NCBI GenBank assembly: GCA_001821395.1
Contig: MHLM01000004.1
Location: 64,001-128,000 of the forward strand
DNA: 64,000 nt
Direction of reading: 5' to 3'
DNA from: Candidatus Lloydbacteria bacterium RIFCSPHIGHO2_02_FULL_50_18
GTDB lineage: Bacteria; Patescibacteriota; Minisyncoccia; Phycocordibacterales; UBA6899
Notes under the pieces: generated by a model
What the model saw: only the letters and a program-made list of their open reading frames with translations
Told to the model about the DNA's origin: nothing
Databases searched by the model: none
Shown here: positions 1 through 64,000 of the stretch, piece by piece
How the letters are laid out: every line of letters begins with the position of its first letter
How positions within the stretch are numbered: the stretch's first letter is position 1
Position numbers and translations under genes: made by a program

Positions 1-582
1 GACAAAAAGCTTGCGACGGAAGCAGTACTCATTGAGTACGCACTTAATCACGAAAGAGCTTTTCGCTACAGCCAGTCGGGAGCGAATGCTATTGGACCCC
101 TGCAGTTCACGGACGGTGGCGGCAACGGAACTTATAGCGCGATGGTAAGGGGGTATCCCGGTGCGAATATTCACCCTCAATTTCAAGAGGGTGCACGTGA
201 CCTGCATAATGTCCTGAAGGCAGCGATTGCCTTGATCGATCATGAGGTCATGCAATTTCCTCAAATTCAGGGATTGTTTCAGGAAAACCCAAGGCTCGGG
301 GGAGCGTTTCCTGTCGCTGCATACAATGGTGGTCCCGCTTCAGCGAAGGCACTTTATGCATGGTTCAAGAGGCGCGGTATCAGCGTCCTTCATGAGGAGG
401 TAGCACTTCCGTCGTCGCTTGCGATGAAGCGTACCCAAAAGTGCCCGTGCAAAAAAGTAATCGTAAAGGGAAAAAAGAAGCGCACCGTCGAGCATATCGT
501 GGTCAACGTGCGAAACTCGGAGACACCGGGGTACGTGATGAAGTATTTTTATCTATTGAACTATCTCGCCGATAGGGAGTGA
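1..582 (+). CDS. Lytic transglycosylase (SLT-like) domain protein, C-terminal fragment; the frame is open from window position 1
   Basis: Frame 1 is open from nt 1. GPLQF and AAYNGGP motifs resemble the SLT catalytic region. The tail is Lys-rich. Confidence 0.4.
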   Translation, partial: DKKLATEAVLIEYALNHERAFRYSQSGANAIGPLQFTDGGGNGTYSAMVRGYPGANIHPQFQEGARDLHNVLKAAIALIDHEVMQFPQIQGLFQENPRLGGAFPVAAYNGGPASAKALYAWFKRRGISVLHEEVALPSSLAMKRTQKCPCKKVIVKGKKKRTVEHIVVNVRNSETPGYVMKYFYLLNYLADRE

Positions 583-587
583 GCATA

Positions 588-615
588 ACAAAACCCGCAA
601 GGAAACTTGCGGGTT
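588..615. terminator. Bidirectional rho-independent terminator between convergent genes
   Basis: Hairpin ACCCGCAAG-gaaa-CTTGCGGGT with T/A-rich flanks on both strands. Confidence 0.5.
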
Positions 616-619
616 ATTT

Positions 620-1297
620 TCATATAGGAAACAGCTCGGGTCTGTCGGTGAAGATGCGTTCCGCTCCCCAATCGTGAACGCGTCGCGCGACGGAAAGGTC
701 ATTCACGGTAAAGACAAAGACGTGCAGACCGAGTTTCCGGGCTTGCTTCATGAAGAGGGAGCCGTACTGCATATCCATGTCGGCATTCATCCATTCAACG
801 TGGAGATTGTCGATCCCATTCCGGGCGAGCATCGTGATATATCGCGGAAGCGGGATAGCATCCATGATCGCCGCGACGCATATCTCCGGAAAATGTTTTT
901 TGATAAGGACTGCAGTCGGATGGTGAAATGTCGAGAGCATGAACTGTTCCGGCCTCCATCCGTCGTATTCAATGTACCAGCGTACTAGCTCAAGCACTTG
1001 TTTCCAGATGATCGGATCCTTTATCTCGATATTCACGTCGCATCGTGCGTTCACGGCATCGAGCACGTCAACGATCGTTGGAGTCTCCCCGCAAGAGGCG
1101 GCATCATGAGCGATGATGGGGAAATGCGCTTTTCCGAGGGGGTTCCGTCGCGCATCGAACTCGACCATGGTCGCCTTCTCGTCGATCGCACTGCGAAATG
1201 CTTGGAGCGAATTTTCAGAAACAATGACGGAATTGTCATCCCGTGTGACGTTTCCATGACGCCCACGATGATAGATCAGGTTGTCGTGCAGGAACAT
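620..1297 (-). CDS. Glycerophosphodiester phosphodiesterase family protein
   Basis: N-terminal HRG...ENSLQAF and the E/D catalytic residues are typical of GP-PDE. 225 aa. Confidence 0.7.
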   Translation of the reverse strand: MFLHDNLIYHRGRHGNVTRDDNSVIVSENSLQAFRSAIDEKATMVEFDARRNPLGKAHFPIIAHDAASCGETPTIVDVLDAVNARCDVNIEIKDPIIWKQVLELVRWYIEYDGWRPEQFMLSTFHHPTAVLIKKHFPEICVAAIMDAIPLPRYITMLARNGIDNLHVEWMNADMDMQYGSLFMKQARKLGLHVFVFTVNDLSVARRVHDWGAERIFTDRPELFPI

Positions 1298-1338
1298 GCG
1301 TCGCTCCTTTTTCTTGTCTGTGCCTATTCAACCCGTGT

Positions 1339-2280
1339 TTGCGTATTGAGTCAATGAGCGCGGAATTCCTCCGCTTTGCTATACTGTTTATTATGATCGA
1401 ACAAGAAGAACCGAATGCCAAGCGCATTAAAGAATTGGAGGACGCCATGCAAGCGGCTGATTTTTGGGTGAATAAAGAGAAGGCGCAGGCGGAGATCCGT
1501 GAGTTGCAGGAATTGAAGAATGTTGCCGAGGGAGGAGGAAGATATGACAAGGCCAATGCAATCATCACCATCTTCTCCGGTGCCGGAGGAGATGACTCTG
1601 AAGATTTCTCCGCTATGCTTGTGCGGATGTATTTCAAGTATTGTGAGCGGAGAGGGTGGGGCTATGAGGTCCTGCATGAGAACGAGAACGATCATGGCGG
1701 GTATCGCAATATCACCTTTGAGGTGAGGGGGAGCGCCTCATACGGAGAGCTGAAGAACGAGTCCGGCGTGCATCGTCTTGTGCGTATCTCACCGTTCAAC
1801 GCGAATGCGAAGCGTCACACGTCGTTCTCGATGGTTGAGGTGATCCCGAAATTCAAGAAAGGGGAGATCGAGGCACTTCCTGAGGGCGAAGTGCGTTTTG
1901 AATATTCGCGCTCGGGCGGTGCGGGTGGACAGAATGTGAACAAGCGCGAGACCGCGGTGCGCGCGATACATGAGCCGACGGGGCTTGCTGTGCACTGTTC
2001 GACGGGGCGTTCCCAGTTACATAATCGTGAAATGGCTCTTGAATTGCTGACGGCAAAAGTATTTCACTTACGTGAGTCACTCACCAATGCGGAAAAGGAG
2101 AAGATGTATGTCTCGAAAACGACAAAAGTCGAATGGGGAAATCAGATACGTTCGTACGTCCTCCATCCGTACAAAATGGTGAAGGATCATCGTACCGATG
2201 TGGAGACGTCAAAGGTCGACGCCGTCCTCGAAGACGGTGAGATCGACGAGTTCATCAAAGCAGAGAGGGATCTCAAGTAA
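1339..2280 (+). CDS. prfB: Peptide chain release factor 2, N-terminally short form
   Basis: The SPF tripeptide specifies RF2 and the GGQ motif (RSGGAGGQNVNK) is present. The start is ambiguous (TTG 1339, ATG 1354 or ATG 1393). Only about 40 nt separate it from the upstream divergent gene, so there is no room for the usual N-terminal domain or frameshift leader. Confidence 0.85.
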   Translation: MRIESMSAEFLRFAILFIMIEQEEPNAKRIKELEDAMQAADFWVNKEKAQAEIRELQELKNVAEGGGRYDKANAIITIFSGAGGDDSEDFSAMLVRMYFKYCERRGWGYEVLHENENDHGGYRNITFEVRGSASYGELKNESGVHRLVRISPFNANAKRHTSFSMVEVIPKFKKGEIEALPEGEVRFEYSRSGGAGGQNVNKRETAVRAIHEPTGLAVHCSTGRSQLHNREMALELLTAKVFHLRESLTNAEKEKMYVSKTTKVEWGNQIRSYVLHPYKMVKDHRTDVETSKVDAVLEDGEIDEFIKAERDLK

Positions 2281-2377
2281 AAGGTGTTAAACCCCGGGGC
2301 AAGCCCTGGACTCGCAATCTGCTCGCAAAGCCTCGCGCGAGTCCGCGGCAGAGCCGCGGGGTATTAAACCTTTTTAG

Positions 2378-2445
2378 CTCTCCTCGGCACCACGGAGAGT
2401 ACTTCCATTTTTCTAAGTGGATGACCACTAAGAAAAATTGGTCGC
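2378..2445 (+). repeat. Repeat family R1, copy 1 (about 68 bp, contains a 14-bp hairpin ATTTTTCTAAGTGG/CCACTAAGAAAAAT)
   Basis: About 85% identical to 61781..61843, and in reverse orientation to 13304..13373. Confidence 0.7.
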
Positions 2446-2638
2446 TCGGAAATGAAAAAGAAGATTTTTTCATTTCGCTCGCTCTACGTCGGCAATAAAA
2501 AAGCGCTATCGTCTCTTCCGTTGTTTGAGTTATTTTGTCTACCTAGGAACTTTTTCGTGAGTGTTCTTCTTCGGCAAATTCATTTATCGGTGAAGCAGGA
2601 TCCGGGACTCCTAGAAACTCGAATGGCATTACTGTATA

Positions 2639-3325
2639 ATGTCGCTAATGATCTATTTCGATAATGTGACGAAACTATACTCTGACCACGCCGCGGTGTC
2701 GGACGTTACCTTTGGCATTGAGTCGGGGGAATTCCTCTCGATTGTAGGGCATTCGGGTGCCGGGAAAACGTCGCTGTTGCGCCTTCTTTTGGTAGAAGAT
2801 AGGCCGACGTCAGGTGCCGTTTTTTTTGAAAAAACCGATATCCATCGTATCAAGGCCGCTCATGTGCCGGAATATCGCAGACGCATCGGTACTGTTTTTC
2901 AGGATTTTCGGCTGTTTCCCAATAAGACTGCGTATGAGAATATTGCGTTCGCACTTGAGGCTGCCGGACGTACCGATGAGGAGATCCGCTCCGATGTTCC
3001 GCAGGTGCTCGAGCTTGTCGATCTTGCGTCAAAAGCGCTGCATTTTCCGCACGAGCTCTCCGGAGGGGAGAAGCAACGTGTCGCCATCGCGCGTGCTATC
3101 ATTTCGCAACCCGATGTACTGATCGCCGACGAGCCGACGGGAAATCTCGACCCGGTGAATACCTACGACATCATTCAGATATTGAAGAAGATCAATGACA
3201 TGGGAACAACGATCATTTTGACGACGCACAACAAGGGGATCATCGACGCGCTGAAGAAGCGGGTGGTGACGATGGAGAATGGGAAGGTTATACGTGACGA
3301 TGCTCACGGCAAATATATTCTCTAA
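2639..3325 (+). CDS. ftsE: Cell division ATP-binding protein FtsE
   Basis: Walker A GHSGAGKT, LSGGEKQR signature and Walker B IADEPTGNLD. Lies immediately upstream of an FtsX-like permease. Confidence 0.85.
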   Translation: MSLMIYFDNVTKLYSDHAAVSDVTFGIESGEFLSIVGHSGAGKTSLLRLLLVEDRPTSGAVFFEKTDIHRIKAAHVPEYRRRIGTVFQDFRLFPNKTAYENIAFALEAAGRTDEEIRSDVPQVLELVDLASKALHFPHELSGGEKQRVAIARAIISQPDVLIADEPTGNLDPVNTYDIIQILKKINDMGTTIILTTHNKGIIDALKKRVVTMENGKVIRDDAHGKYIL

Positions 3326-3444
3326 TATTTTCGCGCCTCACTTTGTTGTAAGGCAGCGCACTTATGCCCCAGCGACTCGGTCAACATATATGAATATGTC
3401 TTCCTTGTCGCTTTCCCCGCGCCTCGTGATGCATCGAAAATATT
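3324..3444. repeat. Repeat family R2 copy 1 (core 3366..3428) bounded by a perfect 10-bp inverted repeat AATATTTTCG/CGAAAATATT
   Basis: The core is about 85% identical to 37514..37580. The flanking inverted repeat is specific to this locus. Confidence 0.6.
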
Positions 3445-3695
3445 CGAGAATATTTCCTGCATGGCTTCGCTCTTTATCCAAAATCTTAAAGAATGATACA
3501 TAGAACTTCAACCAACACTGACACTAGAGGACGCGTTGCGCCTCGTGATGTGACCAATTTTTCTCAGCGGTACTCCGCTTTAGAAAAATGAAATGCCCTC
3601 TGTGGTACATCAAAAATATTTCGGCCGGCATATTGACATAATCAGTTATTTTCATAGGATGAGTATTGGAAGAGTTTGAAAAGGAGAATTGACCA

Positions 3696-3895
3696 TGAAA
3701 CTGAAGCAGGGTTCGGTAAGGCGTGCATGCGCTCTTTTTGCGACTTTTTGTGCCGCAGTGGCAATGACCGGACTTATCATTTGGGGTTTAGACTTGCTGG
3801 TGGTGAAGGCCGTCGAGATCGCTCCGACATTCATTCCGGTCGAGCTCTATCCTCCGCATCATGCTTGTGTTGACATCATTCCTCTATGCCCTTAG
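3696..3895 (+). CDS. Small hydrophobic hypothetical protein (66 aa)
   Basis: An AAGGAGA ribosome-binding site lies 7 nt upstream of ATG 3696. One predicted TM segment. No homology recognised. Confidence 0.3.
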
Positions 3896-4307
3896 ACTCG
3901 TTAAAGGAACTGTTCTCGGACCGAACCAGAAGGGGAGGATAATCCTCGACAGGGTAAACCGACAGAGGGAAACGAAAAGATCTCAAGCGGCATGCTCGCG
4001 TGGATGCACGCGTAATGCCAAGGGCTTAGCCGTAACGGGGCGCGCCAGCACCTGACATCCCGTAGGGGACGAGGGTTTGAGAGATCAGCCATAAAACGGG
4101 TGCCTTATCATCCGTGGCAAATCGCCGGAGAATAGTTCTGCCATTTCAAACGTCGCATACTCGTGCGGCGTTTTTTCTTTTCCGAGGACCACCCAAACAT
4201 GGTGAATTTCTTTATTTCGGGATTCTCGTGATTCGGTCGCCATGCATGAGTGAATGGCCTCACCTGTCCACTTCGCTTTTCTGGTCAATTCATGCGAAAA
4301 TACCCTC

Positions 4308-5240
4308 ATGGGAATGTTCACTAGTACGCGCCGCATCGTGAGAGCGGGATTCATTAATTTCTGGAGGAATGCTGTTGTCTCCTTATCGGCCATCTTTGTC
4401 ATGAGCATCGCGCTCTTTGTGGTTGGTTCCACGATCCTTTTTTCAAACTTTCTTGATTCAACCCTAGAGGAGATCAAGAACAAGGTTGATGTGAACGTAT
4501 ATTTTAATCCTGACGCGCAGGAATCCGATATCTTTTTGATGAAGCGCTCTCTCGAAGAGCTTCCGGAGGTCAAGTCGATAGAATATATTTCTCGCGATCA
4601 GGCAATCGCGAATTTCAAAGCACGTCACAGTAATGACTACCTTATGACTCAGGCACTCGATGAGCTGATCGATAATCCACTCGGGGCAATTTTGAACATC
4701 AAGGCGAAAGACACGTCTCAATATGAAGCGATCGCCAAGCGCATCAAGAGCGATCAGGAGACGGCCGGTCCCGGAGGGAATCTGATCTATAGTGTTAATT
4801 TCAGCAAGAACAAAGTGGTCATCGACAAATTGACCGATATCACGAATGGGGTTGAAAAAGTATCTTTTGCCATACTGCTCGTACTGATCGCAATCGCGAT
4901 CGTGATCACCTTCAATACAATCCGCTTGGCGATCTATGTTTCCCGCGAAGAGATCGCTATCATGCGTCTCGTCGGGGCCAATAATTCGTTCGTGCGAGGA
5001 CCGTTCATCGTCGAGGGCATCATGTACGGCATGGTTGCGGCGATCGTTGCGACCGCACTGCTTTATCCGGTGACACATTGGCTTCGTGATGCGACACAGA
5101 ATTTCTATGGCGGAGTCGACTTCTTCTTCTCCTATTACATCAATCATCTCAATCAGATCTTCGCCATTTTGCTGGTTGGCGGAGTGTTCCTAGGCGCAGT
5201 TTCATCGTTCCTTGCGGTGCGGAGATACTTAAAAGTTTAA
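4308..5240 (+). CDS. ftsX: Cell division protein FtsX (permease-like)
   Basis: TM1, an extracellular loop of about 130 aa, then three C-terminal TMs with an MRLVGA...PFIVEG motif. The start is ambiguous (4254, 4308 or 4314). Confidence 0.8.
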   Translation: MGMFTSTRRIVRAGFINFWRNAVVSLSAIFVMSIALFVVGSTILFSNFLDSTLEEIKNKVDVNVYFNPDAQESDIFLMKRSLEELPEVKSIEYISRDQAIANFKARHSNDYLMTQALDELIDNPLGAILNIKAKDTSQYEAIAKRIKSDQETAGPGGNLIYSVNFSKNKVVIDKLTDITNGVEKVSFAILLVLIAIAIVITFNTIRLAIYVSREEIAIMRLVGANNSFVRGPFIVEGIMYGMVAAIVATALLYPVTHWLRDATQNFYGGVDFFFSYYINHLNQIFAILLVGGVFLGAVSSFLAVRRYLKV

Positions 5241-5243
5241 TCA

Positions 5244-5268
5244 AAGCGGGACCTCCCGCTTTTTTAAT
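5244..5268 (+). terminator. Rho-independent terminator after ftsX
   Basis: Hairpin AAGCGGGA-cctc-CCGCTT followed by TTTTTT. Confidence 0.6.
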
Positions 5269-6933
5269 ATGGCAAAAGCGCACAAGTACATTTTCGTTGC
5301 AGGTGGGGTCATGAGCGGGGTGGGAAAGGGTGTCGCAACGTCTTCGATCGCACTTTTGCTTCAGGCGCGCGGGTTCAAGATCTCGCCCATAAAGATCGAT
5401 CCGTATCTGAACGTCGACGCGGGCACGATGAATCCCACTGAACACGGCGAAGTATTTGTCCTCAAGAGCGGACTCGAGACCGATCAAGACATGGGTTCCT
5501 ACGAACGTTTCTTGGGCAGAGACCTGAATACCGAGAACTATATGACGGGAGGACTCATTTACAAAACCGTTATCGACCGCGAGCGTGCACTCGGCTATGG
5601 AGGCCGCTGCGTTGAGCCGGTGCCGCACATCCCCGAAGAGGTGATCCGTCGTATTAAGGACGCAGGGGAGAAGGATAAGTCGGATATTACGATCGTTGAG
5701 ATCGGCGGCACGCTTGGAGAATATCAGAGCGTCATGTTCATCGAGGCGGCACGCACCTTGAAAATGGCGAATCCCGATGATGTGCTCTTTGTGCTTGTAA
5801 CCTATCTTCCTGTACCCGGCAAGCTGGGTGAAATGAAGACGAAGCCGACGCAGTATGCGGTACGCACAATGAATTCATACGGGGTGCAGCCGGATATCAT
5901 CATTGCCCGCGGTGAGGTGCCCGTTGATATGAAGCGTAAAGAGAAGATCGCGTCATCGTCGGGGATGCGCGTCGAGCAGGTCATTTCCGCGCCGGATGTC
6001 GATAGTGTGTATGATGTGCCGCTCAATTTTGAGGCGGATAATATCGCGACGATCGTCATGAAATTACTCAAGCTGAAGTCAAAGAAACCCGTCGATCTCG
6101 CTCCGTGGAAAGGCTTTGTGCGGAAGACAAAGAACACGAAGGGCGAAGTGCGTATCGGGATGGTGGGGAAATATTTTGCAACAGGCGATTTCGTTCTTGC
6201 CGACTCTTACCTCTCGGTCATTGAAGCGCTCAAGTATGCGGCATTTCATGCGGGAAAGAGGCCGGTCATCGACTGGATCGCTGCAACGGATTTTGAGGGA
6301 ACAAACGCGGCGAAGAATTGTGCAAAGCTTGCGCAGTATGACGGCATCGTTGTACCGGGAGGATTCGGCGCACGCGGTATTGAGGGTAAATTGAACGTCA
6401 TAAAATACGTGCGCACGCACAAGATCCCGTATTTCGGGCTTTGCTACGGTATGCAGCTTATGGTCGCAGAGTATGCGAGGAATGTCCTCGGACTGAAGGG
6501 GGCCATCACTACCGAGATCGATCCGAAGACGAAGTACCCCGTGGTCGCGGTCATGCCGGATCAGCAGGTGAAGCTCGATGCAGGTGACTATGGCGGCTCC
6601 ATGCGTCTCGGCTCGTACCCCGCTTATCTCAAGGAAGGAACCGTTGCACGCGGTGCATACAAAGCGGAGATGGTTCACGAGCGTCATCGTCATCGCTATG
6701 AAGTGAATCCGGAATACGTTGCTGCAATCGAAAAAGCAGGACTTGTTTTCTCGGGTATTTCGCCTGATGAAAAGTTGATGGAGATCGCCGAGCTTCCGAA
6801 GTTGAAGCATCCGTTCTTCCTTGGTACGCAATTCCACCCCGAGTTCACCGCACGACCGCTCACGTCACATCCGCTTTTTGATGCATTCATCAAGGCCTGC
6901 GTAAGCAGTCGGGCGACAAGCAAGAAGAAATAA
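5269..6933 (+). CDS. pyrG: CTP synthase
   Basis: N-terminal synthetase domain KYIFVAGGVMSGVGKG and C-terminal glutamine amidotransferase with GLCYGMQ. 554 aa. Confidence 0.95.
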   Translation: MAKAHKYIFVAGGVMSGVGKGVATSSIALLLQARGFKISPIKIDPYLNVDAGTMNPTEHGEVFVLKSGLETDQDMGSYERFLGRDLNTENYMTGGLIYKTVIDRERALGYGGRCVEPVPHIPEEVIRRIKDAGEKDKSDITIVEIGGTLGEYQSVMFIEAARTLKMANPDDVLFVLVTYLPVPGKLGEMKTKPTQYAVRTMNSYGVQPDIIIARGEVPVDMKRKEKIASSSGMRVEQVISAPDVDSVYDVPLNFEADNIATIVMKLLKLKSKKPVDLAPWKGFVRKTKNTKGEVRIGMVGKYFATGDFVLADSYLSVIEALKYAAFHAGKRPVIDWIAATDFEGTNAAKNCAKLAQYDGIVVPGGFGARGIEGKLNVIKYVRTHKIPYFGLCYGMQLMVAEYARNVLGLKGAITTEIDPKTKYPVVAVMPDQQVKLDAGDYGGSMRLGSYPAYLKEGTVARGAYKAEMVHERHRHRYEVNPEYVAAIEKAGLVFSGISPDEKLMEIAELPKLKHPFFLGTQFHPEFTARPLTSHPLFDAFIKACVSSRATSKKK

Positions 6934-6934
6934 T

Positions 6935-7207
6935 ATGGCGCAAATAGTAAAAAAAATTCTCACTGAACATTTTGATCTCGTCGCAAATGGGAAGAAGAGA
7001 TACGAATTACGTTTGGGTGATTTTATCGCAAATGAAGGAGATGAATTGGTGCTGCAAGAATGGGATTCGAAGAGCGGGTCATATACGGGACGCGCAGTGA
7101 CGAAAAAAATAAATTTCGTTCGCAAGTTCTCACTTGAGGAGCTCTATCAGTTTTGGCCAAAAAAAGAGATCGAACAATACGGCATACAGATCCTTCAGCT
7201 TGATTGA
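6935..7207 (+). CDS. DUF3850 (ASCH/PUA-like) domain protein
   Basis: 90 aa with FDLVANGKKRYELRLGDF...LVLQEWD, typical of DUF3850. Confidence 0.55.
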   Translation: MAQIVKKILTEHFDLVANGKKRYELRLGDFIANEGDELVLQEWDSKSGSYTGRAVTKKINFVRKFSLEELYQFWPKKEIEQYGIQILQLD

Positions 7208-7234
7208 GTCCGCGAAAGCAGGTACGCTTGTGCA

Positions 7235-9130
7235 ATGATTCAAGAGACCGCTCTTACTATTATGAAAACGGGGGCGAATGTATTCCTCACGGGGGAGCCC
7301 GGGAGCGGTAAAACGCATACCGTAAACGCATATATCCGCTACCTCCGCGAGCACAACGTCAATCCTTCGATCACTGCTTCAACGGGTATCGCCGCGACGC
7401 ACGTCGGCGGGATGACCATTCATTCATGGAGCGGTATCGGCATCAAGCGTGCGCTCACCGAATATGACCTCGATGCGCTGTCCTCGAACGAAGGACTTGT
7501 GAAGCGTATCGCCAATGCAAAGGTGCTTATCATCGATGAGATATCGATGCTCGACGGCAACACGCTGGTCATGGTGGAGGCGGTCACGCGAACGCTTCGT
7601 CGCAAGCACGAGCCTTTCGGCGGACTGCAGATAATTTTCGTCGGCGATTTCTTTCAGCTGCCTCCCATCGCGGACCGGGCAAGCGGTGTTCGTGCGCAGT
7701 TTTGTTTCGAATCAACAGCATGGCGAGTGGCGAATCCCATAGTGTGCTATCTCTCCGAGCAGCACCGTCAGGAAGACACCGCGTTTCTCTCTACGCTTGG
7801 CGCCATTCGCCGCGGAGAGCTCGAGGATAGCGTCTTTGAATATATCGGCGAGAGGCACGTGCTCCCAGGTGAGCATCCACACGACATTCCGCAGCTCTAT
7901 ACGCACAACATTGATGTCGACAAAAAGAATACGGAAGAGCTCGCAAAACTTGAAACGGAAGAAAAGGTCTTTCTCATGAGCACGAAGGGGACGAGCAATC
8001 GCGTGGAGCAGCTGATCAAGGGCTGTCTTTCACCCGAGGAACTGGTGTTGAAAGAAGGCGCATCGGTGATGTTCACCAAAAATAATTTTGAAAACGGCTA
8101 TGTGAACGGCACATTGGGGACGGTGGTGGGATTCGACGAGGACAATGGTTTTCCAATTGTTGAAACATCGGGCGGAGAAAATATTACCGCGCTTCCTTCC
8201 GAATGGGCCGTTGATGATTCTGGGAAAGTGCTCGCCACCATCACTCAGGTACCGCTCCGACTCGCGTGGGCTATTACCGTGCACAAGAGCCAGGGGATGA
8301 GCCTTGATGCCGCGACGATGGATCTCTCGCGCGCATTTGAATACGGGCAAGGGTATGTGGCACTCTCTCGTGTACGCGCATTCTCGGGATTGCACATCCT
8401 CGGCATCAATCAGCGCGCATTCGAGGTGCACCCTCTTGTGCTTGAGCGCGACCTCGCGTTTCACGAGCGTTCGGATGAAGCGGAGGCGGGGTTTCTCGAC
8501 ATGTCGGACGCCGACCTCCGGAAGTTACACGAGAACTTTTTACTCGCCATTGGAGGGAATCTGGCGAAAAAAGAAATCATTGCCAAGGCATTCGGTGTTC
8601 CAAAACTGAGTACGTATGAAGAAACGCTCGCGCTCCTCAGCCCCGGGATGACGCTCGCCGCGATTGCCAAGCGTCGGGACGTGACCGAGGGGACGATCGT
8701 GGGCCATATCGAAGAACTCGCGCTACTCGGAAAGCTCCCGTCGATAGACATCGCCGCCTTTGCCGAGCTTCCTGCGTCGGTGGTGAAGGAGATAACGCAA
8801 ACGATCGAGACGATCGGAGGAGAATTTCTCAAGCCGCTCTACCTTGAATTGGATGAACGTTATTCTTATGAAACGATCCGTCTTGTTCGATTCGGAGCGG
8901 GCATTGCTCCGAAGCAAAAAGACGCCGTCGTTGCGAAAAAAGAAAAGGTAAAAAAGGTGTCACATGAAAAACCCGCAAAGCTCGGAGCGAAGTGGGGAAA
9001 GGAAGAGGAAGAACGACTCACAAAAATGTTCAAAGAGGGAAAGAAGACGAAGGACATCGCACAGACACTTGAACGGCAGTCGGGGGGTATCCGTGCTCGT
9101 TTGAAGAAGCTGGGGCTGATAAAAAAATAG
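7235..9130 (+). CDS. PIF1/RecD-family ATP-dependent DNA helicase with C-terminal HTH-like domains
   Basis: Walker A GEPGSGKT, Walker B LIIDEISM, the QLPPI motif and VHKSQG. The C-terminal roughly 190 aa carry HTH-like segments. Confidence 0.75.
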   Translation: MIQETALTIMKTGANVFLTGEPGSGKTHTVNAYIRYLREHNVNPSITASTGIAATHVGGMTIHSWSGIGIKRALTEYDLDALSSNEGLVKRIANAKVLIIDEISMLDGNTLVMVEAVTRTLRRKHEPFGGLQIIFVGDFFQLPPIADRASGVRAQFCFESTAWRVANPIVCYLSEQHRQEDTAFLSTLGAIRRGELEDSVFEYIGERHVLPGEHPHDIPQLYTHNIDVDKKNTEELAKLETEEKVFLMSTKGTSNRVEQLIKGCLSPEELVLKEGASVMFTKNNFENGYVNGTLGTVVGFDEDNGFPIVETSGGENITALPSEWAVDDSGKVLATITQVPLRLAWAITVHKSQGMSLDAATMDLSRAFEYGQGYVALSRVRAFSGLHILGINQRAFEVHPLVLERDLAFHERSDEAEAGFLDMSDADLRKLHENFLLAIGGNLAKKEIIAKAFGVPKLSTYEETLALLSPGMTLAAIAKRRDVTEGTIVGHIEELALLGKLPSIDIAAFAELPASVVKEITQTIETIGGEFLKPLYLELDERYSYETIRLVRFGAGIAPKQKDAVVAKKEKVKKVSHEKPAKLGAKWGKEEEERLTKMFKEGKKTKDIAQTLERQSGGIRARLKKLGLIKK

Positions 9131-9184
9131 ACAAAAATTTGAAAGCGAGAGGTATTTGACAAGTGCGATAAACTACTGCAGGAT
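9070..9184 (+). repeat. 115-bp direct repeat, copy A (last 61 nt of the helicase CDS plus the downstream TTGACA-containing region)
   Basis: About 90% identical to 10906..11020. Contains TTGACA at 9156..9161. Confidence 0.8.
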
Positions 9185-9205
9185 TGACGGTAGACATACA
9201 TTTCA

Positions 9206-10831
9206 TTGAAAGAAAATATCATGAGAACAATCGGTTTTCTCAGAGCTTTCTTCTCCATCTTCAAGGAGATGCGCACCTCGTATCTCCCTCCGCTCATGGT
9301 ATACATGGCTGCGGGTGTTTCCGGGATTACTGCCATCGTTGGCACGTTCTACGTGAAGGAGCGACTCGGGCTTTCTGCGGAATTTCTGAGTGCGCTCGGT
9401 TTTTGGATTGGTTTGCCGTGGGTACTCAAGATGCCTATTGGTCACCTTGTCGATCTTCTGTGGCGGTGGAAAAGCGCATTCGTAATTCTCGGAGCAGGAT
9501 TGATTGCGTCGAGCCTCGGCATTATGGTCGGACTTCTTGGTTATACCGATGCGATGCGCGAAGTTGCCAGAGTGGAAGCGTGGTATGTCATCGCGGTTCT
9601 GCTTGCGCCGATCGGGTATGTGCTCCAAGATATCGTTGCGGATGCGATGACGGTCGAAGCAGTTCCGCGCATGAATCTTGACGGCACCGCGGTGAGCGAC
9701 GCCGATCTCAAGCTGATGCACACGACCATGCAGACACTTGGTCGCATTGCGATCATCGGCGGTGGTATCCTGGTATCTCTCGTAAATATCTTTCTGCTCA
9801 CTGGTGTTGGAGATCTTCCGCCGGCGGAAAAAGCGGCTACGTATCTTTTTGTATACCAGCTTGCCCTCGCCATCCCGATGATCTCAGTGCTCGGTGTCTT
9901 GCTTGCATCGGTGTTTCGTTGGAGTGACGTACGGACGCTCGTTGCGCAAGGAAAAACGAAAGCTGAGGCCCGGGCATTTCTCGATCGAGCATGTAAGGCT
10001 CCCGCGATAAACTGGGTGTTACTTGGTGGCGGGCTTGCGTTCGCAATTGCTGCCATTACGATCGGATTGAGCAAGATCGATGGAGGCCAGGAGATTGTTT
10101 TTGGTATCTCACTTCTTATCATTCTCTTCCTCATGAATCAACTCATGAAGGAGATCAGCAAGGAGGGTCGCAGGACGCTCATTGTCACGGCGCTCCTCAT
10201 TTTCGTCTATCGCGCGATGCCGGGAGTTGGACCGGGGATAGAGTGGTGGCAGATTGATGAATTGCACTTCGATCAGGAATTCTTTGCGAAGCTGTCATTC
10301 ATCGGCAGCACGCTCGTCCTCCTCGGGATGCTCGGTTTTCGTCGTTTTATTGCTGAGCGGTCTATGGCATATGTGCTCGGATTCCTGACGGTTGCGGGAA
10401 CGTTGCTGTCGCTTCCGACAATTGGCATGTATTACGGATTGCATGAGTGGACGGCCGCTATGACCGGAGGAGTCGTCGACGCACGCTTTATTGCGATCGT
10501 CGATACGGCAATTTCATCTCCTCTAGGGCAGGTCGCAATGATTCCCATGCTTGCGTGGATCGCAAACTCGGCACCGGAGCAGCTCAAGGCGACATTCTTT
10601 GCGGTCATGGCATCGTTTACGAACCTTGCACTCTCCGCGTCCAGCCTCGGAACGAAGTATTTGAATCAGGTCTTCGTGGTGACTCGTGAAGTGAGAGACG
10701 AAGCGACGAATGCCATCATTACACAGGCGAACTACGCTGAATTGGGAACCTTGCTCATCGTGGCAACCGCACTCGGATTCGTTGTGCCAATGCTTGCCGT
10801 TTGGCTTTTGCGAAAAAAGACCAGTTACTAA
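9206..10831 (+). CDS. Polytopic membrane transporter, possibly of the BT1/folate-biopterin (MFS-like) family
   Basis: About 12 predicted TMs. The family assignment is tentative. The start is ambiguous (TTG 9206 or ATG 9221). Confidence 0.45.
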   Translation: MKENIMRTIGFLRAFFSIFKEMRTSYLPPLMVYMAAGVSGITAIVGTFYVKERLGLSAEFLSALGFWIGLPWVLKMPIGHLVDLLWRWKSAFVILGAGLIASSLGIMVGLLGYTDAMREVARVEAWYVIAVLLAPIGYVLQDIVADAMTVEAVPRMNLDGTAVSDADLKLMHTTMQTLGRIAIIGGGILVSLVNIFLLTGVGDLPPAEKAATYLFVYQLALAIPMISVLGVLLASVFRWSDVRTLVAQGKTKAEARAFLDRACKAPAINWVLLGGGLAFAIAAITIGLSKIDGGQEIVFGISLLIILFLMNQLMKEISKEGRRTLIVTALLIFVYRAMPGVGPGIEWWQIDELHFDQEFFAKLSFIGSTLVLLGMLGFRRFIAERSMAYVLGFLTVAGTLLSLPTIGMYYGLHEWTAAMTGGVVDARFIAIVDTAISSPLGQVAMIPMLAWIANSAPEQLKATFFAVMASFTNLALSASSLGTKYLNQVFVVTREVRDEATNAIITQANYAELGTLLIVATALGFVVPMLAVWLLRKKTSY

Positions 10832-10850
10832 GAAGTAACAAACCCGCGTT

Positions 10851-10876
10851 CGCGCGGGTTTTTTTGCGCTATTTTT
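10851..10876 (+). terminator. Rho-independent terminator
   Basis: Hairpin CCCGCG-ttcg-CGCGGG followed by TTTTTTT. Confidence 0.7.
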
Positions 10877-10905
10877 CTCTTCCAATGGGTACCCTCGGAT
10901 TGCAA

Positions 10906-11020
10906 TGAACGCCAGTCGGGAGGTATTCGCTCTCGTTTGAAAAAGCTGGGGCTGATAAAAAAAAGACATACATTTGAAGGCAAGGAGGTATTTGACAAGT
11001 GCGATAAACTACTGCAGGAT
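10906..11020 (+). repeat. 115-bp direct repeat, copy B (contains an out-of-context fragment of the helicase C-terminal coding sequence)
   Basis: Translates to QSGGIRSRLKKLGLIKK, which matches the helicase tail. TTGACA at 10992..10997. Confidence 0.8.
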
Positions 11021-11060
11021 GAAACAAGATCGTTTTCTTTGACGAAACTCTAAGGAGTCT

Positions 11061-12053
11061 GTGATGATCAAAGCATTTTTTGGAGACAAGAAGTGGTTCT
11101 GGTGGGCGTACGGCGGACTTGTGTTCTTGCTCTGTTCGCTCTATGCGCAGGTGCACATGACGGTGCTTTTGAATGACTGGTATGGACGCTTCTACGACAT
11201 GATGGGCGATGTGTCAGCGCACAATCTCGACCAATTCTGGAAAGAGTTGATGAATTTCTTTTACATTGCGATCCCATATTCAATCCTTGCCAGTATTACT
11301 GGGTATTTTACAAGGCACTATGGGTTTGCGTGGAGGGAGGCAATCACTATGAGCTACCTTCCTAAATGGCGGAATGTGAAAATTGAGATCGAGGGAGCAA
11401 GCCAGCGTATCCAAGAGGACGCATCGCGTTTTGCAAAGATCGTCGAGTCACTCGGACTTCAGGTTGCTCGTGCCGTCATGGTACTCATTGCATTCCTTCC
11501 TGTGCTTTGGACATTGAGTTCACATATTCCGCTTCCATATTTCGGGCCCGTAGCTGGTTCGCTGGTGTGGGTGGCGCTGTGCACAAGCTTGGGTGGCATG
11601 ACGATTTCTTGGTTCGTCGGATATTATCTTCCGAAGCTGCAGTATAACAATGACGTTGTCGAGGCGCGCTTTCGCAAGGAGCTCGTGTATGGCGAAGATG
11701 ATAAGCAAAATCACGCGTCGATTCCGACACTACTCGAGATGTTCACCAGCGTGCGACTCAACTATCGGCGACTGTTCCTGCATTACGGGTATTTTGATCT
11801 CTGGTCTAATTTGTACGGTCAGATTATGGTACTTGTGCCGTTCATGATCGCAGGGCCGAACCTCTTTCTCCCCGCAGGTACCACAGGATTGATCACACTT
11901 GGAGTGCTGATGAAGGTCAGTAATGCCTTTGATAAGGTGCATTCGAGCTTTTCGCTTTTCATCGACAATTGGACGACGGTGACGGAACTCAGGAGTATCT
12001 GGAGGCGCCTGCATGAGTTTGAGCGAAACATCGACAAGCATCAGATGACATAA
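11061..12053 (+). CDS. SbmA/BacA-family inner-membrane peptide transporter (short form)
   Basis: Family-typical motifs NDWYGRFYD, RWREAI, GASQRIQEDASRFA, IAFLPVLWTLSSHIP, KELVYGEDD and NWTTVTELRSIWRRL. Confidence 0.75.
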   Translation: MMIKAFFGDKKWFWWAYGGLVFLLCSLYAQVHMTVLLNDWYGRFYDMMGDVSAHNLDQFWKELMNFFYIAIPYSILASITGYFTRHYGFAWREAITMSYLPKWRNVKIEIEGASQRIQEDASRFAKIVESLGLQVARAVMVLIAFLPVLWTLSSHIPLPYFGPVAGSLVWVALCTSLGGMTISWFVGYYLPKLQYNNDVVEARFRKELVYGEDDKQNHASIPTLLEMFTSVRLNYRRLFLHYGYFDLWSNLYGQIMVLVPFMIAGPNLFLPAGTTGLITLGVLMKVSNAFDKVHSSFSLFIDNWTTVTELRSIWRRLHEFERNIDKHQMT

Positions 12054-12096
12054 GAAAAACACCGAAGACACAATTCCCGCTTCACGGCGGGGATTT

Positions 12097-12444
12097 TTAT
12101 TTGCACTTTGGTTTTTTGGCCAGCAGACTCGCGTCGACTGCGTCTTCAATCCAGATCGAAAGGAGGTCGGGGTTTTCCATAATTTCTTCAGGAAGCGTGA
12201 AATAGCTCAGCGTTACCTTTTTTCCTTTTGCTTTGTACACAAAAGGCGTGCTCCCATATTTTTCGTATTGCGATTGATTAACCCCATCAACTTTGAAATA
12301 GAGTACGCCATTTAGAACCAGCGCAAAGATGACCCCGTCTAAGTAAACACCATAGCCGCCAAACATGGCACACGAGGTAATGCCGGGAATATGACCCATC
12401 AGGTCATGCACGATAAAATCATGGAATTCACTATTGCGCTTCAT
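12097..12444 (-). CDS. TfoX/Sxy N-terminal domain protein
   Basis: MFGGYGVYLDGVIFALV...LYFKVD pattern of TfoX_N. 115 aa. Confidence 0.55.
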   Translation of the reverse strand: MKRNSEFHDFIVHDLMGHIPGITSCAMFGGYGVYLDGVIFALVLNGVLYFKVDGVNQSQYEKYGSTPFVYKAKGKKVTLSYFTLPEEIMENPDLLSIWIEDAVDASLLAKKPKCK

Positions 12445-12445
12445 G

Positions 12446-12841
12446 TCACCGGTTCATCCACGTGATGGTGAGTTGAAGTATCGTTGCGAAGGAGACCCAG
12501 AGAAAATAGGGTATATTCACATACGCGACCCATCGTGCGATCGGGAATATCGCCCACATCGCCCATGCGAGGGTGATGAGCACGAGGATGATGTCGAGCG
12601 AAGCTAGGGGAAGGTTTTTGATCCCGAATTGGATCGGCGTGAAGGCGAGATTGAAGATGATGTTCAAAATAAACGGAAGCAGCACCGCAAAGGGGATGCG
12701 CTTTAAGTAAAAAAGATAGCCGACGTATCCGAATGAGCCGGCGATGATGAGGTAGAGCACACTCCACACGGGTCCGAATATCCAGGCGGGGGGCGCAAAG
12801 AAGGGCTTCACGAGGGCAGCATATGATTCGTATGTTTTCAT
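12446..12841 (-). CDS. TspO/MBR (tryptophan-rich sensory protein) family membrane protein
   Basis: PPAWIFGPVWSVLY motif. Trp-rich. Five TMs. One nt from the TfoX-like gene. Confidence 0.7.
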   Translation of the reverse strand: MKTYESYAALVKPFFAPPAWIFGPVWSVLYLIIAGSFGYVGYLFYLKRIPFAVLLPFILNIIFNLAFTPIQFGIKNLPLASLDIILVLITLAWAMWAIFPIARWVAYVNIPYFLWVSFATILQLTITWMNR

Positions 12842-12941
12842 GATGATCTCATTATAATCCCATGATGACTTGAAAAATAGGGCGAATTGGCTATACTGAG
12901 CCGACTGTTCTAAGACGGTTTTGTTTTAGGCTTTATATCAT

Positions 12942-13012
12942 TGCGGGTTCGTCTAATGGTAGGACATCGCCCTCTGGAGGCGAGTATTGGGGTTCGAGTC
13001 CCTGACCCGCAG
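12942..13012 (+). tRNA. tRNA-Gln (anticodon CTG)
   Basis: U1:A72 acceptor stem TGCGGGT/ACCCGCA, D-arm GTCT..GGAC, anticodon stem TCGCC/GGCGA with loop CTCTGGA, T-loop TTCGAGT, and discriminator G. CCA is not encoded. Confidence 0.8.
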
Positions 13013-13018
13013 CAAATG

Positions 13019-13046
13019 AAAACACCCCTTTTAATGGGGGTGTTTT
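13019..13046 (+). terminator. Hairpin terminator after tRNA-Gln
   Basis: AAAACACCCC-ttttaa-TGGGGGTGTTTT. Confidence 0.6.
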
Positions 13047-13060
13047 CATTTGCGAGGAGA

Positions 13061-13082
13061 GGAAGCCATCTGCATGGCTTCC
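13061..13082. repeat. 22-bp perfect palindrome GGAAGCCATCTGCATGGCTTCC, copy 1, embedded in an inverted copy of the tRNA-Gln 3' half
   Basis: Identical 22-mer at 61685..61706. Flanked by TTTGCG and GGCAGGGACTCGAA, which match the reverse complement of the tRNA-Gln T-arm and acceptor 3' strand. Confidence 0.8.
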
Positions 13083-13165
13083 GGCAGGGACTCGAAGCCG
13101 TTCTCCCATATTTTCGAGACATTCTTATGTTGAGAAAATAGGAAACGGGTACTGACGCAGTAGGC

Positions 13166-13189
13166 GTCGAGATTCCCTGACCCGCAGCA
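13166..13189 (+). repeat. Direct repeat of the tRNA-Gln 3' end (16 nt exact: TCCCTGACCCGCAGCA), att-like
   Basis: Identical to 12999..13014. Located 160 bp downstream of the tRNA. Confidence 0.8.
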
Positions 13190-13236
13190 GCCGCACAAAA
13201 CCACTCTGTATGGAGTGGTTTTGTTTTGCGGTTGCT

Positions 13237-13255
13237 CGCGGGTCAGGGACTCGAA
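13237..13255 (-). repeat. Inverted copy of the tRNA-Gln 3' end (CGCGGGTCAGGGACTCGAA), forming a roughly 35-bp imperfect hairpin with 13174..13209
   Basis: Reverse complement of TTCGAGTCCCTGACCCGCG. Confidence 0.75.
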
Positions 13256-13303
13256 AGACGGAGGCGGTCTACGCCGCCACTTTCCTAAGTGCGGTGTCGC
13301 CGA

Positions 13304-13373
13304 GCGACATTGTTTTCTTATGAGTAAGCGAGTTAGAAAACAAGAAGTACTCTTGTGGTGCCGGGGTCGAGAG
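13304..13373 (-). repeat. Repeat family R1, copy 3 (reverse orientation), flanked by a 9-bp inverted repeat CCTAAGTGC/GCACTTAGG
   Basis: The reverse complement aligns with 2378..2445: TTTTCTTA..TTAGAAAA..AAGTACTCT..GTGGTGCCG. Confidence 0.65.
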
Positions 13374-13547
13374 CACTTAGGCTTTTGGCTGCCTTGCGCC
13401 AAAATATTTAGTGACTCGTGATCAAGTTTGACCCGTAGACATGTCGTGCTCTTATGATGCGCGTTCTTTTTTAAAAAATATTTTGAGAACAAAAAGAAGC
13501 CTATTTTGTGGTTAAAAAAACCGCAAGCCTTTACTTGCGGTGATATT

Positions 13548-13824
13548 TCAGGGAACACTAATGGTATTGCGGCCGAATGGCCACGACGTGCAGACATAAA
13601 GGGTTATACTTTTTCCTTGCGGCGAAGTTGCCGAGACAGTTAGGCGCGCCGAGTCGCCTCGTACACAACCAGACATGATAAGTATTGATTTGTCGATGAC
13701 TTTTATGTTCGTATAGCCGAACGGCTCGAGTGTCTGGTTGGCGATGTCATCATTTACAAAATAGCCCCGGGTGCCAAGCGCAAGTATCATCAACAATGTG
13801 AATGCTACGCCGATTTTGTGTAAC
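13548..13824 (-). CDS. Small secreted hypothetical protein (about 92 aa)
   Basis: A GAGGAGGG ribosome-binding site lies 8 nt upstream of ATG 13824. Signal peptide MLHKIGVAFTLLMILALG. A hairpin terminator is at 13521..13548. Confidence 0.4.
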
Positions 13825-14040
13825 ATAGACAAAACCCTCCTCGTGAACAAACCGCCATAAATAGTACACCAGTAGCTTTGAGAGTCAAGAATGATCAGAA
13901 AATGTAGCAAGTGCACCTAGTGCTCTTCGTATCAGATATATCGACACCAAGTCATCCGACCAAGGTGGGCTTGACTGACCACGGTTTTATCTAGGGTCGG
14001 CCAGCTTTTAAAAACAGAAAAGCGGTATAATTCAGAGTAT

Positions 14041-14394
14041 ATGAATATTTCTAAGAAAAAATTTGTTGCCCTCTTCCTCATTTCTGCGTTTGCCTTTCAA
14101 TTCATCTCCAACTCACTTTTTGGGTCAGACGTTCGACTCTTTCCTCAGAAAGGGGAGTCTTTGTTGGGGACGGATCCACAAATAGGCTGGAAGAGTGCCG
14201 GATACAAAATTCAATTGCCTATCAAAATTGTTTTGATGGGACCCATGCTGCTTTCTACTGATTTTTTGCGAGATGATCCACCACCTCCATTTGTTGCCGC
14301 TGTATTTGCTCTCTACTGGTCGATCCTTGCCTTATTTATTTACTATCTTATCGGTATTATAAGTAGAAGACATCCTCTATGTGTTTCTGCTTGA
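14041..14394 (+). CDS. Hypothetical membrane or secreted protein
   Basis: N-terminal hydrophobic segment plus a C-terminal TM. AT-rich. No homology recognised. Confidence 0.3.
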
Positions 14395-14548
14395 GTGCTT
14401 GGGTAATTTTGTGAGCAAGGAGGAGAGATGGGTTATATCTGTTTTGTTCAAGCGAAATAATTGTTTGTCTGGTTACTCCTGCAAGTTCAGCAAGTTTTTC
14501 TTGCGTAAGGTTTAATTTATTTCGATAAAGAGCAATGTTTGTTTCCAT
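14357..14548 (-). CDS. XRE-family helix-turn-helix transcriptional regulator (63 aa)
   Basis: [35 protein letters not shown] is a classic Cro/C1 HTH. Confidence 0.8.
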
Positions 14549-14550
14549 TT

Positions 14551-14979
14551 TTAATTTTTCTTATCTAAATAGAAATTTGAAGCGGCTTTAACGATAGTAC
14601 CAACGATGAGAGCTAATAAGATCACCGGATCAACTCTCGTGATCTCGTTTACAACAATGCCTGCGGCAATCTGATAACCGATGCCTGCGGTGAGCACTAC
14701 TAAGATAGCCCAAAGGGCATTTCGCTCAGAGATCGCTTCGTGTATTATATCCCGCTCGTCTTTCGGCACATGAACCATCATAGCTATGAAATCGATACCA
14801 AAAACGATCGCCCACAATGAGAGCAATACTACTTGCGTTGACCCAATGACATTCATTTCAGTTATGACAATTATCGGCAGTATCATAACGACAATATATG
14901 CCCAGCCTTGCCAAGTAGAAGGTGTCAGCCCCCAGCCCGTATACTTTCTTCTTTTGAACCACTCCGGTTTTGCGATCAT
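14551..14979 (-). CDS. DUF2178-like membrane protein, partner of the XRE regulator
   Basis: Four TMs. Abuts the small HTH gene, a common HTH plus DUF2178 pairing. The start is taken at the internal Met MIAKPEWF. Confidence 0.45.
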
Positions 14980-15278
14980 ATAATTATGTTTATTACTAAT
15001 GTAATATATACTATACGTAAAATATATATTACACAAGCGCTATTGCGGATAACTTGCATTACGGGTAAAAGTTTCACTGCGGATATTGAATGCTAAGTCA
15101 GGAGATCGTTTTGGGCGGTCTTCCGGGGTGCCTCTTCGTGAGACCCTGAAAGGTAGTTTGTAGGGCAATGCGTCGTCTTCACTCCATCTTTTTCGCCTCT
15201 AATATTTATGCTTCTTCTAACTTAAATAGGTTCCAGTTTGTTCCTGACGCGCAGTATTTTTTTTGGTATGCTCATTTT

Positions 15279-15605
15279 ATGAAGATAGTAAATCCAAGAG
15301 TCGTCCCTGATGTAGCTCAAAAATATATCATCGCCAAGATTTTCAATAGCGATGAACTTCTGCTTTGGGGCGATCCAGAAATCGAATGGCATAAGGACAT
15401 TGCAGAAGAAATGGGTGACGCAGGCCTCGTTGTTGAATGGGTAAGGGGAGGAGGAAGATTGAAATTCGTGACTGATTCGAAAACTATTTATGTCTGGGGT
15501 AAAAGTAGTATGTATGGAGCCGCGTCATTTCGGGAAGCGAAGAACATTTTGAGGATCGCTTATTCTGACTATGACATTCTTAATGAGATCCCTCCAGAAG
15601 AATAG
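15279..15605 (+). CDS. Hypothetical protein
   Basis: ORF only. The start is ambiguous (15168 or 15279). Confidence 0.3.
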   Translation: MKIVNPRVVPDVAQKYIIAKIFNSDELLLWGDPEIEWHKDIAEEMGDAGLVVEWVRGGGRLKFVTDSKTIYVWGKSSMYGAASFREAKNILRIAYSDYDILNEIPPEE

Positions 15606-15684
15606 TTCCAACGTCGTCCCCTGCATCTAATTTGATAAATGCGCTAATCTTGCTGATTGGCATTTTTTAAAGCCAATGTCTGTT

Positions 15685-15990
15685 TTATGAAAAATCTCGT
15701 TTCCCTTCCCAGGGGATACCCCCGTAGTCCAATAATAGTTCTTCACCAGATCGAATATCTCTTGAGGAGATAAAATAAAATTTATCTCCATTTTGTAACA
15801 GCCCTATGTTGGGATCTTGTGAATGATTTATTTTCTCTCCGAGGCTCGTTCTCGCATAATCCACATCAGGATTTCCCGTGGTGCTAATTCTTTTGAATCC
15901 TAACCCGATATTCTCACCGCAGACGATATTATCTCTAGTGAAAACTCCATGCCCCGCAATATTTGATCCCTTTATTTCGAGGTTGACCAT
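15685..15990 (-). CDS. SET-domain protein (putative protein lysine methyltransferase), 101 aa
   Basis: NHSQDPN (an NHSCxPN-like motif) and ELLLDYG (an ELxxDY motif). Confidence 0.65.
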   Translation of the reverse strand: MVNLEIKGSNIAGHGVFTRDNIVCGENIGLGFKRISTTGNPDVDYARTSLGEKINHSQDPNIGLLQNGDKFYFISSRDIRSGEELLLDYGGIPWEGKRDFS

Positions 15991-16020
15991 TGCTTTGATT
16001 ATAGCTTTTTGTTAATTTCC

Positions 16021-16506
16021 TCATCGTCTCCATCCCGCATCATCGAATCGTGCGCCATCTCCGTTGAGGTATTTTTGCATCATTTCCTTTGCTGGCCCTC
16101 GGCGCACCCATGCATCATTGACTCCCGTCATGTCGACAAGAATACCTGCAGTGATGATTGCAACAATGAATCCCGCGATGATGATCTTGAAATCTATCTT
16201 GTAGGAAAAATCATAGCGTCGGAGCAACCATATTCCGAGAACGAGTCCGAGTATCGCAAATACGGGCGCCCACCACGGGAAACTCGAAAGAAATTGCTCA
16301 AGGCGATATTCTCCCATTGGTCCGTGCGACCGAGAAAGAAAACGCAGTAATCCAAAAAGGAAAACTGAGACAACTATTGAAGAGACCAACCCCAAGAAGG
16401 TGAGTAGTGATCCGAGAATAAAGTATATCTTTGGGCGGGGTTTTATCTGCTCACCATGGATCTTTCCCATGATGGTGTCGGTGATGTTGTTTAATTCTTT
16501 TGACAT
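16021..16506 (-). CDS. Putative anti-sigma factor or membrane protein cotranscribed with the ECF sigma
   Basis: Overlaps the sigma gene by 16 nt. Has a cytoplasmic N-terminus followed by 3-4 TMs. Confidence 0.4.
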   Translation of the reverse strand: MSKELNNITDTIMGKIHGEQIKPRPKIYFILGSLLTFLGLVSSIVVSVFLFGLLRFLSRSHGPMGEYRLEQFLSSFPWWAPVFAILGLVLGIWLLRRYDFSYKIDFKIIIAGFIVAIITAGILVDMTGVNDAWVRRGPAKEMMQKYLNGDGARFDDAGWRR

Positions 16507-17033
16507 AAGTGTTTCATTAAGGCTTTTGCGCGACTTACGCGCGTCGCAACGGTACCCATTGGTATGCGCAGGATGTCGCTGATCTCTGCATACGACTTCT
16601 CTTCTATATAATACAACGTGAGCGGTTCAGCGTAGAGGAGGGGTATCTGTTCGAGGCACTTCGTCACCATCTCCACTGTTTCTTTTTGCTCGAATTCCTT
16701 TTCGATGTCTTCATCACTTACAAAATCCGCAGTATCCAAGAGAGGGACTTCACTCGGATATTTTTTGATGATGTTGAGTGCCACATTATGTGCAATACGA
16801 TATATCCAGCTCGAAAATTTCTTTTTTACGTCAAAACCGTTGAGATTGATGTACGCGTTAATGAAGGCTTCCTGGACGACGTCGGTCGCCATGTGTTCAT
16901 CCTTGATGAGGTGAGTGACGTAGCGGAGTAGTTTGTGTTGATATCGCTCAATGAGTATAGCGTAAAGATCCCGATCAGTTGATCGAACTTTTTCAACTAT
17001 TGCTTCATCTGAAAGTTTTTCGTTCTCGTCCAT
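16491..17033 (-). CDS. RNA polymerase sigma-70 factor, ECF subfamily
   Basis: Region 2 (DVVQEAFINAY) and a region 4 HTH (SYAEISDILRIPMGTVATRVSRA). Confidence 0.85.
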   Translation of the reverse strand: MDENEKLSDEAIVEKVRSTDRDLYAILIERYQHKLLRYVTHLIKDEHMATDVVQEAFINAYINLNGFDVKKKFSSWIYRIAHNVALNIIKKYPSEVPLLDTADFVSDEDIEKEFEQKETVEMVTKCLEQIPLLYAEPLTLYYIEEKSYAEISDILRIPMGTVATRVSRAKALMKHLCQKN

Positions 17034-17120
17034 ATAAAAATTCTACTCAGTATTATTGATCATGTACACTAAATCCCCGATCGTGACTCGGGGTAGTGTG
17101 CTTGGGGGTTGTGCTTTTGC

Positions 17121-17492
17121 TTAACGATTCATGTGCCTGCCCATCCCTTTTCCTCGTCCTTCTCCACCTCCAACACCGAGGCCAAGTTCTTGGCGGATCT
17201 TTTGTGCTTCAGCGATCTTTCCTTGCTCTGCCAATTCATGAGCCTCAGCAAATTTTGCAAAGTTCCCCTGATTGATGACTTCCGTTGCTCGTCCTCGTCC
17301 TTGCATCAGCTCTTTCCATGCATTGTAATCCTTCTGCTCAAATACCTTCTCCATTGCCTCATGGCGCTCTGTGCTGTAGTTTGGACCTTTAACGCTAGGG
17401 TCTCCTCTATATGCAAGCGCAGCGCTCGCGGATACCCCGAGTCCTCCAAGGACAAGTGCTGCAACTCCTAAGCCGAATAGTTTTTTGTTCAT
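17121..17492 (-). CDS. Small secreted protein with a Gly-rich C-terminus
   Basis: Signal peptide MNKKLFGLGVAALVLGGLGVSASA. Confidence 0.45.
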   Translation of the reverse strand: MNKKLFGLGVAALVLGGLGVSASAALAYRGDPSVKGPNYSTERHEAMEKVFEQKDYNAWKELMQGRGRATEVINQGNFAKFAEAHELAEQGKIAEAQKIRQELGLGVGGGEGRGKGMGRHMNR

Positions 17493-17741
17493 ATGTGTTT
17501 CTCTTTAGATCAATGATTAATTTCAACCCCCTCCACTATTAATACAAGCTCAGGGAGTATTTTCTTTCATCGGTGAAAATTGCCCGAATTTCAACGTTTA
17601 TTCTCGGTCTTTACGATGGTCTTTTCCGTTGCGAGGGAGGAATGACCCGTGTGAGCTACGATCAGCGGATCGAATGACGCCTGTTGACAGTCGTTGTCTT
17701 CTTTTGACACACTTACTGAGTGAGAAGCAGGTAAAGAAATC

Positions 17742-18815
17742 ATGCATAAAGGGTACAAGCCGATAAAATTCCCGGAAGATGAATCAATCCACGATTATAT
17801 CGTTGAGTGGTGGTATTTTAACGGCCACCTGAAAGATGCAGATGGCAATGAATATCCTTTTATGGACTGTCTGTTCAAGGTGGATATGAAGAAGGTGAAA
17901 AGACCTTTTTTGAGTCGGCTGCGGATCAAAACAGCCTACTTCTCTCATTTCTCTCTTTCGGACCTAACGAATAAAAGTTTTAATCAGCGGATAGCTCCTC
18001 TTTCGCTTGTTTCCGACGATAGCTTTTCTAAACCGCTCCTCTACATTAGTTATATCAATCCCACCGTCAAAAATAGTTACACGAACTGTGTCATTGAAAA
18101 AATAGGTGAGTCAGTTTATCATCTAAAAAATGAGGACATTGATCTCCAGTTAACGTCAGTGAAGGAGCCGCTGCTCGAAGGGGGAAACGGATTTCTCGAT
18201 TTCCATTCTCGGACAACCTATTATTACTCCTTAACGAATCTCAGAACGGTAGGAAAAATAAAGGTCAATGACAAATGGATAACTGTTACCGGCAAGTCCT
18301 GGATGGATCACCAATGGGCGGATGCGAGTTATTCCGTGAATAGGTGGGATTGGTTCTCGGTGCAATTCGATGATGATACGGAAATGGTCTGCTGTGTATA
18401 TGACGATGGCAAGGTCAAGACTTTTTTTGCCGACATTTCGTATCCGGATGGTACAGAGGGGCATTACACTGAGATCGAGATCATTCCTTTGGATAAGCAT
18501 TGGACAAGTCCAAAAAGCAAGGCGGTCTATCCAGTCTCATGGAGCATTACGATACCGGAAAAAAACATAGAGGTGAATCTGACTGCAGTGATCGAAGGTC
18601 AGGAAATGCTTTTTGGGTCAATTAATTATTGGGAGGGTCCGCTTAAGGTGGAGGGTTCATTCGGGGATAAGAGGGTAATCGGTGTCGGCTTCATGGAATT
18701 GGTCGGCTATCCATCAGAGTACAGTAATGTGAGATATCTCAAGGATGAGATCGGTAAGGTCGCAAGTTGGTTTATGTTAGCAATAAGGAAAAGGGCCCCC
18801 ACCCGTGGCTCGTAG
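17742..18815 (+). CDS. AttH/CrtC-like lipocalin-fold protein (COG5621-type predicted secreted hydrolase/hydratase)
   Basis: FPEDESIHDYIVEWWYFNGHL signature of the CrtC/AttH family. Confidence 0.6.
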   Translation: MHKGYKPIKFPEDESIHDYIVEWWYFNGHLKDADGNEYPFMDCLFKVDMKKVKRPFLSRLRIKTAYFSHFSLSDLTNKSFNQRIAPLSLVSDDSFSKPLLYISYINPTVKNSYTNCVIEKIGESVYHLKNEDIDLQLTSVKEPLLEGGNGFLDFHSRTTYYYSLTNLRTVGKIKVNDKWITVTGKSWMDHQWADASYSVNRWDWFSVQFDDDTEMVCCVYDDGKVKTFFADISYPDGTEGHYTEIEIIPLDKHWTSPKSKAVYPVSWSITIPEKNIEVNLTAVIEGQEMLFGSINYWEGPLKVEGSFGDKRVIGVGFMELVGYPSEYSNVRYLKDEIGKVASWFMLAIRKRAPTRGS

Positions 18816-18829
18816 TATAATGGTAGGTA

Positions 18830-20032
18830 ATGAAAAAAGGACCGTTGAATGTTCATCCTGACGTCATAAAATTGGGTATCGTCAGCTTTTTGACCGACCT
18901 CAGTTCCGAGGCGATCTTTTCGGTCTTCTCCCTATTTTTTACCGTCGTGGCGGGTGCTTCAACCTCTCTCCTCGGTTTGATCGAGGGTCTTGCTGACCTG
19001 TCTGCATCTTCGCTCAACTATTTTTCCGGTTGGTTGTCAGATCGCTACGGGAAGAGAAAGCCCCTTGCCGTAGCGGGGTATGGGTTTTCAACGGTGGCAA
19101 AGACGATACTTCTTTTTGGCACATCCGTCCTCGCTCTCGGTTCTTTCAGGGTAATTGAACGTTTGGGAAAAAGCTTTCGAGGTCCGCCCAAAGATGCATG
19201 GCTCGCAGAAATGACGGATGAGTCAACGAAAGGGTATGTTTTTGGTCTGCACAAGGCGATGGACAAAGCGGGCGCCGTGCTCGGTCCGCTTGTCGCATAT
19301 TTTTTACTTCGCGTGCTCGGAGAGAGCACGGGTACGTTCCATGTGATCTTTTTTTTGGCCGTGATAACGGCTGCACTATCGGTCGTTGTGCTTTTGTTCA
19401 TAAAAGATCGTCCGGGTATTTCTCATGAACGCGAAAATATGTTTAAGGCGTGGGGAACATTAAGTCCGCAATTTCGATCGTATCTTATTCCTGCGGGAAT
19501 TTTTTCTTTAGCATATTTCAGTTTCGGGTTTCTTCTGTTGCGGGCTTATTCCATAGGTTTTTCAATGGGTGACGTGGTACTGCTTTACGCACTTTTCAAC
19601 GTTTCGTTCGTCATAATTTCCATCCCGATAGGAAAACTCGGTGACATATTCGGGCGAAAGTACATTGTTGCTTTAGGATATGTTACATATATCATCATGT
19701 CTTTAGGCTTTGTCTTTGCCACTGAAAAATGGGAGGTGGTCATCTTGTTCCTGTTGTTTGGTATTTTTTACAGTATTGATGACGCCCAAAGCAAGGCATT
19801 TATTATGGATATAGAAAAAGACAGACGGGCCACTGCCATCGGCGTGTATAACTTCGTCACCGGCTTGATCTATCTTCCCGCTTCTGTTATTGCAGGCGTT
19901 CTTTGGGTCATGAATCCCGCATATGCATTCATTTTTGCAGCTATCGTCACGAGTATCGCCATGGGCGTTTTTATCGTGTTGCGTCCCTGGAATCAAAATT
20001 TATCACAACAAGATATCACCGAGAACTACTGA
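18830..20032 (+). CDS. MFS transporter
   Basis: 12 TMs, with a GWLSDRYGKRKP loop motif between TM2 and TM3. Confidence 0.8.
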   Translation: MKKGPLNVHPDVIKLGIVSFLTDLSSEAIFSVFSLFFTVVAGASTSLLGLIEGLADLSASSLNYFSGWLSDRYGKRKPLAVAGYGFSTVAKTILLFGTSVLALGSFRVIERLGKSFRGPPKDAWLAEMTDESTKGYVFGLHKAMDKAGAVLGPLVAYFLLRVLGESTGTFHVIFFLAVITAALSVVVLLFIKDRPGISHERENMFKAWGTLSPQFRSYLIPAGIFSLAYFSFGFLLLRAYSIGFSMGDVVLLYALFNVSFVIISIPIGKLGDIFGRKYIVALGYVTYIIMSLGFVFATEKWEVVILFLLFGIFYSIDDAQSKAFIMDIEKDRRATAIGVYNFVTGLIYLPASVIAGVLWVMNPAYAFIFAAIVTSIAMGVFIVLRPWNQNLSQQDITENY

Positions 20033-20041
20033 CGTCGCAGG

Positions 20042-20932
20042 TCACTGTTCCGCCCGCCCCATTTTGTCCAGTGTCTTTTTGAAACCCTCAATGCGACCCA
20101 TCAGCACCATGTGGAGTAGCTCTACGGGGTCAAGGTCGGCATGTTTTTCAAAAGCATCATGTGACGTGAAAACCTCCGTCGCGGGAGCGGCGCTTGCGGC
20201 AATGATCGAGCGAAAAAATTCTTTCCCCTCCTCACCTGCAAATCGCTCATGAAGTTCGGATAATTTTTCTTTCAGATGCGCGATCGTTTCAGGACTCATG
20301 AACTGCAATCGTGCGATGAGCGAATCACGATTCGTGGGAGCTCGAAGAAAATTATCCGCATCCTCGCCAAAGTCAAAGTGGACCATTTTTCCATCTTTAT
20401 ATGTGGCATTGTTCGCCCAATTACTCTGCGGATTGAAAAGGTGATCCTTGCTGTTGAAGAGATACTCGAGGAGTAATTGCTCAGACGCGAGCTCTTCTTT
20501 TGAAGTGTCGTTCTCGATCTTTTGGAGCGGCATTTTTCGTGAATAGTATCGTTCTTTTCCTTCTTCATCCGGAACGGTCACGACGTCGGCTACGTTAAGT
20601 ACGCCTTTCAGCATACGTGCGACCACCTGCTGCCCTCGTGGGTCATTTTTATTCGAAAGTTCATAATATGTTTCCCCATCGGCTGTTCGGACGGGAAGGC
20701 TGTATTCATTGAGCGGACGAATGAGTTTGACGCGCATCTCATCGGGGGGGAGCATGGAATATGTCGTTGGGTCGGCCTCGTTGGTGGCTTCATTCACCCC
20801 CGTTTTCACCTCGTCGTCTTGTGCATTGAATGATTCATTTCTCATTGCTTCAGCGTACGAGAGAAAAGAGAAATACTCAAGCGCAAAAGCAGTTCCGGGG
20901 TCGCCGAAGGCACTCGCAAAACTCTTTCCCAC
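20042..20932 (-). CDS. Hypothetical protein (296 aa)
   Basis: Long ORF with no recognisable motifs. Confidence 0.4.
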   Translation of the reverse strand: MGKSFASAFGDPGTAFALEYFSFLSYAEAMRNESFNAQDDEVKTGVNEATNEADPTTYSMLPPDEMRVKLIRPLNEYSLPVRTADGETYYELSNKNDPRGQQVVARMLKGVLNVADVVTVPDEEGKERYYSRKMPLQKIENDTSKEELASEQLLLEYLFNSKDHLFNPQSNWANNATYKDGKMVHFDFGEDADNFLRAPTNRDSLIARLQFMSPETIAHLKEKLSELHERFAGEEGKEFFRSIIAASAAPATEVFTSHDAFEKHADLDPVELLHMVLMGRIEGFKKTLDKMGRAEQ

Positions 20933-20994
20933 GTATCGACACCTATGTCGCGATTATGTAGTATGACCGACGGATTCATTCAAGGGGGATACTC

Positions 20995-21672
20995 ATGATC
21001 TTTCCAACACTGAAGGGGCAAATGCCCGGTTACGTCGATCTCGATGAGTACGCGCGCGGATGGTTGTTGCGGAATGGCTATTGTCGCATCCGCTCAGGGG
21101 CGGTCGGGTACCCGAAGATCAGCCCGCTGCTTGATCCCACCATCTGTCAATTCATGGTCCTCGAGTGTCATGCGAAACTCGGCCTCGACTTTTCCTACGG
21201 CGGATGGCTCGAAGATCGTTCCGTTCTGTGGAGCGGCAGTTATCTTGATCTGGGCAGCAAGTACATTCACTTGGGACTCGACATCAATACGAAAGCCGGC
21301 ACGCCGATCGCGCTCGATATGCCGGGCGAGATCGTGCTCGTCGACAATGACCATCCGCTTGTCGGAGGCTGGGGGACCCGGGTCATGGTCAAGCTCGATG
21401 ATGCGCCGATCGTGCTTATCTACGGTCACTTGGCTCATGTGAGGCATGTGGTGGGTGCGACACTCAAGCGCGGTGATATCTTTGCCGCGGTCGGTCCTTC
21501 TTCTTCGAATGGTGCTTGGTACACGCACGCACACGTGCAGGCAATGACCTTGCAAGCGTATGAATGTTTCCTCGATAAGTCGCTCGAGCTCGACGGGTAC
21601 GGAAGGCATGATGACATTTCGCGGCTAGCGAGGTTGTTTCCCGATCCTATGCAATTCATCGAGCTAGGGTAG
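20995..21672 (+). CDS. M23 family metallopeptidase (LytM-like)
   Basis: HLGLDI (HxxxD) and YTHAHVQ (HxH) motifs. Confidence 0.7.
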   Translation: MIFPTLKGQMPGYVDLDEYARGWLLRNGYCRIRSGAVGYPKISPLLDPTICQFMVLECHAKLGLDFSYGGWLEDRSVLWSGSYLDLGSKYIHLGLDINTKAGTPIALDMPGEIVLVDNDHPLVGGWGTRVMVKLDDAPIVLIYGHLAHVRHVVGATLKRGDIFAAVGPSSSNGAWYTHAHVQAMTLQAYECFLDKSLELDGYGRHDDISRLARLFPDPMQFIELG

Positions 21673-21776
21673 TGATGGCGGCGGACACAATGGTGTCCGC
21701 TTTTTCATGTCGACATCAAAAAAACCGCCTCATTTCCTGAGGCGGTTTATTATATTTCCGAGCGTCTCGGACAAAC

Positions 21777-22091
21777 TCACGTGACGATGGTAGCCGATGC
21801 GAGCATTTGCATGGCGATATGTTTCGTCTGCGGATCGAGAAAATCCAAAGAGAATTCGCCATTTTGCGCGGTCTTCCAAACGAAGTCGGTGCCGTACTCG
21901 AGGCCGAATTTTCCGAGGACGTTTGCGGCGCGCGCAACTGCCTCAACAGTCCGATAGTTCGCATTCAGTCCGCCGCCCCCGCCGAACGATTGGTTGATCT
22001 CACGTGAGAATTCTTCGCGTCGGGAGAAGTTACCGGTCTTAAGCGTCGCGGAGCAACCAGGCTGTTTCCAGTTTTTCAGTTCAAATGCCAT
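21777..22091 (-). CDS. Hypothetical protein (104 aa)
   Basis: A GGAGG ribosome-binding site lies 5 nt before ATG 22091. Confidence 0.35.
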   Translation of the reverse strand: MAFELKNWKQPGCSATLKTGNFSRREEFSREINQSFGGGGGLNANYRTVEAVARAANVLGKFGLEYGTDFVWKTAQNGEFSLDFLDPQTKHIAMQMLASATIVT

Positions 22092-22286
22092 GTGGCCTCC
22101 ATGTGCTGTTGTTTCCTTCATTAGAATACTGGCGCGCGTTGCTTTGTCAAACGGGCCAAGTGTAAAGCGGCATGAGAGGGAAACATGAGCTACTGCAGTT
22201 CGGGATCGAACCTCTCCGGAACGCGGAGTAAAATGAGTTGACGCTGGTGATCTATTCGTGATTTACGGTATAATCACTATACATTT

Positions 22287-23264
22287 ATGAACAACACATT
22301 GAAGATCGGCGGGTTAACGTTATTACTCATTCTCATAAGCGTGCTTTCATACGCGTTCTTTTCGCAACCCGAAACAATTACCCTTGCTCGGGAGGAAGCG
22401 ATAGATACGATCATCGGTGCGTATCCTGAATTAGCCGCGTACAAAGTAGTTTCGCTTCCACCAAGTTTCATAGAAGCAAAAAGGGCAGATGCGGGATGGG
22501 ATGTGGGATTTATTGAACTAGGAAGCGGAGTCCCCGGGGTACTGAGTGCAACGTGTTATCATGTTACAGACGCAAAAGCTGTTGTCTTGATCGGTGTATA
22601 TGCACAATTGAACGATAAGACTGCGGAGCGTATCGAGCTCACGACGTGCGAGCCGGTGTTCGCGGAGCAGACAGCCCCGGCGGCACCTATCACAGCCCCC
22701 GTGATTCCGCCAGTAACGCAAGATACTGTTTTGCCTTATGGCGATGTAACGCTTCGTCTGGGTCAGATCGCGACATTTAAGGATCTCTCCATGCGCCCGA
22801 TTGCTATCGAGGAAGATAGCCGTTGTCCCAATGATGTGCAGTGTATCCAGGCGGGGACGGTGCGCGTGAAGGTATCCGTCACCACAGGGGGAAGATCACG
22901 AGTGAGTATTCTTAAGCTCGGTGAGATCGTTGCGGCAGACAACGAAACAATATTGCTTGCCCACGTCCTGCCCGAGCAGAATTCCAAGATCACGGAAACC
23001 GATGCAGATTATCAGCTTCAGTTCACCGTGTTGCCGCAAGAACCCAAAGTTACCCCCTCCGTATTGGGTAAATGCTTCATCGGTGGTTGTTCGGGGCAAC
23101 TATGTACCGAGAGACCCGATGCCATCTCAACGTGCGAATACAACGCCGCATATGCATGTTATCAATCCGGGGTCTGCGAGCGACAGCCAAGCGGCACCTG
23201 TGGCTGGACGGAGACTCCGGAACTTGCCGCCTGCCTTCTGAATTCAGCGTCGGCGACATTATAA
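22287..23264 (+). CDS. Secreted protein with a C-terminal 8-Cys domain
   Basis: N-terminal signal anchor. C-terminal CFIGGCSGQLCTERPDAISTCEYNAAYACYQSGVCERQPSGTCGW. Confidence 0.45.
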   Translation: MNNTLKIGGLTLLLILISVLSYAFFSQPETITLAREEAIDTIIGAYPELAAYKVVSLPPSFIEAKRADAGWDVGFIELGSGVPGVLSATCYHVTDAKAVVLIGVYAQLNDKTAERIELTTCEPVFAEQTAPAAPITAPVIPPVTQDTVLPYGDVTLRLGQIATFKDLSMRPIAIEEDSRCPNDVQCIQAGTVRVKVSVTTGGRSRVSILKLGEIVAADNETILLAHVLPEQNSKITETDADYQLQFTVLPQEPKVTPSVLGKCFIGGCSGQLCTERPDAISTCEYNAAYACYQSGVCERQPSGTCGWTETPELAACLLNSASATL

Positions 23265-23379
23265 GTCAGCATGCGAGAGTTGGAGCGGGGTGCATGAGTG
23301 TTTCGTCGCTGCCCCGAGTTTCATGCGGCATTTCACTGTCATTTTTATTAATCTTACCCATAGACCTCAAATAACCTAC

Positions 23380-23859
23380 ATGAATACCACGGAAGAACAC
23401 ATGAATTTTATGCGCGTCGCAGTCGAGCATTCAAAAGCATCGGTCAGAACGGGTGGTGGTCCATTCGGCGCCGTCATCATGCAAAACGGCGTCATCGTGG
23501 GTGAGGGGAATAACATGGTTACGATAATGAATGACCCGACCGCACACGCTGAGGTTGTGGCGATCAGGAACGCCTGCGCGAAACTCAATACGTTTCAGCT
23601 GACGGACTGTACGCTCTACACGAGCTGCGAGCCCTGCCCGATGTGTCTCGGAGCTATCTACTGGGCTCGTCTCGGAAAAGTCTACTTCGGATGCGGAAGG
23701 ACCGATGCAGAGCAGATCGGGTTTGACGATGCGTTCATCTATACGGAGATAAATCGCGAACATGGCGAACGAGCAATAGCATTCGAGCAGTTGCTGCGCG
23801 ATGAAGCACTGGAGGCATTCGCGTTGTGGACCAAGAAGGAAGACAAGACGTCCTACTAA
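23380..23859 (+). CDS. CMP/dCMP-type zinc deaminase (guanine deaminase or TadA-like nucleoside deaminase)
   Basis: HAEVVAI and CEPCPMCLGAI zinc-binding motifs. Confidence 0.7.
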   Translation: MNTTEEHMNFMRVAVEHSKASVRTGGGPFGAVIMQNGVIVGEGNNMVTIMNDPTAHAEVVAIRNACAKLNTFQLTDCTLYTSCEPCPMCLGAIYWARLGKVYFGCGRTDAEQIGFDDAFIYTEINREHGERAIAFEQLLRDEALEAFALWTKKEDKTSY

Positions 23860-23959
23860 AGTGCAAAATAGATAAAGTCCGCCATGATCAAAGTTTGTTT
23901 TGATCGACCTATCGCGAAGGTGTCTCGTGTCTTCCGCTCAGGTAGTTTATACTTACTTC

Positions 23960-24856
23960 ATGCCCGTGTCCGTTAAGCATCATTTGATCGTCGTCGGTAT
24001 TTTGATGACGGTGGTCATCGCACTTTTGGGCGTGCTTGTCGTACTCACCAAGCAGCTCGGCTTACTAGAAAAAGAACCGTTGTTTCCTGCCATGGAATAC
24101 ATCAACGAAGAAGAGATCGTTGTCATTTCGCCAAGTGACGGTCAAAAAGAAGAGGTCGTCCTCCCCGTATCAAAGGTACTTTTTGAATACATCGAAGTTA
24201 CCGACGGATGCGGGCCGCATTTCGCAGGAACGTGTTTGAACGTCCGCTCCGGACCCGGAGAGGATTATCCTGTGGTGACGCAGCTTCGGACCGGCGTCGT
24301 GCTAAAAGTTGGGGGGAAGGTGGAGCGTGACGGACGCGTGTGGTATAAGATCGCGTTCAATGAATGGATCCGCTACCCTCTGCGTGTGGTGGGGGATTGG
24401 TATGTCTCTGCTGATTACGTGAACGCGCTCATGAATGAGGGTGATCGTGACCATTCGGACGGGCAAAATGGAACAAGTACGAAGCGCATCATCGTAGAGC
24501 GTTGGACGCAAAAACTGTACGCATACGAGGGTGAGGAATTATTCATGGAAGCAAAGATCTCTACTGGCGTTGAGCTCACGCCCACACCGCGGGGAACATT
24601 CACTGTTTTCAAAAAAACACCGAGCCGCTACATGCAGGGTCCTATTCCCGGTATTGCGGAAGAATACTACGATCTTCCCGGAGTGCCATGGAATCTCTAT
24701 TTCACCCATGATGGCGCGGTCATCCATGGGGCGTACTGGCATGACAATTTTGGACGCAGGTCGTCGCATGGTTGTGTAAATCTGCCGCCCGATCTGGCAA
24801 AAAAACTTTATCTTTGGGCTGATGTGGGGATGCAGGTGATTGTCCGAGATAAATAA
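23960..24856 (+). CDS. L,D-transpeptidase (YkuD domain) protein
   Basis: HGCVNL catalytic motif and a GTFTV segment. The start is ambiguous (23900 or 23960). Confidence 0.75.
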   Translation: MPVSVKHHLIVVGILMTVVIALLGVLVVLTKQLGLLEKEPLFPAMEYINEEEIVVISPSDGQKEEVVLPVSKVLFEYIEVTDGCGPHFAGTCLNVRSGPGEDYPVVTQLRTGVVLKVGGKVERDGRVWYKIAFNEWIRYPLRVVGDWYVSADYVNALMNEGDRDHSDGQNGTSTKRIIVERWTQKLYAYEGEELFMEAKISTGVELTPTPRGTFTVFKKTPSRYMQGPIPGIAEEYYDLPGVPWNLYFTHDGAVIHGAYWHDNFGRRSSHGCVNLPPDLAKKLYLWADVGMQVIVRDK

Positions 24857-24883
24857 CGTCGACACAGAAAAGGGTCGCTATTA

Positions 24884-25579
24884 TTGCGTTTGTGTGGTAG
24901 AACTCTCCGCATGATAATCAGTACCACCCTTTTCCTGAATTTTCTCATTGGCGCCTCCGTTTTGGCTTCCGGTGTTGAAGCAGAGCCATTTTTCGATATT
25001 TCTGGCCCGTCCTTCGTCGTTCCGACCGCGATGAGTTTCTCTGCTGTTCCTCTTGCTCCGCTTAATTTGAGCATTTCGGCGACGGTGCCGACCGTTCCAT
25101 TCTATTCCCAATTCGCGGACATTCATGAGGCGAAATGGCAGAAGGTTGGCTGCGGAGTGACTAGTCTTGCGATGATTATTGAATATTATCGCCCCGGGAC
25201 GGTCTCGGTGGATACATTGCTCCGAGAGGGTATCGCATCAGGTGCATATCTTTCGAATGCCGGATGGAAACATCGCGAGCTTGCCCTCTTAAGCGAGCGG
25301 TACGGTTTGGAAGGCAGGAGCTACGACTTTGCTCGTGAGACAAGAGTTGATGCATTTGCTCATCTTCAGGAATCATTGGACGTAGGCCCGGTCATTGCAT
25401 CGGTGCATTATAAGTTCGATCCGAAAAGCACGATCCCGCATCTCGTTGTCATCACAGGAATTGAGCGTGACCGCGTATACTACAATGATCCGGCCGGGCA
25501 CACTCCCGGTCAGTCGGTTGCTACCGATGATTTTCTTAAGAGTTGGAAAAAGAGATTTATTACCATACGGCCGGCATAA
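24884..25579 (+). CDS. Peptidase C39-like (papain-fold) domain protein, secreted
   Basis: VPFYSQ...KVGCGVTSLAMII Cys motif and a downstream His region. Confidence 0.55.
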   Translation: MRLCGRTLRMIISTTLFLNFLIGASVLASGVEAEPFFDISGPSFVVPTAMSFSAVPLAPLNLSISATVPTVPFYSQFADIHEAKWQKVGCGVTSLAMIIEYYRPGTVSVDTLLREGIASGAYLSNAGWKHRELALLSERYGLEGRSYDFARETRVDAFAHLQESLDVGPVIASVHYKFDPKSTIPHLVVITGIERDRVYYNDPAGHTPGQSVATDDFLKSWKKRFITIRPA

Positions 25580-25605
25580 GAAACACGGTTTGTGTCTATC
25601 AACGA

Positions 25606-26496
25606 TCACCGCACGGCATCAGTGAATACGACCAACCTCTCTGAATAGCTTAATTGTCCCGGATTCCAGGTGCCTTCACAGGTAATGATATTTAGATGTG
25701 CACCGCCATCTGCCGATACAAAAACAGTAGTAGCATCGGAATTTGGATCATAGAGACGACTCTCACGAACTGCGTATGTGAACGACTCTCCTCTGTCGTT
25801 AGTCACCGATAATCTGTCTCCCGCACGCAGCTCCCTTAGGTTCATGAAGACGCCCGGCTTCGTCAGCACTCCTCCGCGTATCTGGGCAACATGACCGGTC
25901 ATGACGGCGGTACCTATTTCTCCCGGTTGCGCACTTCCGGTGAACCATCCCACGTCGACAATGTTGTTTGGTATTTCCATTGCCCCGGCTTGTGTGAGAC
26001 CGTTGTGTTGAACATTTGCATCGACATTGAGCTTGGGGATATTGAGACGAATCGGTAATCCGCTATTGGTGTCGACCATCGGGATGGTTGTCGTTCCTGC
26101 AGTCGGTGCTGTTGTCGTCCCGACGATGATGTCCGGTATACGAATCACACTGATCGGAACTGCAGTGGTAGTGATATATAATTTTGCTCTCGAAATTGGG
26201 CCAAAAAAACCGACTGAAGGAGCAATGTCCATTGACGCCTGCCATTTCCCGAGCGCGGTCCTTGTGAGTGCTCCAAAGTAGCCAGTTGGGGTAGCAATGT
26301 TGAGAAATCCACCCGCAATCAAAAATTGTTGCAGTGCTGACACGTCACTCCCTCGAGCTCCCACCGTAAGGTTGCGCGTGAAGGTAAGTTCAGCAGCTGA
26401 GAAGGCAGAAGGTGCACTTTCCGCACTTGCATTACTTCCCAGCATTGAAGCAGCAAGCAGTAACGCGATAAGGTGTATTTTAGTTGATTGTCTCAT
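25606..26496 (-). CDS. Sortase-family transpeptidase with an N-terminal peptidoglycan-binding (PG_binding_1) domain
   Basis: LNIITCEG (TLxTC-like) plus the conserved His region. N-terminal RGSDVSALQQFL...GYFGALTRTAL. The start is ambiguous (26496 or 26568). Confidence 0.6.
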   Translation of the reverse strand: MRQSTKIHLIALLLAASMLGSNASAESAPSAFSAAELTFTRNLTVGARGSDVSALQQFLIAGGFLNIATPTGYFGALTRTALGKWQASMDIAPSVGFFGPISRAKLYITTTAVPISVIRIPDIIVGTTTAPTAGTTTIPMVDTNSGLPIRLNIPKLNVDANVQHNGLTQAGAMEIPNNIVDVGWFTGSAQPGEIGTAVMTGHVAQIRGGVLTKPGVFMNLRELRAGDRLSVTNDRGESFTYAVRESRLYDPNSDATTVFVSADGGAHLNIITCEGTWNPGQLSYSERLVVFTDAVR

Positions 26497-26512
26497 TGGG
26501 GTAGTATGCCAT

Positions 26513-26881
26513 TTATTCGCATGGAGCGAAATTGCAATCTGGAGGCAGGCGCAATGAGAATGAGCCATCCGGGCAACTTCTCGCGTCTGCGGTACACGTG
26601 ACGACGAGTCCTTCCGCCGTCGATGCCTTGGGCACGTCGGACACTCCGTTTGTTATCGCAAACGTAATCTGCTCATTGGGGCATCGATCAAATGTACAAT
26701 CGGGACCGGTGCGACCCACCGCGGATCCGTCAGGGCATATCTTTGCTTCAGCAGTGCAGGAACCAGCAGTTACACCAGTGCTGGGATACCATGGTAGTAT
26801 GAACGCGAAGATGAGGATGATGAGCGATACAATGATACCGACCTTACCGAGCACGATGACCTTCTTTTTCTCTAACTTCAT
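26513..26881 (-). CDS. Small membrane-anchored protein with two CxxxxxxCPDGS...PDCxFxxC repeats
   Basis: Internal duplication CTAEAKICPDGSAVGRTGPDCTFDRCP and CTADARSCPDGSFSLRLPPDCNFAPCE. Lies directly upstream of the sortase gene on the same strand. Confidence 0.45.
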   Translation of the reverse strand: MKLEKKKVIVLGKVGIIVSLIILIFAFILPWYPSTGVTAGSCTAEAKICPDGSAVGRTGPDCTFDRCPNEQITFAITNGVSDVPKASTAEGLVVTCTADARSCPDGSFSLRLPPDCNFAPCE

Positions 26882-26951
26882 TAGTATAGTATATGCCTCA
26901 CAAGCGAAAAATGCATCTTGAGAAGGTGCACCGCTTGCTCCATGAGAACCC

Positions 26952-27455
26952 ATGCGAGATGATATTTATTCCGCGTTAATGATCCTGCGACCCATGATAA
27001 TAAAAGAAAAATGGCGAGAGCATCCTTTGTATAAGCAGGGGAAAATAGAATTAGTGCCGACCGATTGGGTCTGGCAATACTTCGGGCGCGACGTCTCACC
27101 GGAGGCGGATCTGATGGACGGTACGCTCGTCTCCATGGATACGCTATGGGAAAATATTTGCGAAGAGGGATTGTATGATCCGCTCATCATGCGCATCGGG
27201 CTAGGGAATAAGAAGTTTCGTCTCGAGTCCGGTAATCACCGCATCCAAGTCTTTCATGAGCACGGAGTAGCGATGGTGCCCCTCACGGTTGAAGTGAGAG
27301 AAGCGTGCGGACCGGAGCTCCCCGATGTGATGACTGACGCGACGCACAATTTTGATGCTCCGGACGGATTTCTTATTTCAGTGATCACGGATGCACACAT
27401 GAAGCCAAGTGAAGTTTTTCAAGATATTAAAGATATGCAGAACAATAACTCATGA
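26952..27455 (+). CDS. ParB/Srx-fold nuclease-like domain protein
   Basis: LESGNHRIQV...GVAMVPLTV matches the DGHHR core of the ParB N-terminal domain. Confidence 0.5.
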   Translation: MRDDIYSALMILRPMIIKEKWREHPLYKQGKIELVPTDWVWQYFGRDVSPEADLMDGTLVSMDTLWENICEEGLYDPLIMRIGLGNKKFRLESGNHRIQVFHEHGVAMVPLTVEVREACGPELPDVMTDATHNFDAPDGFLISVITDAHMKPSEVFQDIKDMQNNNS

Positions 27456-27856
27456 ATATCGTTGAACGAGTAAAAAAACTGGATCTTCCCGCGGGGGAAT
27501 ATGTCGTCGTTGGGAGTGGTATTCTTGATGCCCTTCACATACGAGAGGCACAAGATATTGATATTGCAGTAGTGCCGGCATTGCTGGCACGACTCCGTGC
27601 TAAAGGAGGATGGGAAGAGGAGGAGCGCTATGGAAAAGTATTTCTTAAAAAGGGTGATATTGAGATCATTCCTCAGCTTTCTTGGGAAGATTATCCTACA
27701 ACCACTGAAGAAGCTATTGATTCAGCAATGATCATTGAGGGAGTGCCGTTCATGAACTTAGCGGAGTTGTGCAAATTTAAAAAGGCCCTTGGGCGAGAAA
27801 AGGACCAAACGGATATTGCGTTGATCAATGCATATAAAGAAGCGCACGCTTTGTAG
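27452..27856 (+). CDS. Minimal nucleotidyltransferase (MNT/Pol-beta-like)
   Basis: GSG-x12-DIDIAV motif. Overlaps the upstream gene by 4 nt (ATGA). Confidence 0.55.
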   Translation: MNIVERVKKLDLPAGEYVVVGSGILDALHIREAQDIDIAVVPALLARLRAKGGWEEEERYGKVFLKKGDIEIIPQLSWEDYPTTTEEAIDSAMIIEGVPFMNLAELCKFKKALGREKDQTDIALINAYKEAHAL

Positions 27857-27912
27857 GATGGATAGATCCCGCGCGCCCATACAAAAAATTCGAAACTCGC
27901 TATACTGCATTC

Positions 27913-28518
27913 ATGGTGAATATTTTTATTGCGCGGCACGGGCAAGACGTCGACAATCGTAATGGTATCCTGAATGGTCATCGCGACCTGCCGCTCACTG
28001 AAAAGGGAATCGCAGAAGCGCACCAGGTTGCTGATCTCATCAGTGCGGCAAAGTTGCATTTTGATGCAGTCTACACCTCGCCGCTTTTGCGTGCGTCTGA
28101 AACGGCAGCGATCATCACAACGGTACAGGGAGGCCCAATGCCCATAAAAGAAGACCTGCTCATCGAGCGCGACTTTGGCATTATGACCGGGAAAAAGGTC
28201 GCCGATATCTCCATGCTCTGTGCATCGGACATACTCATCACGGATATGGCCACGTACTTTCTCGAGCCGTTCGGTGCGGAAACATTTCCCGATCTCTTAA
28301 AGCGATCACGGCTTCTGCTCGACAAGCTCGAAAAGCTTCATCCGTCCGGGAATATTCTCCTCGTTGCTCATGGTGATATTGGAAAGATGCTTTACGCGGA
28401 ATATTATCATTTGCATTGGGAAGAAGTGCTCATGCAGTTTCATTTCGGCAATTGCGATCTACTCCTTCTCTCCGCAGATTCGCCGGCGAGCGCATCTCAC
28501 GTTTTTCAGATCCGTTAA
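27913..28518 (+). CDS. Histidine phosphatase (phosphoglycerate mutase-like) family protein
   Basis: RHGQ catalytic motif and SPLLRASETA. Confidence 0.75.
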   Translation: MVNIFIARHGQDVDNRNGILNGHRDLPLTEKGIAEAHQVADLISAAKLHFDAVYTSPLLRASETAAIITTVQGGPMPIKEDLLIERDFGIMTGKKVADISMLCASDILITDMATYFLEPFGAETFPDLLKRSRLLLDKLEKLHPSGNILLVAHGDIGKMLYAEYYHLHWEEVLMQFHFGNCDLLLLSADSPASASHVFQIR

Positions 28519-28621
28519 CACGATCATTGATCTCATGCGTTATCTCACGTCCCCCAGTACCCTCGGGGTTCCCTGCGCGACAGAGGTTTTTGGAGTACAG
28601 TGAATTCAAAAAAGGTAATTA

Positions 28622-28647
28622 AAAACCCCGCAGAGAATGCGGGGTGA
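28622..28647 (-). terminator. Terminator for the minus-strand gene 28663..29181
   Basis: CCCCGCA-gagaat-GCGGGG with a T-run on the minus strand. Confidence 0.55.
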
Positions 28648-28662
28648 AATGAACGAGAACGA

Positions 28663-29181
28663 TCACTTGGGAACTACGGCGAAACGCACCTGCTCATGCC
28701 ATCCGAGTACTCCCGCTCCGATGGGGTAGATCATCCGAATGCTGGTCTCTGCTTTGGTTGCCGTGCGCATGAGGATGACCGCAATGTGTCCGTTCTTGTT
28801 AAGCCAAGGAGAGCCGAGTGCGATGATCGGAGGACCACTCTTATTAAGCAATGTCGGATCTGCCGCGATCATTGCAAGTGTCTCATGGAGTGTTGCCGGA
28901 CGGTAACCCATTAGTGCGATCTTCTTCAACGCTTCGTCACCGACCACGTACTGGTCAATCGAAATGAGTTCGACCGCAACCACGATCTTCCCTTTTTCCA
29001 TCCTCGGGAAGTTCTCTTCCTTGACGGCCGGTCCGACATCATCAAACCTTGCGTTCGTGATCATCTGTCGAAGTGACTGGCTGTAGTCAACAGTGACCGT
29101 GTATCTTTCTGCGAATGCCGGGGATATCGGCAAGAAGCAGAGCAAAGATACGAATACGCTGGCAAGCATACGCTGGAACAT
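28663..29181 (-). CDS. Secreted hypothetical protein
   Basis: Signal peptide MFQRMLASVFVSLLCFLPISPAFA. Confidence 0.45.
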   Translation of the reverse strand: MFQRMLASVFVSLLCFLPISPAFAERYTVTVDYSQSLRQMITNARFDDVGPAVKEENFPRMEKGKIVVAVELISIDQYVVGDEALKKIALMGYRPATLHETLAMIAADPTLLNKSGPPIIALGSPWLNKNGHIAVILMRTATKAETSIRMIYPIGAGVLGWHEQVRFAVVPK

Positions 29182-29644
29182 AACAGATCTCCTTAATGGT
29201 GAACAACGTTGAACTCTGCCCCATTGTTTATCACCTCTCTATTCCCGTGTCAAACGTTATGGCAAAATAAGCCGTACGATGTCCGGATAAATGAATGACG
29301 CTTTACGAGTAAATTATTGGCGCGTACCATTGTCTCTATGTTATCATCATTTTTGTCGTGGGGGGGGGCTCGATGGCGACGCAAAGATCGCTCAGTGGAA
29401 AAAACAGGTGGAAGGATTTATGCCTATCATTTCCGGCGCACGCATGGAAGAGGATTATCTCAATTTTGCTTTTCTGCAAAAAATCAGCACTCCCGCATCG
29501 GGAAAAGCATCTGCATAGCGGTTTCGGTCGGTATGTACTCGGTCATTTTAGTTGCATAATGAGTGCGCGCAAGTGCCTTCTTGCTTGGAATTGGCCGAAT
29601 GGGGTGGTACAGTTAACCCGTAGTTAATTACATAATAAAAAGAT

Positions 29645-29980
29645 ATGGCAGCAAAAAAAGTAGCAGCAAAAAAGGCAGTCGCTAAAAAAGCAGTAGCAAA
29701 AAAGGCGGTCGCAAAGAAACCTGCAGCAAAAAAGGTCAATTCCGCATTTATGAAACCAATGACGATCAGCGCCGAGCTTGCTCTTGTCGTCGGAAAAGGT
29801 CCGATGCCTCGTTCAGAGGTCGTGAAGAAGCTCTGGGTTTATATCAAGAAGCATGATCTTCAGGATGCAAAAAATAAGCGCAATATCAACGGCGATGCGG
29901 CATTGGTTGCGGTATTCGGCGGAAAGAAGACCGTCAACATGTTTGAAATGACGAAGCTTGTGTCGAAACATCTTTCATAA
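29645..29980 (+). CDS. SWIB/MDM2-domain protein with an N-terminal Lys/Ala-rich histone-H1-like tail
   Basis: AAKKAVAKK repeats followed by ...ELALVVGKGPMPRSEVVKKLWVYIKKHDLQDAKNKRNINGD...MFEMTKLVSKHL. Confidence 0.75.
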   Translation: MAAKKVAAKKAVAKKAVAKKAVAKKPAAKKVNSAFMKPMTISAELALVVGKGPMPRSEVVKKLWVYIKKHDLQDAKNKRNINGDAALVAVFGGKKTVNMFEMTKLVSKHLS

Positions 29981-30002
29981 GACAAACTTAAGTATGAGCA
30001 AA

Positions 30003-30040
30003 AGCCCGCAATGTCTGCCTCTGCAGACAGGCGGGCTTTT
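30003..30040 (+). terminator. Compound hairpin terminator after the SWIB gene
   Basis: GCCCGC..GTCTGCctcTGCAGAC..GCGGGC followed by TTTTGTGTTT. Confidence 0.55.
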
Positions 30041-30080
30041 GTGTTTCTTGTGCGCAGTTCTGTTATAATTTGCGCATTCT

Positions 30081-30398
30081 ATGACTATATTTACTGAGCG
30101 CGTGATAAGGGCGGCACTTTCGATACCGAGGGGGAGGGTGACCACGTATGGCCGTATTGCCCGTGCTGCGGGAGGTGGCGGCATGTCGGCGCGTAGTGTG
30201 ACGGGGATACTCGGAAAAGCCTATGATGCGGGTGAGACACGAATACCTTTCCACCGTATTATTTACGCCGACGGAAAGGTCTGGGTGGATGATGCGCATC
30301 GGGCAAAACGCATGAAACTTTATAAAGAGGAGGGGGTCATGCTCGACAAGGGTGACCGAGTGAAAAATTTCGCCGACATTGTCTTTGATTTTAAATAA
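30081..30398 (+). CDS. Alkyltransferase-like protein (MGMT DNA-binding fold; the active-site Cys is replaced)
   Basis: VTTYGRIA...IPFHRII. PFHR replaces the catalytic PCHR. Confidence 0.65.
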   Translation: MTIFTERVIRAALSIPRGRVTTYGRIARAAGGGGMSARSVTGILGKAYDAGETRIPFHRIIYADGKVWVDDAHRAKRMKLYKEEGVMLDKGDRVKNFADIVFDFK

Positions 30399-30407
30399 CA
30401 GAAGCAG

Positions 30408-31112
30408 ATGCAAACAGCGTTACATATTGAACGTGCATTGAAGAAGGTGGGCACCGCAAAGAGGGCCGCTTCTTCTGCGAGGTTTTTTAAAACAGGAAAA
30501 GGAGAGTATGGTCAGGGTGACATATTTGTCGGGGTCACCGTACCCGAACAGCGCAAGCTCGCGAAGGAGTACGCAACGCTTCCGCAGGGTGAGATCGCCA
30601 AACTCCTGAAGCGTCGCATCCATGAATGCCGATTGACCGCACTCATCTTATTGATCGGACAGTACAAGAGTGGGGATGAGGCTGCGCGCACGAAGATCGC
30701 GAGGTTTTATCTCGCCCGCACGAAGTACGTCAACAGCTGGGATCTGGTCGATGTATCTGCGGGTGCAATTCTTGGTACGCACTTACTCACGCGTGATCGC
30801 AGGATCCTTTATCGTCTTGCGCGTTCAAAGAACATCTGGGAACGTCGGATCGCCATCATCGCAACACTCGCGTTCATCAAAGCGGGTGACGTTCATGACA
30901 CACTCCTGCTTGCTGAACTCTTACTCGCGGATACGCACGACCTCATGCACAAGGCGGTCGGCTGGATGCTCCGTGAGGTGGGCAAGCAGGCTCGTCCCGC
31001 GTTGGTCTGTTTCTTGAAAATCAATGCGGCGCATATGCCTCGCACCGCTTTGCGCTACGCAATCGAGCATTTCGGTGAAGCGGAGCGTAAGAAATTTTTA
31101 CGTGCAACATAA
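30408..31112 (+). CDS. DNA alkylation repair enzyme (AlkD/AlkC-like HEAT-repeat glycosylase family)
   Basis: Length and pattern typical of PF08713 (ARFFKTG...NSWDLVD...WMLRE). Confidence 0.7.
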   Translation: MQTALHIERALKKVGTAKRAASSARFFKTGKGEYGQGDIFVGVTVPEQRKLAKEYATLPQGEIAKLLKRRIHECRLTALILLIGQYKSGDEAARTKIARFYLARTKYVNSWDLVDVSAGAILGTHLLTRDRRILYRLARSKNIWERRIAIIATLAFIKAGDVHDTLLLAELLLADTHDLMHKAVGWMLREVGKQARPALVCFLKINAAHMPRTALRYAIEHFGEAERKKFLRAT

Positions 31113-31252
31113 AGCTTTGAAAGTGGTCGCTATCGTTGGGGTTTGCCTTTGTGGTGTGGGTTACGTTATTATGTGATGGCTCGGCTACGACGTAGCCTGA
31201 TCAAAGAGCTACGATAAGAGATTGTCTCTATTTAATAATTTCATTTGCATAT

Positions 31253-31942
31253 ATGGAGCAGCAGCACGAACACGAGGTTGAGGAGAGAATAGAAGCAGAG
31301 GTACCCGCATCTGTTTCGGACAATGAGCCGAAGGAGGCTGTATCGAAAGGAAAAGGAGAGTTTATGATTAGCAAGAAGATGATTCTCATGGTTGCGGTCG
31401 TCGTCCTCATCGCGTTGGTTGCATATTACTATCGCGGAGTGTTCGTCGCGGCGACGGTGAATGGTAGTCCGATCAGTCGTCTCGAAGTCATCCGTGCGCT
31501 TGAAAAGGCTTCCGGAAAACAGGTGCTTGAATCGCTCATTGTTCAGAGGGTACTTGTTGCTGAGGCAAAGTCGCTTGGCGTCACGGTGACGAGTGATGAA
31601 ATACAGGCGGAAATTGCGCGGATCGAAAAACAGGTCGGCGCGCAAGGTGGAACACTTGAAGACGCGCTTGCCGCACAAGGGCTCTCGCTTGCTGATTTTA
31701 CCAAGCAGGTGGTCATGCAGATCCAGGTGGAAAAGATGCTCGGCGAGAAGGTTGCCGTCACCCCGGCTGAAGTTGATGCGTATATTGAGACAAGTAAACT
31801 GAAGATCCCCGAGGAGCAGATGGAGCTCGCACGAACATCCATTGCCGACCAGTTAAAGCGGGACAAGATGAACAAAGAAGGACAGGCATTTGTCGATTCA
31901 TTGCGCACAAAAGCGAAGGTTTCTCTATTTGTCCAGTACTAA
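31253..31942 (+). CDS. SurA N-terminal domain chaperone-like protein
   Basis: TM anchor followed by a SurA_N-like helical domain. An alternative start is at 31364 (AAAGGAGAG ribosome-binding site). Confidence 0.45.
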   Translation: MEQQHEHEVEERIEAEVPASVSDNEPKEAVSKGKGEFMISKKMILMVAVVVLIALVAYYYRGVFVAATVNGSPISRLEVIRALEKASGKQVLESLIVQRVLVAEAKSLGVTVTSDEIQAEIARIEKQVGAQGGTLEDALAAQGLSLADFTKQVVMQIQVEKMLGEKVAVTPAEVDAYIETSKLKIPEEQMELARTSIADQLKRDKMNKEGQAFVDSLRTKAKVSLFVQY

Positions 31943-31974
31943 ACAGCTCGTGCCGCTTCTGTCGGCACAATGCA

Positions 31975-32250
31975 ATGCAATATTCTGTCTATATCCTTCG
32001 CTGTGTCGACGATACGCTCTATACGGGGATAACAAATGATCTTCCCCGGCGCCTGCTCGACCATCAAAGTGGAAAGGGCGGAAAATACACTCGTGCGCAC
32101 CCCGGTCTCGCCATGGTCTATCATGAAATGGCGGGGAAAAGGGGTAGCGCGTTACGTCGTGAGGCGGCCATCAAGAAGATGACAAGACGAGAAAAGCTTC
32201 TCTTGATCGCTGCCTCAGTCGATGTTTCTTCAAAACACTTATTAACATAA
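31975..32250 (+). CDS. GIY-YIG nuclease family protein
   Basis: VYILRC..LYTGIT.DL.RRL..H motif. 91 aa. Confidence 0.8.
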   Translation: MQYSVYILRCVDDTLYTGITNDLPRRLLDHQSGKGGKYTRAHPGLAMVYHEMAGKRGSALRREAAIKKMTRREKLLLIAASVDVSSKHLLT

Positions 32251-32368
32251 GTGTTTTGTTTGTCTTGTGACGATGCATCATGTACTTCCGGTCTAGGCGA
32301 GCAATCATAGCAGTCGTGAGTTTGCTTGCGGTATCTTTTTTTGCATATTTTTGCTAAGCTCCCATTCT

Positions 32369-33820
32369 ATGGCAGCCAATGATGTGATCATCCGTTTTGA
32401 GGATGTGTCGTTCGAATACGGCCACAATAAACCCATTCTAAAAGAGGTGAGTTTTTCGGTGCGTACCGGAGCGAAAGTTGCGATCATGGGTCAGAATGGA
32501 GCCGGGAAAAGTACGCTGTTTAGCCTTTTAACGGGAGAACGGAAGCCCGATGATGGTGCTATCCATGTCACGCGAGGCGCTTCTATCGCTATTGGAAAGC
32601 AGGTGATACCCCGCGATGAGCTTGAACTCACCGTGAAGGCATTTTTTGAGCACTGCTTCAAACAGAAAGTATATGATATTGATCCGAAGATCGTGAAAGT
32701 GCTTGAAGTGGTGCACTTGAATGCTCCGTTTGATCGTATCGTGAAGTCATTTTCAGGCGGTCAGCAGGCAAGACTGCTTTTGGCTGCGGCGCTTATTCAG
32801 GATCCCGACATCCTGCTCCTCGATGAACCGACGAATAATCTCGACAAAGCGGGTATCGCGCATCTTACCGAATTTCTTGTCGCATCGCATAAGACATGCA
32901 TCGTTATCTCCCACGATGCGGAGTTCCTTAATGCGTTTACCGATGGCGTCCTCTATTTGGATGTGCATACGCACGTGATCGAGCAGTATGCGGGGAATTA
33001 TAATGACGTGTTGAAGGATATTACCGCGCGCATTGAGCGAGAGAACAGAAAGAACGCGCAGCTCGCAAAGTCGATCCAAGAGAATAAAGACAAGGTGAAC
33101 TTTTTTGCTCAGAAGGGTTCGAAGATGCGTCTCGTAGCAAAGCGTTTCCGCGATAAGATCGAAGAAATGGAGGAGGAAAAGGTCGATGTGCGCCGCGAGG
33201 ATAAAGCAATTCGACCTTTTGTGATCCCGGTCCAAGAAGAAATTTCCAGTGACATACTCACGCTCTCATCGGTGAAGGTGATTATGAATCACAAGCCAAA
33301 AGACAAAAGCGTCCATATCGCCGTGCGGAAAGGTAAGCATCTCTTACTTACGGGTCCGAACGGCATCGGGAAGTCGACGCTCCTTGAGTCGATCGCGCAT
33401 GGGACAGCGAAGGGGATGACGCTGCAAAAAGGAGTGCATATCGGGTACTATCGCCAGGATTTTTCGACGCTCAATTTTGATCACACCGTCTACGACGAAT
33501 TGAAGGCGGTGCTTCCGCGCGAGGATGAGGAGAAGATTCGTTCGACCGCAGCCTCCTTCATGATTACTGGGGCGATGGTGTATACGAAGATTGGTAATCT
33601 TTCCGAGGGGCAAAAAGGACTCGTAGCATTCGCTCGACTTGTGCTTGAGCGCCCCGGACTCCTCATTCTTGATGAGCCAACCAATCACATCAATTTTCGT
33701 CATATTCCTGTTATCGCAAAGGCACTCGACCAATATCAGGGTGCAATGATCCTTGTCTCGCACGTTCCTGAATTCGTGAAACAGATACGCATCGATGAGA
33801 CGCTCGAGCTTGATAAATAG
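32369..33820 (+). CDS. ABC-F family ATPase (two fused NBDs, no TM domain)
   Basis: Two Walker A motifs (GQNGAGKST and GPNGIGKST) and two LSGGQ-type signatures. The start is ambiguous (32351 or 32369). Confidence 0.8.
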   Translation: MAANDVIIRFEDVSFEYGHNKPILKEVSFSVRTGAKVAIMGQNGAGKSTLFSLLTGERKPDDGAIHVTRGASIAIGKQVIPRDELELTVKAFFEHCFKQKVYDIDPKIVKVLEVVHLNAPFDRIVKSFSGGQQARLLLAAALIQDPDILLLDEPTNNLDKAGIAHLTEFLVASHKTCIVISHDAEFLNAFTDGVLYLDVHTHVIEQYAGNYNDVLKDITARIERENRKNAQLAKSIQENKDKVNFFAQKGSKMRLVAKRFRDKIEEMEEEKVDVRREDKAIRPFVIPVQEEISSDILTLSSVKVIMNHKPKDKSVHIAVRKGKHLLLTGPNGIGKSTLLESIAHGTAKGMTLQKGVHIGYYRQDFSTLNFDHTVYDELKAVLPREDEEKIRSTAASFMITGAMVYTKIGNLSEGQKGLVAFARLVLERPGLLILDEPTNHINFRHIPVIAKALDQYQGAMILVSHVPEFVKQIRIDETLELDK

Positions 33821-33827
33821 GCCGCTC

Positions 33828-33921
33828 GGCATTGCCTTTTGAGGGCACGCATAAAATTCTGCTGAATTTTTGCTCAGACTCCGCGCCGTCGCGCTCCGTA
33901 GCCCCTCAAAAAGCAATGCCT
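33828..33921. repeat. 19-bp perfect inverted repeat GGCATTGCCTTTTGAGGGC/GCCCTCAAAAGGCAATGCC separated by 56 nt
   Basis: Seen directly in the sequence, downstream of the ABC-F stop codon. Confidence 0.6.
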
Positions 33922-34056
33922 CGCTACAGAGGGGTCACGTTTGGGTCTCCTGAGTTTTTTCAAAAGAAGAAGATCCTCGACAGAGAGGGAAAAGGCTCTA
34001 AATATAGCAAAAGAATACGTTCTTTGCTGTGCGGCAAAAAATGATAAAATAACGTT

Positions 34057-34785
34057 ATGCTTACGGTAACACATATAGTAAAGAAGTTTGACGACATTGC
34101 AGCCGTCAATGATGTGAGTTTCAGTATCGCGCCGGGTGAGATCTTCTCGTTGATCGGTCCCAATAGTTCCGGAAAGACCACGATCGTGAAATCGATCGCA
34201 GGACTTTTGCAGGTGAATGGAGGAACGATCTGGGTTGACGGACATGACGTCGCAGTAAGTCCGAAAGAGGCAAAAGCAGTGATCGGTTACATCCCCGATG
34301 AACCGTCGGTCTGGGGGAGTATGACCGGAGAAGAATTTCTTCATTTTGTCGGAGCGCTCTACGGCATGAGTCCGTCGCAGCGCGTGGCAAAGATTAACGA
34401 GCTTCTCCCGCTCTTCAGCGTTACGGGTACCGAGAAGGATCAATTCCAAAATTATTCACGCGGTAACAAACAAAAATTCAGCATCCTCGCCGCACTTCTC
34501 CATGAGCCGAAACTTCTTTTGGTTGATGAACCCATCGTCGGTCTTGATCCCGAGAGTGCTGCGATTGCAAAGAAATTGTTCCGTGAGTTCGCGAAGCGAG
34601 GCGGTGCGGTCCTTTTGGTGACCCATACCCTTCCGGTGGCAGAGGAAATATCGACACGGATCGGAGTTCTGAAAGACGGGGCGCTTCTCTCGGTGGGCAC
34701 CTTCGACGAACTACGTGAGCGCGCACAGGGAGAGGTCGGCGCGACGCTTGAACAAGTCTACACTGCGCTTACCAAAGTCCGCTGA
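34057..34785 (+). CDS. ABC transporter ATP-binding protein
   Basis: GPNSSGKTT Walker A, LSRGNKQK signature and LLLVDEP Walker B. Confidence 0.85.
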   Translation: MLTVTHIVKKFDDIAAVNDVSFSIAPGEIFSLIGPNSSGKTTIVKSIAGLLQVNGGTIWVDGHDVAVSPKEAKAVIGYIPDEPSVWGSMTGEEFLHFVGALYGMSPSQRVAKINELLPLFSVTGTEKDQFQNYSRGNKQKFSILAALLHEPKLLLVDEPIVGLDPESAAIAKKLFREFAKRGGAVLLVTHTLPVAEEISTRIGVLKDGALLSVGTFDELRERAQGEVGATLEQVYTALTKVR

Positions 34786-34788
34786 TCT

Positions 34789-36432
34789 ATGTTTTCTTTT
34801 CTTGCTACATACTATCGCAAAGGCATCATTCGTTATTTTGAGCGCAATACGCTGGCTAAATCGCTGACGCTCACCGCATTCCTTGTTGTGCTTGGCGCGT
34901 TTGCCGCTCTTGTGCATGAAGGGTTCTATTACGGTTTTCTCTATATCACTCGTGATGCGTTCTTTGGTGAGGCGGTCTCCATCTACATCATCGAACTGTT
35001 CTTGCTTATTTCTTCCTTCCTTACATTTTCCAGTGCACTTGTCTCGGGAGTTGTATCACTCTACCGTGATGACGACGCCGGACTGGTGCTGTCTTCGCCC
35101 TCATATACGCTTAAGCCGAAGATCGTGCTTGTGCGGATGTTCTTCTCCTCGCTTTGGCCGCTCCTGGTGGTTATCGTCCCGGCACTCCTTGCGATCATGA
35201 GGGTATTTCCTCTTGGCGTGATGGGATTCGTTGCCGCACTTTTTGCCGCGGTATTTCTCGTTTTCATTGCCGTGCAGGCCGCCTTGCTGGTCATTTATTT
35301 TATTGCAGCGATACTTGCATCGCTTGCCATCTTTTCTCGTTTGAGCGTGATGCTTTCTACCACTCTGCTTTTTCTCTGTTCAACACTACTTATTGCCAAC
35401 CAATTCCGCTCTATCGACCTTGTCGATTTTTTTCAGGCTCGACTCTTGTCCAAAGACGTTCCCGATCTCGCTCCGATTCTGGAACAGTTCAATCTTTTTC
35501 CTTCACATGCGGTAACGATGATCGTCTATTATTCGGAACAGGGAATGGTCGCATCAGTGCTCTTGTCGCTTGGCGCGCTCGCATTGCTTTCGGCATTTCT
35601 TTTTACCGTGTTCATGTTCACCATCAAGCGTCATCTTCCGTATTGGCAGATCGCTCAGGAGCACGAGGGGGCGGGAAAGCATACGCGAAGCGGATTCCGC
35701 GGTGCAACGCTGCTTATGAATGCTGATCGTCCCCTACGCGCATTGCTTGCTAAAGAATTCATTCTTTTCGTTCGTAACGTTCGAGGAATGCTTTGGCTCG
35801 CTTTCATCCTCGTTGTGTGGGGGATCCAGAGTGCTTCGAGCTTTTTGCTGACGCATGGACTGGGGGATGAGCGGGTGAGCGGCGTTGCGCTACCGGGAAT
35901 GGCGATGGCGTTTCAGTTCGCGCTCATCACCTACTTTGTCTCAATGTTTGCGTTGCGCTTCGCCTTCCCGTCGTTCTCTGAAGAAAGAAAGTCCGGTTGG
36001 GTAGTAGCAAGCACCCCGCTCCGTCGAACGTCGGTCTTTCGTTCAAAATTGTATTTTTTCAGCGTGCTATTTTCTGCGCTCGCAATACTTTTTACACTGC
36101 TGAATGCATCTATCGTCGGCATAACCGGAGCGATGTTGCTGTTCCTTCTCTTGTTCGTGACCATCACCGTGGTGACGATCACGACCTATGCGCTCGCTCT
36201 TGGTGCGCTCTTTCCAAATACGGAAACTGACGACCCTGAGGTGCTTTCCACGACGCTGCCGGGACTTATGTTCATTGCCGTGTCGGTCTTTTACGGCATT
36301 GCAGGAGCCCTGGCATTTCGCGGTTATTTTGCAAGTGGAGCGATCGCATCCGTTCTCCTGTACGTGACATTTTCTATTGTGACGGTTCTCTTGTTTTTCT
36401 TGGTTACAAAAAAGAGTTTGGAGCGGAAGTAG
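34789..36432 (+). CDS. ABC transporter permease (large polytopic membrane protein)
   Basis: 547 aa and highly hydrophobic. Lies directly downstream of the ABC ATPase. Confidence 0.55.
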   Translation: MFSFLATYYRKGIIRYFERNTLAKSLTLTAFLVVLGAFAALVHEGFYYGFLYITRDAFFGEAVSIYIIELFLLISSFLTFSSALVSGVVSLYRDDDAGLVLSSPSYTLKPKIVLVRMFFSSLWPLLVVIVPALLAIMRVFPLGVMGFVAALFAAVFLVFIAVQAALLVIYFIAAILASLAIFSRLSVMLSTTLLFLCSTLLIANQFRSIDLVDFFQARLLSKDVPDLAPILEQFNLFPSHAVTMIVYYSEQGMVASVLLSLGALALLSAFLFTVFMFTIKRHLPYWQIAQEHEGAGKHTRSGFRGATLLMNADRPLRALLAKEFILFVRNVRGMLWLAFILVVWGIQSASSFLLTHGLGDERVSGVALPGMAMAFQFALITYFVSMFALRFAFPSFSEERKSGWVVASTPLRRTSVFRSKLYFFSVLFSALAILFTLLNASIVGITGAMLLFLLLFVTITVVTITTYALALGALFPNTETDDPEVLSTTLPGLMFIAVSVFYGIAGALAFRGYFASGAIASVLLYVTFSIVTVLLFFLVTKKSLERK

Positions 36433-36438
36433 TGAGCA

Positions 36439-37470
36439 CTATGGGGTGCGCTGAAATAGTCGCAGTAGAAAAGCAAAAAGGATGTCGTACCACCTTGGTA
36501 TGTACGTTTGAGCGGGAAATGGTAGCGCCTCGTTCATCCAGAGCGCTATGATCTTTCTGAGTTCGGCCACCATGTGCTTGTTGTCAAAAAAGATGCCCGA
36601 TTCGACATTCCAGTCAAATGACAGCGTGTCGAGGTTTTGAGAGCCCATTGTTCCTATTCGGTCATCAACAAGCATGACCTTTGCATGGTTCATCCCGACG
36701 CCCAAGAGGCAGTGCACGCCGATCTTTTCGAAGCGGCTTGCATAATAATAATTGATTCGATCAAGGTATGCATGGTCTGTGGTTTTCGGGATGATGATGG
36801 TCACCACGACCCCACGCATGACGACGCGATGGAGGTGCGCCACCATCCAAGGATGGGGTATGAGATAGGGTGTAACGAGCACGATGCTGTGCTGTGCGCC
36901 ATCAATGTGTTCCTCATAGTGTGCGCGTAATCCGCGAAATTTTTTCTGCACTCCGTTTTCAATGAACCATGTGCGTGCACGACTCCAAAGTTTGGGTTCG
37001 TTCGCAAAGATGAGCGCAGGGTTCTTCCCACCGCATTCACGATAGACACGCGCAAAAGAGCGAACGGCTATTTTTGCAACACGACCGGAGACACGCACTT
37101 GCAGGTCCTTCCAGCGAGCGAATTGTCCGGAGATGTTCACCCCGCCAAGGAAGACGGACCACTCGTCGATGATGAGCATTTTCCGATGTGTGCGACGGAG
37201 CCAATAGCTGAAGAGTCGCACTTCTGCGCCTGCGCTCTTGAGTCGCTCGATCGCTTCATTGGCCAGCCCAAAGCTCCCGAATGCGTCGAGAATAACCACG
37301 ACACGAATACCGGCACGCGCCTTGACCTCAAGTTCTGAAAGAAAATCATACCCCGTTGTATCACCGTCAAAGACATACATTTCGAGATAAATACTCTCCT
37401 TCGCGCCAATGATCGCTTGGAGCATTGCATCCCAGGCATGCTCTGATGTGGTGTAGAATTTACCGCGCAT
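36439..37470 (-). CDS. Phospholipase D family protein / cardiolipin synthase-like
   Basis: Two HKD motifs: HRKMLIIDEWSVFLGGVN and HAKVMLVDDRIGTMGSQNLD. Confidence 0.75.
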   Translation of the reverse strand: MRGKFYTTSEHAWDAMLQAIIGAKESIYLEMYVFDGDTTGYDFLSELEVKARAGIRVVVILDAFGSFGLANEAIERLKSAGAEVRLFSYWLRRTHRKMLIIDEWSVFLGGVNISGQFARWKDLQVRVSGRVAKIAVRSFARVYRECGGKNPALIFANEPKLWSRARTWFIENGVQKKFRGLRAHYEEHIDGAQHSIVLVTPYLIPHPWMVAHLHRVVMRGVVVTIIIPKTTDHAYLDRINYYYASRFEKIGVHCLLGVGMNHAKVMLVDDRIGTMGSQNLDTLSFDWNVESGIFFDNKHMVAELRKIIALWMNEALPFPAQTYIPRWYDILFAFLLRLFQRTP

Positions 37471-37475
37471 AATTT

Positions 37476-37599
37476 AAATTCAGTTCACTACCCCTATCTG
37501 CTTTGTTGCGGGGGCCCCTGCGACGCGGTCACCATATAAGAATATGTTTTCCTTGCCGCTTTCCCCGCGCCTCGCGTATAGGGGCATTGAACTGAATTT
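37476..37599. repeat. Repeat family R2 copy 2 (core 37514..37580) enclosed by a 22-bp inverted repeat AAATTCAGTTCACTACCCCTAT/ATAGGGGCATTGAACTGAATTT
   Basis: The core is about 85% identical to 3366..3428. The flanking inverted repeat (20 of 22 bp) differs in sequence from the one at copy 1. Confidence 0.6.
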
Positions 37600-37671
37600 A
37601 TGATAGATTATAGCGTATTTTTTAGTATTCCACTTCTCCATCGGGTAAAAATCCATGTATAATGCCATCCT

Positions 37672-38724
37672 ATGGATATTGTATTCCCGTCTTTCCTATT
37701 CTATTTGGTATTTCTTTATTTTGCCGACAAGTGGCTTGCTGCACGTCCATACAAGGGTCCGCATTCTGACCACTTCAATGGAAAAAAATTCTACAGCTGG
37801 GGAATGCGTCCCGGGAATGGTTTGGAGGAGCACAATGACTGGAAATTATTTTTCAGATGGGTCAAGCATCGTATGACGAGTAAGTGGCACTATGAAAAGA
37901 ATCGCTTTCATGCAAAGCCTAGAGCACGCGTTCTGGGCGGCGAGATGGTTGTCACCTTCGTGAATCATTCGACGGTGCTCATCCAAACTGAGGGATTGAA
38001 TATCATCACCGATCCGGTGTGGTCGAAACGCGTGAGTCCGTTCATCGGCATCGGACCAAAACGTTATCGTTCCGCCGGCGTCGACTTCAATGATCTCCCT
38101 CCGATCGATATCGTGCTCATTTCGCACAACCATTATGACCATATGGATATTCCGACGTTGAAGCGTATCAACAAGCAATGGAAGCCAAAGATATATGCGG
38201 GACTTGGTAACGCAAAATACTTGCGTCAGCATGGTGTGCGCGGTGCCTTGGATATGGATTGGTGGGATAAGGATGTCGCGAGCAAGGACGTTTCGATTGT
38301 CTGCGCACCCAGCCAGCACTTTTCATCGCGCGCGTTTTCCGACCGCAATAGAACGCTGTGGTGCGGATATGTCATTGAGACGCCACATGGTGATATCTAT
38401 TTCGCAGGGGACACCGGGTACGGTCCATTCATAGAGAAGTTGCATGAACGGTACAAAAAGTTTCGTCTCGCATTTCTGCCTATCGGCGCATTTCGTCCGG
38501 AGTGGTTCATGGGGCCGGTGCACGCATCTCCCGATAAGGCACTCCAGATGCACCACGACCTCAAGGCACAGATGTCAATCGCCATTCATTTCGGAACGTT
38601 TCATCTTGCGGATGATCATCAGGATGAACCGCTTCTGCGTATCCGCCATTTGCTGGCGGTCGCCCCGGAGCCCAAGCCGAATTTCATTCTGCTCGAGAAT
38701 GGCGAGCCGACGACGGTCGATTGA
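37672..38724 (+). CDS. MBL-fold metallo-hydrolase, NAPE-PLD-like
   Basis: ISHNHYDHMD zinc-binding motif and the overall pattern of the NAPE-PLD family. Confidence 0.65.
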   Translation: MDIVFPSFLFYLVFLYFADKWLAARPYKGPHSDHFNGKKFYSWGMRPGNGLEEHNDWKLFFRWVKHRMTSKWHYEKNRFHAKPRARVLGGEMVVTFVNHSTVLIQTEGLNIITDPVWSKRVSPFIGIGPKRYRSAGVDFNDLPPIDIVLISHNHYDHMDIPTLKRINKQWKPKIYAGLGNAKYLRQHGVRGALDMDWWDKDVASKDVSIVCAPSQHFSSRAFSDRNRTLWCGYVIETPHGDIYFAGDTGYGPFIEKLHERYKKFRLAFLPIGAFRPEWFMGPVHASPDKALQMHHDLKAQMSIAIHFGTFHLADDHQDEPLLRIRHLLAVAPEPKPNFILLENGEPTTVD

Positions 38725-38744
38725 TCAGACCAGAGAAGGCACTC

Positions 38745-40007
38745 TTATCCTATGTCTGCGGCGTGTGTTCCCGCGACCCAGCCCGAGGTCCAGCAGAGTT
38801 GGAGGGAGTAGCCTCCGGAGGGGCGGTCGATATCAAGGGCGTCACCGACGACGTAGACCCCTTTGCATTTCTTTGATTCCATCGTACGCATATCGAGCTC
38901 GGCGAGGTCGATGCCGCCCGAAGTTACGATAGCCTTGTCACGCCCCATGAGTTTCGTCGGTGTGAGCGTTATCGCTTTGAGCCATCCGCATAGACGGGTG
39001 CGATCGTCGCGCCGAAGAGCATTCACCTCAATGTCGCCGATGATCTTGTTTTGTTCCAGTGCTACTTCGACGAGCGATGCCGGCAGGAATTCCTTCAGTA
39101 CATTCTTCAGCTTTTTATTGAGATTTTGTCGCAAGAGTACTTGGAGCCTATCATCGAGCATCCCTCTGTCTTCCTTTGGGAACAGGTCTATCGCAAGCGT
39201 GACGATCCCTTCTTCCATCGCTTCGCCGACCGACTTGCTCATGTTGAGGATCAGGGGTCCGGAGAGTCCCGTATGGGTAAAAAGGATCTTCCCGATCTTT
39301 TTTTCAACTATTTTTCCGTCGACTACGAGCGATACCTTTACATCAGTGAACGCAAGTCCCGAAAGTTTGTGACCCCATGTTTCACGGGTTCGTACGGGAA
39401 CAAGAGCGGCATTGCTTTTGTTGATCGAAACGCCAAGTTTTTCTAACCAGCAGAATCCGTCTCCCGTAGACCCTGTTTCGGGATGGGACGTTCCTCCTGT
39501 GCTCACGATGATCTTCCGCGAATGATACGTGGCGCCGTCTTTCTGGGTTATCGTGTATCCGTCGTCGCAAGGAATGATCTCTCGTACTTCACAGTCTGAT
39601 TTGATGACGACATGCCCATCCTGCATGAAGCGTAAAAGTGCGGCAAGTACGGAGCGTGACGAGTCGCTTTTTGGGAATGCGCGCTTTTCAGCCTCGATCT
39701 TTGTTTCCATGCCATGTGATTCAAAAAATTCAAATGTCTCTTTCACGCCGAACTGGGAAAATGGCGAATGGAGAAATTTAGCGCGCGTTCCGTATTTTTG
39801 GAGCAGCGTGCGCGTATCGAATTCCGCATTCGTGAAGTTCGATCGCCCTCCACCCGAGATAAGGAGTTTTCTACCAAGTTCAGGATTTTTCTCAAGCAGA
39901 AGTACGGAGGCGCCAAGGGTACCTGCACGACCCGCAGCGATCATCCCCGCGGGACCTCCGCCGATGACAATGACGTCATACTCGATTGTGTTGTGGATCT
40001 TTTTCAT
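38745..40007 (-). CDS. HI0933/BaiN-family FAD-dependent oxidoreductase (aminoacetone oxidase-like)
   Basis: N-terminal DVIVIGGGPAGMIAA FAD-binding fold. 420 aa. Confidence 0.8.
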   Translation of the reverse strand: MKKIHNTIEYDVIVIGGGPAGMIAAGRAGTLGASVLLLEKNPELGRKLLISGGGRSNFTNAEFDTRTLLQKYGTRAKFLHSPFSQFGVKETFEFFESHGMETKIEAEKRAFPKSDSSRSVLAALLRFMQDGHVVIKSDCEVREIIPCDDGYTITQKDGATYHSRKIIVSTGGTSHPETGSTGDGFCWLEKLGVSINKSNAALVPVRTRETWGHKLSGLAFTDVKVSLVVDGKIVEKKIGKILFTHTGLSGPLILNMSKSVGEAMEEGIVTLAIDLFPKEDRGMLDDRLQVLLRQNLNKKLKNVLKEFLPASLVEVALEQNKIIGDIEVNALRRDDRTRLCGWLKAITLTPTKLMGRDKAIVTSGGIDLAELDMRTMESKKCKGVYVVGDALDIDRPSGGYSLQLCWTSGWVAGTHAADIG

Positions 40008-40113
40008 GTGAGGCTCTTACTATACAGCGCACAATTCTGACGACAAGGGGCGCTTGCTCCGGCGGATTGCACGGCGGTAAAGTGGTGCGCTACAATGTGC
40101 TCACGGTATCTTT

Positions 40114-40674
40114 ATGAAAAAACTCGTCGACAATCGGCATATCGTTATTGCGATCATCGCGTGCATCGTTATTTTCGGCGCATTGTACCGTTCCCGGGAA
40201 GAGCAATTCGGACGCTCTGGAGAGTCGCTGTCGATGAAAGAACTGATCGATTCTCGCACGACACAGAAGTGTATCTTCACCTCATTTTCTCCCGACGTTG
40301 ACACAAGAGGCATGGTCTATGTTTCCGGCGGGGTACTCCGGGGGGATTTTGAGAGTACGAGGAGGTCTGCATCCGGCGGAAGGGTCGTGATGAGTCACAT
40401 GATCGTCGATCATGCATATTCCTACATTTGGTCCCAAGAGATGTCCGGCGCAGGGATGAAGCTTGCACGTTCGGCACAGAAGGGAGCTCTTGAAGTACGT
40501 GAGGGAGAACGTGACCCTGCGCTCTTTGATATCGACCGAAAACTTGATGTTTATTGTGAGCCATGGATGAAGAATAGCTCATTGTTCACGCCCCCTAATG
40601 ACGTCACTTTTCAGGATATGAGCACGGCGGAAACGCCGCGAACTGCCCCCACTGCGATCCTTTTGGGGAGATAA
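40114..40674 (+). CDS. Membrane-anchored hypothetical protein
   Basis: One N-terminal TM. No motifs recognised. Confidence 0.4.
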   Translation: MKKLVDNRHIVIAIIACIVIFGALYRSREEQFGRSGESLSMKELIDSRTTQKCIFTSFSPDVDTRGMVYVSGGVLRGDFESTRRSASGGRVVMSHMIVDHAYSYIWSQEMSGAGMKLARSAQKGALEVREGERDPALFDIDRKLDVYCEPWMKNSSLFTPPNDVTFQDMSTAETPRTAPTAILLGR

Positions 40675-40706
40675 CTACTTCATTCGCGTGGTATTATTGA
40701 CCCAAC

Positions 40707-42557
40707 GTGAACCATAAGATGATCCTGCGGGCAGTTACCGTTTCTCCACGGAGGGAATTCATTGTCGCGCTCCTGTTGCTTGCGGGGCTTTTTGACGCAT
40801 ACGTATTATCGGGTGCACTGCATCTACTCCTGCCTACCGCGATCCTGGGGGCTATCATTCCGTTTCAGAAAGCATGGGCGGGGGTCCGGAGAAAGACGAT
40901 AACGATCGAAGCATTCAATTTTCTTGCGGTCATTGCTTCGTTCGTGACCGGAGAGATCACCTCCGCATCATTCATCGGACTGATGCTCACCTCCGCCGCA
41001 TATCTTGATTGGTACACGGAGTCGCGCGCCACGAATGCGGTCGAGGAGTTGCTCAAATTGAAACCCAACAAAGCATTTCGCGTGAACGGGGACCTCATCG
41101 AAGAAGTTCCCTCGGAGCGTGTCGTTGTCGGCGATGTGCTTGTCGTCAAGAACGGAGAACGTATTCCCGTTGACGGAGTGATCATTTTCGGCGAGGCACT
41201 CGTGAATGAGTCATCACTCTCGGGAGAGTCCCGTCCAATCGAGAAAGCAATAGGTGACGAGGTTTTCTCGGGTACGCTTTCAGAGACGGGCGTGATCAAG
41301 ATGCGTGCCACGAAGGTGGGGAGTGATTCAACGATCGAGCGTATGGTAAAGCTGATCGAAGGCGCCGCAAAACAAAAATCAAAAGCGCAGCGGTTAGCTG
41401 ATCGCTTCGCAGGGATGTTCCTTCCGGTTGTCCTCGTGGCCGGTATCGCCACCTATTTTTTGACACACAATATCTCTATGGTAGTCGCATTCTTCCTTGT
41501 CGTTTGCGCCGACGACATCGCTGTTTCGATCCCGCTTGCCGTCACCGCAAGTCTTGGGCGCGCGGCAAAGCACGGGGTGATTGTGAAAGGGGGAGAATGG
41601 CTCGACGCGCTTGCGAAAGTAAAGATCATCGTGTTCGACAAGACCGGAACACTCACGTACGGAGATTTTCGTCTTGCGGAGTCGCATATTGCGGAAGGTG
41701 TCGCTTCGCCCAATTTTTGGAGATTTGTCGGGATAACGGAAAAATTCTCTGAGCATCCCGTTGGACGAGCTATTTTCAAAGAAGCAAAAAAGTATGCGGA
41801 AGTCATTTCCGATCCGGATGAAGTAATCGTGTATAAGGGTAGCGGCGTGCGCGCGAGGGTAGACGGGCATGATGTCGTCATTGGAAACGAAAAAGTGGTC
41901 AGTGAGGCGGGATTATCGCTCACTTCGGCCGTTGAGCAGCGTTTCGCCGAATATCGCACGTCCGGGAATACCGCAATGATCGTCTTCGTCGATCGTGTCT
42001 ATTGGGGCATACTGGCAATCACTGATACGCCACGTGAGGGCGCACGGGGGAATATCGCCAAATTGAATGCAATGGGTATCCGCACGATCATGCTGACGGG
42101 AGACAATGAAACGGTTGCTAGGGAGGTGTCGAGCAAACTTGGAATCACTGAATTCCGAGCCGGGGTAAGTCCGGAAGGAAAACTGTTTGAGATAGAGACC
42201 CTCTCTAAGGAAGGAGTGCTCGCAATGGTCGGTGATGGGATCAATGATGCTCCGGCACTTGCGCGTGCGAACGTGGGGATCGCGATGGGGGCTGGTGGTA
42301 CTGCGGTCGCCGTTGAGGCTGCCAATGTGGTCATCCTGACCGATGAGTTGGATCGCATACCCGAGATGATCTTGCTTGCGCGGCGTACCGTCTCGGTCGT
42401 CAATTACAATATGGGAATTTGGTTCATCACGAATGCGATCGGCATCACGCTCGTCTTTGCCGGTATCTTGGGACCCGCACTTGCCGCATTCTACAACTTT
42501 GCAACCGATTTCCTTCCGCTTATCAATTCACTCCGCCTGTTCCGTCGCAGCCGGTAA
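40707..42557 (+). CDS. P-type cation-transporting ATPase (no N-terminal metal-binding domain; CPx replaced by CAD)
   Basis: DKTGTLT phosphorylation motif, GDGINDAP and TGES-like SGES motifs. Confidence 0.85.
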   Translation: MNHKMILRAVTVSPRREFIVALLLLAGLFDAYVLSGALHLLLPTAILGAIIPFQKAWAGVRRKTITIEAFNFLAVIASFVTGEITSASFIGLMLTSAAYLDWYTESRATNAVEELLKLKPNKAFRVNGDLIEEVPSERVVVGDVLVVKNGERIPVDGVIIFGEALVNESSLSGESRPIEKAIGDEVFSGTLSETGVIKMRATKVGSDSTIERMVKLIEGAAKQKSKAQRLADRFAGMFLPVVLVAGIATYFLTHNISMVVAFFLVVCADDIAVSIPLAVTASLGRAAKHGVIVKGGEWLDALAKVKIIVFDKTGTLTYGDFRLAESHIAEGVASPNFWRFVGITEKFSEHPVGRAIFKEAKKYAEVISDPDEVIVYKGSGVRARVDGHDVVIGNEKVVSEAGLSLTSAVEQRFAEYRTSGNTAMIVFVDRVYWGILAITDTPREGARGNIAKLNAMGIRTIMLTGDNETVAREVSSKLGITEFRAGVSPEGKLFEIETLSKEGVLAMVGDGINDAPALARANVGIAMGAGGTAVAVEAANVVILTDELDRIPEMILLARRTVSVVNYNMGIWFITNAIGITLVFAGILGPALAAFYNFATDFLPLINSLRLFRRSR

Positions 42558-42567
42558 TCATTCAGTT

Positions 42568-43350
42568 ATGAACCAAATGGATACACCGATACCCGATATG
42601 ACCGAGATGCGCAAGAGGCGTAGCGGAGCGCGCTCATATCCGATCGATCTTGCGGCACCGGAAAATAGAGAACGTGCCGTAGATGTTCGCTTACATGGTA
42701 TCGCGGGCGCAAATTATTACTATCGAAAAGATAATCCGCCTTACAACCATCGCGCGCCGGCAGCTATTCCCGAACTGTTCGTACGCGAGGGGGTCCTCTC
42801 GCGTTTAGAGGAGGTGAATGCTGCTCTTGCACTAGATGATCTCGAAGTATATCTCTTTGATGCGTATCGTCCCGTCCAGTTGCAAAACTATTTTCATGAC
42901 GAATGGGTGCCGAGCTATTTACGAAAAAAGAATCCTGACTGGACTGATGAAGAGATTCTGCAGGAGGTCGGCAACTATTGGGCAAGGGGAGCAGCCGATC
43001 ATACTAAGATCGACCCGTTATCCCCACCGCCACATGCGACGGGTGGTGTTGTTGACCTCACGCTCCGCTCTCGTACAACAAAGGAAGAACTTCCTATGGG
43101 TGGTGTATTCGATGACGTGTCCCGGATCTCGTTTGTGGATCATTTTGAAAAAGAAGGAAACCTGCGTGCATTGACCAAGCATGAACATGAAGCACGAAAG
43201 AATCGTCGTATGCTCTATGCGGTCATGATCAGGGCGGGATTTACGGTAAATCCGAATGAATGGTGGCACTACGGTTTTGGTGATCAGCTTTCCTCGTCGC
43301 TCCTTCGTGCTCCTCATGCGGTATATTCCGTGATGCAGGTCGACCAATAA
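42568..43350 (+). CDS. D-Ala-D-Ala dipeptidase (VanX/DdpX, peptidase M15D)
   Basis: PPHATGGVVDL (an SxHxxGxAxD-like motif) and EWWHYGFGD (an EWWHF-like motif). Confidence 0.7.
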   Translation: MNQMDTPIPDMTEMRKRRSGARSYPIDLAAPENRERAVDVRLHGIAGANYYYRKDNPPYNHRAPAAIPELFVREGVLSRLEEVNAALALDDLEVYLFDAYRPVQLQNYFHDEWVPSYLRKKNPDWTDEEILQEVGNYWARGAADHTKIDPLSPPPHATGGVVDLTLRSRTTKEELPMGGVFDDVSRISFVDHFEKEGNLRALTKHEHEARKNRRMLYAVMIRAGFTVNPNEWWHYGFGDQLSSSLLRAPHAVYSVMQVDQ

Positions 43351-43352
43351 AA

Positions 43353-43380
43353 AACCGCCTGACGTGTGTCAGGGCGGCTG
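43353..43380. terminator. Hairpin terminator between convergent genes
   Basis: CCGCCTGAC-gtgtg-TCAGGGCGG with a T-run on the minus strand. Confidence 0.55.
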
Positions 43381-43395
43381 TAGTGTGAGATTGAT

Positions 43396-44208
43396 CTAGA
43401 AGAGTAGATACAACCTTCGAACGTCTCCGAGTAGTGCGATCACCGTGAGGGTGATCACGCAATACAGTCCTGTTTTATCAAACACCTTTGACGCACGTGG
43501 AGTATATTTATCCACGAGATACTTGATCGTTTGACCGCCGTCGAGCGGGTAAAGCGGGATCAGATTGGTGAGCGCAAGGAGATAGGAAACGAGCATTCCG
43601 AAAAAGAGCACATCAATGAGATTTTTCGTGTATTGACCCGCCATTTGACCAAGTACAATCATTCCTCCGGAATTTTCCACGAATTGTTGCCCGGTGATTT
43701 TGTAAAATGCCATGATCACGAGTCCGAAGATGACGAGCGAGAGGGGTGGGAAGAGATATCGCGTGATCGGCTTCGCGAGCACAACAAGACCGAGTGCTCC
43801 TGCGAGTCCGCACACGATCATTCGGAGCGGTGTGATGGTTCCGAACGCTGTTGTTATGACCTTATCGTCGGGTAGCAGTGCGCCGATGAGCGCGATGCTG
43901 AGTGCGATGTAGACGAGATTGCCGATGATCCCCGCACCGCAGACGAATGCATTCGTCTTGTAGGATTTTCTCATTTCGCTTTCTTCAGAGCGCACGAACG
44001 CGCCGAGCAAAAGAGGGTAGATCGATATCCGAAAGGTCTTTTTTTGATCGACCTTGCTTTTCCATGTCATGCCGAGGCTAGGTCCGAAGGGGAGCCCGAT
44101 GCCAAGCTCACTTACCCAAATGCCGCTCATGCGCATCGCGATTAGGTGCCCCAGTTCATGGAATAGCACCGTGACCAAGATCAAGAAAAGCGCGAGGGAA
44201 TAGTACAT
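43396..44208 (-). CDS. Site-2 protease family (M50) membrane metallopeptidase
   Basis: HELGH within a TM segment and an LYPLDGGQ motif. The start is ambiguous (44208 or 44298). Confidence 0.65.
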   Translation of the reverse strand: MYYSLALFLILVTVLFHELGHLIAMRMSGIWVSELGIGLPFGPSLGMTWKSKVDQKKTFRISIYPLLLGAFVRSEESEMRKSYKTNAFVCGAGIIGNLVYIALSIALIGALLPDDKVITTAFGTITPLRMIVCGLAGALGLVVLAKPITRYLFPPLSLVIFGLVIMAFYKITGQQFVENSGGMIVLGQMAGQYTKNLIDVLFFGMLVSYLLALTNLIPLYPLDGGQTIKYLVDKYTPRASKVFDKTGLYCVITLTVIALLGDVRRLYLLF

Positions 44209-44334
44209 TGAGATCCTCCCTTTCAGTATATTGAGAACATCTGCTGACCACAGTAACATGCTTTCGTTTTTCGTCAACAGACGCATGTCTATATACAAAA
44301 TGCCTGCAAGGGAATTTTGAGGTATAACTAATGC

Positions 44335-45456
44335 ATGGAACCGCTTGCCTCACGATTGCGCCCCGATACGCTTGATGGTTTTGTCGGGCAGGAGCATCTT
44401 GTTGGCGCCGGGAAGCCGATCCGTGCGGCGATGGAGGAACTCCACCTTTTCTCATTCATCCTTTGGGGTCCGCCCGGAGTCGGGAAGACCACGCTCGCAC
44501 GTATCTATGCGGATGCGATCGACGCGAAATTCTATGAACTTTCTGCGGTCTCCGCGGGAAAGTCGGACGTGAAGGCGATCCTCGACGAATCATATGACGG
44601 GCATAAGATCCTTTTTCTCGATGAGATCCATCGTTTCAATAAGGCGCAGCAGGACTATCTCTTGCCCTTCGTAGAAAGCGGCAAGCTCACCCTGATCGGA
44701 GCTACGACGGAGAACCCGAGCTTTGAGGTCATCCCTGCGCTCCTCTCGCGTTGCCGGGTGTTCGTGCTCAAAGAGCTTTCCGAAGAAGACATGAGACGTA
44801 TCATCGCGCGCGCACCTGTCGTGATCGATGATTCCGCCCGCGATTGGCTCATTGCGCTTGCGAGCGGAGATGCAAGGCAGGCGCTCACCGTTATTGATGC
44901 CACACTCGCACTCTATAAGAGTGTAACGGTAGAGCACCTAACACAGACGATACAGTCAAAGCATCTCCGTTATGATAAGGCGGGAGAAGAACATTACAAT
45001 ACCGTCTCCGCATTCATCAAGTCGATGCGCGCTTCGCAGCCCGATGCGGCGATGTATTATCTTGCGCGTATGGTCGAGGCGGGTGAGGACCCGCTCTTCA
45101 TCGCGCGCCGCATGGTGATATTCGCGAGCGAAGATATCGGACTCGCACAGCCTACCGCGCTCGTTGTTGCGAACGCCGTCTTTCGTGCATGCGAAACGGT
45201 CGGGTATCCGGAGTGCGCCATCAATCTCGCTCAGGGGGTTGCATACCTTGCGCACAGTAAGAAGGACCGCAGTGCGCACGATGCACTTCGGGCCGCACAG
45301 TCCGACGTGCGCACGCACGGCAATTTAGCGATCCCATTGGTTATTCGCAATGCACCCACAAAACTGATGAAGGAATTGAACTACGGTAAGGGTTATGAAA
45401 TGTACGGAGACGCCAGTTTTTTGCCGGAAGAGCTCAAGGGAAAACACTACTTCTAG
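44335..45456 (+). CDS. rarA: Replication-associated recombination protein A (AAA+ ATPase), short form
   Basis: GPPGVGKTT Walker A, LFLDEIHR Walker B/sensor region and a C-terminal MgsA helical domain. Confidence 0.85.
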
Positions 45457-45639
45457 TCTTCGGTCATTTGTTTTCTGCACGCTAATGCGGTGCATGATGC
45501 ATGTTTGTGAATCCTTTTTTATTGCATAAACATTATTTCCGCCGACATGATGCGTTATCGAGTTGCAAGTTTTATATAGTTGGTGCAAAATAGTAGGATG
45601 ATAGAGTCAGGTGATCACGAACAGAAGGAGGTCAAAAAG

Positions 45640-45915
45640 TTGCTTGATCGTCTGTGTGGCGATAGGGAAGAGGGTCGCTTCGTTTCGCGATCGATGATCC
45701 TTATGACATGCGCAGTACTGCTCATCGTGACCGCTGGGCTGTTCTTTTCAACGCACAAGATGACGCAAGCGCGATTAATGAATCCGCCACTCGCCACAGA
45801 AAAGACCCCCCCCATCAGTCCACAGGAATGGAATACTCGCCTTAATGATGTTGGGATGATCCTTCACCCCGAATTGGCATCTTCCACCCAGAAAGTGGAT
45901 TCGTCGGATATTTAA
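45640..45915 (+). CDS. Small hypothetical membrane-anchored protein containing a C9 homopolymer
   Basis: An AGAAGGAGG ribosome-binding site lies upstream of TTG 45640. One TM. C9 tract at 45805..45813. Confidence 0.3.
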   Translation: MLDRLCGDREEGRFVSRSMILMTCAVLLIVTAGLFFSTHKMTQARLMNPPLATEKTPPISPQEWNTRLNDVGMILHPELASSTQKVDSSDI

Positions 45916-45937
45916 AATAGTCGCTCATTCATATTTA

Positions 45938-48900
45938 ATGAATTATTTTTATTCCCTGATCTTTGCTGTTCTATTCGTCATCACACCCCTTGTTTCCTCC
46001 GCGTACGACGGAGCATTTCTTGTCCCGAGTTGGACAAATCCGCTTCCAACGGCAGTGTACGCATTTAGTACTAGCGTTATCGTCACGGGGAGTTGGCAAT
46101 TGCCGGCGGATTGGATCGGAAAAATTTATGTGTATCAGGATGCATTATTGGGTCCGGATGATTCACTGCTTACGCAGGGGACGCAAATGACCGACGTGGG
46201 CGGAAATAACGGTTATACAATAGATAATACGGGAGGGGCCACAACGAAGACCGGCACTTTCAGTTTTGATGTCGGAGCACAGCTGCCCGGTCTGCACAAC
46301 ATCCATCTCGAATTTTGGGGGGGTGAAGTCTGTGCTATCAATAAGGCGCTGAACGATTTGAACGGTACAAATTTCATTCCGTCATGTCCGATCACTGCGG
46401 ACAATGCGGCTTTTAATATTGTTTGGCCAGCTCGAAAATATACGGTTGGTAACCCCTTATTTCCAAGTATGACGGTTACTCCGAGTAGTGATCCCGCACT
46501 CAATTTTCTTAATGTCGAATTTGGTTCACCGCAGACCCTCACCTTTACTATTGGAAACACGGGGGGACAAACGCTCTCTGGGTCTATCTCAGGGATCACA
46601 AGTCCTTTTTCCTGTTCTCCATCGTGTAATTATGCCGTGAACCCTAATACGTCGCAGAATATCACTATTCAATACGTGCCACCTCCGGCACCGGATTCAT
46701 CCGATCAAACATTCGTCTTTAGTTGTGTCGGAGCATCCTTGGGGTGCGCGAAGGTTTCTGCCTCACTGCCCGTCGTCATTGTCGCTCAACCATCTGAATC
46801 GAGACACGTTATCGCAAATTCCGTCACGAATAGCGTTTCGCCAAACATTATTGTGACCCCTGCTTTGGTGAATTACGGTAGCCTCAACCTCGGCGTCCCG
46901 GTTGCTGACCGGCCATTTGTCGTGAAGAATACGGGCGGAGGATATCTCAATGGTGTGGTGTCCTTTAGCACACCTGAATATTCTTGCACCGGTCCATGTA
47001 GTTATAGCGTTTCGGCTGGCGGGCAAACGACCATTTGGGTTCATTATATTCCGTCCGTTGCCGGTACGTTCAATGATACTGCCACTTTTGGCGGTGGTCT
47101 GGGGCAGGTAGTAGCACTGAGTTCGGTGGTCAATGATAAACCGATTATTTTGGTCGGAACTACTCTTATAGATTTTTATGCAATTAACGGCAATAAACCG
47201 GTCAATGTCGGTTCTTGCAAGTCATATTCCTCGTGGGTGAAAAATATTGGCGCGAGTACACTCTCAGGGTCCGTCACGAATGTACCGCTCGCGACGCCAC
47301 CGATGAGTGATCCAACTGTTAATCCTCTTTTTACGTGCACGGCGGGGTGTACCTATAATAATTTGACGAACGGTCAATGGCAATGGTTCACGATCCAGTA
47401 TTGCCCTACCATTAATGGAACGGAAGCGGGGACAGCGATACTCACAAATGCATTGAACGCACCAAATACTGCAACAATTAATCTCACAGGCAGAGGGAAC
47501 ACACAGCCAATAGGAACACTTAGTTCGTCGCTCATTTTTGGAAATGTGCTCATCAATACCACTAAACAAATCACGTTTACTATCATGAATACCGGCGTTG
47601 GTGTGTTGAGCGGGTCCGTTGGTGCTTTGCCGGTTCAATTTGCTTGTGATTTGGGTTGCACCTACAATATTCCCGCCGGGGGAAGCGCATCCGTAACGCT
47701 TTCATTTAATCCGCTCCTCGTTCAATCCTATGGGGGGACCGTTAATTTTTCGGGGATTGGAGATTTTTCAGTGAGTGGGTCCGGAGTACAACCCATCTTT
47801 CAGGCGAGCTGGGATAATTGGCCTTATTACCATTCAAATAAGTGCCCCGGAGCAACATGTCTCGATCCGGAGATCAAGGATTATGACATTGGGGCAACTA
47901 CATTCACCGGGAATCTGAATTTAGCTGTTCAGTATAAAAACTTTTATCTTTATGCAATGAATAAGGGTACCGGGGCAAATATTACCTATTCATTTCCGAA
48001 TACGGCGCATTTTAAATGTATCGCCGTATATTACACCGGTACGGTTGGTGCCGGTGGTTGCAGTGGTACGCTGTTACCGTTCTTGTCAGCAAGTTATCAG
48101 TACCTATTCCGCCCAACCTATCAGTTCCAACCGGATGCGGCAGGGGACTTCAGCGAACCGCTTACGATTACCTATGATTACGGATTTGGACCGCAGACAA
48201 AGACCGTGAACCTCGTCGGACATTCCATCAGCGCCCCATTCCTTGATGTTTCTCCGACTGGGATACGCACGATCGTTCCGAATACGCCCGTGGGAACAAA
48301 CCCCTCACCGAAGGCAGTCTACACCGTGACAAATCTCGGAGTCGGTCCAATGGATTATAGTGTAACGGGGATCCCCGTTGGAAGTCCTTTTTCCTGCATC
48401 ACGAATTGTAGTATGGTCGGTCTAATGCCGAACACCCCTGTTACTGTTGAGTTTGAGTTCACTCCGACAGATGCCCTGACGACCATTATCTCACCGTGGT
48501 TCAACTCCACCGGCGGAAATCTGCAAAGAACCATCAAGGGAACGGGAAGCGTCAGTCCGGTTACTGGCTTGGTTCCACCTTCAATTTTTTATCCTGATAC
48601 AAACATGGGGCAGTTCACCAATCGCACGGTCAGAGTCACAAACTCCGGACTCGGAACACTCTCCGGCGTTGTTACTCCCGTTGCCCCATCAGGTCTCGAT
48701 TTTTTCTGTATCACGAATTGCGGCTATTCACTCACTGCGGGTCAAAGCACCGATAGTGTGAGCGATCCCGTTATCCAGTTTCGTCCGATGCAAACGGGTC
48801 CGTTGAATGCAACGATAGATTTTTCCGGAGGATCAAACGGTGTTCAGTCGGTCTCGGTATTTGGCACTGCTATCTTTGCGCCCATCATTGACATTCGCGG

Positions 48901-49222
48901 AGCAGACACAAATTTTGGCACGGTCGTGATCACCAAGTATAAAGATCGCGTTTTCACGGTAAAAAATTCAGGAACCTCAGATCTCGGAAGTGGAACATTC
49001 TCTGTCACGGGTCCTTTTTCCTGCGTCGACCCCGTCGACCCAATCGATGGTCTTTGTCACTATTCCCTAAATGGAGGCACGGAGGTGACTATCACCATTC
49101 GGTTTAGCCCTATGACGGTCGGTCCGGCGAGTGGCGCCGTATCCCTTTCGGGAGTACCGATCGCTCGATTTTTCGTGAATGGTCAAGGTGGTCAACCTGT
49201 GTTCATTTTCAGAGAGATCTGA
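45938..49222 (+). CDS. Giant secreted protein (1094 aa) of about 8 tandem Ig-like repeats (choice-of-anchor-D/ASH-like)
   Basis: Signal peptide. A recurring unit of about 100 aa: V.N.G...L.G.V....F.C...C.Y.L..G.S..V...F.P...G. Confidence 0.7.
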   Translation: MNYFYSLIFAVLFVITPLVSSAYDGAFLVPSWTNPLPTAVYAFSTSVIVTGSWQLPADWIGKIYVYQDALLGPDDSLLTQGTQMTDVGGNNGYTIDNTGGATTKTGTFSFDVGAQLPGLHNIHLEFWGGEVCAINKALNDLNGTNFIPSCPITADNAAFNIVWPARKYTVGNPLFPSMTVTPSSDPALNFLNVEFGSPQTLTFTIGNTGGQTLSGSISGITSPFSCSPSCNYAVNPNTSQNITIQYVPPPAPDSSDQTFVFSCVGASLGCAKVSASLPVVIVAQPSESRHVIANSVTNSVSPNIIVTPALVNYGSLNLGVPVADRPFVVKNTGGGYLNGVVSFSTPEYSCTGPCSYSVSAGGQTTIWVHYIPSVAGTFNDTATFGGGLGQVVALSSVVNDKPIILVGTTLIDFYAINGNKPVNVGSCKSYSSWVKNIGASTLSGSVTNVPLATPPMSDPTVNPLFTCTAGCTYNNLTNGQWQWFTIQYCPTINGTEAGTAILTNALNAPNTATINLTGRGNTQPIGTLSSSLIFGNVLINTTKQITFTIMNTGVGVLSGSVGALPVQFACDLGCTYNIPAGGSASVTLSFNPLLVQSYGGTVNFSGIGDFSVSGSGVQPIFQASWDNWPYYHSNKCPGATCLDPEIKDYDIGATTFTGNLNLAVQYKNFYLYAMNKGTGANITYSFPNTAHFKCIAVYYTGTVGAGGCSGTLLPFLSASYQYLFRPTYQFQPDAAGDFSEPLTITYDYGFGPQTKTVNLVGHSISAPFLDVSPTGIRTIVPNTPVGTNPSPKAVYTVTNLGVGPMDYSVTGIPVGSPFSCITNCSMVGLMPNTPVTVEFEFTPTDALTTIISPWFNSTGGNLQRTIKGTGSVSPVTGLVPPSIFYPDTNMGQFTNRTVRVTNSGLGTLSGVVTPVAPSGLDFFCITNCGYSLTAGQSTDSVSDPVIQFRPMQTGPLNATIDFSGGSNGVQSVSVFGTAIFAPIIDIRGADTNFGTVVITKYKDRVFTVKNSGTSDLGSGTFSVTGPFSCVDPVDPIDGLCHYSLNGGTEVTITIRFSPMTVGPASGAVSLSGVPIARFFVNGQGGQPVFIFREI

Positions 49223-49329
49223 TCCTCGGACTGAGCATCGCTTATTTCAGCGCAAGAAGCAGTCTGACGATCGAATTATGGGGATAACTTTCTTGCATCA
49301 CTTTTTGGTAAGAGTATAGTTAGTGAGTT

Positions 49330-49360
49330 GGAGGGCCTAGCGCCCTCCTTTTGTTTTTTC
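49330..49360 (+). terminator. Rho-independent terminator
   Basis: GGAGGGC-ctagc-GCCCTCC followed by TTTTGTTTTTT. Confidence 0.65.
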
Positions 49361-49708
49361 AAAAAACTCACAGAGCTCTTTGAAAGAACGTGCGATTATT
49401 GGTTAGCATCAGTATTATGTACAAAGCGCTTGCGAATGACTTAGGTGCAGTCGCGATGGTTGTTTCAACCTCAGCGACCATCTTTATGTGGAGTGTGGTT
49501 TCGACCGCCTACCCATTGCTTGGCTAGTAGAAAGAGATGTCTATCCAAATATGGCGCATCATGAATGGTGCGCCTTTTTGTTTGCCGCCGCGCAAAAGTG
49601 TACTGCGTTTCCTTTTGTGAAGACCGTGTGCATGCAGTATTTATCAACAAGAGGCAATTTCCCGTCCGTGTTATACTGTCGACGCAATAGCTTCGCCTAT
49701 CAACAAAC

Positions 49709-50878
49709 ATGGATTACAACAAACGTTCGCTCGCACAGCATAAAAAATATCAGGGAAAGATCGAAGTCCGTTCTTTGGTCTCGATCAAGAATAAAGACGA
49801 CCTCTCTCTTGCGTATACTCCCGGTGTGGCGGCGGTTTGTCTTGCTATCGCGAAAGATAAACGCATCGCGCGTACGCACACCCTGAAGGGCCGCACCGTA
49901 GCGGTGGTCTCCGACGGCTCTGCGATACTCGGTCTCGGGAATTTGGGGGCCCTTGCCGCACTGCCGGTCATGGAAGGGAAGGCCGCGCTATTCAAGACCT
50001 TTGCAGATGTTGATGCATTCCCGATCGTGCTCGACACGCAGGACACCGAGGAAATCATCGCGACAGTGAAGGCGATCGCCCCGACTTTTGGGGGTATCAA
50101 TCTTGAGGATATTGCTGCGCCGCGCTGCTTTGAGATCGAAGAGCGTTTGAAACAAGCGCTCGATATTCCCGTTTTCCATGATGACCAGCATGGTACTGCT
50201 ATCGTGGTTGCTGCCGCATTTCTGAACGCGCTGCGTGTAGTAAAGAAGGACATTCGTCGTGTCCGCATCGTCATAAATGGTGCCGGTGCCGCCGCGGTCG
50301 CCGTCTATCGCATGCTCGTACGGGCGGGAGTGATGCGCGGAAACATCATCATGCTTGATAGCAAGGGGATACTCCATGCCGATCGAGGCGGTATTCGCGG
50401 TTACAAACAAGCGATCGCACACGAGACAAATCGTGAGGGACGTCGTGGAGGGCTGGACGTGGCGATCGAAGGGGTCGATGTTTTTATCGGCGTATCCGCT
50501 CCCAATGTACTGACTTCTGCAATGGTTGAGACCATGGCGGATGTCCCCGTCGTTTTTGCCATGGCAAATCCTGATCCGGAGATTGCTTTTGAAGTTGCAC
50601 AGAAGACCAAGATCGCGGTATTGGGCACCGGACGTTCCGACCATCCGAATCAGATCAATAATGTCCTTATCTTTCCGGGTATTTTTCGCGGTGCGCTTGA
50701 TGTTGGTGCTCGGGAGATCACCGAAGATATGAAGCTTGCCGCGGCACTTGCGATCGCCAAGTTGGTCACCAAGAGTGAGCTTTCTGCAACATATATCATC
50801 CCAAAGCCGTTTGATAAACGTGTCGTGCTTGCGGTCGCAAATGCGGTCAAAAAGGCCTGGCGAGACGGAGGGCGCTGA
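49709..50878 (+). CDS. NAD(P)-dependent malic enzyme (short bacterial form)
   Basis: LAYTPGVA, DLENISAP-like GGINLEDIAAP and GAGAAA dinucleotide fold. Confidence 0.85.
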   Translation: MDYNKRSLAQHKKYQGKIEVRSLVSIKNKDDLSLAYTPGVAAVCLAIAKDKRIARTHTLKGRTVAVVSDGSAILGLGNLGALAALPVMEGKAALFKTFADVDAFPIVLDTQDTEEIIATVKAIAPTFGGINLEDIAAPRCFEIEERLKQALDIPVFHDDQHGTAIVVAAAFLNALRVVKKDIRRVRIVINGAGAAAVAVYRMLVRAGVMRGNIIMLDSKGILHADRGGIRGYKQAIAHETNREGRRGGLDVAIEGVDVFIGVSAPNVLTSAMVETMADVPVVFAMANPDPEIAFEVAQKTKIAVLGTGRSDHPNQINNVLIFPGIFRGALDVGAREITEDMKLAAALAIAKLVTKSELSATYIIPKPFDKRVVLAVANAVKKAWRDGGR

Positions 50879-51133
50879 TCGCCCCGCTTCCTTCCGTTGT
50901 GTTATAATGCGCATATGCAGAATGAGGAATGGCAAAAAGTTGCACGACTTGCAGGGTATGTTTACATTCCGCTCGGCCTCTTCATTCTTTTTGTCTATCT
51001 CCTTATTCAGTATCAGTCGCTGAAGATCGAACGGGCAACAATCAAGAATGTGCAGGAAACCATTGCGACAACGACGGAGTACCATATCGCTCCTGAAAAT
51101 TAAACTATTTACCCGATACATCATACAACGATC

Positions 51134-51871
51134 ATGGTCATACTTATCGCATTGGCAACATTTGTTTCAAAGTTTCTTGGTGGATTGTTCGCACTCCATT
51201 TTAAGGACAAGCTGCATCTCGTGCTCGGATTCAGCGCCGGAGCGGTCATCGGCGTTGCGTTCTTTGACCTCATGCCCGAGGCAGTAGAACTTGGAGGGGC
51301 ATTCTACGAACCTTCCACGATCTTGCAATTTACCGCGATTGGTTTTTTGTGCTATTTGATACTCGATCGTCTCGTCTTTTATCGTACACATCAGGGCGGG
51401 CATGAGGAATCAGACAATGTCCACGAAGCCCATGCAAGCCGCGGAATATTGGGGGCCAGCAGCTTCACGCTCCATAGTTTTTTGGACGGCATCATCATGG
51501 GTCTCGCATTCCAGGTGTCGCCATCGGTGGGATTTATTGTTGCCATTGCGATCTTCGTTCACGGTTTTTCTGACGGCATCAACACCATCAATATGGTGTT
51601 GAAGAATGCGGGGGGTGCGCGTTTTGCGTTCAAATGGCTCCTTGCGGTCGCGCTTGCTCCGGTCCTCGGTGCTTTCTGCACGTTTTTCTTCACGCTCCCA
51701 GGTGAAGTCCTCGCACTCATGCTGGCAAGCTTTTCCGGATTCTTCCTTTATATCGGTGCGACAGACCTCATTCCTGAGAGTCATCATGCGCACCCCAAGT
51801 TCATCACGACGGCGATGACAATCGTAGGTGTGGTTGTTATCTACGGTACGGTGTGGCTCACGAGGGGATAA
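51134..51871 (+). CDS. ZIP family metal transporter (ZupT-like)
   Basis: TM His motifs HSFLDGIIMG and HGFSDG. Confidence 0.8.
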   Translation: MVILIALATFVSKFLGGLFALHFKDKLHLVLGFSAGAVIGVAFFDLMPEAVELGGAFYEPSTILQFTAIGFLCYLILDRLVFYRTHQGGHEESDNVHEAHASRGILGASSFTLHSFLDGIIMGLAFQVSPSVGFIVAIAIFVHGFSDGINTINMVLKNAGGARFAFKWLLAVALAPVLGAFCTFFFTLPGEVLALMLASFSGFFLYIGATDLIPESHHAHPKFITTAMTIVGVVVIYGTVWLTRG

Positions 51872-51939
51872 TATCCTTATATCGTCGCTGCTCAGTACCG
51901 CTCGCTGTGTTTTTTTATTACGTTAGCTATAATGGTTAC

Positions 51940-52810
51940 ATGGAAATACCATCACCTGTCAATTTAGATAGTACCCAAACACCGATACAAGAAAAATGTC
52001 CGGAGAGAAAATGTTCTCTTTATGTGGGTATGTTCAGCGCCTCGTTCGTTAAAACATTCGGTGTGGGGATCGGACTAGCTGCACTTCTCCTTATTGTCGG
52101 GATGGTCTCTGACATGTCGGAGAAGAGTTCATGCAACGTTTCCGTCCGTGCGCTTCATGGTGAGCTTACTACATACCAGCTTGGCAGCGGCGATGAGACT
52201 GACTCACAGTCTCTCGTAAGCGAACTCGCTCGTGACGACGCGGATGACAGTATCAAGGGCATCATTTTGGATATTGATTCTCCCGGTGGATATCCGGTCG
52301 CAGGTGAAGAGGTTGCAAGCACCCTTTCGCGTCTTGTAAAACCGAATGTGGCCGTTATCAGGAGTATGGGGGCGTCAGCTGCGTACTGGGCAGCAACAGG
52401 AGCCGATCAGATATATGCATCAAAGAGTTCCGACGTGGGCAGTATCGGAGTCATTGTGACAGTCAGAAAAGAACAAAATGGAAGGCGTTGCATATAATGA
52501 GTTCACCACTGGGACATTCAAAAATCTCGGTACTCCGACGCGACCCGTGACAAAGGACGAAAAGGCCTTACTTGAGCGGGATATCAACGAGGTATTCGAG
52601 AATTTCATCACGGCAGTCTCTTTGGGGCGGCAGATGACGATCGAGCGGGTGCGCTCGCTCGCTGACGGTTCATCGATGACGGGAATTCGCGCAAAACAAG
52701 AGGGGCTGATCGATGCGATCGGTGGCATCGAAGAAGCGAGAATATACATTGAAAATAAGATCGGCGTCCCTGCCGTGCTCTGTGAGTTCGATACTGAGTC
52801 TTTCTTTTAA
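51940..52810 (+). pseudogene. sppA: Signal peptide peptidase SppA (S49), interrupted by a frameshift near 52457..52478
   Basis: ORF 51853..52497 (frame 1) carries IILDIDSPGG...GSIGVI. ORF 52460..52810 (frame 2) carries the S49 C-terminal region. The two overlap by about 40 nt. Confidence 0.6.
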
Positions 52811-52873
52811 ATCTGCGCAAGCGTGTCAGCATCGCCACTTCTTCGGCTTTGTGGCAAGCGCCATGTCTCCGGT

Positions 52874-53803
52874 CTAAGTGATCGTGATGTGAATGGCGCG
52901 TTTTGATTTTGCAAAAAAGTAACCGATGACGACGAAAGTGATGATCGGAGAAACATATTGAGGAACAGCAATGTGGAATCCGTCGGCGATCATCACGAGT
53001 CCAAGGAATAACAGGGAATACATCGCGCCATGCTTGAGGAAGATATATTTTTTGATGTTTTCGATATTCGCGATGGTGATCCATCGGACAACAAGTGCTC
53101 CGATGCCGTTTCCGATCAAAATGAGCGGCACTGAAAGTGTGAACGCGAACGCACCGAGGACGCCGTCGACGGAAAACGCAGAATCGATGAGTTGGAGATA
53201 GACGATCTTTGACATATCGCTGCGATTGTCGTTTTTGAGAGACCGCTCTGCACGTTCCGCATTTTCCTTGAAGCCGTTCACGATAAAGAATGCCGAGGAG
53301 CCGACAACGGCACCGAAGGCAAGAAAGGGGTTTTCATTCACGGAGTACCACACGATCGTTGCAAGAATGATAGAAATGGTCGCGTAGAACCATAGTCCGT
53401 TCTCGAGAAAGAATCGCTCGATGTGAAGGCCGAACTCCTTGGTTTCAAGGAATAGCCAGTGCAGAAATAGAAAGAGTAAAAAAACACCGGCGCCCATAAG
53501 GAGGATGGGTGAAGAACGCTCAACAGCCTCTGCGACTGAGTTGTCGGAAGAGAATGTCGCAGTAAATGCACCCCAGAGCGATAGTCCCGGAATTGCGACC
53601 CATACGATAAAAAGAGGAAGAAGGCCGCGCACGAGAAAGACCGAATAGAACATTCCCCACGTGAGAAACCACTTCTTTGCCTTTGGTCCTACGGTGCCCA
53701 GCACTTCCGCATTGATGACCGCATTGTCGACGGAATTGATCGATTCGAAAACAACCAGTCCGGCAATGATAAGCAGTGCATTAAAGATTTCCATGATCGG
53801 CAT
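52874..53803 (-). CDS. TerC/DUF475-family integral membrane protein
   Basis: Repeated SVDNAV/SVDGVLG motifs within TM helices. Confidence 0.5.
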   Translation of the reverse strand: MPIMEIFNALLIIAGLVVFESINSVDNAVINAEVLGTVGPKAKKWFLTWGMFYSVFLVRGLLPLFIVWVAIPGLSLWGAFTATFSSDNSVAEAVERSSPILLMGAGVFLLFLFLHWLFLETKEFGLHIERFFLENGLWFYATISIILATIVWYSVNENPFLAFGAVVGSSAFFIVNGFKENAERAERSLKNDNRSDMSKIVYLQLIDSAFSVDGVLGAFAFTLSVPLILIGNGIGALVVRWITIANIENIKKYIFLKHGAMYSLLFLGLVMIADGFHIAVPQYVSPIITFVVIGYFFAKSKRAIHITIT

Positions 53804-53882
53804 TATACCTCATCGTCGGCTCCTCATACAAAGACACACGACGAATACAACTGGGGGTGAAGCAGAGTCATCCGGGTAATAA

Positions 53883-53903
53883 AAAACCCCCGATGAGGGG
53901 GTA
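53883..53903 (-). terminator. Terminator for the minus-strand gene 53934..55037
   Basis: CCCCC-gatga-GGGGG with a T-run on the minus strand. Confidence 0.55.
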
Positions 53904-53933
53904 CCGAATTAAAGAACAGTTATTTCCAAATGT

Positions 53934-55037
53934 TTACTTCTTCAAGGAGCCATAGTCGATAGTGCTTTGTCCCGTTGCGGTTTCACGGATGACCTTCGTC
54001 GCCCCGTAAGAACCGTTCGTCGGGCCGCGGCACATGTGCACCACGTTTCCTTTCGTATCTACGAATTCTTCAGTCTTGCATGGAACACGTTCCGTGATGA
54101 CCCGATCGGTCGGTATGGTGACGGTGAGTGCTAGGCGCGCTTTCATGAGTGCATCAGCAAGAGATTGCGCCTGTGCGACTGCGACAACTCGGGCTGCGGC
54201 AACTTGGTTCACCTGAGATTCCACCGGCAGTGTTGCCACCTTCGGTTGAATAGGGGGTATCACCATATCGATCGAGAAGGGTATCCCATTTGGATCCCGC
54301 TCGAGCACGATATATTGCTGCGACCACGTACCCGTCGGCATCGTTGTGCCGTTTTGGGACGACCAACTTGGGCCAACTCCAAGAAAGAGCGAGGTGATCT
54401 TGGCCAGGCTGGAAGATATCCCTCCAGCACTGCCTTCGCTCGTGACGCCGACATTGACGCCATAGCCGTGAGGCACCGGCACAATAACGACCTCCGTGAG
54501 CGTCGGACCTGACGCTGCCTCAAGTGCATCTCGTACCACCTGCATGCCTGCGCTCGGGATGAGCACTATTCCGTTCTTGCTTGAAAGTAGAACCGTACCG
54601 AGCCACTTTACCGTATCACTGAATCGGAAAGAGAACGTTGCGGAGAGGGCTTTTTGTCCCCCGAATGCGCTAGACTCTTTCTTGTGCCTTATGAACTGCG
54701 GACTCGGTGCGAATGTGACGGTGAAGTTGTTTCCCTCTGTCGTTTGCTGGGTCAGCTGACCTTTGCCGGTGATGACAATGTCACCGAACTGCGAAGTGAG
54801 CTCAAGCAATCTGCTGTAGAGTACGTACGGTGGTGGTTGCTGCTGATTCAAGAGTTGAGGAGGCAGCGAGCCGGGTAGTCCGGGAAATCCGATCGTCGGT
54901 GACGGCTGTGTCCCCATGATGATGGTTGAGCTGTTGCTTACCGCCCCTGCTTCGTTTGCGATATCCGTGGTGGTCGTGTTGTCGCCGGCGAACGCACTCC
55001 CGGAAAGTAAGAGGAGCAGTGTGACGAGTTTCTTCAT
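53934..55037 (-). CDS. Secreted hypothetical protein (about 367 aa)
   Basis: An AAGGAGAA ribosome-binding site and signal peptide MKKLVTLLLLLSGSAFA. Confidence 0.5.
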   Translation of the reverse strand: MKKLVTLLLLLSGSAFAGDNTTTTDIANEAGAVSNSSTIIMGTQPSPTIGFPGLPGSLPPQLLNQQQPPPYVLYSRLLELTSQFGDIVITGKGQLTQQTTEGNNFTVTFAPSPQFIRHKKESSAFGGQKALSATFSFRFSDTVKWLGTVLLSSKNGIVLIPSAGMQVVRDALEAASGPTLTEVVIVPVPHGYGVNVGVTSEGSAGGISSSLAKITSLFLGVGPSWSSQNGTTMPTGTWSQQYIVLERDPNGIPFSIDMVIPPIQPKVATLPVESQVNQVAAARVVAVAQAQSLADALMKARLALTVTIPTDRVITERVPCKTEEFVDTKGNVVHMCRGPTNGSYGATKVIRETATGQSTIDYGSLKK

Positions 55038-55041
55038 GAAT

Positions 55042-55067
55042 TCTCCTTGTTCCATGCATGAGTTTCC
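55042..55067. promoter_or_regulatory. Perfect 11-4-11 palindrome CCATGCATGAG-tttc-CTCATGCATGG immediately upstream of a ribosome-binding site; candidate operator
   Basis: Seen in sequence. Overlaps the -20 to -50 region of gene 53934..55037. Confidence 0.35.
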
Positions 55068-55121
55068 TCATGCATGGACATTGTTAGTGGAAGGCGTTTA
55101 CTTTTTTATGCGGCAACGATA

Positions 55122-55700
55122 TCAGTTCAGAATATCTTCATGCGTATGGTGGTGCCGAGTTCCAACGGTAGCGTTGTACTCCGCATTCAGGTTGTGATGT
55201 GAATTGCCGAGTGCACTTCCGCCGTCGATCGCGTCATAACCATGGGCCTGAGTGAAGTTCGTTGAACTTCCGTGGGGACCATCGAGATTACCATTGGTCC
55301 TCATGTCGCCCCAAGCTTCTGTTCTTTCTGCGGTGTCTGCGACTGAACGGCTCGTCATGCTTCCGAAGTTGTGGACGGAGGGAGCATTTGCGCTGCCTTC
55401 ACGCATCTCACCAAAGATGAGTTTTGTGGCGGACTGCGCATTAGTGCTTCCGTTTCCTTGCGCACCGGTATCCCCGTAGAAATTCGTCGTACCGTTCGGT
55501 GCAACGTGCGTTCCCTGCACGGTCGTCTGACCATAGGTCATGACGGTGTTGCCGGTGGCCGATGCGTGCGTTACGCCGCTCACGTCGACGGTCGATGTTG
55601 CACTCCCTTGATGGGAATTTCCGACAGAATGGTCGGAGGCCATTGCGGACAGTGCAACGGTGCAAAGGATCGCGATCGTGAGTTTGTTAAGTTTGTTCAT
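55122..55700 (-). CDS. Secreted Gly/Thr/Ser/Asn-rich hypothetical protein
   Basis: Signal peptide MNKLNKLTIAILCTVALSAMA. Low-complexity mature region. Confidence 0.45.
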   Translation of the reverse strand: MNKLNKLTIAILCTVALSAMASDHSVGNSHQGSATSTVDVSGVTHASATGNTVMTYGQTTVQGTHVAPNGTTNFYGDTGAQGNGSTNAQSATKLIFGEMREGSANAPSVHNFGSMTSRSVADTAERTEAWGDMRTNGNLDGPHGSSTNFTQAHGYDAIDGGSALGNSHHNLNAEYNATVGTRHHHTHEDILN

Positions 55701-55832
55701 GTAGCTCTTTCATTGAATGATGGGGATGGTTGAGTGGTGCGTGTGTTTATGCGATCTGGTAGGTCACATCCTTTCATTTTTGGGTTGAACAATTGAGCAT
55801 CTCGTTTGTACGCCATGCTTCGTTATATATGT

Positions 55833-57029
55833 TCAGCGTGTTTTGGATCTCTCTCTGTGTTTGCAGGAAGTGTTTTCTTGGTCGCGCGGGGAAAATATCT
55901 CCGCATACCAGTTTCCTCCTCGACGCTCGCGAATAAGCCGATAGTCGCGCTCGCTCGTTTCATCTTTAAGGACGTAACAGCGTGCGGCGAGACCCGTGTC
56001 ACTCATCTGTGCTTCTAGTACGTCGTGAAATACGACTCCTTCTGCAGTGAGCATGAGCGGCAGGCGGTCGCCCACCTCAAGTATCATTTCAACATACTGA
56101 TCATCCTCTATCATTGCGAGAAGCGCACCCCGCACATGTGCGGGCGCCTCTTTGAACAGTTGTGCTATTGCATCGCGAGGTGTGATCTTGTTCGTGTTGA
56201 GTCCGTCAATGACGTGCGCCGGACCGAATTCGGTGACGACGACCTCACTCATGAAAAACAGCGGCAGGTCTGTTGCTTTGTCACGTTCAACGTATCCCGG
56301 GGTAGTCCCCGGTGGCGTGATGACCATTTGGGTCGTCATGCGGTTGTTCGTAACGGCACCAGTCTCTGTGGTGCTCGTGGCCTTTCGTCTCGGCGGTGTC
56401 TTCCGCGTGCGGTAGTGATACCCTTCCGTTGTCGGTGCTTCAATAATAAAGACCGCAACGTGTGCGGTCCCCGAATGAATGAAGTCGAGCATCTGTGCAA
56501 TTTCTTGCGATACATTGATGATACGGCGGCCTTCCTGTTCAGGTCCGCGATCGTTCACACGTGCAGTGACGGATCTTCCGTTTTGCGAGTTCCGTATACA
56601 TACGGTCGTTCCGAACGGGAGCGATGAGTGTGCCACGGTGTGTGCGTACATGTCGTAGGTCTCATTGTTCGCGGTTGTTTTGCCGTGAAAATGAGCTCCG
56701 TACCACGACGCGATTCCGTCCTCGGCATGCGTGCCGTTTGCTGCACAGGTGTTTGTCATCGGTGCTACCGTTTTCACCTTGGTCGTCATGACGAAGGGGA
56801 GAGCAAGTATCTGTCCGGGATAGATAAGGTCAGGGTTACTGATCTTATTTATTGCTGCAATAGCAAGGTAGTCGTTCGTTCCGAATTGGCGAGCAATCGT
56901 TGCGAGTCTGTCGCCACGTTTTACCGTGTACGCGACTTCGGTGCTCGCAGCCTCTTCCGCATGGGTCTCCCCGACGAGAAAGAGGGCAAGGGTCATCATC
57001 ACGATGCACATTTTGGTGAACATGTTCAT
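55833..57029 (-). CDS. LysM domain plus RlpA-like double-psi beta-barrel protein with a C-terminal extension
   Basis: LysM: YTVKRGDRLATIARQF...IYPGQILALP. DPBB: GIASWYGAHFHGKTTANNETYD...VNDRGP. Confidence 0.7.
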   Translation of the reverse strand: MNMFTKMCIVMMTLALFLVGETHAEEAASTEVAYTVKRGDRLATIARQFGTNDYLAIAAINKISNPDLIYPGQILALPFVMTTKVKTVAPMTNTCAANGTHAEDGIASWYGAHFHGKTTANNETYDMYAHTVAHSSLPFGTTVCIRNSQNGRSVTARVNDRGPEQEGRRIINVSQEIAQMLDFIHSGTAHVAVFIIEAPTTEGYHYRTRKTPPRRKATSTTETGAVTNNRMTTQMVITPPGTTPGYVERDKATDLPLFFMSEVVVTEFGPAHVIDGLNTNKITPRDAIAQLFKEAPAHVRGALLAMIEDDQYVEMILEVGDRLPLMLTAEGVVFHDVLEAQMSDTGLAARCYVLKDETSERDYRLIRERRGGNWYAEIFSPRDQENTSCKHRERSKTR

Positions 57030-57168
57030 GTCTGTGCTCCTTTGAAGTAAATTGGCAATGAGCGTTGCGGTCACAAAAATAAGGCCCTTTCGGGTCTTAA
57101 GCGAGTGACTGCATATGTCTGGAAGGCATACTAAACCATCCTTGTCAGAATGTCAAATGTATGTCTAT

Positions 57169-58038
57169 TTACTGCGCTTCTTCGGGTTCGGGGGTGGCCT
57201 CGATGAAGTTCATATTTGCCAGCCGCATTGCTTCCTCCATGCGCGGTTTCAGTCGATCCCCCAGTGATGATAGCGGAATGTGTACCTCTTGGCTCCCGCG
57301 TGCATATGGCGCCACCTGATAGGGGTTAAAGATGACGATAAGCCCATCGCTAACGATGGCAACATTCGCAAAATTCTCATTCGTGGGTGCGGTCCCAGGC
57401 AGCAGCATGTCGGCATATTCACTCGTGGGGACGTCGACGAACCGTCGCGTAAGTTCATCGCGCGTAAAGGATGAGAGAAAAGGGAATGCCTCCGTCGATG
57501 ACGCAAAGAGGTCGCTTGTCGCAAGCTTCGTGCGCTCCTCGATATCATAATTTATGATCGTACTCTGGCTATTCGGGTGTGCGGAGCCTGCGATGTATTC
57601 CGAGCGGTCAAAGCGTATCGAAATGATGGTCGGAGAAAGCAGTTGCGGACTCCAGCGCATCGTGAGGTCGCTTGAGAAGCTGCTTGGGACTTCCGGTGAA
57701 TACATTTCGACGATGTGTGTTCGAAAATCGCGGATCACTTGATCGGCGAACGTAAACAGTACCGCATTCACCTCATTTGCCAGTTCGGGGTGGTCCATGA
57801 GCGCGATCTTCGGAAAATGCACATTATATGCATAACGCTCTTTGGAGTTAGACTCTTTTTGTTCCGTGTCGCTCGCGAGCGGGACCTCGATGAATTTTTC
57901 AGAGGGAGGTATCGCTACACCGGCATCATTTTCGCCGCGCAGGGCGATAAACTTTTTATCAGGGACCATGAGGTAAGCCCCCAAGAGGAGCAGTATGATC
58001 AGTATAAAAAAAGCGAACGGACGTACGATGCTTTTCAT
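57169..58038 (-). CDS. DUF3298/DUF4163 (RsiV C-terminal-like) domain protein, membrane-anchored
   Basis: N-terminal TM, then an FNPYQVAPYARGSQEV motif typical of DUF3298. Confidence 0.5.
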   Translation of the reverse strand: MKSIVRPFAFFILIILLLLGAYLMVPDKKFIALRGENDAGVAIPPSEKFIEVPLASDTEQKESNSKERYAYNVHFPKIALMDHPELANEVNAVLFTFADQVIRDFRTHIVEMYSPEVPSSFSSDLTMRWSPQLLSPTIISIRFDRSEYIAGSAHPNSQSTIINYDIEERTKLATSDLFASSTEAFPFLSSFTRDELTRRFVDVPTSEYADMLLPGTAPTNENFANVAIVSDGLIVIFNPYQVAPYARGSQEVHIPLSSLGDRLKPRMEEAMRLANMNFIEATPEPEEAQ

Positions 58039-58147
58039 CTGTTTATTGTATCAAGAATGTCGGGTGCCGTATCGTCGGGGCGTCGCTTGACGTATCACAG
58101 AGATATGACAGTCTGAACTGAGTCTCATTCTTTGAAAGGAGGCCTTC

Positions 58148-59056
58148 ATGTATGCACGCATGTTTCTCCTCGCGTTGGGGTGGAGAACTCATGACCCTTA
58201 TGAGCGGCAGTCCGCTCGGGCAGTCCGCTTGTATCTCATCTGGTTGTTGGTACCTGTTTCCATGTCACTACTTGCGTTCATGGGCGTCGGCTATGCGCTC
58301 ACGAGGGATATCCGGTTCGCCGTTGCGCTTACTCTTTGCATAGTGTGTGCTGCGGTACTTGCTTCGCTTTTCGGGATATTGAGACAGCGAATGCCGAGAA
58401 AGATCGTGAAAACGCTTGTACCCCATGCCTTTCAGTCAGGGGTCGTCCGACGTCTTTCAAAAAAGTACGGCATCAAAAAGATGATCCCGGTCTTTATTGC
58501 AGACCTGAAAGAGCTGCAGGCATGTTATTTTACCTGCGCACCGACTCCAGTCATTCTCGTCGACAAGGTACTCGCGCGCAGATGCGATCATCGAAGCCTG
58601 AGCGGTATCGTTTGCCATGAGGTCGGTCATGCCGTGCTTCCGCTCGGTTTCGACTTCTTCTCGTTCGTGACGATATTTCAGGAGGCATTCATCGACAGAT
58701 TGGTCTATCACGTGCAAGTGAAGCTGTTGAAAAGGAAGCTGCTCGTCGAACACTACAAGCAAATATTCGGATGGAGCAAGGAGCAAAGCGAGACGATCCT
58801 TCCTCCGCATTTGTGGATGCTGGTGTTTCGGGTCTGCTGGGTCTTCTCGTCATATCCGGGCCATCATCGCCGTGAATATGCATGTGATGCGATCTCGGCG
58901 CTTCTCCTTCGCGACGTAGTCCCGCTTATCGTTGGACTCGGGATAGCCATCAAGGGTGAAGCCGAGTCATTGAGTGATCTCTCGACTCATCCCTCGCTGC
59001 AAAAGCGTATCACCGCATTGCTCGCTATCAATGCTGCGGTCGCCAACACACACTGA
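58148..59056 (+). CDS. M48-like zinc metallopeptidase
   Basis: HEVGH within a membrane protein. Confidence 0.5.
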   Translation: MYARMFLLALGWRTHDPYERQSARAVRLYLIWLLVPVSMSLLAFMGVGYALTRDIRFAVALTLCIVCAAVLASLFGILRQRMPRKIVKTLVPHAFQSGVVRRLSKKYGIKKMIPVFIADLKELQACYFTCAPTPVILVDKVLARRCDHRSLSGIVCHEVGHAVLPLGFDFFSFVTIFQEAFIDRLVYHVQVKLLKRKLLVEHYKQIFGWSKEQSETILPPHLWMLVFRVCWVFSSYPGHHRREYACDAISALLLRDVVPLIVGLGIAIKGEAESLSDLSTHPSLQKRITALLAINAAVANTH

Positions 59057-59638
59057 AAAGTGTGTGTTTTTCATTCCGCAGAATAAAAAACAGCATCGTG
59101 AGATGCTGTGTGTGGTGGTTTGCGGAGAAAGGAATATATCAACGGAGCCAAGCCCCGCGCGCGTGATACCGAGGTCGTCCGCGACGCGTTTTGAGAGGTC
59201 AATAATCCGCTTGCCTGTATAGGGTCCGCGATCGGTCACGGTAGCCTCGACGCTTTGGCCATTTGCGCGGTTGGTGATACAGACATGCGTACCGAGTGGG
59301 AGCGTTTTGTGCGCTACGGTGTAACGCTCCATATCGTAACGCTTTCCGTTTGCCATCAGCTTTCCGTGAAAGCCCGGTCCATACCACGAGGCGATACCGC
59401 GCGCATACGGGCGGTCTCCACGGTCGCAGGAGGGTTCCGATTGCGTAACCAGCGTGACGATCGCGGACGATTGCGTCGGGGAGACATTCTTGGACCCGTC
59501 TTCCGGTGTGGCACCGAAGAGAGACCCAAAAATACCTGTGAGCATAAGGAATGCGAATACGAGAAAATGATAATTCAAAACGAATGACTCCGATAGCGAT
59601 GAGCGAAAAAGAACGACGAACTCTTGAGAGTCTAGCAA
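58967..59638 (-). CDS. RlpA-like DPBB domain protein (second paralog)
   Basis: GIASWYGPGFHGKLMANGKRYD...VTDRGP. The 3' end overlaps the convergent M48 gene by about 90 nt, so the C-terminal extent is uncertain. Confidence 0.55.
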   Translation of the reverse strand: MLDSQEFVVLFRSSLSESFVLNYHFLVFAFLMLTGIFGSLFGATPEDGSKNVSPTQSSAIVTLVTQSEPSCDRGDRPYARGIASWYGPGFHGKLMANGKRYDMERYTVAHKTLPLGTHVCITNRANGQSVEATVTDRGPYTGKRIIDLSKRVADDLGITRAGLGSVDIFLSPQTTTHSISRCCFLFCGMKNTHFSVCVGDRSIDSEQCGDTLLQRGMSREITQ

Positions 59639-59777
59639 GTGATACTTAGCATGTCAAGTATTCGTATACTAAGCATCTTCTGCACCGTCGCCGCATCATG
59701 ATGCTCTTGCAATCCCACTTCACCTTGCGTATCATGGCCAGACCGATCACGCGCATGCGCGATCCTCATTATTTCAT

Positions 59778-60224
59778 ATGATCGAACTACGCAAAGAAAC
59801 GAATGCACAGTATAAGCTGAAAGTCGGCCGCTCAAAGACGGGCTTGGGTCTCTATGCATTGGAGCCGATCCCAAAGGGGAAAAAGATCATCGAATATGTC
59901 GGCAAGATCATGACCGATGAATCCGACGACGACAAGAACAGTTTATATATTTTCAATATCAATAAGAAAGTCGACATTGACGGAGCGCCCCGCTTTAATA
60001 TCGCACGTTATATCAACCATTCATGCCGACCAAATGCCGAAAGCGACACCTACAAGGATCATGTATGGATAAAGTCGAAGCGGAACATCATGCTCGGCGA
60101 AGAGATCACCTATGACTACGGCAAGGAGTACTGGAATGAATACATCAAGCCGAAGGGCTGCCGTTGTGAGAAGTGCACCGAAAAGAAGCTGAAACCCTTG
60201 TCCACCAAAGAAAAACGTCAGTAG
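59778..60224 (+). CDS. SET-domain protein with a post-SET Cys cluster
   Basis: NHSCRPN, EEITYDYG and a C-terminal CRCEKC. Confidence 0.75.
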   Translation: MIELRKETNAQYKLKVGRSKTGLGLYALEPIPKGKKIIEYVGKIMTDESDDDKNSLYIFNINKKVDIDGAPRFNIARYINHSCRPNAESDTYKDHVWIKSKRNIMLGEEITYDYGKEYWNEYIKPKGCRCEKCTEKKLKPLSTKEKRQ

Positions 60225-60231
60225 TGCGAAT

Positions 60232-61383
60232 TCAGCTCTGTTTCGCGGATGCCCCCTGCATATTCTTTTGCAGGGATTCTTTTTCCGTCAGGATCTGGTG
60301 AATAAGACTACGGTCATCCATCACCTGAAGGAATAGCTCTCCGCCTTCACGTGGGCCGGTCTTCTGGTGTCCGGCATTTTTGTCGATGCGCACGACATAG
60401 CGATCGACGTATTGCGTTAACGGGTCTTCTCCGAGGGCCGCTTCAACGTCTTCTTTTGTAAAAATGTGATCGTTGTTCGAATTGATGAGAATGATCTCGG
60501 GTCCTTTGCCTCCTTTTTGCTTCGACTTTTTTATGTGTTCCAGGATCGGTCGGATGTCGGTATCAGCGATCGCCGGAATATCTTTCCAGAAGGGGAATTG
60601 AATGAGTCCCTTTGCATATTTCCACATTGTCTCTAGGGATGGTGCTTCCATCTTTCGTTCATCCGCGACGCGATGAAGCAGTTCGCGCGTCGTGTCTTCA
60701 CCGATCATTCCGGCCGGATTATCCAGCAAGAGCCGCTTGGCAAGTTGCGGGCGCATTCCCGAGAGTGCCGCCGCCACCGCACCCCCCTCCGAGTGTCCGA
60801 TGATGTTTGCATCGGTGACCCCGAGATGTTCCAGAAGTTTCGCTACCGCTCCGGCCTTGTTGCGTATCGGGTCGGGAAGTGCACCCGCCCATGCGTTGAA
60901 GTAGTCAGTATCCTCGCTTTCCGGCAGAACGCCCTTGCTGGGGGCAACAAAGACCGTGCGCTTGCCGGAGAGAGCGAGGTCGATCATCTCGGTTTTATAT
61001 GTTTCTTTTCCTGCGCCCAGTCCGCCAATGAAGACCGCCCATTCTGCATTGGCGTTCTCACCCGACTCGTTCTTGGGGTTCACCACCGCGTACTCCAAGA
61101 CCTTCTTCCCCAATTGCAGCTGATGTGACTCGTCAAACTGCGCTTCGAGCGCTGACCCCCGCACGTCCTCTATGTGCTCTTTGATATCCTTCGACTGATC
61201 CATGATGAGCGTCTTATCGCTCTCCTTGGGAATATCGCTCGATATTTCTTCGAAGACCTGAATTTCTGCTTTGGTTCTCGCCGGAGCGATCGCGCTTGGT
61301 ATGGCCTCCATCTGTCGCGGTCCCACCTCCGCCCCCGGAGTCTTTTCGATGTGTGCTTCGGTGTATTGTTCAGGATTGCTCAT
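60232..61383 (-). CDS. Alpha/beta hydrolase fold protein
   Basis: GHSEGG nucleophile elbow. Confidence 0.55.
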   Translation of the reverse strand: MSNPEQYTEAHIEKTPGAEVGPRQMEAIPSAIAPARTKAEIQVFEEISSDIPKESDKTLIMDQSKDIKEHIEDVRGSALEAQFDESHQLQLGKKVLEYAVVNPKNESGENANAEWAVFIGGLGAGKETYKTEMIDLALSGKRTVFVAPSKGVLPESEDTDYFNAWAGALPDPIRNKAGAVAKLLEHLGVTDANIIGHSEGGAVAAALSGMRPQLAKRLLLDNPAGMIGEDTTRELLHRVADERKMEAPSLETMWKYAKGLIQFPFWKDIPAIADTDIRPILEHIKKSKQKGGKGPEIILINSNNDHIFTKEDVEAALGEDPLTQYVDRYVVRIDKNAGHQKTGPREGGELFLQVMDDRSLIHQILTEKESLQKNMQGASAKQS

Positions 61384-61551
61384 GTACTCTATTCAACAAG
61401 AAATCGTGCACATAGACAAGGCCATGACCGCCCGTTCGCATAAAGTGCACGCATCAGGGAACCCCTTTGCTTTTTGTGGGGTTTTTGTTATATTCTTCAG
61501 GTACGCTTCTCGGTGAAACGTACAAGGTATTCTTAGTTAGAATATTTTTAT

Positions 61552-61626
61552 TCCGGTGTAGCTCAGTGGTAGAGCAGTGCGCTGTTAACGCATTGGTCGC
61601 AGGTTCGAATCCTGCCGCCGGAGCCA
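61552..61626 (+). tRNA. tRNA-Asn (anticodon GTT), CCA encoded
   Basis: U1:A72 acceptor stem TCCGGTG/CGCCGGA, anticodon loop CTGTTAA, T-loop TTCGAAT and a 3' CCA. Confidence 0.85.
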
Positions 61627-61639
61627 ACAAATTTCGTGG

Positions 61640-61668
61640 AAAAGACCCGTATGGGGTCTTTTTCTTTT
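61640..61668 (+). terminator. Hairpin terminator after tRNA-Asn
   Basis: GACCC-gtat-GGGGTC followed by TTTTTCTTTT. Confidence 0.65.
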
Positions 61669-61669
61669 G

Positions 61670-61719
61670 TTGGCTCCGGGCGGAGGAAGCCATCTGCATG
61701 GCTTCCGAAAGGATTCGAA
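61670..61719. repeat. Inverted copy of the tRNA-Asn 3' half interrupted by palindrome GGAAGCCATCTGCATGGCTTCC (61685..61706)
   Basis: TTGGCTCCGGGCGG and AGGATTCGAA match the reverse complement of the tRNA 3' strand. The insert is flanked by AGGA on both sides. Confidence 0.8.
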
Positions 61720-61780
61720 AAGCTTGGTGTTGTTTTGTCTTCAAAACCACCAAGGTGTACCGTCCATGTAATGGAAGAAA

Positions 61781-61843
61781 CTCCTGCACCACAAGAGTAC
61801 TTCATTTTTCTAAGACGGAGTACCATTAAGAAAAATTGGTCGC
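61781..61843 (+). repeat. Repeat family R1, copy 2
   Basis: About 85% identical to 2378..2445. Confidence 0.7.
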
Positions 61844-61854
61844 CGCCGGAGCCA
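61842..61854 (+). repeat. Direct repeat of the tRNA-Asn 3' end (GCCGCCGGAGCCA, 13 nt exact), att-like, abutting R1
   Basis: Identical to 61614..61626. Confidence 0.75.
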
Positions 61855-61958
61855 GAGAATGACCACTATAAATAGTGGTCATTGTTGTGTGTGGAGGATT
61901 CAAACTTTCAGAATATTTGATATAATTTGATAGTTACTATTCTCAATTTTTTAATGAC

Positions 61959-63557
61959 ATGAAAAAATACATATCCATAGCTTTCATTATTGTTGTGGTT
62001 ATTGGTGTTTTTTTATTTTTTCTTGGTAGTTCTACCAACAATAATCTCATTGGAGATAGCGTTAGGATGACCCGCTTACTCGTCAATGGGGTACCTTCGA
62101 GCGGTGGTTTTGTGAATGTGACTTATTTGGAAAGTGAGGAAAAATATCCTGTGATAAATATTGCGGTGGACTTAAACAAAGACGGTGTTATCAAGTCTTA
62201 CGAGGTTGATGGGGGTATTCAGGAAGAATGGCTTGTCACGAATATGTATGCCCAAGTGGTTGGTGGGTCAAAAAATAATTACTCTATTTCTATAAAAGAC
62301 ACAAAACTTGATAGTAAAACTGACCTGCCGGTGTATGTAGTCTTAAGTGAAAATGAGATAAAAGACTGGTCTGGTGAAAAAGTTTCCGGAGGTATATATA
62401 AAGAAATTTTATTATCCAAAATAGATACAATGGATTATGGATCACTGTATGCTCCGGATCCGGAAGGTGAGCGGGCCGGTGGGTCACCATTGGGTTCTGT
62501 TCTGTCCAATAAGGTTTTTGCATATGATGCCGTTAATGAATACAGGACAGATGTTCCTGACATTGATCAGGGGTACAACGAGTGTGTCCCCACGTCCATC
62601 GCCAATTCACTTTTATGGTTAGCTGATAAATATAAGTTTCTCGATAAATTGCCAAAGGGGGGTGATAAAGATTTAATCGCTGAGCTTAAGAGTGACTTAA
62701 AATGGACAAAGTATGGTGTTTTGCATAAAGACATTGTTCCCGGAATAAAAACTTTTATTAAGAGACATAAACTCTTGTTGGAAGCGCATCAAATAGGAGA
62801 AATTAGAGACGACGAAATCATGGCTAAAATAGCGGGGGAGCTTAAAAGGGGACAGGATGTTGAGGGTTGGCTGGAATATCGAGGATATTTTAAAAATGAT
62901 TCCTATCTGCGTAAGGGTGCTCACGTGGTTACGGTGGTTGGTGTTTGGACAAGTCCTCAAGGCACAAAATTTATCGGGTTAAATGATCCTCTGTCTCAAG
63001 GGGGTCATGCGACAGATATTTATGAACTCAGTGGAGTGCAGGTTCTCGATTATGCTTTTCAGGGTGATTATGAGACATATCTCATTTCCGCTTTTGCTGA
63101 GTCACCCATTTCTGAAGAGGAGGTTATGCCGTCTGTTACCATAGATAATTCAAGTATTAAATTAATAAAAGAAACTCATCCTTCCGGTGGAACCACGCGC
63201 ACTTGTTTGGTCACATTGTCAGGAACAGCTACCGGACCGGAGTGCAGTTATGTAACGCTTCAGGGTGGCAAACCTGGCACTGGGTCTACGATGGATATGA
63301 ATGGGGCGGAAAGTTGCCCAGATTGGTCATATTGGGGTACGAGTGGATTTTGTGTTCGTCATCTTAAGCAAAATAATACTACAGCATGGAGTGTTACTTT
63401 TGAGGCTTCTACGTATTGGGGTAAAACTGATTTAGATTTTAGTATAATGTTGGGGGCACCAAAACTGCCTCTCGAAGATCTTTATGGAGGAAATGTTTGT
63501 GCCTCAACTGAAACAGATCAAAAAATATACGATACAATATCTTTGGAGTGTAAGTAA
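61959..63557 (+). CDS. Secreted protein with a predicted papain-like (C39-like) cysteine peptidase domain, in an AT-rich island-like context
   Basis: Signal anchor. YNECVPTSIANSLLWL Cys motif and a GAHVVTVVGV His motif. Visibly lower G+C than the neighbouring genes. Confidence 0.45.
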   Translation: MKKYISIAFIIVVVIGVFLFFLGSSTNNNLIGDSVRMTRLLVNGVPSSGGFVNVTYLESEEKYPVINIAVDLNKDGVIKSYEVDGGIQEEWLVTNMYAQVVGGSKNNYSISIKDTKLDSKTDLPVYVVLSENEIKDWSGEKVSGGIYKEILLSKIDTMDYGSLYAPDPEGERAGGSPLGSVLSNKVFAYDAVNEYRTDVPDIDQGYNECVPTSIANSLLWLADKYKFLDKLPKGGDKDLIAELKSDLKWTKYGVLHKDIVPGIKTFIKRHKLLLEAHQIGEIRDDEIMAKIAGELKRGQDVEGWLEYRGYFKNDSYLRKGAHVVTVVGVWTSPQGTKFIGLNDPLSQGGHATDIYELSGVQVLDYAFQGDYETYLISAFAESPISEEEVMPSVTIDNSSIKLIKETHPSGGTTRTCLVTLSGTATGPECSYVTLQGGKPGTGSTMDMNGAESCPDWSYWGTSGFCVRHLKQNNTTAWSVTFEASTYWGKTDLDFSIMLGAPKLPLEDLYGGNVCASTETDQKIYDTISLECK

Positions 63558-63799
63558 TGTATAGCGGATAGAATTCCTTGAAGAACCGGACCTATTTGAA
63601 TAAAAGCAAAAGAAAAACACCGCGTTGAGGATGTTTTTCTTTTGTTGATGCTTCGTGCAGCGAGCGGAGCTCGCTGGCTGGAACCGAACACCGGAGTATA
63701 AATTTTCAGCAGAAAATATTACGAGGCGGTGCGCAGACCAAAATGTTGCGACGGCAATATTTTGCGTCGCAGGAGAAATTCCTGCCGCCGGAGTCTTTC

Positions 63800-63994
63800 T
63801 TACGGACTGCACCGTAACTTATCACGGTAGATAATGGAGACGAGAGCAAAGCTCAAAATAAGCAGAAGGAACCACGAACCGATCTTATGAAGTGAGACAA
63901 GGTGCCAGTACTCCAACTGATTTGGGTAGAGCCAAATGTGGGTAAGAGTACCGATATTTTCCGCTATCCAAACAAATAGCGCTGTCAAAAACAC
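63800..63994 (-). CDS. Hypothetical membrane protein, possibly truncated by the window end
   Basis: Hydrophobic ORF at the window edge. Confidence 0.2.
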   Translation of the reverse strand: MFLTALFVWIAENIGTLTHIWLYPNQLEYWHLVSLHKIGSWFLLLILSFALVSIIYRDKLRCSP

Positions 63995-64000
63995 TGTTAA

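What the first reader, a model, noticed from the sequence alone, without database searches (positions are those of the whole stretch)
3324..4253. Unusually long (about 0.93 kb) ftsE-ftsX spacer with an R2 element inside a perfect inverted repeat, a small ORF and a GC-rich non-coding stretch
ftsE and ftsX are normally adjacent or overlapping. Here the ftsE stop codon sits inside a 10-bp inverted repeat (AATATTTTCG...CGAAAATATT) that brackets the roughly 65-bp R2 core. Downstream lie a 66-aa hydrophobic ORF with a strong ribosome-binding site, and about 350 nt (3900..4250) of GC-rich sequence with many short hairpins and no convincing ORF. The GC-rich stretch could be a gene remnant or a structured RNA.
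Basis: seen in the sequence. Interest (0 to 1): 0.5.

Follow-up and report, generated by a model that had tools for sequence, protein, structure and literature searches.

The report
New structured RNA gene between ftsE/ftsX
The long gap between two cell-division genes of this uncultured Lloydbacteria (CPR) bacterium is not decayed DNA: it holds a conserved hairpin that covers the ftsE stop codon, a small membrane-protein gene, and a self-contained gene for a folded RNA of about 240 nt that matches no catalogued RNA family.

Summary
The true ftsE-ftsX gap is 3326-4307, about 0.98 kb. It has four modules.

1. Rod hairpin, 3315-3453. A 19-bp closing stem embeds the ftsE stop codon and encloses the "R2" core. 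The same stem sits at the same place in most Lloydbacteria loci and covaries with the stop codon.
2. A palindromic repeat, 3545-3625, here called Rb.
3. A real 66-aa membrane-protein gene, 3695-3895. It shows a conserved Shine-Dalgarno, third-codon-position variation and in-frame indels.
4. The GC-rich stretch, which is an RNA gene.
   - Promoter: TTGACA, 17 nt, TAGACT (3870-3898).
   - RNA: 3905-4142.
   - Terminator: 4148-4181.

The RNA has no Rfam match. It recurs in 13 or more related lineages, always between ftsE and ftsX on the same strand. In the homolog alignment 94.8% of pair cells are paired, against 39-46% for slid controls. Of 65 pairs, 25 carry compensatory changes. A kissing-loop pseudoknot covaries as well.

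The RNA comes in full, short and mini forms, and about half of the close relatives lack it. In one lineage a convergent gene separates it from ftsX, so it is not an obligate ftsX leader.

Function is unknown. My best guess is a trans-acting, protein- or ligand-binding accessory RNA. It is a new RNA family with a narrow distribution.

The parts
2639..3325 (+). ftsE coding sequence (ABC ATPase); stop codon TAA at 3323-3325
   Evidence: ORF list. tblastn shows 82-95% identity to relatives, reaching the last residue.
3315..3453 (.). Closing stem 3315-3333 / 3435-3453 covers the last three ftsE codons and the stop codon. The core is 3334-3434, and its repeated part is 3366-3426.
   Evidence: 19-nt inverted repeat, 95% complementary. 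Fold z = -6.1 (+) and -7.2 (-). An 18-21-nt stem at the same position, with a loop of about 89-101 nt, is found in 12 or more Lloydbacteria loci and covaries with the stop codon. RNAalifold: 23 of 29 pairs carry compensatory changes. The functional strand is unresolved.
3478..3494 (+). Degenerate second copy of the rod's right arm (CCAAAATCTTAAAGAAT). It lies inside a 119-nt segment (3432-3550) bounded by the 13-nt direct repeat GCGCCTCGTGATG (3419-3431, 3538-3550).
   Evidence: Direct repeats D1 and D3. L023 lacks this segment. The sequence is identical to the right arm of L002.
3545..3625 (+). Palindromic repeat "Rb" (hairpin 3558-3588). It looks like a small repeated or mobile element.
   Evidence: Inverted copies at 2387-2445 and 61785-61844, and a partial copy at 13338-13367. 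Also present in L023, L213, L009 (inside that locus's rod) and L022.
3633..3660 (+). Promoter-like site for the small ORF (TTGACA, 16 nt, TAGGAT)
   Evidence: Consensus scan, 10 of 12 matches. The same hexamers are conserved in L213 and L023.
3695..3895 (+). Small gene for a 66-aa membrane protein, with Shine-Dalgarno AAGGAG at 3681-3686
   Evidence: Conserved at 79% aa identity in L213 and 56% in L023, with in-frame indels. Differences by codon position are 9/6/20. A seven-member family with a shared basic N-terminus, a transmembrane helix and a Pro-rich tail. It is found only directly upstream of the RNA. An identical protein is annotated as hypothetical in a Ca. Lloydbacteria MAG.
3870..3898 (+). 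Promoter of the RNA gene: -35 TTGACA (3870-3875), 17-nt spacer, -10 TAGACT (3893-3898). It overlaps the last codons and the stop codon of the small ORF.
   Evidence: Consensus scan, 10 of 12 matches. The same geometry (TTGACx or a near variant, then 16-17 nt, then a TAnnnT -10 hexamer, mostly TAGnnT, then about 7 nt to P1) is seen in L023, L004, L015, L018, L002, L220, L221 and L224. This includes loci with no ORF.
3905..4142 (+). Structured ncRNA, about 238 nt.
- P1: 3906-3919 / 4125-4139
- J1/2 (ACCGA): 3920-3925
- P2: 3926-3933
- J2/3 (GGAGGAUAA): 3934-3943
- P3: 3944-3968
- J3/4: 3969-3978
- P4: 3979-3984 / 4081-4086
- P5: 3989-4019 (loop GGAUGC)
- Extension domain: hairpin A 4023-4046 (loop 4032-4038), P6 4050-4076, P7/P8 4088-4118 (loop 4103-4108)
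- Kissing pairs: 4032-4035 with 4105-4108
   Evidence: Strand-specific fold. Homologs found by nhmmer and by covariance model in 13 or more lineages, all between ftsE and ftsX. Pair counts: 94.8% paired, 25 of 65 pairs with double changes, 0 of 500 shuffles as good, slid controls 39-46%. No Rfam match.
4148..4181 (+). Intrinsic terminator of the RNA gene (11-bp stem, then a T run)
   Evidence: Terminator scan. A terminator with a covarying stem follows every homolog.
4271..4307 (+). Conserved ftsX leader (CTTCGCTTTTCT..CATGCGAAAAT..), directly before the ftsX start
   Evidence: The same motif precedes ATGGGAATG in L002, L214, L221, L015, L220 and L004, whatever lies upstream.
4308..5240 (+). 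ftsX coding sequence (start MGMFTSTRR)
   Evidence: 310-aa query; homologs are 307-310 aa at 100% coverage; Pfam FtsX_ECD and FtsX.

Best explanation
The spacer is a mosaic of conserved functional modules, not decay. The GC-rich stretch is a stand-alone gene for a highly structured non-coding RNA.

**Transcription.** A sigma-70-type promoter (3870-3898) starts transcription at about 3905, exactly at the 5' strand of a 12-14-bp closing helix, P1. An intrinsic terminator (4148-4181) ends the transcript.

**Fold.**
- The core is a four-way junction (P1, P2, P3, P4/P5).
- The joining strands are conserved and purine-rich: ACCGA, GAGGAUAAG and GAAACGA.
- P2 and P3 carry GNRA-type loops.
- The P5 hairpin has a conserved loop, GGA(U/G)GC.
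- This genome has the "full" form, which adds a roughly 100-nt extension domain locked by a loop-loop kissing helix.

**Distribution.** The gene is inherited at this one site in a subclade of Candidatus Lloydbacteria. It is usually preceded by a small membrane-protein gene whose 3' end contains the RNA promoter. It has been trimmed (short and mini forms) or lost in many relatives, so it is an accessory.

**Inferred mechanism.** The RNA acts in trans as a folded particle that binds a protein or a small ligand through the junction and the P5 loop. It does not act as an ftsX riboswitch or as an antisense RNA. I give about 0.4 to "trans-acting binder". What it binds is unknown.

**Shown:** the gene boundaries, the conservation and the structure.
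**Inferred:** transcription, trans action and the binding role.

The hairpin at 3315-3453 is a separate, clade-wide structural element at the 3' end of ftsE. It most likely marks or insulates the end of the ftsE message (processing or stability).
For: **Promoter and terminator**
- Found by consensus scan.
- Conserved in position in all homologs, including loci that lack the upstream ORF.

**Fold**
- Only the + strand folds better than shuffles: z = -3.5 against +0.16.

**Homologs**
- Found in window, L213, L023/L129/L218/L222, L216/217, L004, L003, L224, L015, L220 and L142 (full form); L018, L214/215, L002 and L221 (short form); and L219 (mini form).
- All lie between ftsE and ftsX on the same strand.

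**Covariation**
- 94.8% of cells are paired, against 39-46% when partners are slid.
- 25 of 65 pairs have changes on both sides.
- 0 of 500 shuffles reach the observed values on four of the five measures (2 of 500 on further pair types).
- The kissing helix was not part of the covariance model, yet it is 100% paired. Two of its positions covary through three pair types each: AUAA/UUAU, GUAA/UUAU, UUAG/CUAA and UUAC/GUAA.

**Not a known family**
- No Rfam family matches the RNA at E <= 10, in the window or at the RNA in four relatives.

**Not an obligate ftsX leader**
- In L023/L216/L218/L222 a 131-aa gene on the opposite strand lies between the RNA and ftsX.
- ftsX keeps its own conserved leader in every locus.

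**Small ORF is real and linked to the RNA**.

**Rod is conserved with covariation**.
Against: - There are no expression data, so transcription is inferred from sequence signals only.
- The family was seen only in close relatives (FtsX at least about 78% identical) and only at one locus. The covarying changes therefore come from few independent lineages, about 13 distinct sequences.
- The alignment used for counting was fitted to the model, which favours the structure.
- About half of the close relatives lack the RNA at this locus. I could not search the rest of their genomes.
- Nothing in the data identifies a binding partner. "Trans-acting binder" is an argument by exclusion.
- In most loci the RNA does lie upstream of ftsX on the same strand, so some cis effect through terminator read-through cannot be excluded.
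Confidence: 0.7

Rival explanations
1. The RNA is a cis-acting leader (a riboswitch or protein-dependent attenuator) of ftsX. Its promoter drives ftsX, and the terminator at 4148-4181 is read through only under some condition sensed by the folded domain.
For: - The RNA is always upstream of ftsX on the same strand.
- A strong terminator sits 40-180 nt before ftsX.
- No sigma-70-like promoter was detected between the terminator and ftsX in the window.
- The junction, with its conserved unpaired purines, resembles an aptamer.
Against: - In the L023/L216/L218/L222 lineage a convergent 131-aa gene lies between the RNA and ftsX.
- Many relatives express ftsX without the RNA.
- I found no conserved alternative pairing between the P1 3' strand and the terminator. 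P1 and the terminator are separated by an unconserved linker.
- The ftsX leader motif is conserved independently of the RNA.
Confidence: 0.12
2. The small ORF and the RNA form one functional unit. Possibilities are a dual-function transcript, a 3'-UTR-derived RNA, or a toxin-antitoxin-like pair in which the RNA controls a small hydrophobic, potentially toxic membrane peptide.
For: - The ORF family occurs only directly upstream of the RNA (7 of 7 distinct loci), whereas the RNA occurs without the ORF in at least 5 lineages. This asymmetry is expected if the ORF needs the RNA.
- The RNA promoter is embedded in the ORF's 3' end, and both share one terminator.
- The module is accessory and often lost.
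- The protein is small, with a single transmembrane helix.
Against: - The RNA is on the same strand, so it is not antisense.
- The complementarities seen in the window are not conserved in L213 or L023. These are 3836-3860 with 3929-3953 and 3674-3684 with 4141-4151 (sequences compared by eye).
- The RNA persists and stays structured where the ORF is absent.
- The elaborate tertiary structure is unlike known type I antitoxins (own knowledge).
Confidence: 0.12
3. The RNA is a very divergent copy of a universal RNA (SRP RNA, 6S RNA, RNase P RNA or tmRNA) that Rfam models fail to recognise in CPR bacteria.
For: - The ends pair in a long closing helix and the RNA has its own promoter and terminator, as in many housekeeping RNAs.
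- ftsE and ftsX sit next to the SRP receptor gene ftsY in E. coli (own knowledge).
Against: - No match to any of these families even at E <= 10, in five different homologs.
- tRNA/tmRNA search found nothing here.
- The short (133 nt) and mini forms, and the absence of the RNA from about half of the close relatives at this locus, are not expected for an essential RNA.
- The four-way junction with two 3-bp tetraloop hairpins does not fit the SRP domain IV, 6S or RNase P P4 architectures (inspection; own knowledge).
Confidence: 0.03
4. The GC-rich stretch is a decayed gene remnant or other non-functional DNA. The rod and the Rb repeat are merely selfish palindromic repeats (MITE- or REP-like) that inflated the spacer.
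For: - The spacer is an insertion hotspot holding unrelated genes in other Lloydbacteria.
- Rb has four copies in the window and has inserted into the rod in L009 and L023.
- The R2 core has a second copy at 37.5 kb.
- Palindromes can acquire matched changes in both arms by templated mutation (own knowledge).
Against: **For the RNA**
- Conserved promoter and terminator, compensatory changes in 25 pairs, a covarying pseudoknot, strand-specific folding, and no protein similarity.

**For the rod**
- It is kept at the orthologous position with a nearly constant loop length (about 89-101 nt) in 12 or more species.
- Its arm sequences differ between species and between the two window copies. This is the opposite of a MITE, whose terminal repeats are shared.
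Confidence: 0.03

Closest known systems
Orphan complex-folded bacterial ncRNAs found by comparative genomics (for example raiA, OLE, ROOL/GOLLD motifs; own knowledge)
   Same: - Lineage-restricted.
- A multi-helix junction with conserved unpaired nucleotides.
- GNRA loops and pseudoknot or kissing contacts.
- Its own transcription unit.
- Function not deducible from sequence.
   Different: - No sequence or structure match to any of them in Rfam 15.
- Much narrower distribution: one subclade of Ca. Lloydbacteria.
- A fixed genomic site between ftsE and ftsX.
- A modular series of full, short and mini forms.
3'-UTR-derived sRNAs with an internal promoter inside the upstream ORF (the DapZ / MicL type) and dual-function RNAs that pair a small protein with an RNA (SgrS/SgrT, AzuCR) (own knowledge)
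   Same: - The RNA promoter lies in the last codons of the upstream small ORF.
- The ORF mRNA and the RNA would share one terminator.
- The partner is a small membrane protein.
   Different: - Those sRNAs are simple Hfq-dependent base-pairing RNAs. This one has a large, covariation-supported tertiary fold.
- It persists without the ORF in several lineages.
Riboswitch or attenuator leaders
   Same: - Junction-type fold with conserved joining strands.
- Followed by an intrinsic terminator and then a gene on the same strand.
   Different: - No competing antiterminator was found.
- It is separated from ftsX by a convergent gene in one lineage.
- ftsX is expressed without it in many relatives.
Long palindromic intergenic elements transcribed as part of mRNAs (ERIC/IRU, REP/BIME) and RNase III-type processing stems (own knowledge). 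This is the comparison for the rod at 3315-3453.
   Same: - An imperfect palindrome of about 130 nt in a transcribed intergenic region, folding into a long rod.
- A second copy elsewhere in the genome.
   Different: - The closing arms are not shared between copies.
- At ftsE the left arm is the coding end of the gene and covaries with the stop codon across species.
- The position is orthologous, not scattered.

Membership tests
Any Rfam 15 family (including SRP, 6S, RNase P, tmRNA, riboswitches and known orphan motifs) | Covariance-model score at or near the family's gathering threshold | tested here: not met
   At the gathering threshold the 64-kb window gives only two tRNAs. At E <= 10 the only match in 3250-4350 is a chance snoRNA hit at 3631-3706. 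Nothing matches at the RNA in L015, L018, L004 or L215. ARAGORN finds no tmRNA.
Riboswitch / transcription attenuator | Located in the 5' leader of the gene it controls, in all members | tested here: not met
   A convergent 131-aa gene lies between the RNA and ftsX in L023/L216/L218/L222.
Riboswitch / transcription attenuator | An expression platform in which the aptamer's closing helix competes with the terminator (a conserved alternative pairing) | tested here: inconclusive
   Inspection of the aligned 3' ends shows no conserved antiterminator. I made no formal search for alternative structures.
Type I toxin-antitoxin system | A small hydrophobic membrane peptide | tested here: met
   Proteins of 60-66 aa with one hydrophobic helix.
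Type I toxin-antitoxin system | An antitoxin RNA antisense to the toxin mRNA, or with conserved complementarity to it | tested here: not met
   The RNA is on the same strand. The complementarities found in the window are not kept in L213 or L023 (sequences).
3'-UTR-derived sRNA with an internal promoter | A promoter inside the upstream ORF and a terminator shared with the mRNA | tested here: met
   The -35 and -10 elements overlap the last codons and stop codon of the ORF in window, L213, L023, L018, L214, L002 and L221. There is one terminator. This does not apply to L004, L015, L220 and L224, which have no ORF.
3'-UTR-derived sRNA with an internal promoter | A single-stranded seed region and chaperone dependence | not testable with these tools
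   This needs target and chaperone data.
Intrinsic terminator (for the rod 3315-3453) | A GC-rich stem followed directly by a U run | tested here: not met
   The stem is AT-rich, and no T run follows it in the window or in relatives.
MITE / REP-like repeat (for the rod and its R2 core) | Multiple copies that share terminal inverted repeats | tested here: not met
   The two window copies share the core (90%) but have unrelated arms of 19-22 nt. Orthologous rods differ in arm sequence.
Integron attC site (for the rod) | RYYYAAC ... GTTRRRY ends on a structured recombination site downstream of a cassette gene | tested here: not met
   The arms (ATATTCTCTAATATTTTCG / CGAAAATATTCGAGAATAT and their orthologs) lack these motifs, and the locus is a conserved operon. 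The consensus is from my own knowledge.

The most novel reading that the evidence does not exclude
The RNA would be a new class of compact RNA: a four-way junction core with an optional kissing-loop domain. Together with its partner small membrane protein, it would form a previously unknown accessory RNA-protein module. That module would tune the FtsEX cell-division/cell-wall complex in ultra-small CPR bacteria. The stop-codon-embedding rod would be a second new cis element that sets the ftsE:ftsX expression ratio after the ancestral translational coupling was broken.
Probability: 0.12. Interest if true: 0.75.

Novelty: new member of a known kind. Interest (0 to 1): 0.52.

Why it matters
CPR/Patescibacteria have tiny genomes with little non-coding DNA, and their RNA biology is almost unexplored.

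- **The RNA.** This is a promoter-to-terminator gene for a roughly 240-nt RNA with a covariation-supported junction and a kissing loop, absent from Rfam. It is a concrete new family to add to the catalogue. Its natural full, short and mini series already maps which parts are dispensable.
- **The site.** The RNA sits inside the essential ftsEX pair, whose genes overlap in related lineages. It is linked to a small membrane protein. This gives a testable lead on how these organisms regulate division or envelope functions.
- **The rod.** The hairpin that embeds the ftsE stop codon shows coding sequence and RNA/DNA structure co-evolving. Its unexplained strand asymmetry deserves a transcriptomic look.

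The narrow distribution and the unknown function limit the immediate impact.

Tried and rejected
1. **Rfam.** Scans at the gathering threshold and at E <= 10, on the window and on four relatives, found nothing at the RNA or the rod.
2. **Metagenome pattern scan.** Only L129 and L142 were real; the rest were chance.
3. **Viral scan.** 13 pattern hits, none confirmed by the covariance model.
4. **Weak profile hits.** L084 and L119 (E = 0.17) have a different fold and no ftsEX context. I treat them as chance.
5. **Second covariance model.** A MAFFT "core" alignment (A8) put helices out of register and was used only as an nhmmer profile.
6. **Fold-back idea.** The 3' tail (4141-4151) pairing with the ORF's Shine-Dalgarno region (3674-3684), and the ORF 3' part (3836-3860) pairing with J2/3-P3 (3929-3953), are both present in the window. 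Neither is conserved in L213 or L023. Rejected.
7. **RNase P P4-like or SRP domain-IV-like reading** of GAGGAUAAG and GGUGCCUUAUC. The required pairings do not covary. The GGUGCC...CAUCC segment is instead a hairpin whose loop forms the kissing helix.
8. **Rod as terminator, attC site or MITE.** The defining features are not met.
9. **Minus-strand promoter for the rod.** None is conserved.
10. **Rod outside Lloydbacteria.** No consistent stem at the ftsE stop codon in more distant loci with gaps over 100 nt.
11. **ftsE exact-sequence look-up.** It found no record, probably because the called start differs.
12. **Literature.** Searches for CPR/Parcubacteria structured RNAs returned nothing relevant.
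Full report
**Source and setting.** The window comes from a CPR/Patescibacteria genome of the Candidatus Lloydbacteria type. FtsX homologs of 72-97% identity are named Lloydbacteria or Paceibacterota. The 66-aa spacer protein is identical to a hypothetical protein of a Ca. Lloydbacteria MAG. The gene order is GDPD, prfB, ftsE (2639-3325), spacer, ftsX, pyrG, and it is shared with relatives.

**Checking the observation.**
- The ftsX ORF opens at 4254. However, homologs are 307-310 aa, and the sequence before the conserved ATGGGAATG is not conserved as protein. The gene therefore starts at 4308 and the gap is about 0.98 kb.
- The inverted repeat is 19 nt with one mismatch (3315-3333 / 3435-3453), and the ftsE stop codon (3323-3325) lies in its left arm.
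- The R2 core (3366-3426) has a 90% identical copy at 37514-37574.
- The 66-aa ORF (3695-3895) has AAGGAG 8 nt before its ATG.
- The stretch 3900-4124 has GC 0.57, against 0.40-0.46 for the rest of the spacer.
- In 57 more distant Paceibacteria loci the ftsE-ftsX distance is mostly 0-30 nt. In the 20 or so Lloydbacteria loci it ranges from 183 to 2676 nt. The long gap is a trait of the clade, and its content varies.

**The GC-rich stretch is an RNA gene.**
- The + strand of 3890-4180 folds far better than shuffled sequence (z = -3.5, 0 of 200 shuffles). The - strand does not (z = +0.16).
- A promoter-like site, TTGACA-17-TAGACT (3870-3898), lies 7 nt before the first paired base. A clean intrinsic terminator (4148-4181) follows the last one.
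- nhmmer and a covariance model built from the window plus L023 find the same element in these loci:
  - full form: L213, L023 (the same sequence as L129, L218 and L222), L216/L217 (cut by contig ends), L004, L003 (cut), L224, L015, L220 and L142;
  - short form of about 133-155 nt, lacking the 3' extension: L018, L214/L215, L002 and L221;
  - mini form, keeping only P1, one hairpin, P4/P5 and the terminator: L219.
- Every copy lies between ftsE and ftsX on their strand.
- Every copy has the promoter geometry: a -35 of TTGACx or a near variant, 16-17 nt, a TAnnnT -10 hexamer (mostly TAGnnT), then about 7 nt to P1. This includes L004, L015, L220 and L224, where no ORF constrains the sequence. 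Every copy also has a terminator whose stem covaries.

**Structure of the RNA.** In window coordinates:
- P1: 3906-3919 / 4125-4139.
- J1/2 (ACCGA).
- P2: 3926-3933, with an AGAA or GNRA loop.
- J2/3 (GAGGAUAAG).
- P3: 3944-3968, variable length, GNRA-type loop.
- J3/4 (GAAACGA...).
- P4: 3979-3984 / 4081-4086.
- P5: 3989-4019, with the conserved loop GGA(U/G)GC.
- The full form then adds hairpin A (4023-4046, 7-nt loop), P6 (4050-4076) and P7/P8 (4088-4118).

On the alignment of 13 distinct sequences:
- 94.8% of pair cells are standard pairs, against 39-46% when the 3' partners are slid by 1-3 columns.
- 25 of 65 pairs show changes on both sides.
- None of 500 column shuffles reaches the observed values on four of the five measures (2 of 500 on further pair types).

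One caveat is that this alignment was fitted to the model. Two things are independent of that. First, a plain MAFFT alignment of four sequences already gave 9 compensatory pairs. Second, the loop-loop helix was not in the model. Loop A positions 1-4 pair with loop B positions 3-6 as AUAA/UUAU, GUAA/UUAU, UUAG/CUAA and UUAC/GUAA. This helix is 100% paired, with three pair types at each of two positions.

**Not a known family, not a gene remnant.**
- Rfam 15 gives nothing at the RNA at gathering scores or at E <= 10, in the window and in four relatives.
- ARAGORN finds no tmRNA.
- The chance ORFs across the region have no Pfam match.
- Sequence resemblances to the RNase P P4 strands and to SRP domain IV did not survive inspection. 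The supposed partners do not covary, and one of them is the loop of the kissing hairpin.

**How it probably works.**
- The RNA is not an obligate ftsX leader.
  - In the L023 lineage a 131-aa gene on the opposite strand lies between it and ftsX.
  - About half of the close relatives have no copy at this locus: L005-L012, L014, L016, L017, L021, L022 and L225-L228.
  - A conserved ftsX leader (4271-4307) is present whatever lies upstream.
  - I see no conserved antiterminator.
- It is not antisense to anything nearby.
- The natural deletion series always retains P1 and P4/P5. The short form also keeps the four-way junction, and the full form adds a self-contained extension. This looks like a folded core with optional stabilising periphery.
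- I therefore favour a trans-acting folded RNA that binds a protein or small ligand, at about 0.4.
- The rivals are a cis effect on ftsX by read-through (0.12), a functional unit with the small ORF (0.12), a divergent housekeeping RNA (0.03), and no function at all (0.03).

**The small ORF.**
- It is conserved at 79% aa identity in L213 and 56% in L023, with 2- and 4-codon in-frame deletions.
- Differences between the window and L213 fall 9/6/20 on codon positions 1/2/3.
- A more distant version (25-36% identity) shares the same layout: basic KRA/RRA motif, one hydrophobic helix and a Pro-rich tail. It precedes the short-form RNAs.
- A profile of the seven proteins finds members only directly upstream of the RNA. 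The RNA occurs without the ORF in L004, L224, L015, L220 and L142.
- All members have a Shine-Dalgarno sequence.
- It is most likely a real small membrane protein. It has no Pfam family.

**The R2 / inverted-repeat element.**
- It is one rod-like hairpin of about 125-140 nt.
- In window, L002, L006, L007, L009, L014, L015, L017, L018, L021, L142 and L214 an 18-21-nt stem starts 6-13 nt before the end of ftsE. It pairs with a segment about 89-101 nt downstream (147 nt in L009, which has an Rb insertion).
- Changes in the last codons and in the stop codon (TAA, TAG, TGA) are matched in the right arm.
- RNAalifold finds compensatory changes in 23 of 29 pairs, covering the outer stem, a second tier and the apical GUAY/RUAC hairpin. 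One row of that alignment, L142, was given with wrong coordinates and should be ignored.
- The second window copy (37465-37600) lies between two divergent genes. It has the same core but unrelated 22-nt arms.
- No T run follows the stem, there are no attC-type ends, and the terminal repeats are not shared. It is therefore not a terminator, an attC site or a classical MITE.
- No such stem exists in more distant Paceibacteria with gaps over 100 nt.
- I read it as a clade-specific structural element at the end of the ftsE message, possibly for processing, stability or insulation. This is an inference.
- One result is unexplained. The minus strand folds more stably in 14 of 15 rods and carries 44 G-U pairs, against 14 on the plus strand. 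Yet I found no conserved minus-strand promoter.

**Other content and history of the spacer.**
- Rb (3545-3625) is a palindromic repeat with three more copies in the window. It also has copies in relatives, including insertions into the rod of L009 and L023.
- Relative to L023 the window has an extra 119 nt (3432-3550) bounded by a 13-nt direct repeat. This segment carries the intact right arm.
- In other Lloydbacteria the same gap holds unrelated genes. The site downstream of the rod is an insertion hotspot.

**Limits.**
- There is no expression evidence.
- There are few independent lineages.
- The genome-wide distribution of the RNA is unknown.

**Verdict.** This is a real and previously uncatalogued structured RNA gene, together with a conserved stop-codon hairpin and a small membrane-protein gene. 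Distribution is narrow and function is unknown. Interest is moderate.

Noticed in passing
window 3545-3625 (+), 2387-2445 (-), 61785-61844 (-), 13338-13367 (partial): A palindromic repeat of about 60-80 nt ("Rb", core TTTTTCTnAGCGG-TAyy-CCGCnTTAGAAAAA). Copies lie after prfB, after the rod, and 170-330 nt after tRNA-Asn and tRNA-Gln. In relatives it is inserted into the rod (L009, L023). It looks like a small mobile or REP-like element.
   Followed up: partly
window 37465-37600: A second copy of the R2 core, enclosed by its own unrelated 22-nt inverted repeat. It sits between two divergently transcribed genes, and its left arm abuts the start codon of the minus-strand gene 36439-37470.
   Followed up: partly
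window 3315-3453 and 14 orthologous or related rods: Strand asymmetry of the rod. The minus-strand fold is more stable in 14 of 15 cases and has 44 G-U pairs, against 14 on the plus strand. No minus-strand promoter is conserved. Unexplained.
   Followed up: partly
window 61596-61623 and 63766-63793: The 3' part of tRNA-Asn is repeated (82%) about 2.1 kb downstream. This is the pattern left by an element integrated into a tRNA gene (family D8).
   Followed up: no
window 13059-13088 and 61683-61712: The same GC-rich hairpin (GAGGAAGCCATCTGCATGGCTTCC) follows both tRNA genes of the window by about 50 nt.
   Followed up: no
window 9070-9184 and 10906-11020: The 3' end of the Pif1-like helicase gene (7235-9130), plus 36 nt of identical downstream sequence, is duplicated 1836 nt away (90-100% identity). 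This suggests two neighbouring genes that share a C-terminal module.
   Followed up: no
L014, L016, L022, L002, L009 (ftsE-ftsX gaps of 1.6-2.7 kb); L216 254-649 (-): In other Lloydbacteria the same spacer holds unrelated protein genes of roughly 260 to 325 aa. In the L023 lineage a 131-aa gene with no Pfam family lies on the opposite strand between the RNA and ftsX. The site is an insertion hotspot.
   Followed up: partly
window 3686-3706 and 4271-4291: The start region of the small ORF is 81% complementary over 21 nt to the conserved ftsX leader motif. A similar relation seems to hold in L002, but I did not test it for significance.
   Followed up: no
L219 1976-2130: A mini version of the RNA. 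P1, P4/P5 and the terminator are kept, and the P2/P3 junction region is replaced by one unrelated hairpin. It is useful as a natural deletion mutant.
   Followed up: partly

Follow-up and report, generated by a model that had tools for sequence, protein, structure and literature searches.

In an uncultured groundwater bacterium assigned to Candidatus Lloydbacteria, a segment made up of a helicase 3′ end, a promoter, a BT1-family transporter gene (BT1) and a terminator has probably recombined into a helicase-promoter-SbmA locus, pushing the resident helicase end, promoter and SbmA gene downstream. The locus lies in a 64-kb stretch of DNA that was analyzed as a whole (the window); its features are listed in Table 1. 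In the Candidate Phyla Radiation (CPR), genomes are very small, mobile elements are few and genetics is lacking, and for these reasons the way its bacteria gain uptake functions from neighbours is mostly inferred from phylogeny. Here, one uptake-gene gain in CPR has left a record that is readable at the nucleotide level: the pre-insertion state is visible in relatives, an allelic relic assigns the pieces to different lineages, and BT1 is 96% identical between lineages with flanks about 75% identical.

Table 1. Features of the helicase-BT1-SbmA locus (positions in the window)
Feature	Position	Strand	Description
PIF1-like helicase gene	7235..9130	+	C-terminal HTH_40/HTH tail; Pfam PF05970, PF14493
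Repeat copy A	9070..9184	+	Helicase 3′ end 9070-9130, variable linker 9128-9148, identical 36-mer 9149-9184
Promoter A, for BT1 (predicted)	9156..9184	+	-35 TTGACA 9156-9161, 17-nt spacer, -10 CAGGAT 9179-9184
AGACATACATTT	9192..9203	+	Third partial linker-motif copy within BT1 5′ UTR; exact match to 10964-10975 of copy B
BT1-family (folate-biopterin transporter family) membrane transporter gene	9221..10831	+	536 aa; putative inserted cargo; Pfam PF03092
BT1 intrinsic terminator	10840..10866	+	9-bp GC-rich stem, then T-run
40-nt unique spacer, probably travelling with BT1	10866..10905	+	Right end is junction 10905/10906
Repeat copy B	10906..11020	+	Displaced helicase 3′-end relic 10906-10963, linker 10964-10984, identical 36-mer 10985-11020
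Promoter B, for SbmA (predicted)	10992..11020	+	-35 10992-10997, 17-nt spacer, -10 CAGGAT 11015-11020; identical to promoter A
SbmA/BacA-like transporter gene	11064..12053	+	329 aa; putative resident downstream gene; Pfam PF05992, E = 2.5e-111
Terminator after SbmA	12072..12095	+	Homologous to post-SbmA terminator of L091
TfoX_N-domain gene	12097-12444		Nearby gene

The preliminary description had placed a 115-bp direct repeat (copies A and B) at the positions given in Table 1, and the repeat proved to be real there. The copies stand in the same register, 1836 nt apart, and align at 89.7% identity over 116 columns (blastn); no match to the repeat was found in any shuffled window, and no third copy was present in the 64-kb window. 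The repeat is built of three blocks. Block 1 (9070-9127 and 10906-10963) is 58 nt of helicase 3′ coding sequence with 6 differences (90% identity), block 2 is a diverged stretch of ~21 nt in which 4 positions mismatch and 2 indels of one base occur, and block 3, the 36-mer containing TTGACA-N17-CAGGAT, is identical at 36 of 36 positions. If the 36-mer marked a regulon, additional copies would be expected; none was present in the window or in 98 other loci. Secondary structure in the repeat was not significant when folding was compared with shuffles (z-scores of +1.0 and +1.2).

The final 61 nt of the helicase coding sequence fall within copy A, as first reported, and copy B was likewise confirmed to follow the BT1 terminator and to carry a relic of the helicase end. 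The relic encodes ERQSGGIRSRLKKLGLIKK, in which 18 of 19 amino acids are as in the helicase C-terminus, and its stop codon is gone through a 1-nt deletion. It also matches the helicase 3′ ends of two related lineages, L091 and L096 (10907-10962 aligns to L091 by blastn), while no helicase relics were found in other loci. The intact helicase protein is 100% identical to one from Candidatus Lloydbacteria RIFCSPHIGHO2_01_FULL. Across 57 coding nt, five of the six differences between copies A and B are synonymous third-position changes (P = 0.0095, simulation), which indicates that the divergence arose under coding constraint, in two alleles. By a hand estimate based on ~0.3 changes per synonymous site, a neutral relic should have gathered ~14 "non-synonymous" changes; at most one was seen. 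The copies thus appear to be functional alleles that diverged in different lineages rather than an in-situ duplicate. They are nearer to one another than to any relative compared, and at the six differing sites copy B agrees with the outgroups L096 and L091 more often than copy A does. A sliding comparison of helicase identity against eight relatives, including L096 and L091 and all distant from the window lineage, revealed no visible step.

A helicase-sbmA junction without the other transporter, which the preliminary description had proposed looking for in relatives, was found in four related lineages (L091/L092, L090, L102 and L103/L104), all of them helicase-promoter-SbmA. Three others (L005, L006 and L098) have helicase-promoter-BT1, and in L101 the slot is empty and has no motif. 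Both transporter genes together with the relic occur in the window lineage only, and BT1 is absent from the corresponding site in L091, L090, L102, L103 and L101. The four closest SbmA homologues with context (L090, L102 and L103/L104; 77-78% identity) directly follow a helicase gene whose 3′ end is complete, with a TTGACA-N17-CA[GA][AT]AT motif between the two genes. The window and L091 (helicase 85% at the amino acid level) are colinear by blastn through FtsX-CTP synthase, the helicase, SbmA with its terminator, and TfoX-TspO-tRNA; the sole part of the window locus without an L091 counterpart is 9185-10905. The backbone comparison is imperfect, since SbmA of L091 is only 55% identical and has an N-terminal extension. 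A second type of BT1 allele, in L098, shares 56% identity and occupies the same slot. Judged by sequence, the site downstream of the helicase is a variable slot, and BT1 is probably the transporter gene that came last.

Positions 9250-10893 are 96.3% identical to L005, where the flanks are just 74-76% identical; it follows that BT1 moves between co-occurring lineages. There was no obvious anomaly in BT1 composition. The 40-nt spacer behind the BT1 terminator is identical in L005 up to the end of that contig (10893). It had no DNA homology at other loci or in the rest of the window, its six-frame translations did not resemble the C-termini of TfoX or TspO, and a 25-mer taken from it returned only the same contig in a scan of one metagenome. 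Sequence is unique on either side of junction 10905/10906, and no homology was seen across it; the five donor-like L005 contigs end in or just after BT1. No inverted repeats were found at the borders of the BT1 segment. Weak Rfam leader matches correspond to the BT1 terminator hairpin.

Each transporter gene has its own copy of the predicted promoter, and the BT1 terminator lies between them. The shared motif was compared in 10 sequences (window copies A and B, L096, L091, L090, L005, L006, L098, L102 and L103). TTGACA was present in all 10, the -10 element read CA[GA][GAT]AT in all 10, and the spacing was 17 in 9 (16/17 overall), with unrelated spacers. The spacer of the closest relative, L096, differs from that of the window at 4 of 17 positions. 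TTGACA-N16/17-CA[GA][GAT]AT precedes every forward transporter gene located after this helicase in eight related lineages, and the motif is missing where no forward gene follows the helicase (L101 and L007). Because the hexamers are held in place in relatives and the spacer is not, TTGACA-N17-CAGGAT behaves as a real promoter and has the pattern of a sigma-70 type. Activity is predicted at both sites, with transcription from promoter A starting near 9191; SbmA has a Shine-Dalgarno sequence, AAGGAG, at 11051-11056. Co-regulation of BT1 and SbmA is plausible because the promoters are identical, although the 5′ UTRs differ.

Like sigma-70 promoters, both sites pair a perfect -35 TTGACA, across a spacer of 17 nt, with a -10 hexamer in which A2 and T6 are retained; the hexamers are kept, the spacer is free and the start codon comes 30-85 nt downstream of the motif. 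The difference is in the -10 element, CAGGAT, which matches TATAAT at 3 of 6 positions. Other TTGACA promoters in the window have TAGGAT, TAGACT or TAGTAT at -10. CAGGAT is close to other -10-like hexamers of the same genome (TAGGAT and TAGACT). To our knowledge, promoter rules in CPR bacteria are uncharacterized, and the comparison provides a comparative definition of a Lloydbacteria promoter as TTGACA-N17-[CT]AG[GA]AT-like. The preliminary description had given the two genes shared upstream regions containing both TTGACA-17-CAGGAT and a conserved 9-codon mini-ORF. The former stood, its position being kept in relatives. The mini-ORF did not: it has non-synonymous changes in L096, is unrelated in L091, L090 and L006, and has no consistent ribosome-binding site, and we rejected it as a promoter merely read as codons. 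A riboswitch or leader RNA in the shared region was rejected as well, since Rfam searches at gathering thresholds and at E <= 1 gave terminator look-alikes alone and the folds were no better than those of shuffles.

The course of events that we favor starts from a Lloydbacteria slot after the PIF1/HTH_40 helicase that holds a promoter (TTGACA-N17-CAGGAT-like) and a forward transporter gene, SbmA/BacA-like or BT1-family depending on the lineage. In the window lineage the starting state would have been helicase-promoter-SbmA-terminator-TfoX(-)-TspO(-). DNA from a related lineage bearing helicase-promoter-BT1-terminator, for which L005, L006 and L098 are existing donor candidates, would have been taken up and joined by homologous recombination somewhere within the helicase on the left (the anchor). 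On the right, it would have been joined illegitimately, from a point 40 nt past the BT1 terminator, to resident DNA at a point 61 nt ahead of the stop codon of the helicase. The process would be homology-facilitated illegitimate recombination (HFIR), with the topology of a 3′-end displacement. Its product would be an intact helicase, promoter, BT1 and terminator; behind them would stand the displaced 61-nt end of the resident helicase allele, together with its promoter and SbmA. Since a strong terminator came in with BT1, SbmA would owe its continued expression to the second promoter that was retained, and both genes would now be under identical sigma-70-type promoters. A single inter-lineage event does not predict the 36/36 identity of the promoter block; a second event may account for it. 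One possibility is a short tract of gene conversion from one copy to the other, another that the helicase end was afterwards exchanged for a different allele and the exchange resolved in the final stretch of shared homology. Which way the event ran, anchoring in the helicase, uptake by transformation, activity of the promoters and the second event are all inferred.

The same arrangement could have arisen in the opposite direction. A resident helicase-promoter-BT1-terminator-(TfoX/TspO) locus, as in L006, would have received the last 61 nt of a helicase, a promoter, SbmA, a terminator and TfoX/TspO from a helicase-SbmA lineage, with the homologous anchor in TfoX/TspO and the illegitimate join after the BT1 terminator. 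Helicase-BT1 adjacency is as widespread as helicase-SbmA and has the same promoter type in three lineages, and in L006 TspO(-) directly follows BT1. This direction is equally compatible with the synonymous, allele-like differences between the copies, and the closeness of copy B to the outgroups, while agreeing with it, does not separate the two. We nevertheless consider it unlikely: L091, the closest relative with context, is helicase-SbmA-TfoX-TspO and has the SbmA terminator and downstream synteny in common with the window; it is BT1 for which there is direct evidence of recent lateral movement (96.3% identity against 75% in its flanks); and BT1 is rare in this group, with just 3 Lloydbacteria clusters among the best 120 matches. 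Very unlikely, in our estimate, is a duplication in situ, in which 115 bp was copied within one genome along with BT1 insertion (target-site-like, or by replication slippage or template switching) and the copies later diverged in place with the promoter held identical by selection. The mutual closeness of the copies and the identical promoter block agree with it, and the third partial linker copy at 9192-9203 hints at local template switching, but a non-coding relic should change at all codon positions and would have accumulated far more amino acid changes than it has. Selection on the promoter also leaves the identical spacer unexplained, given that the spacer varies between lineages. The preliminary description had read the 1.8-kb BT1 segment as a tandem duplication or a recombination-mediated insertion; its flanking direct repeats are genuine and it looks like the latter, whereas the synonymous pattern speaks against the former. 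A hybrid, with a perfect duplication followed by import of the copy-A differences through allelic recombination, would fit within the second event of the favored course.

Insertion of BT1 by a dedicated mobile element, such as a transposon or integrative element, or by a site-specific system of integron-like cassettes, with the 115-bp repeats as att or target sites, would account for direct repeats around a single-gene cargo with its own terminator and for a slot that varies among relatives. It is highly improbable, because the surrounding +/-10 kb contain no gene for a transposase, integrase or recombinase, terminal inverted repeats and attC-like structure are absent, and the repeat is the local helicase end and promoter at 90% identity, found at no other site, with the relic in no other locus. 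On the same grounds, with no significant structure in the repeat, a transposon, IS or integron-like cassette was rejected. An assembly artefact, in which two strain variants (helicase-BT1 and helicase-SbmA) had been strung together at the promoter they share, might be suspected from contigs of related lineages that break at or near the repeat: that of L096 stops exactly at CAGGAT, and those of the L005 lineage end in or just past BT1. Junction 10905/10906, however, recurs in four assemblies made independently (L001-L004), which differ in sample and assembler and include a 176-kb contig. The arrangement is therefore not an assembly artefact, an explanation we find barely credible.

The locus is a clean yet ordinary recombination scar, a new instance of an already known process that does not overturn current views. 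Within it, duplication of the promoter may have rescued expression of a gene cut off behind an inserted terminator. A further-reaching proposal, which we regard as quite unlikely, is that the helicase 3′ end and promoter form a dedicated, recombinase-free docking slot for swapping or stacking promoter-ready BT1- and SbmA-type cassettes among co-occurring Lloydbacteria. Recurrent use would then explain why the 36-mer is perfect, why the L096 contig ends at its last base and why BT1 alleles of two deep lineages (window-type and the 56% L098-type) occupy one slot. If it were true, tiny-genome symbionts would exchange nutrient-uptake capacities by transformation, and the duplicated promoter would be a built-in means of keeping each stacked cassette expressed.

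Among known systems, transposon target-site duplications and integron cassettes resemble the locus in having direct repeats around one inserted gene and content that varies between strains. They differ in that the repeats here are 115 bp, non-identical and drawn from local gene sequence, with no transposase or integrase, inverted repeats or attC. In the 3′-end or C-terminal displacement arrays of Rhs, CDI and T6SS effector-immunity loci (model in PMC5361080), as here, an allele that arrives with its upstream part conserved and its cargo new shifts the previous 3′ end and cargo further downstream, and an orphan 3′ fragment is left beside the old downstream gene. Here, however, a nutrient transporter takes the place of the toxin/immunity pair, the displaced piece is no longer than 61 nt and bears the old promoter with no functional orphan module, and there is a single displacement rather than an array. 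HFIR has been described in natural transformation of Streptococcus pneumoniae, Acinetobacter baylyi and Pseudomonas stutzeri (PMC3240628). As in HFIR, one end of the insert is continuous with homologous sequence (the helicase), no homology is visible at the other junction, and foreign cargo would have been gained without mobile-element machinery. Classical HFIR usually deletes resident DNA along with the insertion; at this locus the join lies upstream of the homology end, and 115 bp of resident sequence is consequently kept as a direct repeat. Two marks of HFIR and displacement were found: the insert is absent from the orthologous junction of relatives, and the retained 3′-end fragment is allelic to the intact copy.

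The 115-bp direct repeats reported in the preliminary description were confirmed with a repeat finder and pairwise alignment: copies A and B lie in perfect register, 1836 nt apart, with 89.7% identity across 116 columns. Three blocks make up the repeat. Helicase coding sequence makes up the first (58 nt), in which the copies differ by 6 substitutions. The second, about 21 nt long, differs by 4 mismatches and two 1-nt indels, and one of these indels deletes the stop codon of the helicase relic in copy B. The third is a 36-nt stretch that is the same in both copies (GAGGTATTTGACAAGTGCGATAAACTACTGCAGGAT). Shuffled windows yielded 0 matches to the repeat, and a third copy was not found in the 64 kb. 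In this member of Candidatus Lloydbacteria (Parcubacteria/CPR) from the Rifle aquifer, an intact helicase is followed by a promoter, BT1, a terminator, and 40 nt, then, after an abrupt junction, by the final 61 nt of a different helicase allele, a promoter, and SbmA. The whole arrangement, with its unique junction at 10905/10906, was recovered in four independent assemblies (L001-L004), which rules out an assembly artefact. The frame downstream of the BT1 stop codon (TAA, 10829-10831) is open across the terminator, spacer, and relic, which shares the BT1 reading frame (10832-11060); since the terminator hairpin intervenes, this open frame is probably meaningless.

Features of the helicase-transporter locus, in window order
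Feature	Positions	Strand
PIF1-like helicase with HTH_40 tail	7235-9130	
Repeat copy A	9070-9184	
BT1-family transporter	9221-10831	
Intrinsic terminator	10840-10866	
Repeat copy B	10906-11020	
SbmA/BacA-like transporter	11064-12053	
TfoX_N-domain gene	12097-12444	-
TspO		-
tRNA-Gln(CTG)	12942-13013	

Loci collected from other assemblies differ in what follows the helicase. In L091/L092, the closest relative with context (helicase 85% identical), the order is FtsX-CTP synthase-helicase-SbmA-small ORF-TfoX(-)-TspO(-). The closest SbmA homologues with context (L090, L102, and L103/L104; 77-78%) lie immediately 3′ of a complete helicase 3′ end and the promoter motif. The helicase-sbmA junction without the transporter, which had been proposed as a check, thus exists in all of these relatives. 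A helicase-promoter-BT1 arrangement is found in L005 (Parcubacteria GW2011_GWA2_47_7), L006, and L098, and TfoX(-)-TspO(-) is directly 3′ of the helicase in L101. Given these differing occupants, the site is a variable slot. The locus also provides evidence for a putative hot spot of transporter exchange. Both occupants in series were seen only in the window lineage among the lineages seen, and the relic was not found in any other collected locus. In L096, the closest relative by helicase (90%), the contig stops exactly at the final base of CAGGAT (region 2282-2335), which is also where the repeated block of the window ends. Assemblers stop contigs at repeats or strain branch points; because the contig end fits this behavior, the L096 lineage may share the duplication or be polymorphic for BT1/SbmA.

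The 36-mer contains TTGACA, 17 nt, and CAGGAT. Regions downstream of the orthologous helicase were compared among relatives, and TTGACA-17 nt (16 in one)-CA[GA][GAT]AT was present at every collected locus with a forward gene after the helicase (L096, L091, L090, L005, L006, L098, L102, and L103), with mutually unrelated spacer sequences. The motif was not found at L101 and L007, the two loci without a forward gene there. Since the hexamers are conserved, the spacing fixed, and the spacer drifting, this is the comparative signature of a putative sigma-70-type promoter. The −10 hexamer CAGGAT retains A2 and T6, its critical positions, and other TTGACA-type sites within the window have TAGGAT, TAGACT, or TAGTAT as the second hexamer, so that CAGGAT is near the local norm. 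The common upstream region ascribed to the two transporters therefore holds up as a shared putative promoter. The conserved 9-codon mini-ORF does not, being the promoter read as codons: these are unrelated in other relatives and carry non-synonymous changes in the closest one. An Rfam search of the shared region returned terminator look-alikes only, and the repeat folded no better than shuffles. The comparison among relatives provides a useful promoter definition for a poorly studied lineage.

A 12- to 14-mer, (AA)AGACATACATTT(GA), occurs four times in the window, at 9192-9203, 10962-10977, 37369-37382 (within a coding region), and 57168-57153 on the minus strand, where a stop codon immediately precedes it and a strong promoter-like site, AGACATACATTTGACA-N17-TAGTAT, is fused to it. 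At up to 2 mismatches there were five matches, a number reached in 0/100 shuffles.

The helicase C terminus (8950-9130; approximately the last 50 residues, WGKEEEERLTKMFKEGKKTKDIAQTLERQSGGIRARLKKLGLIKK) looks like a small sigma-70-region-4/LuxR-type HTH; this tail is missing from about one-third of the listed helicase homologues, and some sources name homologues NarL/FixJ- or CsgD-type regulators. TfoX_N domains define a family of competence regulators, and here such a gene adjoins a locus apparently shaped by foreign DNA uptake; it is present in L091, L101, and L007 and absent from L090, L102, and L006. A small conserved ORF between SbmA and TfoX/TspO in L091 (13486-13761, 91 aa) and L090 (7249-7410, 53 aa), with the common motif TKAQYAWGVAREI, was not found in the window. 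Beyond the tRNA-Gln gene, GC content drops from about 0.50 to about 0.40 (14000-19000) in a stretch containing small ORFs, an HTH_3 regulator, a SET-domain protein, and an ECF-type sigma factor, which may be a genomic island.

How the two copies diverged bears on their origin. Across 57 coding nt, 5/6 differences are synonymous third-position changes (P = 0.0095 for at least 5/6 under random placement), and the sixth is an Ala/Ser difference for which orthologues show both residues. A relic decaying in place is expected to gather mostly "non-synonymous" changes, roughly a dozen by hand estimate at the observed synonymous divergence; at most one was observed. This pattern argues that each copy diverged within a working helicase gene, i.e., in two lineages. 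Such divergence under coding constraint rules out simple in situ duplication, the tandem alternative of the preliminary description, and indicates inter-lineage recombination.

Exchange at this locus is also suggested by BT1 itself. From the BT1 body through the terminator to about 60 nt downstream (9250-10893), identity to L005 (12058-13701) is 96.3%, whereas DNA identity is only 74-76% in the flanking helicase, CTP synthase, and FtsX genes. The left breakpoint of the high-identity stretch lies about 29 nt inside the BT1 coding sequence, and the stretch extends 62 nt or more beyond the BT1 stop. The contrast was seen again in separate assemblies of the L005 lineage, in which 5/5 contigs end within or just after BT1. 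It indicates a recent, gene-specific exchange of BT1 between co-occurring lineages, and is independent evidence that inter-lineage exchange happens at the locus. Apart from three clusters of Lloydbacteria, BT1 has its best homologues in Nitrosospira, Nitrosovibrio, Nitrosomonas, and Burkholderiales (63-68% identity), unusually high for CPR versus Betaproteobacteria, suggesting inter-phylum transfer. The BT1 of L098, in the same slot, is more distant (56-58%) than these proteobacterial proteins.

The window is colinear with L091 at the DNA level through FtsX-CTP synthase, helicase, SbmA and its terminator, and TfoX-TspO-tRNA; the relic also matches the L091 helicase end, and 9185-10905 is the only part without a counterpart. 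The proposed mechanism is homology-facilitated illegitimate recombination (HFIR), which would give the observed topology if the homologous anchor lay within the helicase and the other, non-homologous end was ligated shortly before the stop codon of the resident helicase. The mirror-image event, in which relic-promoter-SbmA-TfoX/TspO entered a helicase-BT1 genome, seems rather unlikely. Transposon and integron readings were rejected: neither enzymes (within ±10 kb) nor inverted repeats were found, and the repeat consists of local sequence. The claimed recombination-mediated insertion is upheld in the main, with relatives lacking BT1 at the junction. Under insertion of BT1 by HFIR, the transporter would have imported a strong terminator, and the retained putative promoter copy would keep SbmA transcribed; the putative promoters of BT1 and SbmA are identical, and their 5′ UTRs differ. 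An upstream breakpoint was not found in the helicase, nor was native donor sequence recovered past the 40-nt spacer. The adjacent 79 nt have diverged to the extent of separate alleles, whereas the 36-mer is identical in the two copies, and a second event is needed; in L096, 4/17 spacer positions of the 36-mer block differ. Short-tract gene conversion between copies A and B could have been this second event. Alternatively, after a duplication that was perfect at first, the helicase end could have been replaced by another allele through a crossover that resolved in the final stretch in common with a BT1-less donor.

In a little-studied lineage, the locus is a well-preserved case of a known process. 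HFIR is known from bacteria capable of natural transformation (PMC3240628). Displacement on the same principle is the model put forward for effector-immunity arrays of Rhs and T6SS loci (PMC5361080), in which old 3′ ends are moved downstream.

What the first reader, a model, noticed from the sequence alone, without database searches (positions are those of the whole stretch)
12942..13400. tRNA-Gln locus with an att-like direct repeat and multiple inverted tRNA-end copies
Within 320 bp downstream of tRNA-Gln the elements occur in this order: a terminator hairpin, an inverted mimic of the tRNA 3' half split by a 22-bp palindrome (13061..13082), an exact 16-nt direct repeat of the tRNA 3' end (13174..13189), a second inverted copy (13237..13255), and an inverted R1 repeat flanked by 9-bp inverted repeats. 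The direct repeat and the second inverted copy are the two arms of a roughly 35-bp hairpin. A direct repeat of a tRNA 3' end is the classic footprint of integrase-mediated insertion. Here the intervening element is only about 160 bp, and the adjacent block (about 13.4-16 kb) looks lower in G+C. Possible explanations are a miniature or decayed integrative element, tandem integration scars, or a tRNA-targeting non-autonomous element.
Basis: seen in the sequence. Interest (0 to 1): 0.7.

Follow-up and report, generated by a model that had tools for sequence, protein, structure and literature searches.

The report
Miniature insertion modules stacked behind tRNA genes
The repeats behind tRNA-Gln are real: they are a stack of tiny, gene-less, hairpin-rich DNA insertions that recur behind other tRNA genes in this and related uncultured bacteria, are missing at the same site in a relative, and come with no recombinase gene nearby.

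Summary

- **Recurrence.** The window's only other tRNA, tRNA-Asn, has the same build and the same 22-bp palindrome (PAL). PAL also sits behind tRNA-Ser, -Tyr, -Arg and -Gln in related Patescibacteria, and behind one tRNA in a betaproteobacterial MAG. In each case its flanks match the local tRNA.
- **Source.** Candidatus Lloydbacteria RIFCSPHIGHO2_01_FULL_49_22.
- **Insertion polymorphism.** A related Lloydbacteria contig (L099) has the same tRNA-Gln locus without E1 (13014-13189) and without R1 (13305-13360). Both are therefore insertions. Gene order beyond the tRNA 3' end is lost between relatives.
- **Array structure.** Copies of the tRNA 3' end ("A") alternate in orientation: A–hairpin–A'–scaffold–A. 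Scaffold stems covary. Inverted copies always end at the T-loop.
- **What is missing.** No recombinase gene in the window's called genes and large ORFs. No match in Rfam, phage, plasmid or viral collections.
- **Best reading.** Non-autonomous integrative modules that target tRNA 3' ends and are moved in trans by site-specific recombination. That they are mobile is well supported. The enzyme, and the role of the inverted copy and PAL, are inferred.

The parts
12942..13013 (+). tRNA-Gln(CTG). Its 3' part, from the T-loop to the end (12993-13013), is the repeated unit 'A'.
13012..13053 (.). T1: a 17-bp hairpin/terminator that starts inside the last bases of the tRNA. Its sequence is specific to this locus.
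   Evidence: I3, (T1 differs completely from the T1 of the alpha element at tRNA-Tyr)
13054..13060 (.). 7-nt spacer (gaggaga) where the complement of the acceptor 3' strand would be expected. It is not complementary in this copy.
13061..13082 (.). PAL: conserved 9-bp-stem hairpin/palindrome GGAAGCCAT-N4-ATGGCTTCC. It sits at the T-stem/acceptor junction of the inverted copy.
   Evidence: (D7)
13085..13096 (-). Inverted copy of the tRNA-Gln T-loop plus T-stem 3' strand (CAGGGACTCGAA). It ends exactly at TCGAA.
   Evidence: I5/D6
13097..13173 (+). Alpha scaffold: long hairpin H2 (about 13100-13148, loop TCTT), GGGTAC (13147-13152), short hairpin H3 (13154-13168), end motif GAGAT (13169-13173).
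13174..13189 (+). Exact 16-nt direct repeat of the tRNA-Gln 3' end. This is the right boundary of module E1 (13014-13189).
13190..13235 (.). T2: hairpin/terminator. It is homologous to the terminator that directly follows tRNA-Gln in L099.
   Evidence: I2
13238..13255 (-). Second inverted copy of the tRNA 3' half. It is an exact 18-mer, contiguous, with no PAL.
   Evidence: I1
13256..13428 (+). Scaffold of the older module E2 ('epsilon'). It is shared with L099/L100.
13305..13360 (-). R1: an independent 56-nt hairpin insertion inside the E2 scaffold, absent from L099. Other copies are at 2389-2445 (+), 3552-3606 (-) and 61787-61842 (+).
13429..13438 (+). Decayed remnant (TGACCCGTAG) of the direct repeat that closes E2. 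L099 has a well-preserved 19-nt copy at the same place.
   Evidence: D2
61552..61626 (+). tRNA-Asn(GTT), head of a second array of the same kind.
61666..61719 (-). Inverted copy of the tRNA-Asn 3' end, split by the same PAL: anti-acceptor plus trailer 61666-61683, PAL 61685-61706, anti-T 61710-61719.
   Evidence: (D7, I9)
61720..61786 (+). Gamma scaffold (H2 with TCTT loop, GGTGTAC, H3), ending in ACTCCTG, the first part of a direct tRNA-Asn 3' copy.
61787..61842 (+). R1 copy that splits the direct repeat TCCTG|CCGCCGGAGCCA.
61843..61854 (+). Second part of the direct tRNA-Asn 3' copy (CCGCCGGAGCCA), followed by hairpin T2 at 61858-61883.
61892..61904 (-). Degenerate inverted copy that lacks the acceptor segment (TGGaGGATTCaAA).
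   Evidence: read from the sequence
61959..63557 (+). 532-aa ORF with no Pfam or PHROG match, lying between two copies of the tRNA-Asn 3' end. It is a candidate cargo gene.
63700..63793 (+). Delta-type right end. Read by eye, it resembles the right end of the 165-bp element at tRNA-Ser in L016. It includes a 28-nt copy of the tRNA-Asn T-arm and 3' end (63766-63793, 82%).
   Evidence: D8

Best explanation
The 3' flank of tRNA-Gln is an integration hotspot. It carries a tandem stack of miniature, gene-less, hairpin-rich modules from a family that targets the 3' ends of tRNA genes in Patescibacteria.

**Unit structure.** Each unit reads [A = tRNA 3' end from the T-loop on] – [T = its own terminator hairpin] – [A' = inverted copy of A, often split at the T-stem/acceptor junction by the conserved hairpin PAL] – [S = scaffold of two covarying hairpins, H2–G(G)TGTAC–H3, ending in ..CGARAT]. 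The next copy of A follows.

**This window.**
- E1 (13014-13189, alpha scaffold with PAL) is the most recent insertion.
- E2 (13190 to about 13438) is older and is shared with a relative.
- R1 (13305-13360) is a separate small hairpin element that landed inside E2.

**Proposed mechanism (inferred).** A circular or otherwise excised module recombines site-specifically with the tRNA gene, within the T-loop to 3'-end segment. The incoming unit supplies a replacement tRNA 3' end and a terminator, so the tRNA stays intact. The previous 3' end is pushed downstream and becomes the direct repeat. The recombinase is supplied in trans, because the modules and the whole 64-kb window encode none.

**Role of the inverted sites (inferred).** The alternating orientation of A and A' gives pairs of inverted sites, as in Xer-dependent dif modules. 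That would allow scaffolds and hairpins to reassort between tRNA loci.

**Shown:** the anatomy, recurrence at several tRNAs and in several genomes, flanks specific to the local tRNA, presence/absence polymorphism, structural covariation, and absence of a local recombinase gene.
**Inferred:** the recombination chemistry, the position of the crossover, and the roles of A' and PAL.

**How the confidence splits.** About 0.8 that these are discrete mobile insertion modules of a tRNA-targeting family. About 0.45 that the mechanism is classical double-strand site-specific recombination by a trans-acting recombinase. The single figure given is a compromise between the two.
For: 1. **Same architecture at the window's only other tRNA.** The PAL core 13061-13082 recurs exactly at 61685-61706 (D7, a 30-nt repeat at 93%). 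The inverted tRNA-Asn end, the direct copy and the hairpins follow the same order.
2. **Family members elsewhere.** They were found by a PAL pattern scan. In each, the sequence next to PAL matches the local tRNA: L016 Ser, L020 Tyr, L051 Arg, L071 Gln, L079/L093 Ser (a Betaproteobacteria MAG), L092/L094 Tyr.
3. **Same scaffold, different tRNA.** Alpha at Gln versus Tyr is 83% identical overall. The differences are concentrated in the terminator and the tRNA-derived segments. Beta at Arg versus Gln behaves the same way. A third alpha copy of Asn type lies at L095 12727-12916 and has a different hairpin at the PAL position.
4. **Empty sites.** L099/L100 have tRNA-Gln followed directly by the T2-like terminator, the inverted copy and the E2 scaffold. 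They have neither E1 nor R1.
5. **Hotspot behaviour.** Gene order is conserved on the TspO side and is different in every relative on the tRNA 3' side. L106 has a 5.25-kb island (Fic, AEP primase-helicase) between tRNA-Gln and a 30-nt repeat of its 3' part. The island's end motif GACCGAGAT resembles that of the small modules.
6. **Junctions are sharp.**
   - All inverted copies end at ..TCGAA, the complement of the start of the T-loop.
   - Direct-repeat identity starts inside the T-arm.
   - This is the pattern of class II (T-loop) tRNA integration sites such as Ms6 (PMC1762012).
   - It also fits the general rule that a regenerated tRNA plus a displaced fragment marks an island's ends (PMC4383910, abstract).
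7. **Hairpins are conserved as structures.** Among three alpha copies, 11 of 43 predicted pairs keep pairing through changes on both sides. Three of these are in the PAL stem.
8. **Controls.** Six tRNAs from unrelated loci have at most 9 of 16 inverted and 12 of 16 direct matches downstream. Most family members reach 13-16 of 16 on at least one of the two measures; L071 and L092 reach only 11.
9. **Local palindrome units.** In L020 and L104 each inverted copy matches its own adjacent direct copy, and not the resident tRNA where the two differ. So A–T–A' behaves as one inherited unit.
Against: - No integrase, transposase or other recombinase domain was found in the window's called genes and ORFs of at least about 110 aa, nor within 10 kb of either tRNA, nor in the L106 island. 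The enzyme is therefore hypothetical.
- A dsDNA circle of 140-220 bp is an implausible substrate for a classical integrase.
- Classical integration does not require or explain an inverted copy of the core, nor a conserved hairpin inserted into it.
- In L020 the displaced repeat carries a different tRNA-Tyr acceptor sequence from the resident gene. That is awkward for a simple model in which the old 3' end is pushed aside.
- No free or attP-form copy was found in viral contigs, phage records or plasmid records.
- The sample is small: about 15 modules. Most loci were found through PAL itself, so how common the family is remains unknown.
- The absence of E1 in L099 could be a precise loss rather than a gain in the window lineage.
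Confidence: 0.6

Rival explanations
1. The modules move as folded single strands. The long palindrome A–T–A', with PAL as a side branch, folds into a hairpin that mimics the double-stranded tRNA 3' end. It is then recombined with the tRNA gene by a host recombinase or HUH-type enzyme and fixed by replication. Known precedents are CTX-phage attP with XerCD and integron attC sites.
For: - A–T1–A' folds as a three-way junction with PAL as a side arm at both tRNAs of the window (-47.5 and -45.6 kcal/mol, z = -12.8 and -10.0).
- The modules carry no recombinase gene.
- Module sizes of 140-220 nt suit single-stranded DNA better than double-stranded circles.
- Hairpin stems covary.
- The tRNA-sense strand folds better than its complement in 10 of 12 modules.
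- CTX-type integration by a single strand exchange between folded single-stranded DNA and the chromosome is documented (abstract of PMC3442271, seen).
Against: - No enzyme candidate. The only Y1 transposase seen (L106 1061-1513) has its own, different hairpins and lies outside the island.
- G·T versus A·C counts show no strand bias: 21 versus 17.
- The acceptor part of A' is unpaired or missing in several copies (window E1, L016, L079), which weakens the idea of a mimic of the target duplex.
- Modules without PAL exist (L104, window E2).
Confidence: 0.17
2. The modules are genes for a structured small RNA, for example a tRNA-like decoy or an antisense partner of the neighbouring tRNA. The segments that match the tRNA would be functional pairing or mimicry elements. 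The presence/absence differences would reflect gain and loss of RNA genes.
For: - Conserved two-hairpin scaffold with compensatory changes, conserved loop and linker motifs (TCTT, GGTGTAC, GTA).
- The tRNA-sense strand is more stable in 10 of 12 modules.
- The anti-acceptor and anti-T segments can pair with the direct copy to give an acceptor/T-like helix.
- In L156 the same scaffold lies in the 5' leader of tRNA-Asn and would be transcribed there.
Against: - Each module is bracketed by strong hairpin terminators, and no promoter-like site lies inside it.
- No Rfam family matches, even at permissive thresholds.
- The acceptor-like closing helix is absent or degenerate in several copies, including the one in this finding.
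- There is no excess of G·U pairs on either strand.
- Stacking in tandem and the sharp tRNA-derived repeats are properties of insertions.
Confidence: 0.1
3. The small modules are not mobile themselves. They are decayed scars: the attachment-site arms of larger islands whose interiors were deleted. Alternatively, they are inverted duplications produced by fold-back or template switching at terminator hairpins.
For: - Larger islands flanked by copies of the tRNA 3' end exist at the same sites (L106, 5.25 kb; the window tRNA-Asn array with a 532-aa ORF and DUF817).
- Several repeats are degenerate (13429-13438; L071; L094).
- The inverted copies continue the terminator stem, as fold-back synthesis would produce.
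Against: - The same scaffold with the same internal boundaries recurs at different tRNAs and in different genomes at 78-83% identity. Random deletions would not reproduce this.
- PAL sits at the same junction in every tRNA type.
- E1 has an exact 16-nt repeat, and its edges coincide with an empty site.
Confidence: 0.1

Closest known systems
tRNA-targeting genomic islands and prophages of the T-loop class (class II) of tyrosine integrases, e.g. mycobacteriophage Ms6; Islander-type islands
   Same: - The tRNA is intact, and a displaced copy of its 3' part lies downstream as a direct repeat.
- Identity starts in the T-arm and runs to the 3' end.
- The incoming element restores the gene.
- Successive elements stack in tandem.
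- The site is hypervariable between relatives (PMC1762012; PMC4383910 abstract).
   Different: - The modules are 110-220 bp and non-coding.
- No integrase lies in or near them.
- Each carries an inverted copy of the core, often split by a conserved hairpin.
- One scaffold family is found at five different tRNA species.
Tycheposon islands of Prochlorococcus
   Same: - Islands next to tRNA genes contain several partial tRNA copies from successive integrations.
- Degenerate remnants and cargo lie between the repeats (10.1101/2020.12.28.424599).
   Different: - Tycheposons are multi-kilobase elements with tyrosine recombinase genes.
- I saw no report of inverted tRNA copies or a PAL-like hairpin in the passages I read.
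dif modules (pdif/Xer) of Acinetobacter plasmids, and elements that integrate using the host Xer recombinases (IMEX)
   Same: - Short recombination sites alternate in orientation along an array.
- Modules are bounded by inversely oriented sites and are gained or lost in pairs.
- Some modules contain no gene.
- The recombinase is not encoded by the module (PMC13141974).
   Different: - The repeated site here is the 3' end of a tRNA gene, not a 28-bp XerC/XerD site.
- The arrays are chromosomal and anchored on a functional tRNA.
- Involvement of Xer is untested.
Non-autonomous att-flanked elements (CIMEs) and MITEs
   Same: They are small, gene-less, multi-copy, presumably mobilised in trans, and rich in hairpins.
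   Different: - Their 'terminal inverted repeats' are copies of whichever tRNA they sit next to. They are not a fixed transposase-binding sequence.
- The repeat is 16-90 nt of tRNA, not a short target-site duplication.

Membership tests
tRNA-integrating genomic island / integrative element (tyrosine integrase) | Intact target tRNA plus a displaced 3' fragment in direct orientation at the far end | tested here: met
   Exact 16-nt repeat at 13174-13189. The same is seen at tRNA-Asn and in L016, L020, L051, L071, L079 and L104.
tRNA-integrating genomic island / integrative element (tyrosine integrase) | Integrase gene carried by the element, usually next to one att site | tested here: not met
   No Phage_integrase, resolvase or transposase domain in the window's called genes and ORFs of at least about 110 aa, nor in the flanks. 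The modules have no credible ORF.
tRNA-integrating genomic island / integrative element (tyrosine integrase) | Presence/absence polymorphism with edges at the repeats | tested here: met
   L099/L100 lack E1. The tRNA is joined directly to the T2-like terminator.
tRNA-integrating genomic island / integrative element (tyrosine integrase) | Crossover at a defined sublocation (anticodon loop, T-loop or 3' end) | tested here: inconclusive
   Repeat identity begins in the T-arm, and the inverted copies end at the start of the T-loop. The actual point of strand exchange cannot be read from sequence.
MITE | Fixed terminal inverted repeats and a short target-site duplication of constant length | tested here: not met
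   The inverted arms change with the tRNA. The repeats range from about 9 to about 90 nt.
IS200/IS605-derived palindromic elements / REP elements | Similar subterminal hairpins at both ends, no target duplication, and a Y1 transposase in the genome | tested here: not met
   PAL and H3 are unrelated in sequence. Long direct repeats are present. The one Y1_Tnp gene seen (in L106) has different hairpins. The rest of the source genome could not be searched.
Xer-dependent dif modules / IMEX | Sites made of XerC and XerD binding arms around a 6-bp spacer, alternating in orientation | tested here: inconclusive
   Alternating orientation is met. Whether the tRNA-end site is bound by Xer proteins, and what the dif site of this organism is, could not be tested. 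A XerC/D-like gene exists in the relative L051.
Integron cassette / attC | attC with conserved R''/R' core sites and an intI gene with attI nearby | not tested
   No integrase domain was found in the window's called genes and ORFs of at least about 110 aa. No formal attC model was run. The palindromes are tRNA-derived.
Described RNA family (Rfam 15) | Match to a covariance model at or near its gathering score | tested here: not met
   Only tRNA reaches threshold. Permissive scans give only generic hairpin (miRNA-model) noise.
Casposon | Cas1 casposase, terminal inverted repeats, 14-15-bp duplication at a tRNA 3' end | tested here: not met
   No Cas1 or PolB domains in the window's called genes and ORFs of at least about 110 aa. 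The repeat length is variable. The family definition is from my own knowledge.

The most novel reading that the evidence does not exclude
These are a previously undescribed class of mobile DNA: gene-less or single-gene modules that use the 3' end of any tRNA gene (T-loop arm plus acceptor strand) as a portable recombination site. The site is laid out in alternating orientation like dif modules. The modules would be moved by an unidentified recombinase that reads the universal T-loop sequence and requires identity in the acceptor segment. PAL-type hairpins and R1 would mark the cleavage junction between T-stem and acceptor strand. Such a system would be retargetable to any tRNA. It is present in Patescibacteria and in at least one proteobacterial MAG.
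Probability: 0.25. Interest if true: 0.85.

Novelty: new variant of a known kind. Interest (0 to 1): 0.66.

Why it matters
- **Mobile DNA in reduced genomes.** Patescibacteria (candidate phyla radiation) have tiny genomes and few recognised mobile elements. A family of miniature modules that repeatedly remodels the 3' flanks, and in one relative the 5' flank, of tRNA genes would be a main source of local genome variation there. It also marks where foreign genes enter: the low-G+C block after tRNA-Gln, and the 532-aa ORF and DUF817 gene inside the tRNA-Asn array.
- **A possibly unknown mechanism.** Three features fit no described tRNA-integration system I could find: the lack of a cognate integrase, the alternating direct and inverted tRNA-end sites, and the conserved junction hairpin. 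They point to either an unrecognised recombinase or a host-enzyme-dependent mechanism.
- **Possible use.** If the site logic is 'universal T-loop arm plus programmable acceptor segment', it could be of interest as a retargetable integration system.
- **Practical consequences.** These arrays break metagenome assemblies. Six contigs end in or near the tRNA. They can also mislead tRNA and island callers.

Tried and rejected
- **Public collections.**
  - The exact PAL pattern found nothing in IMG/VR viral contigs or JGI metagenome contigs.
  - A looser pattern of PAL plus inverted T-loop found 3 metagenome loci and no viral ones.
  - Scaffold 16-mers and degenerate PAL in viral contigs gave only chance hits inside genes.
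  - blastn of 13040-13260 against phage and plasmid records gave no match.
  - Of the 81 genome hits to the degenerate PAL, about 75 are unrelated terminators or coding palindromes.
- **Rfam.** Scans at gathering and permissive thresholds on the window and six related loci found only tRNA.
- **Recombinase hunt.**
  - Pfam was run on the window's larger ORFs (about 110 aa or more, overlaps removed) outside the regions already covered by precomputed gene tables.
  - Pfam and PHROGs were run on the small ORFs next to the arrays and on the L106 and L099 island ORFs. None is a recombinase.
  - The two similar-sized ORFs next to the arrays in L099 and L106 are unrelated to each other.
- **Far-side repeat.** I searched for a tRNA-Gln repeat that would delimit the low-G+C block. 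No convincing far-side copy was found: the best hits with up to 3 mismatches in 15 nt look like chance, one of them inside an ORF.
- **Strand of the structure.** The energy bias favours the tRNA-sense strand. G·U counts do not. I treat this as unresolved.
- **Ideas considered and dropped.**
  - Split or permuted tRNA gene, or tRNA intron: the inverted copy complements the 3' strand even at wobble pairs, so it is not a copy of the 5' strand.
  - Primer-binding site of a retroelement: the complement runs past the CCA end into the trailer.
  - IS110 bridge RNA, TnpB guide RNA, retron, group II intron: no associated protein, and the wrong repeat geometry.
- **More distant TspO relatives** (P0041, P0060) are not next to tRNA-Gln, so they gave no further test.
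Full report
**1. Check of the observation**

ARAGORN and Rfam place tRNA-Gln(CTG) at 12942-13013 on the + strand.

| Feature | Coordinates | Evidence |
|---|---|---|
| Terminator hairpin, 17 bp | 13012-13028 / 13037-13053 | I3, |
| Palindrome GGAAGCCATCTGCATGGCTTCC | 13061-13082 | |
| 15-nt inverted match to the tRNA T-arm | 13085-13099 | I5 |
| Exact 16-nt direct repeat of the tRNA 3' end | 13174-13189 | |
| Exact 18-nt inverted copy | 13238-13255 | I1 |
| Inverted R1 | 13305-13360 | |

- For the 18-mer with up to 3 mismatches, 0.05 matches are expected by chance; two are found.
- The direct repeat and the second inverted copy form a hairpin of about 39 bp.
- G+C falls to about 0.40 between 13.7 and 16 kb.
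- One correction: in the first inverted copy only the T-arm part and the trailer part mirror the tRNA. The 7 nt where the acceptor complement should be do not match.
- The region is identical in four independent assemblies.
- The source is Candidatus Lloydbacteria bacterium RIFCSPHIGHO2_01_FULL_49_22, GCA_001818945.1.

**2. The locus is not unique**

The window has only one other tRNA, tRNA-Asn at 61552-61626, and it has the same build (D7, I9, D8):
- a terminator;
- an inverted copy of the tRNA-Asn 3' end (61666-61683);
- the same palindrome (PAL, 61685-61706);
- an inverted T-loop (61710-61719);
- a two-hairpin scaffold;
- a direct copy of the tRNA-Asn 3' end, split by R1 (61780-61786 | R1 | 61843-61854);
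- a second terminator;
- a further T-arm/3'-end copy at 63766-63793.

Both A–terminator–A' regions fold as three-way junctions with PAL as a side arm (z = -12.8 and -10.0).

The array continues past the window end. L095 12727-12916 holds another alpha-type module of Asn type. At the PAL position it has a different hairpin (PAL''), and R1 sits at the identical junction.

**3. Family members elsewhere**

- A scan of species-representative genomes with GGAAGCCAT-N4-ATGGCTTCC gave 81 hits. Most are unrelated palindromes.
- The hits where an inverted T-loop directly follows PAL are all next to a tRNA gene:
  - tRNA-Ser in a Paceibacteria MAG (L016);
  - tRNA-Tyr and tRNA-Arg in a Lloydbacteria MAG (L020, L051);
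  - tRNA-Gln in MAG GFS_5529 (L071);
  - tRNA-Ser in a Betaproteobacteria MAG (L079).
- A metagenome scan added a tRNA-Tyr locus (L092/L094).
- In every case the sequence flanking PAL is the reverse complement of the local tRNA's T-loop and T-stem 3' strand, and usually also of its acceptor strand and trailer. A direct copy of the same tRNA's 3' end closes the module 110-220 nt downstream.
- Six tRNAs from unrelated loci show nothing comparable.

**4. Modules versus tRNA-derived parts**

- The alpha scaffold of this finding (13061-13176) recurs behind tRNA-Tyr in L094. Long stretches are 100% identical. The terminator hairpin, the acceptor complement, a few bases of the anti-T segment and the direct repeat follow the local tRNA instead.
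- The beta scaffold behaves the same way at tRNA-Arg (L051) and tRNA-Gln (L071).
- Most scaffolds share one plan..TCGAA – long AT-rich hairpin H2 (loop TCTT/TCCT) – G(G)TGTAC – short hairpin H3 (loop ..GTA..) – CGARAT – tRNA T-stem 3' strand.
- Among three alpha copies, 11 of 43 predicted pairs are kept through changes on both sides. Three of these are in the PAL stem.
- Inverted copies come in three forms:
  - contiguous (window 13238-13255; L104);
  - split by a PAL-type hairpin;
  - lacking exactly the acceptor segment (window 61892-61904; L094 second module).
- All of them end at ..TCGAA, the complement of the start of the T-loop.

**5. Presence/absence polymorphism**

I used the TspO gene next to tRNA-Gln as an anchor and fetched the orthologous locus from related Lloydbacteria.

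- **L099/L100** (TspO 84% identical): tRNA-Gln is followed directly by a terminator homologous to T2, a partly decayed inverted copy, and the same scaffold as window 13256-13428. There is no E1 (13014-13189) and no R1 (13305-13360). A well-preserved direct repeat closes the module where the window has only TGACCCGTAG at 13429-13438.
- **L104/L105** (78%): a different 110-nt module. Its inverted copy tracks the variant acceptor sequence of that genome's tRNA.
- **L102/L103/L106** (82%): another small module, followed by a 5.25-kb island (Fic, AEP primase-helicase, DUF3024) that ends in GACCGAGAT plus a 30-nt repeat of the tRNA-Gln 3' part.
- **Synteny:** conserved on the TspO side and lost on the tRNA 3' side in every comparison.
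- **L156** (neighbouring hydrolase protein 90% identical to the window's): a 186-nt module with the same H2–GGTGTAC–H3 scaffold sits on the 5' side of tRNA-Asn, next to a displaced copy of the tRNA 5' end. It is absent from the window.
- Six short contigs of the source population end inside or just after tRNA-Gln. This is compatible with heterogeneity within the population but does not prove it.

**6. What it is not**

- No Rfam family matches, even at permissive thresholds.
- No copy was found in viral contigs, phage records or plasmid records.
- No integrase, transposase, resolvase, Cas1 or Y1 transposase domain occurs in the window's called genes and ORFs of at least about 110 aa, nor in the flanks fetched.
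- An IS200-like Y1 transposase in L106 has its own, different hairpins and lies outside the island.
- A XerC/D-type recombinase lies 3.4 kb from tRNA-Arg in L051, on the 5' side and among ordinary-looking neighbour ORFs.
- The tRNA-sense strand folds more stably than its complement in 10 of 12 modules. G·U pair counts are balanced, 21 versus 17. The strand on which any single-stranded structure would act is therefore undecided.
- The modules are bracketed by hairpin terminators and contain no promoter-like site.

**7. Interpretation**

*Shown:* these are discrete insertions of a recurrent family that targets tRNA gene ends, stacked in tandem, at a site where gene content turns over between relatives.

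*Inferred:* they enter by site-specific recombination within the T-loop to 3'-end segment of the tRNA gene.
- The incoming unit supplies a new 3' end and terminator and displaces the old 3' end. Known tRNA-integrating elements do this (PMC4383910).
- T-loop-class integrases such as Ms6 use a 26-bp core running from the T-stem to the 3' end, and that core can be retargeted by editing it (PMC1762012).
- The enzyme must act in trans.

*New relative to that model:*
- the size of the modules;
- the lack of any integrase;
- the obligatory inverted copy, so that tRNA-end sites alternate in orientation (A–T–A'–S–A...);
- the hairpin at the T-stem/acceptor junction.

The alternation is formally the same as in Xer-dependent dif modules. 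There, sites alternate, modules are added in pairs, and some modules are empty (PMC13141974). It would allow scaffolds and terminators to reassort, as observed.

Two further observations suggest that the T-stem/acceptor junction is itself a cleavage or insertion point:
- PAL, PAL'' and R1 all sit there.
- Some inverted copies lack exactly the acceptor segment.

This is speculation from anatomy.

Rival readings cannot be excluded:
- a CTX- or integron-like mechanism using folded single-stranded DNA;
- a structured RNA;
- immobile scars.

They are weighed in the Rival explanations section.

**8. Novelty and score**

- Direct tRNA-end repeats at integration hotspots are textbook. Arrays of partial tRNAs are known, for example in tycheposons.
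- I found no description of gene-less modules with inverted tRNA-end copies and a conserved junction hairpin. I looked in Rfam, in the phage, plasmid and viral collections, and in seven full-text searches.
- I rate it a new variant of a known kind. There is a real but minority chance that it represents a new recombination system.

Noticed in passing
window 2389-2445 (+), 3552-3606 (-), 13305-13360 (-), 61787-61842 (+); L095 12850-12905 (+): R1 is a 56-nt hairpin element (consensus CACCACAAGAGTACTTCATTTTTCTAAG..TAAGAAAAATTGGTCG). Four of its five copies sit in similar target contexts (YCCYG|CYSGG). Two of them are at the identical position TCCTG|CCGC inside copies of the tRNA-Asn 3' end. Two other copies flank the ftsE-like ABC ATPase gene in inverted orientation.
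   Followed up: partly
window 61627-63793 and L095 11800-12920 (beyond the window end): The tRNA-Asn array spans about 3.3 kb. It has five or more direct or inverted copies of the tRNA 3' end and two protein genes between them: a 532-aa ORF with no family match, and DUF817. So modules can carry cargo.
   Followed up: partly
L156 1-349 (relative; neighbouring hydrolase 90% identical): tRNA-Asn has a 186-nt insertion on its 5' side. It consists of a displaced copy of the tRNA 5' end (TCCGGTGTAGCgGAGTGGTgGAG) and the same H2(TCTT)-GGTGTAC-H3 scaffold. The window lacks it. The contig ends inside the tRNA.
   Followed up: partly
L106 4572-9878: A 5.25-kb island (Fic, AEP-TOTE primase-helicase, DUF3024 and two ORFs without family) lies between tRNA-Gln and a 30-nt repeat of its 3' part. 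No recognisable integrase is present. Its end motif GACCGAGAT resembles that of the small modules.
   Followed up: partly
L079 / L093 (contig Ga0207076_1058, binned as Betaproteobacteria): The same PAL stem, followed by an inverted T-loop, lies behind tRNA-Ser(GCT). It is flanked by a direct repeat of about 90 nt that includes the tRNA end and its terminator. Either the family crosses phyla or the contig is misbinned.
   Followed up: no
window 12969-13092 (ends of contigs L005-L010): Six short contigs from different assemblies that carry the identical TspO gene all stop inside tRNA-Gln or at the inverted T-arm copy. This suggests a branch in the assembly graph, i.e. strain heterogeneity, at this point.
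   Followed up: no
window 3366-3426, 37514-37574, 41491-41511: Another 61-nt repeat (90% identical). At the second site it is flanked by 23-bp inverted repeats (37475-37497 / 37578-37600). It is possibly a separate MITE.
   Followed up: no
window 9070-9127 / 10906-10963 and 9149-9184 / 10985-11020: The 3' ends and downstream regions of two adjacent, unrelated genes (Pif1-type helicase and BT1 transporter) share a 58-nt (90%) segment and a 36-nt (100%) segment, 1836 bp apart.
   Followed up: no
window 13.5-17.7 kb: The low-G+C block after the array encodes small ORFs without family matches, an HTH protein, an ECF sigma factor, and two domains that are mainly eukaryotic: Janus/Ocnus (15168-15605) and SET (15685-15990). 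A second SET gene lies next to the tRNA-Asn locus.
   Followed up: no
window 29638-29735: Tandem 15-nt repeats encode a Lys/Ala-rich (AAKK-type) low-complexity stretch in a small ORF (29645-29980).
   Followed up: no
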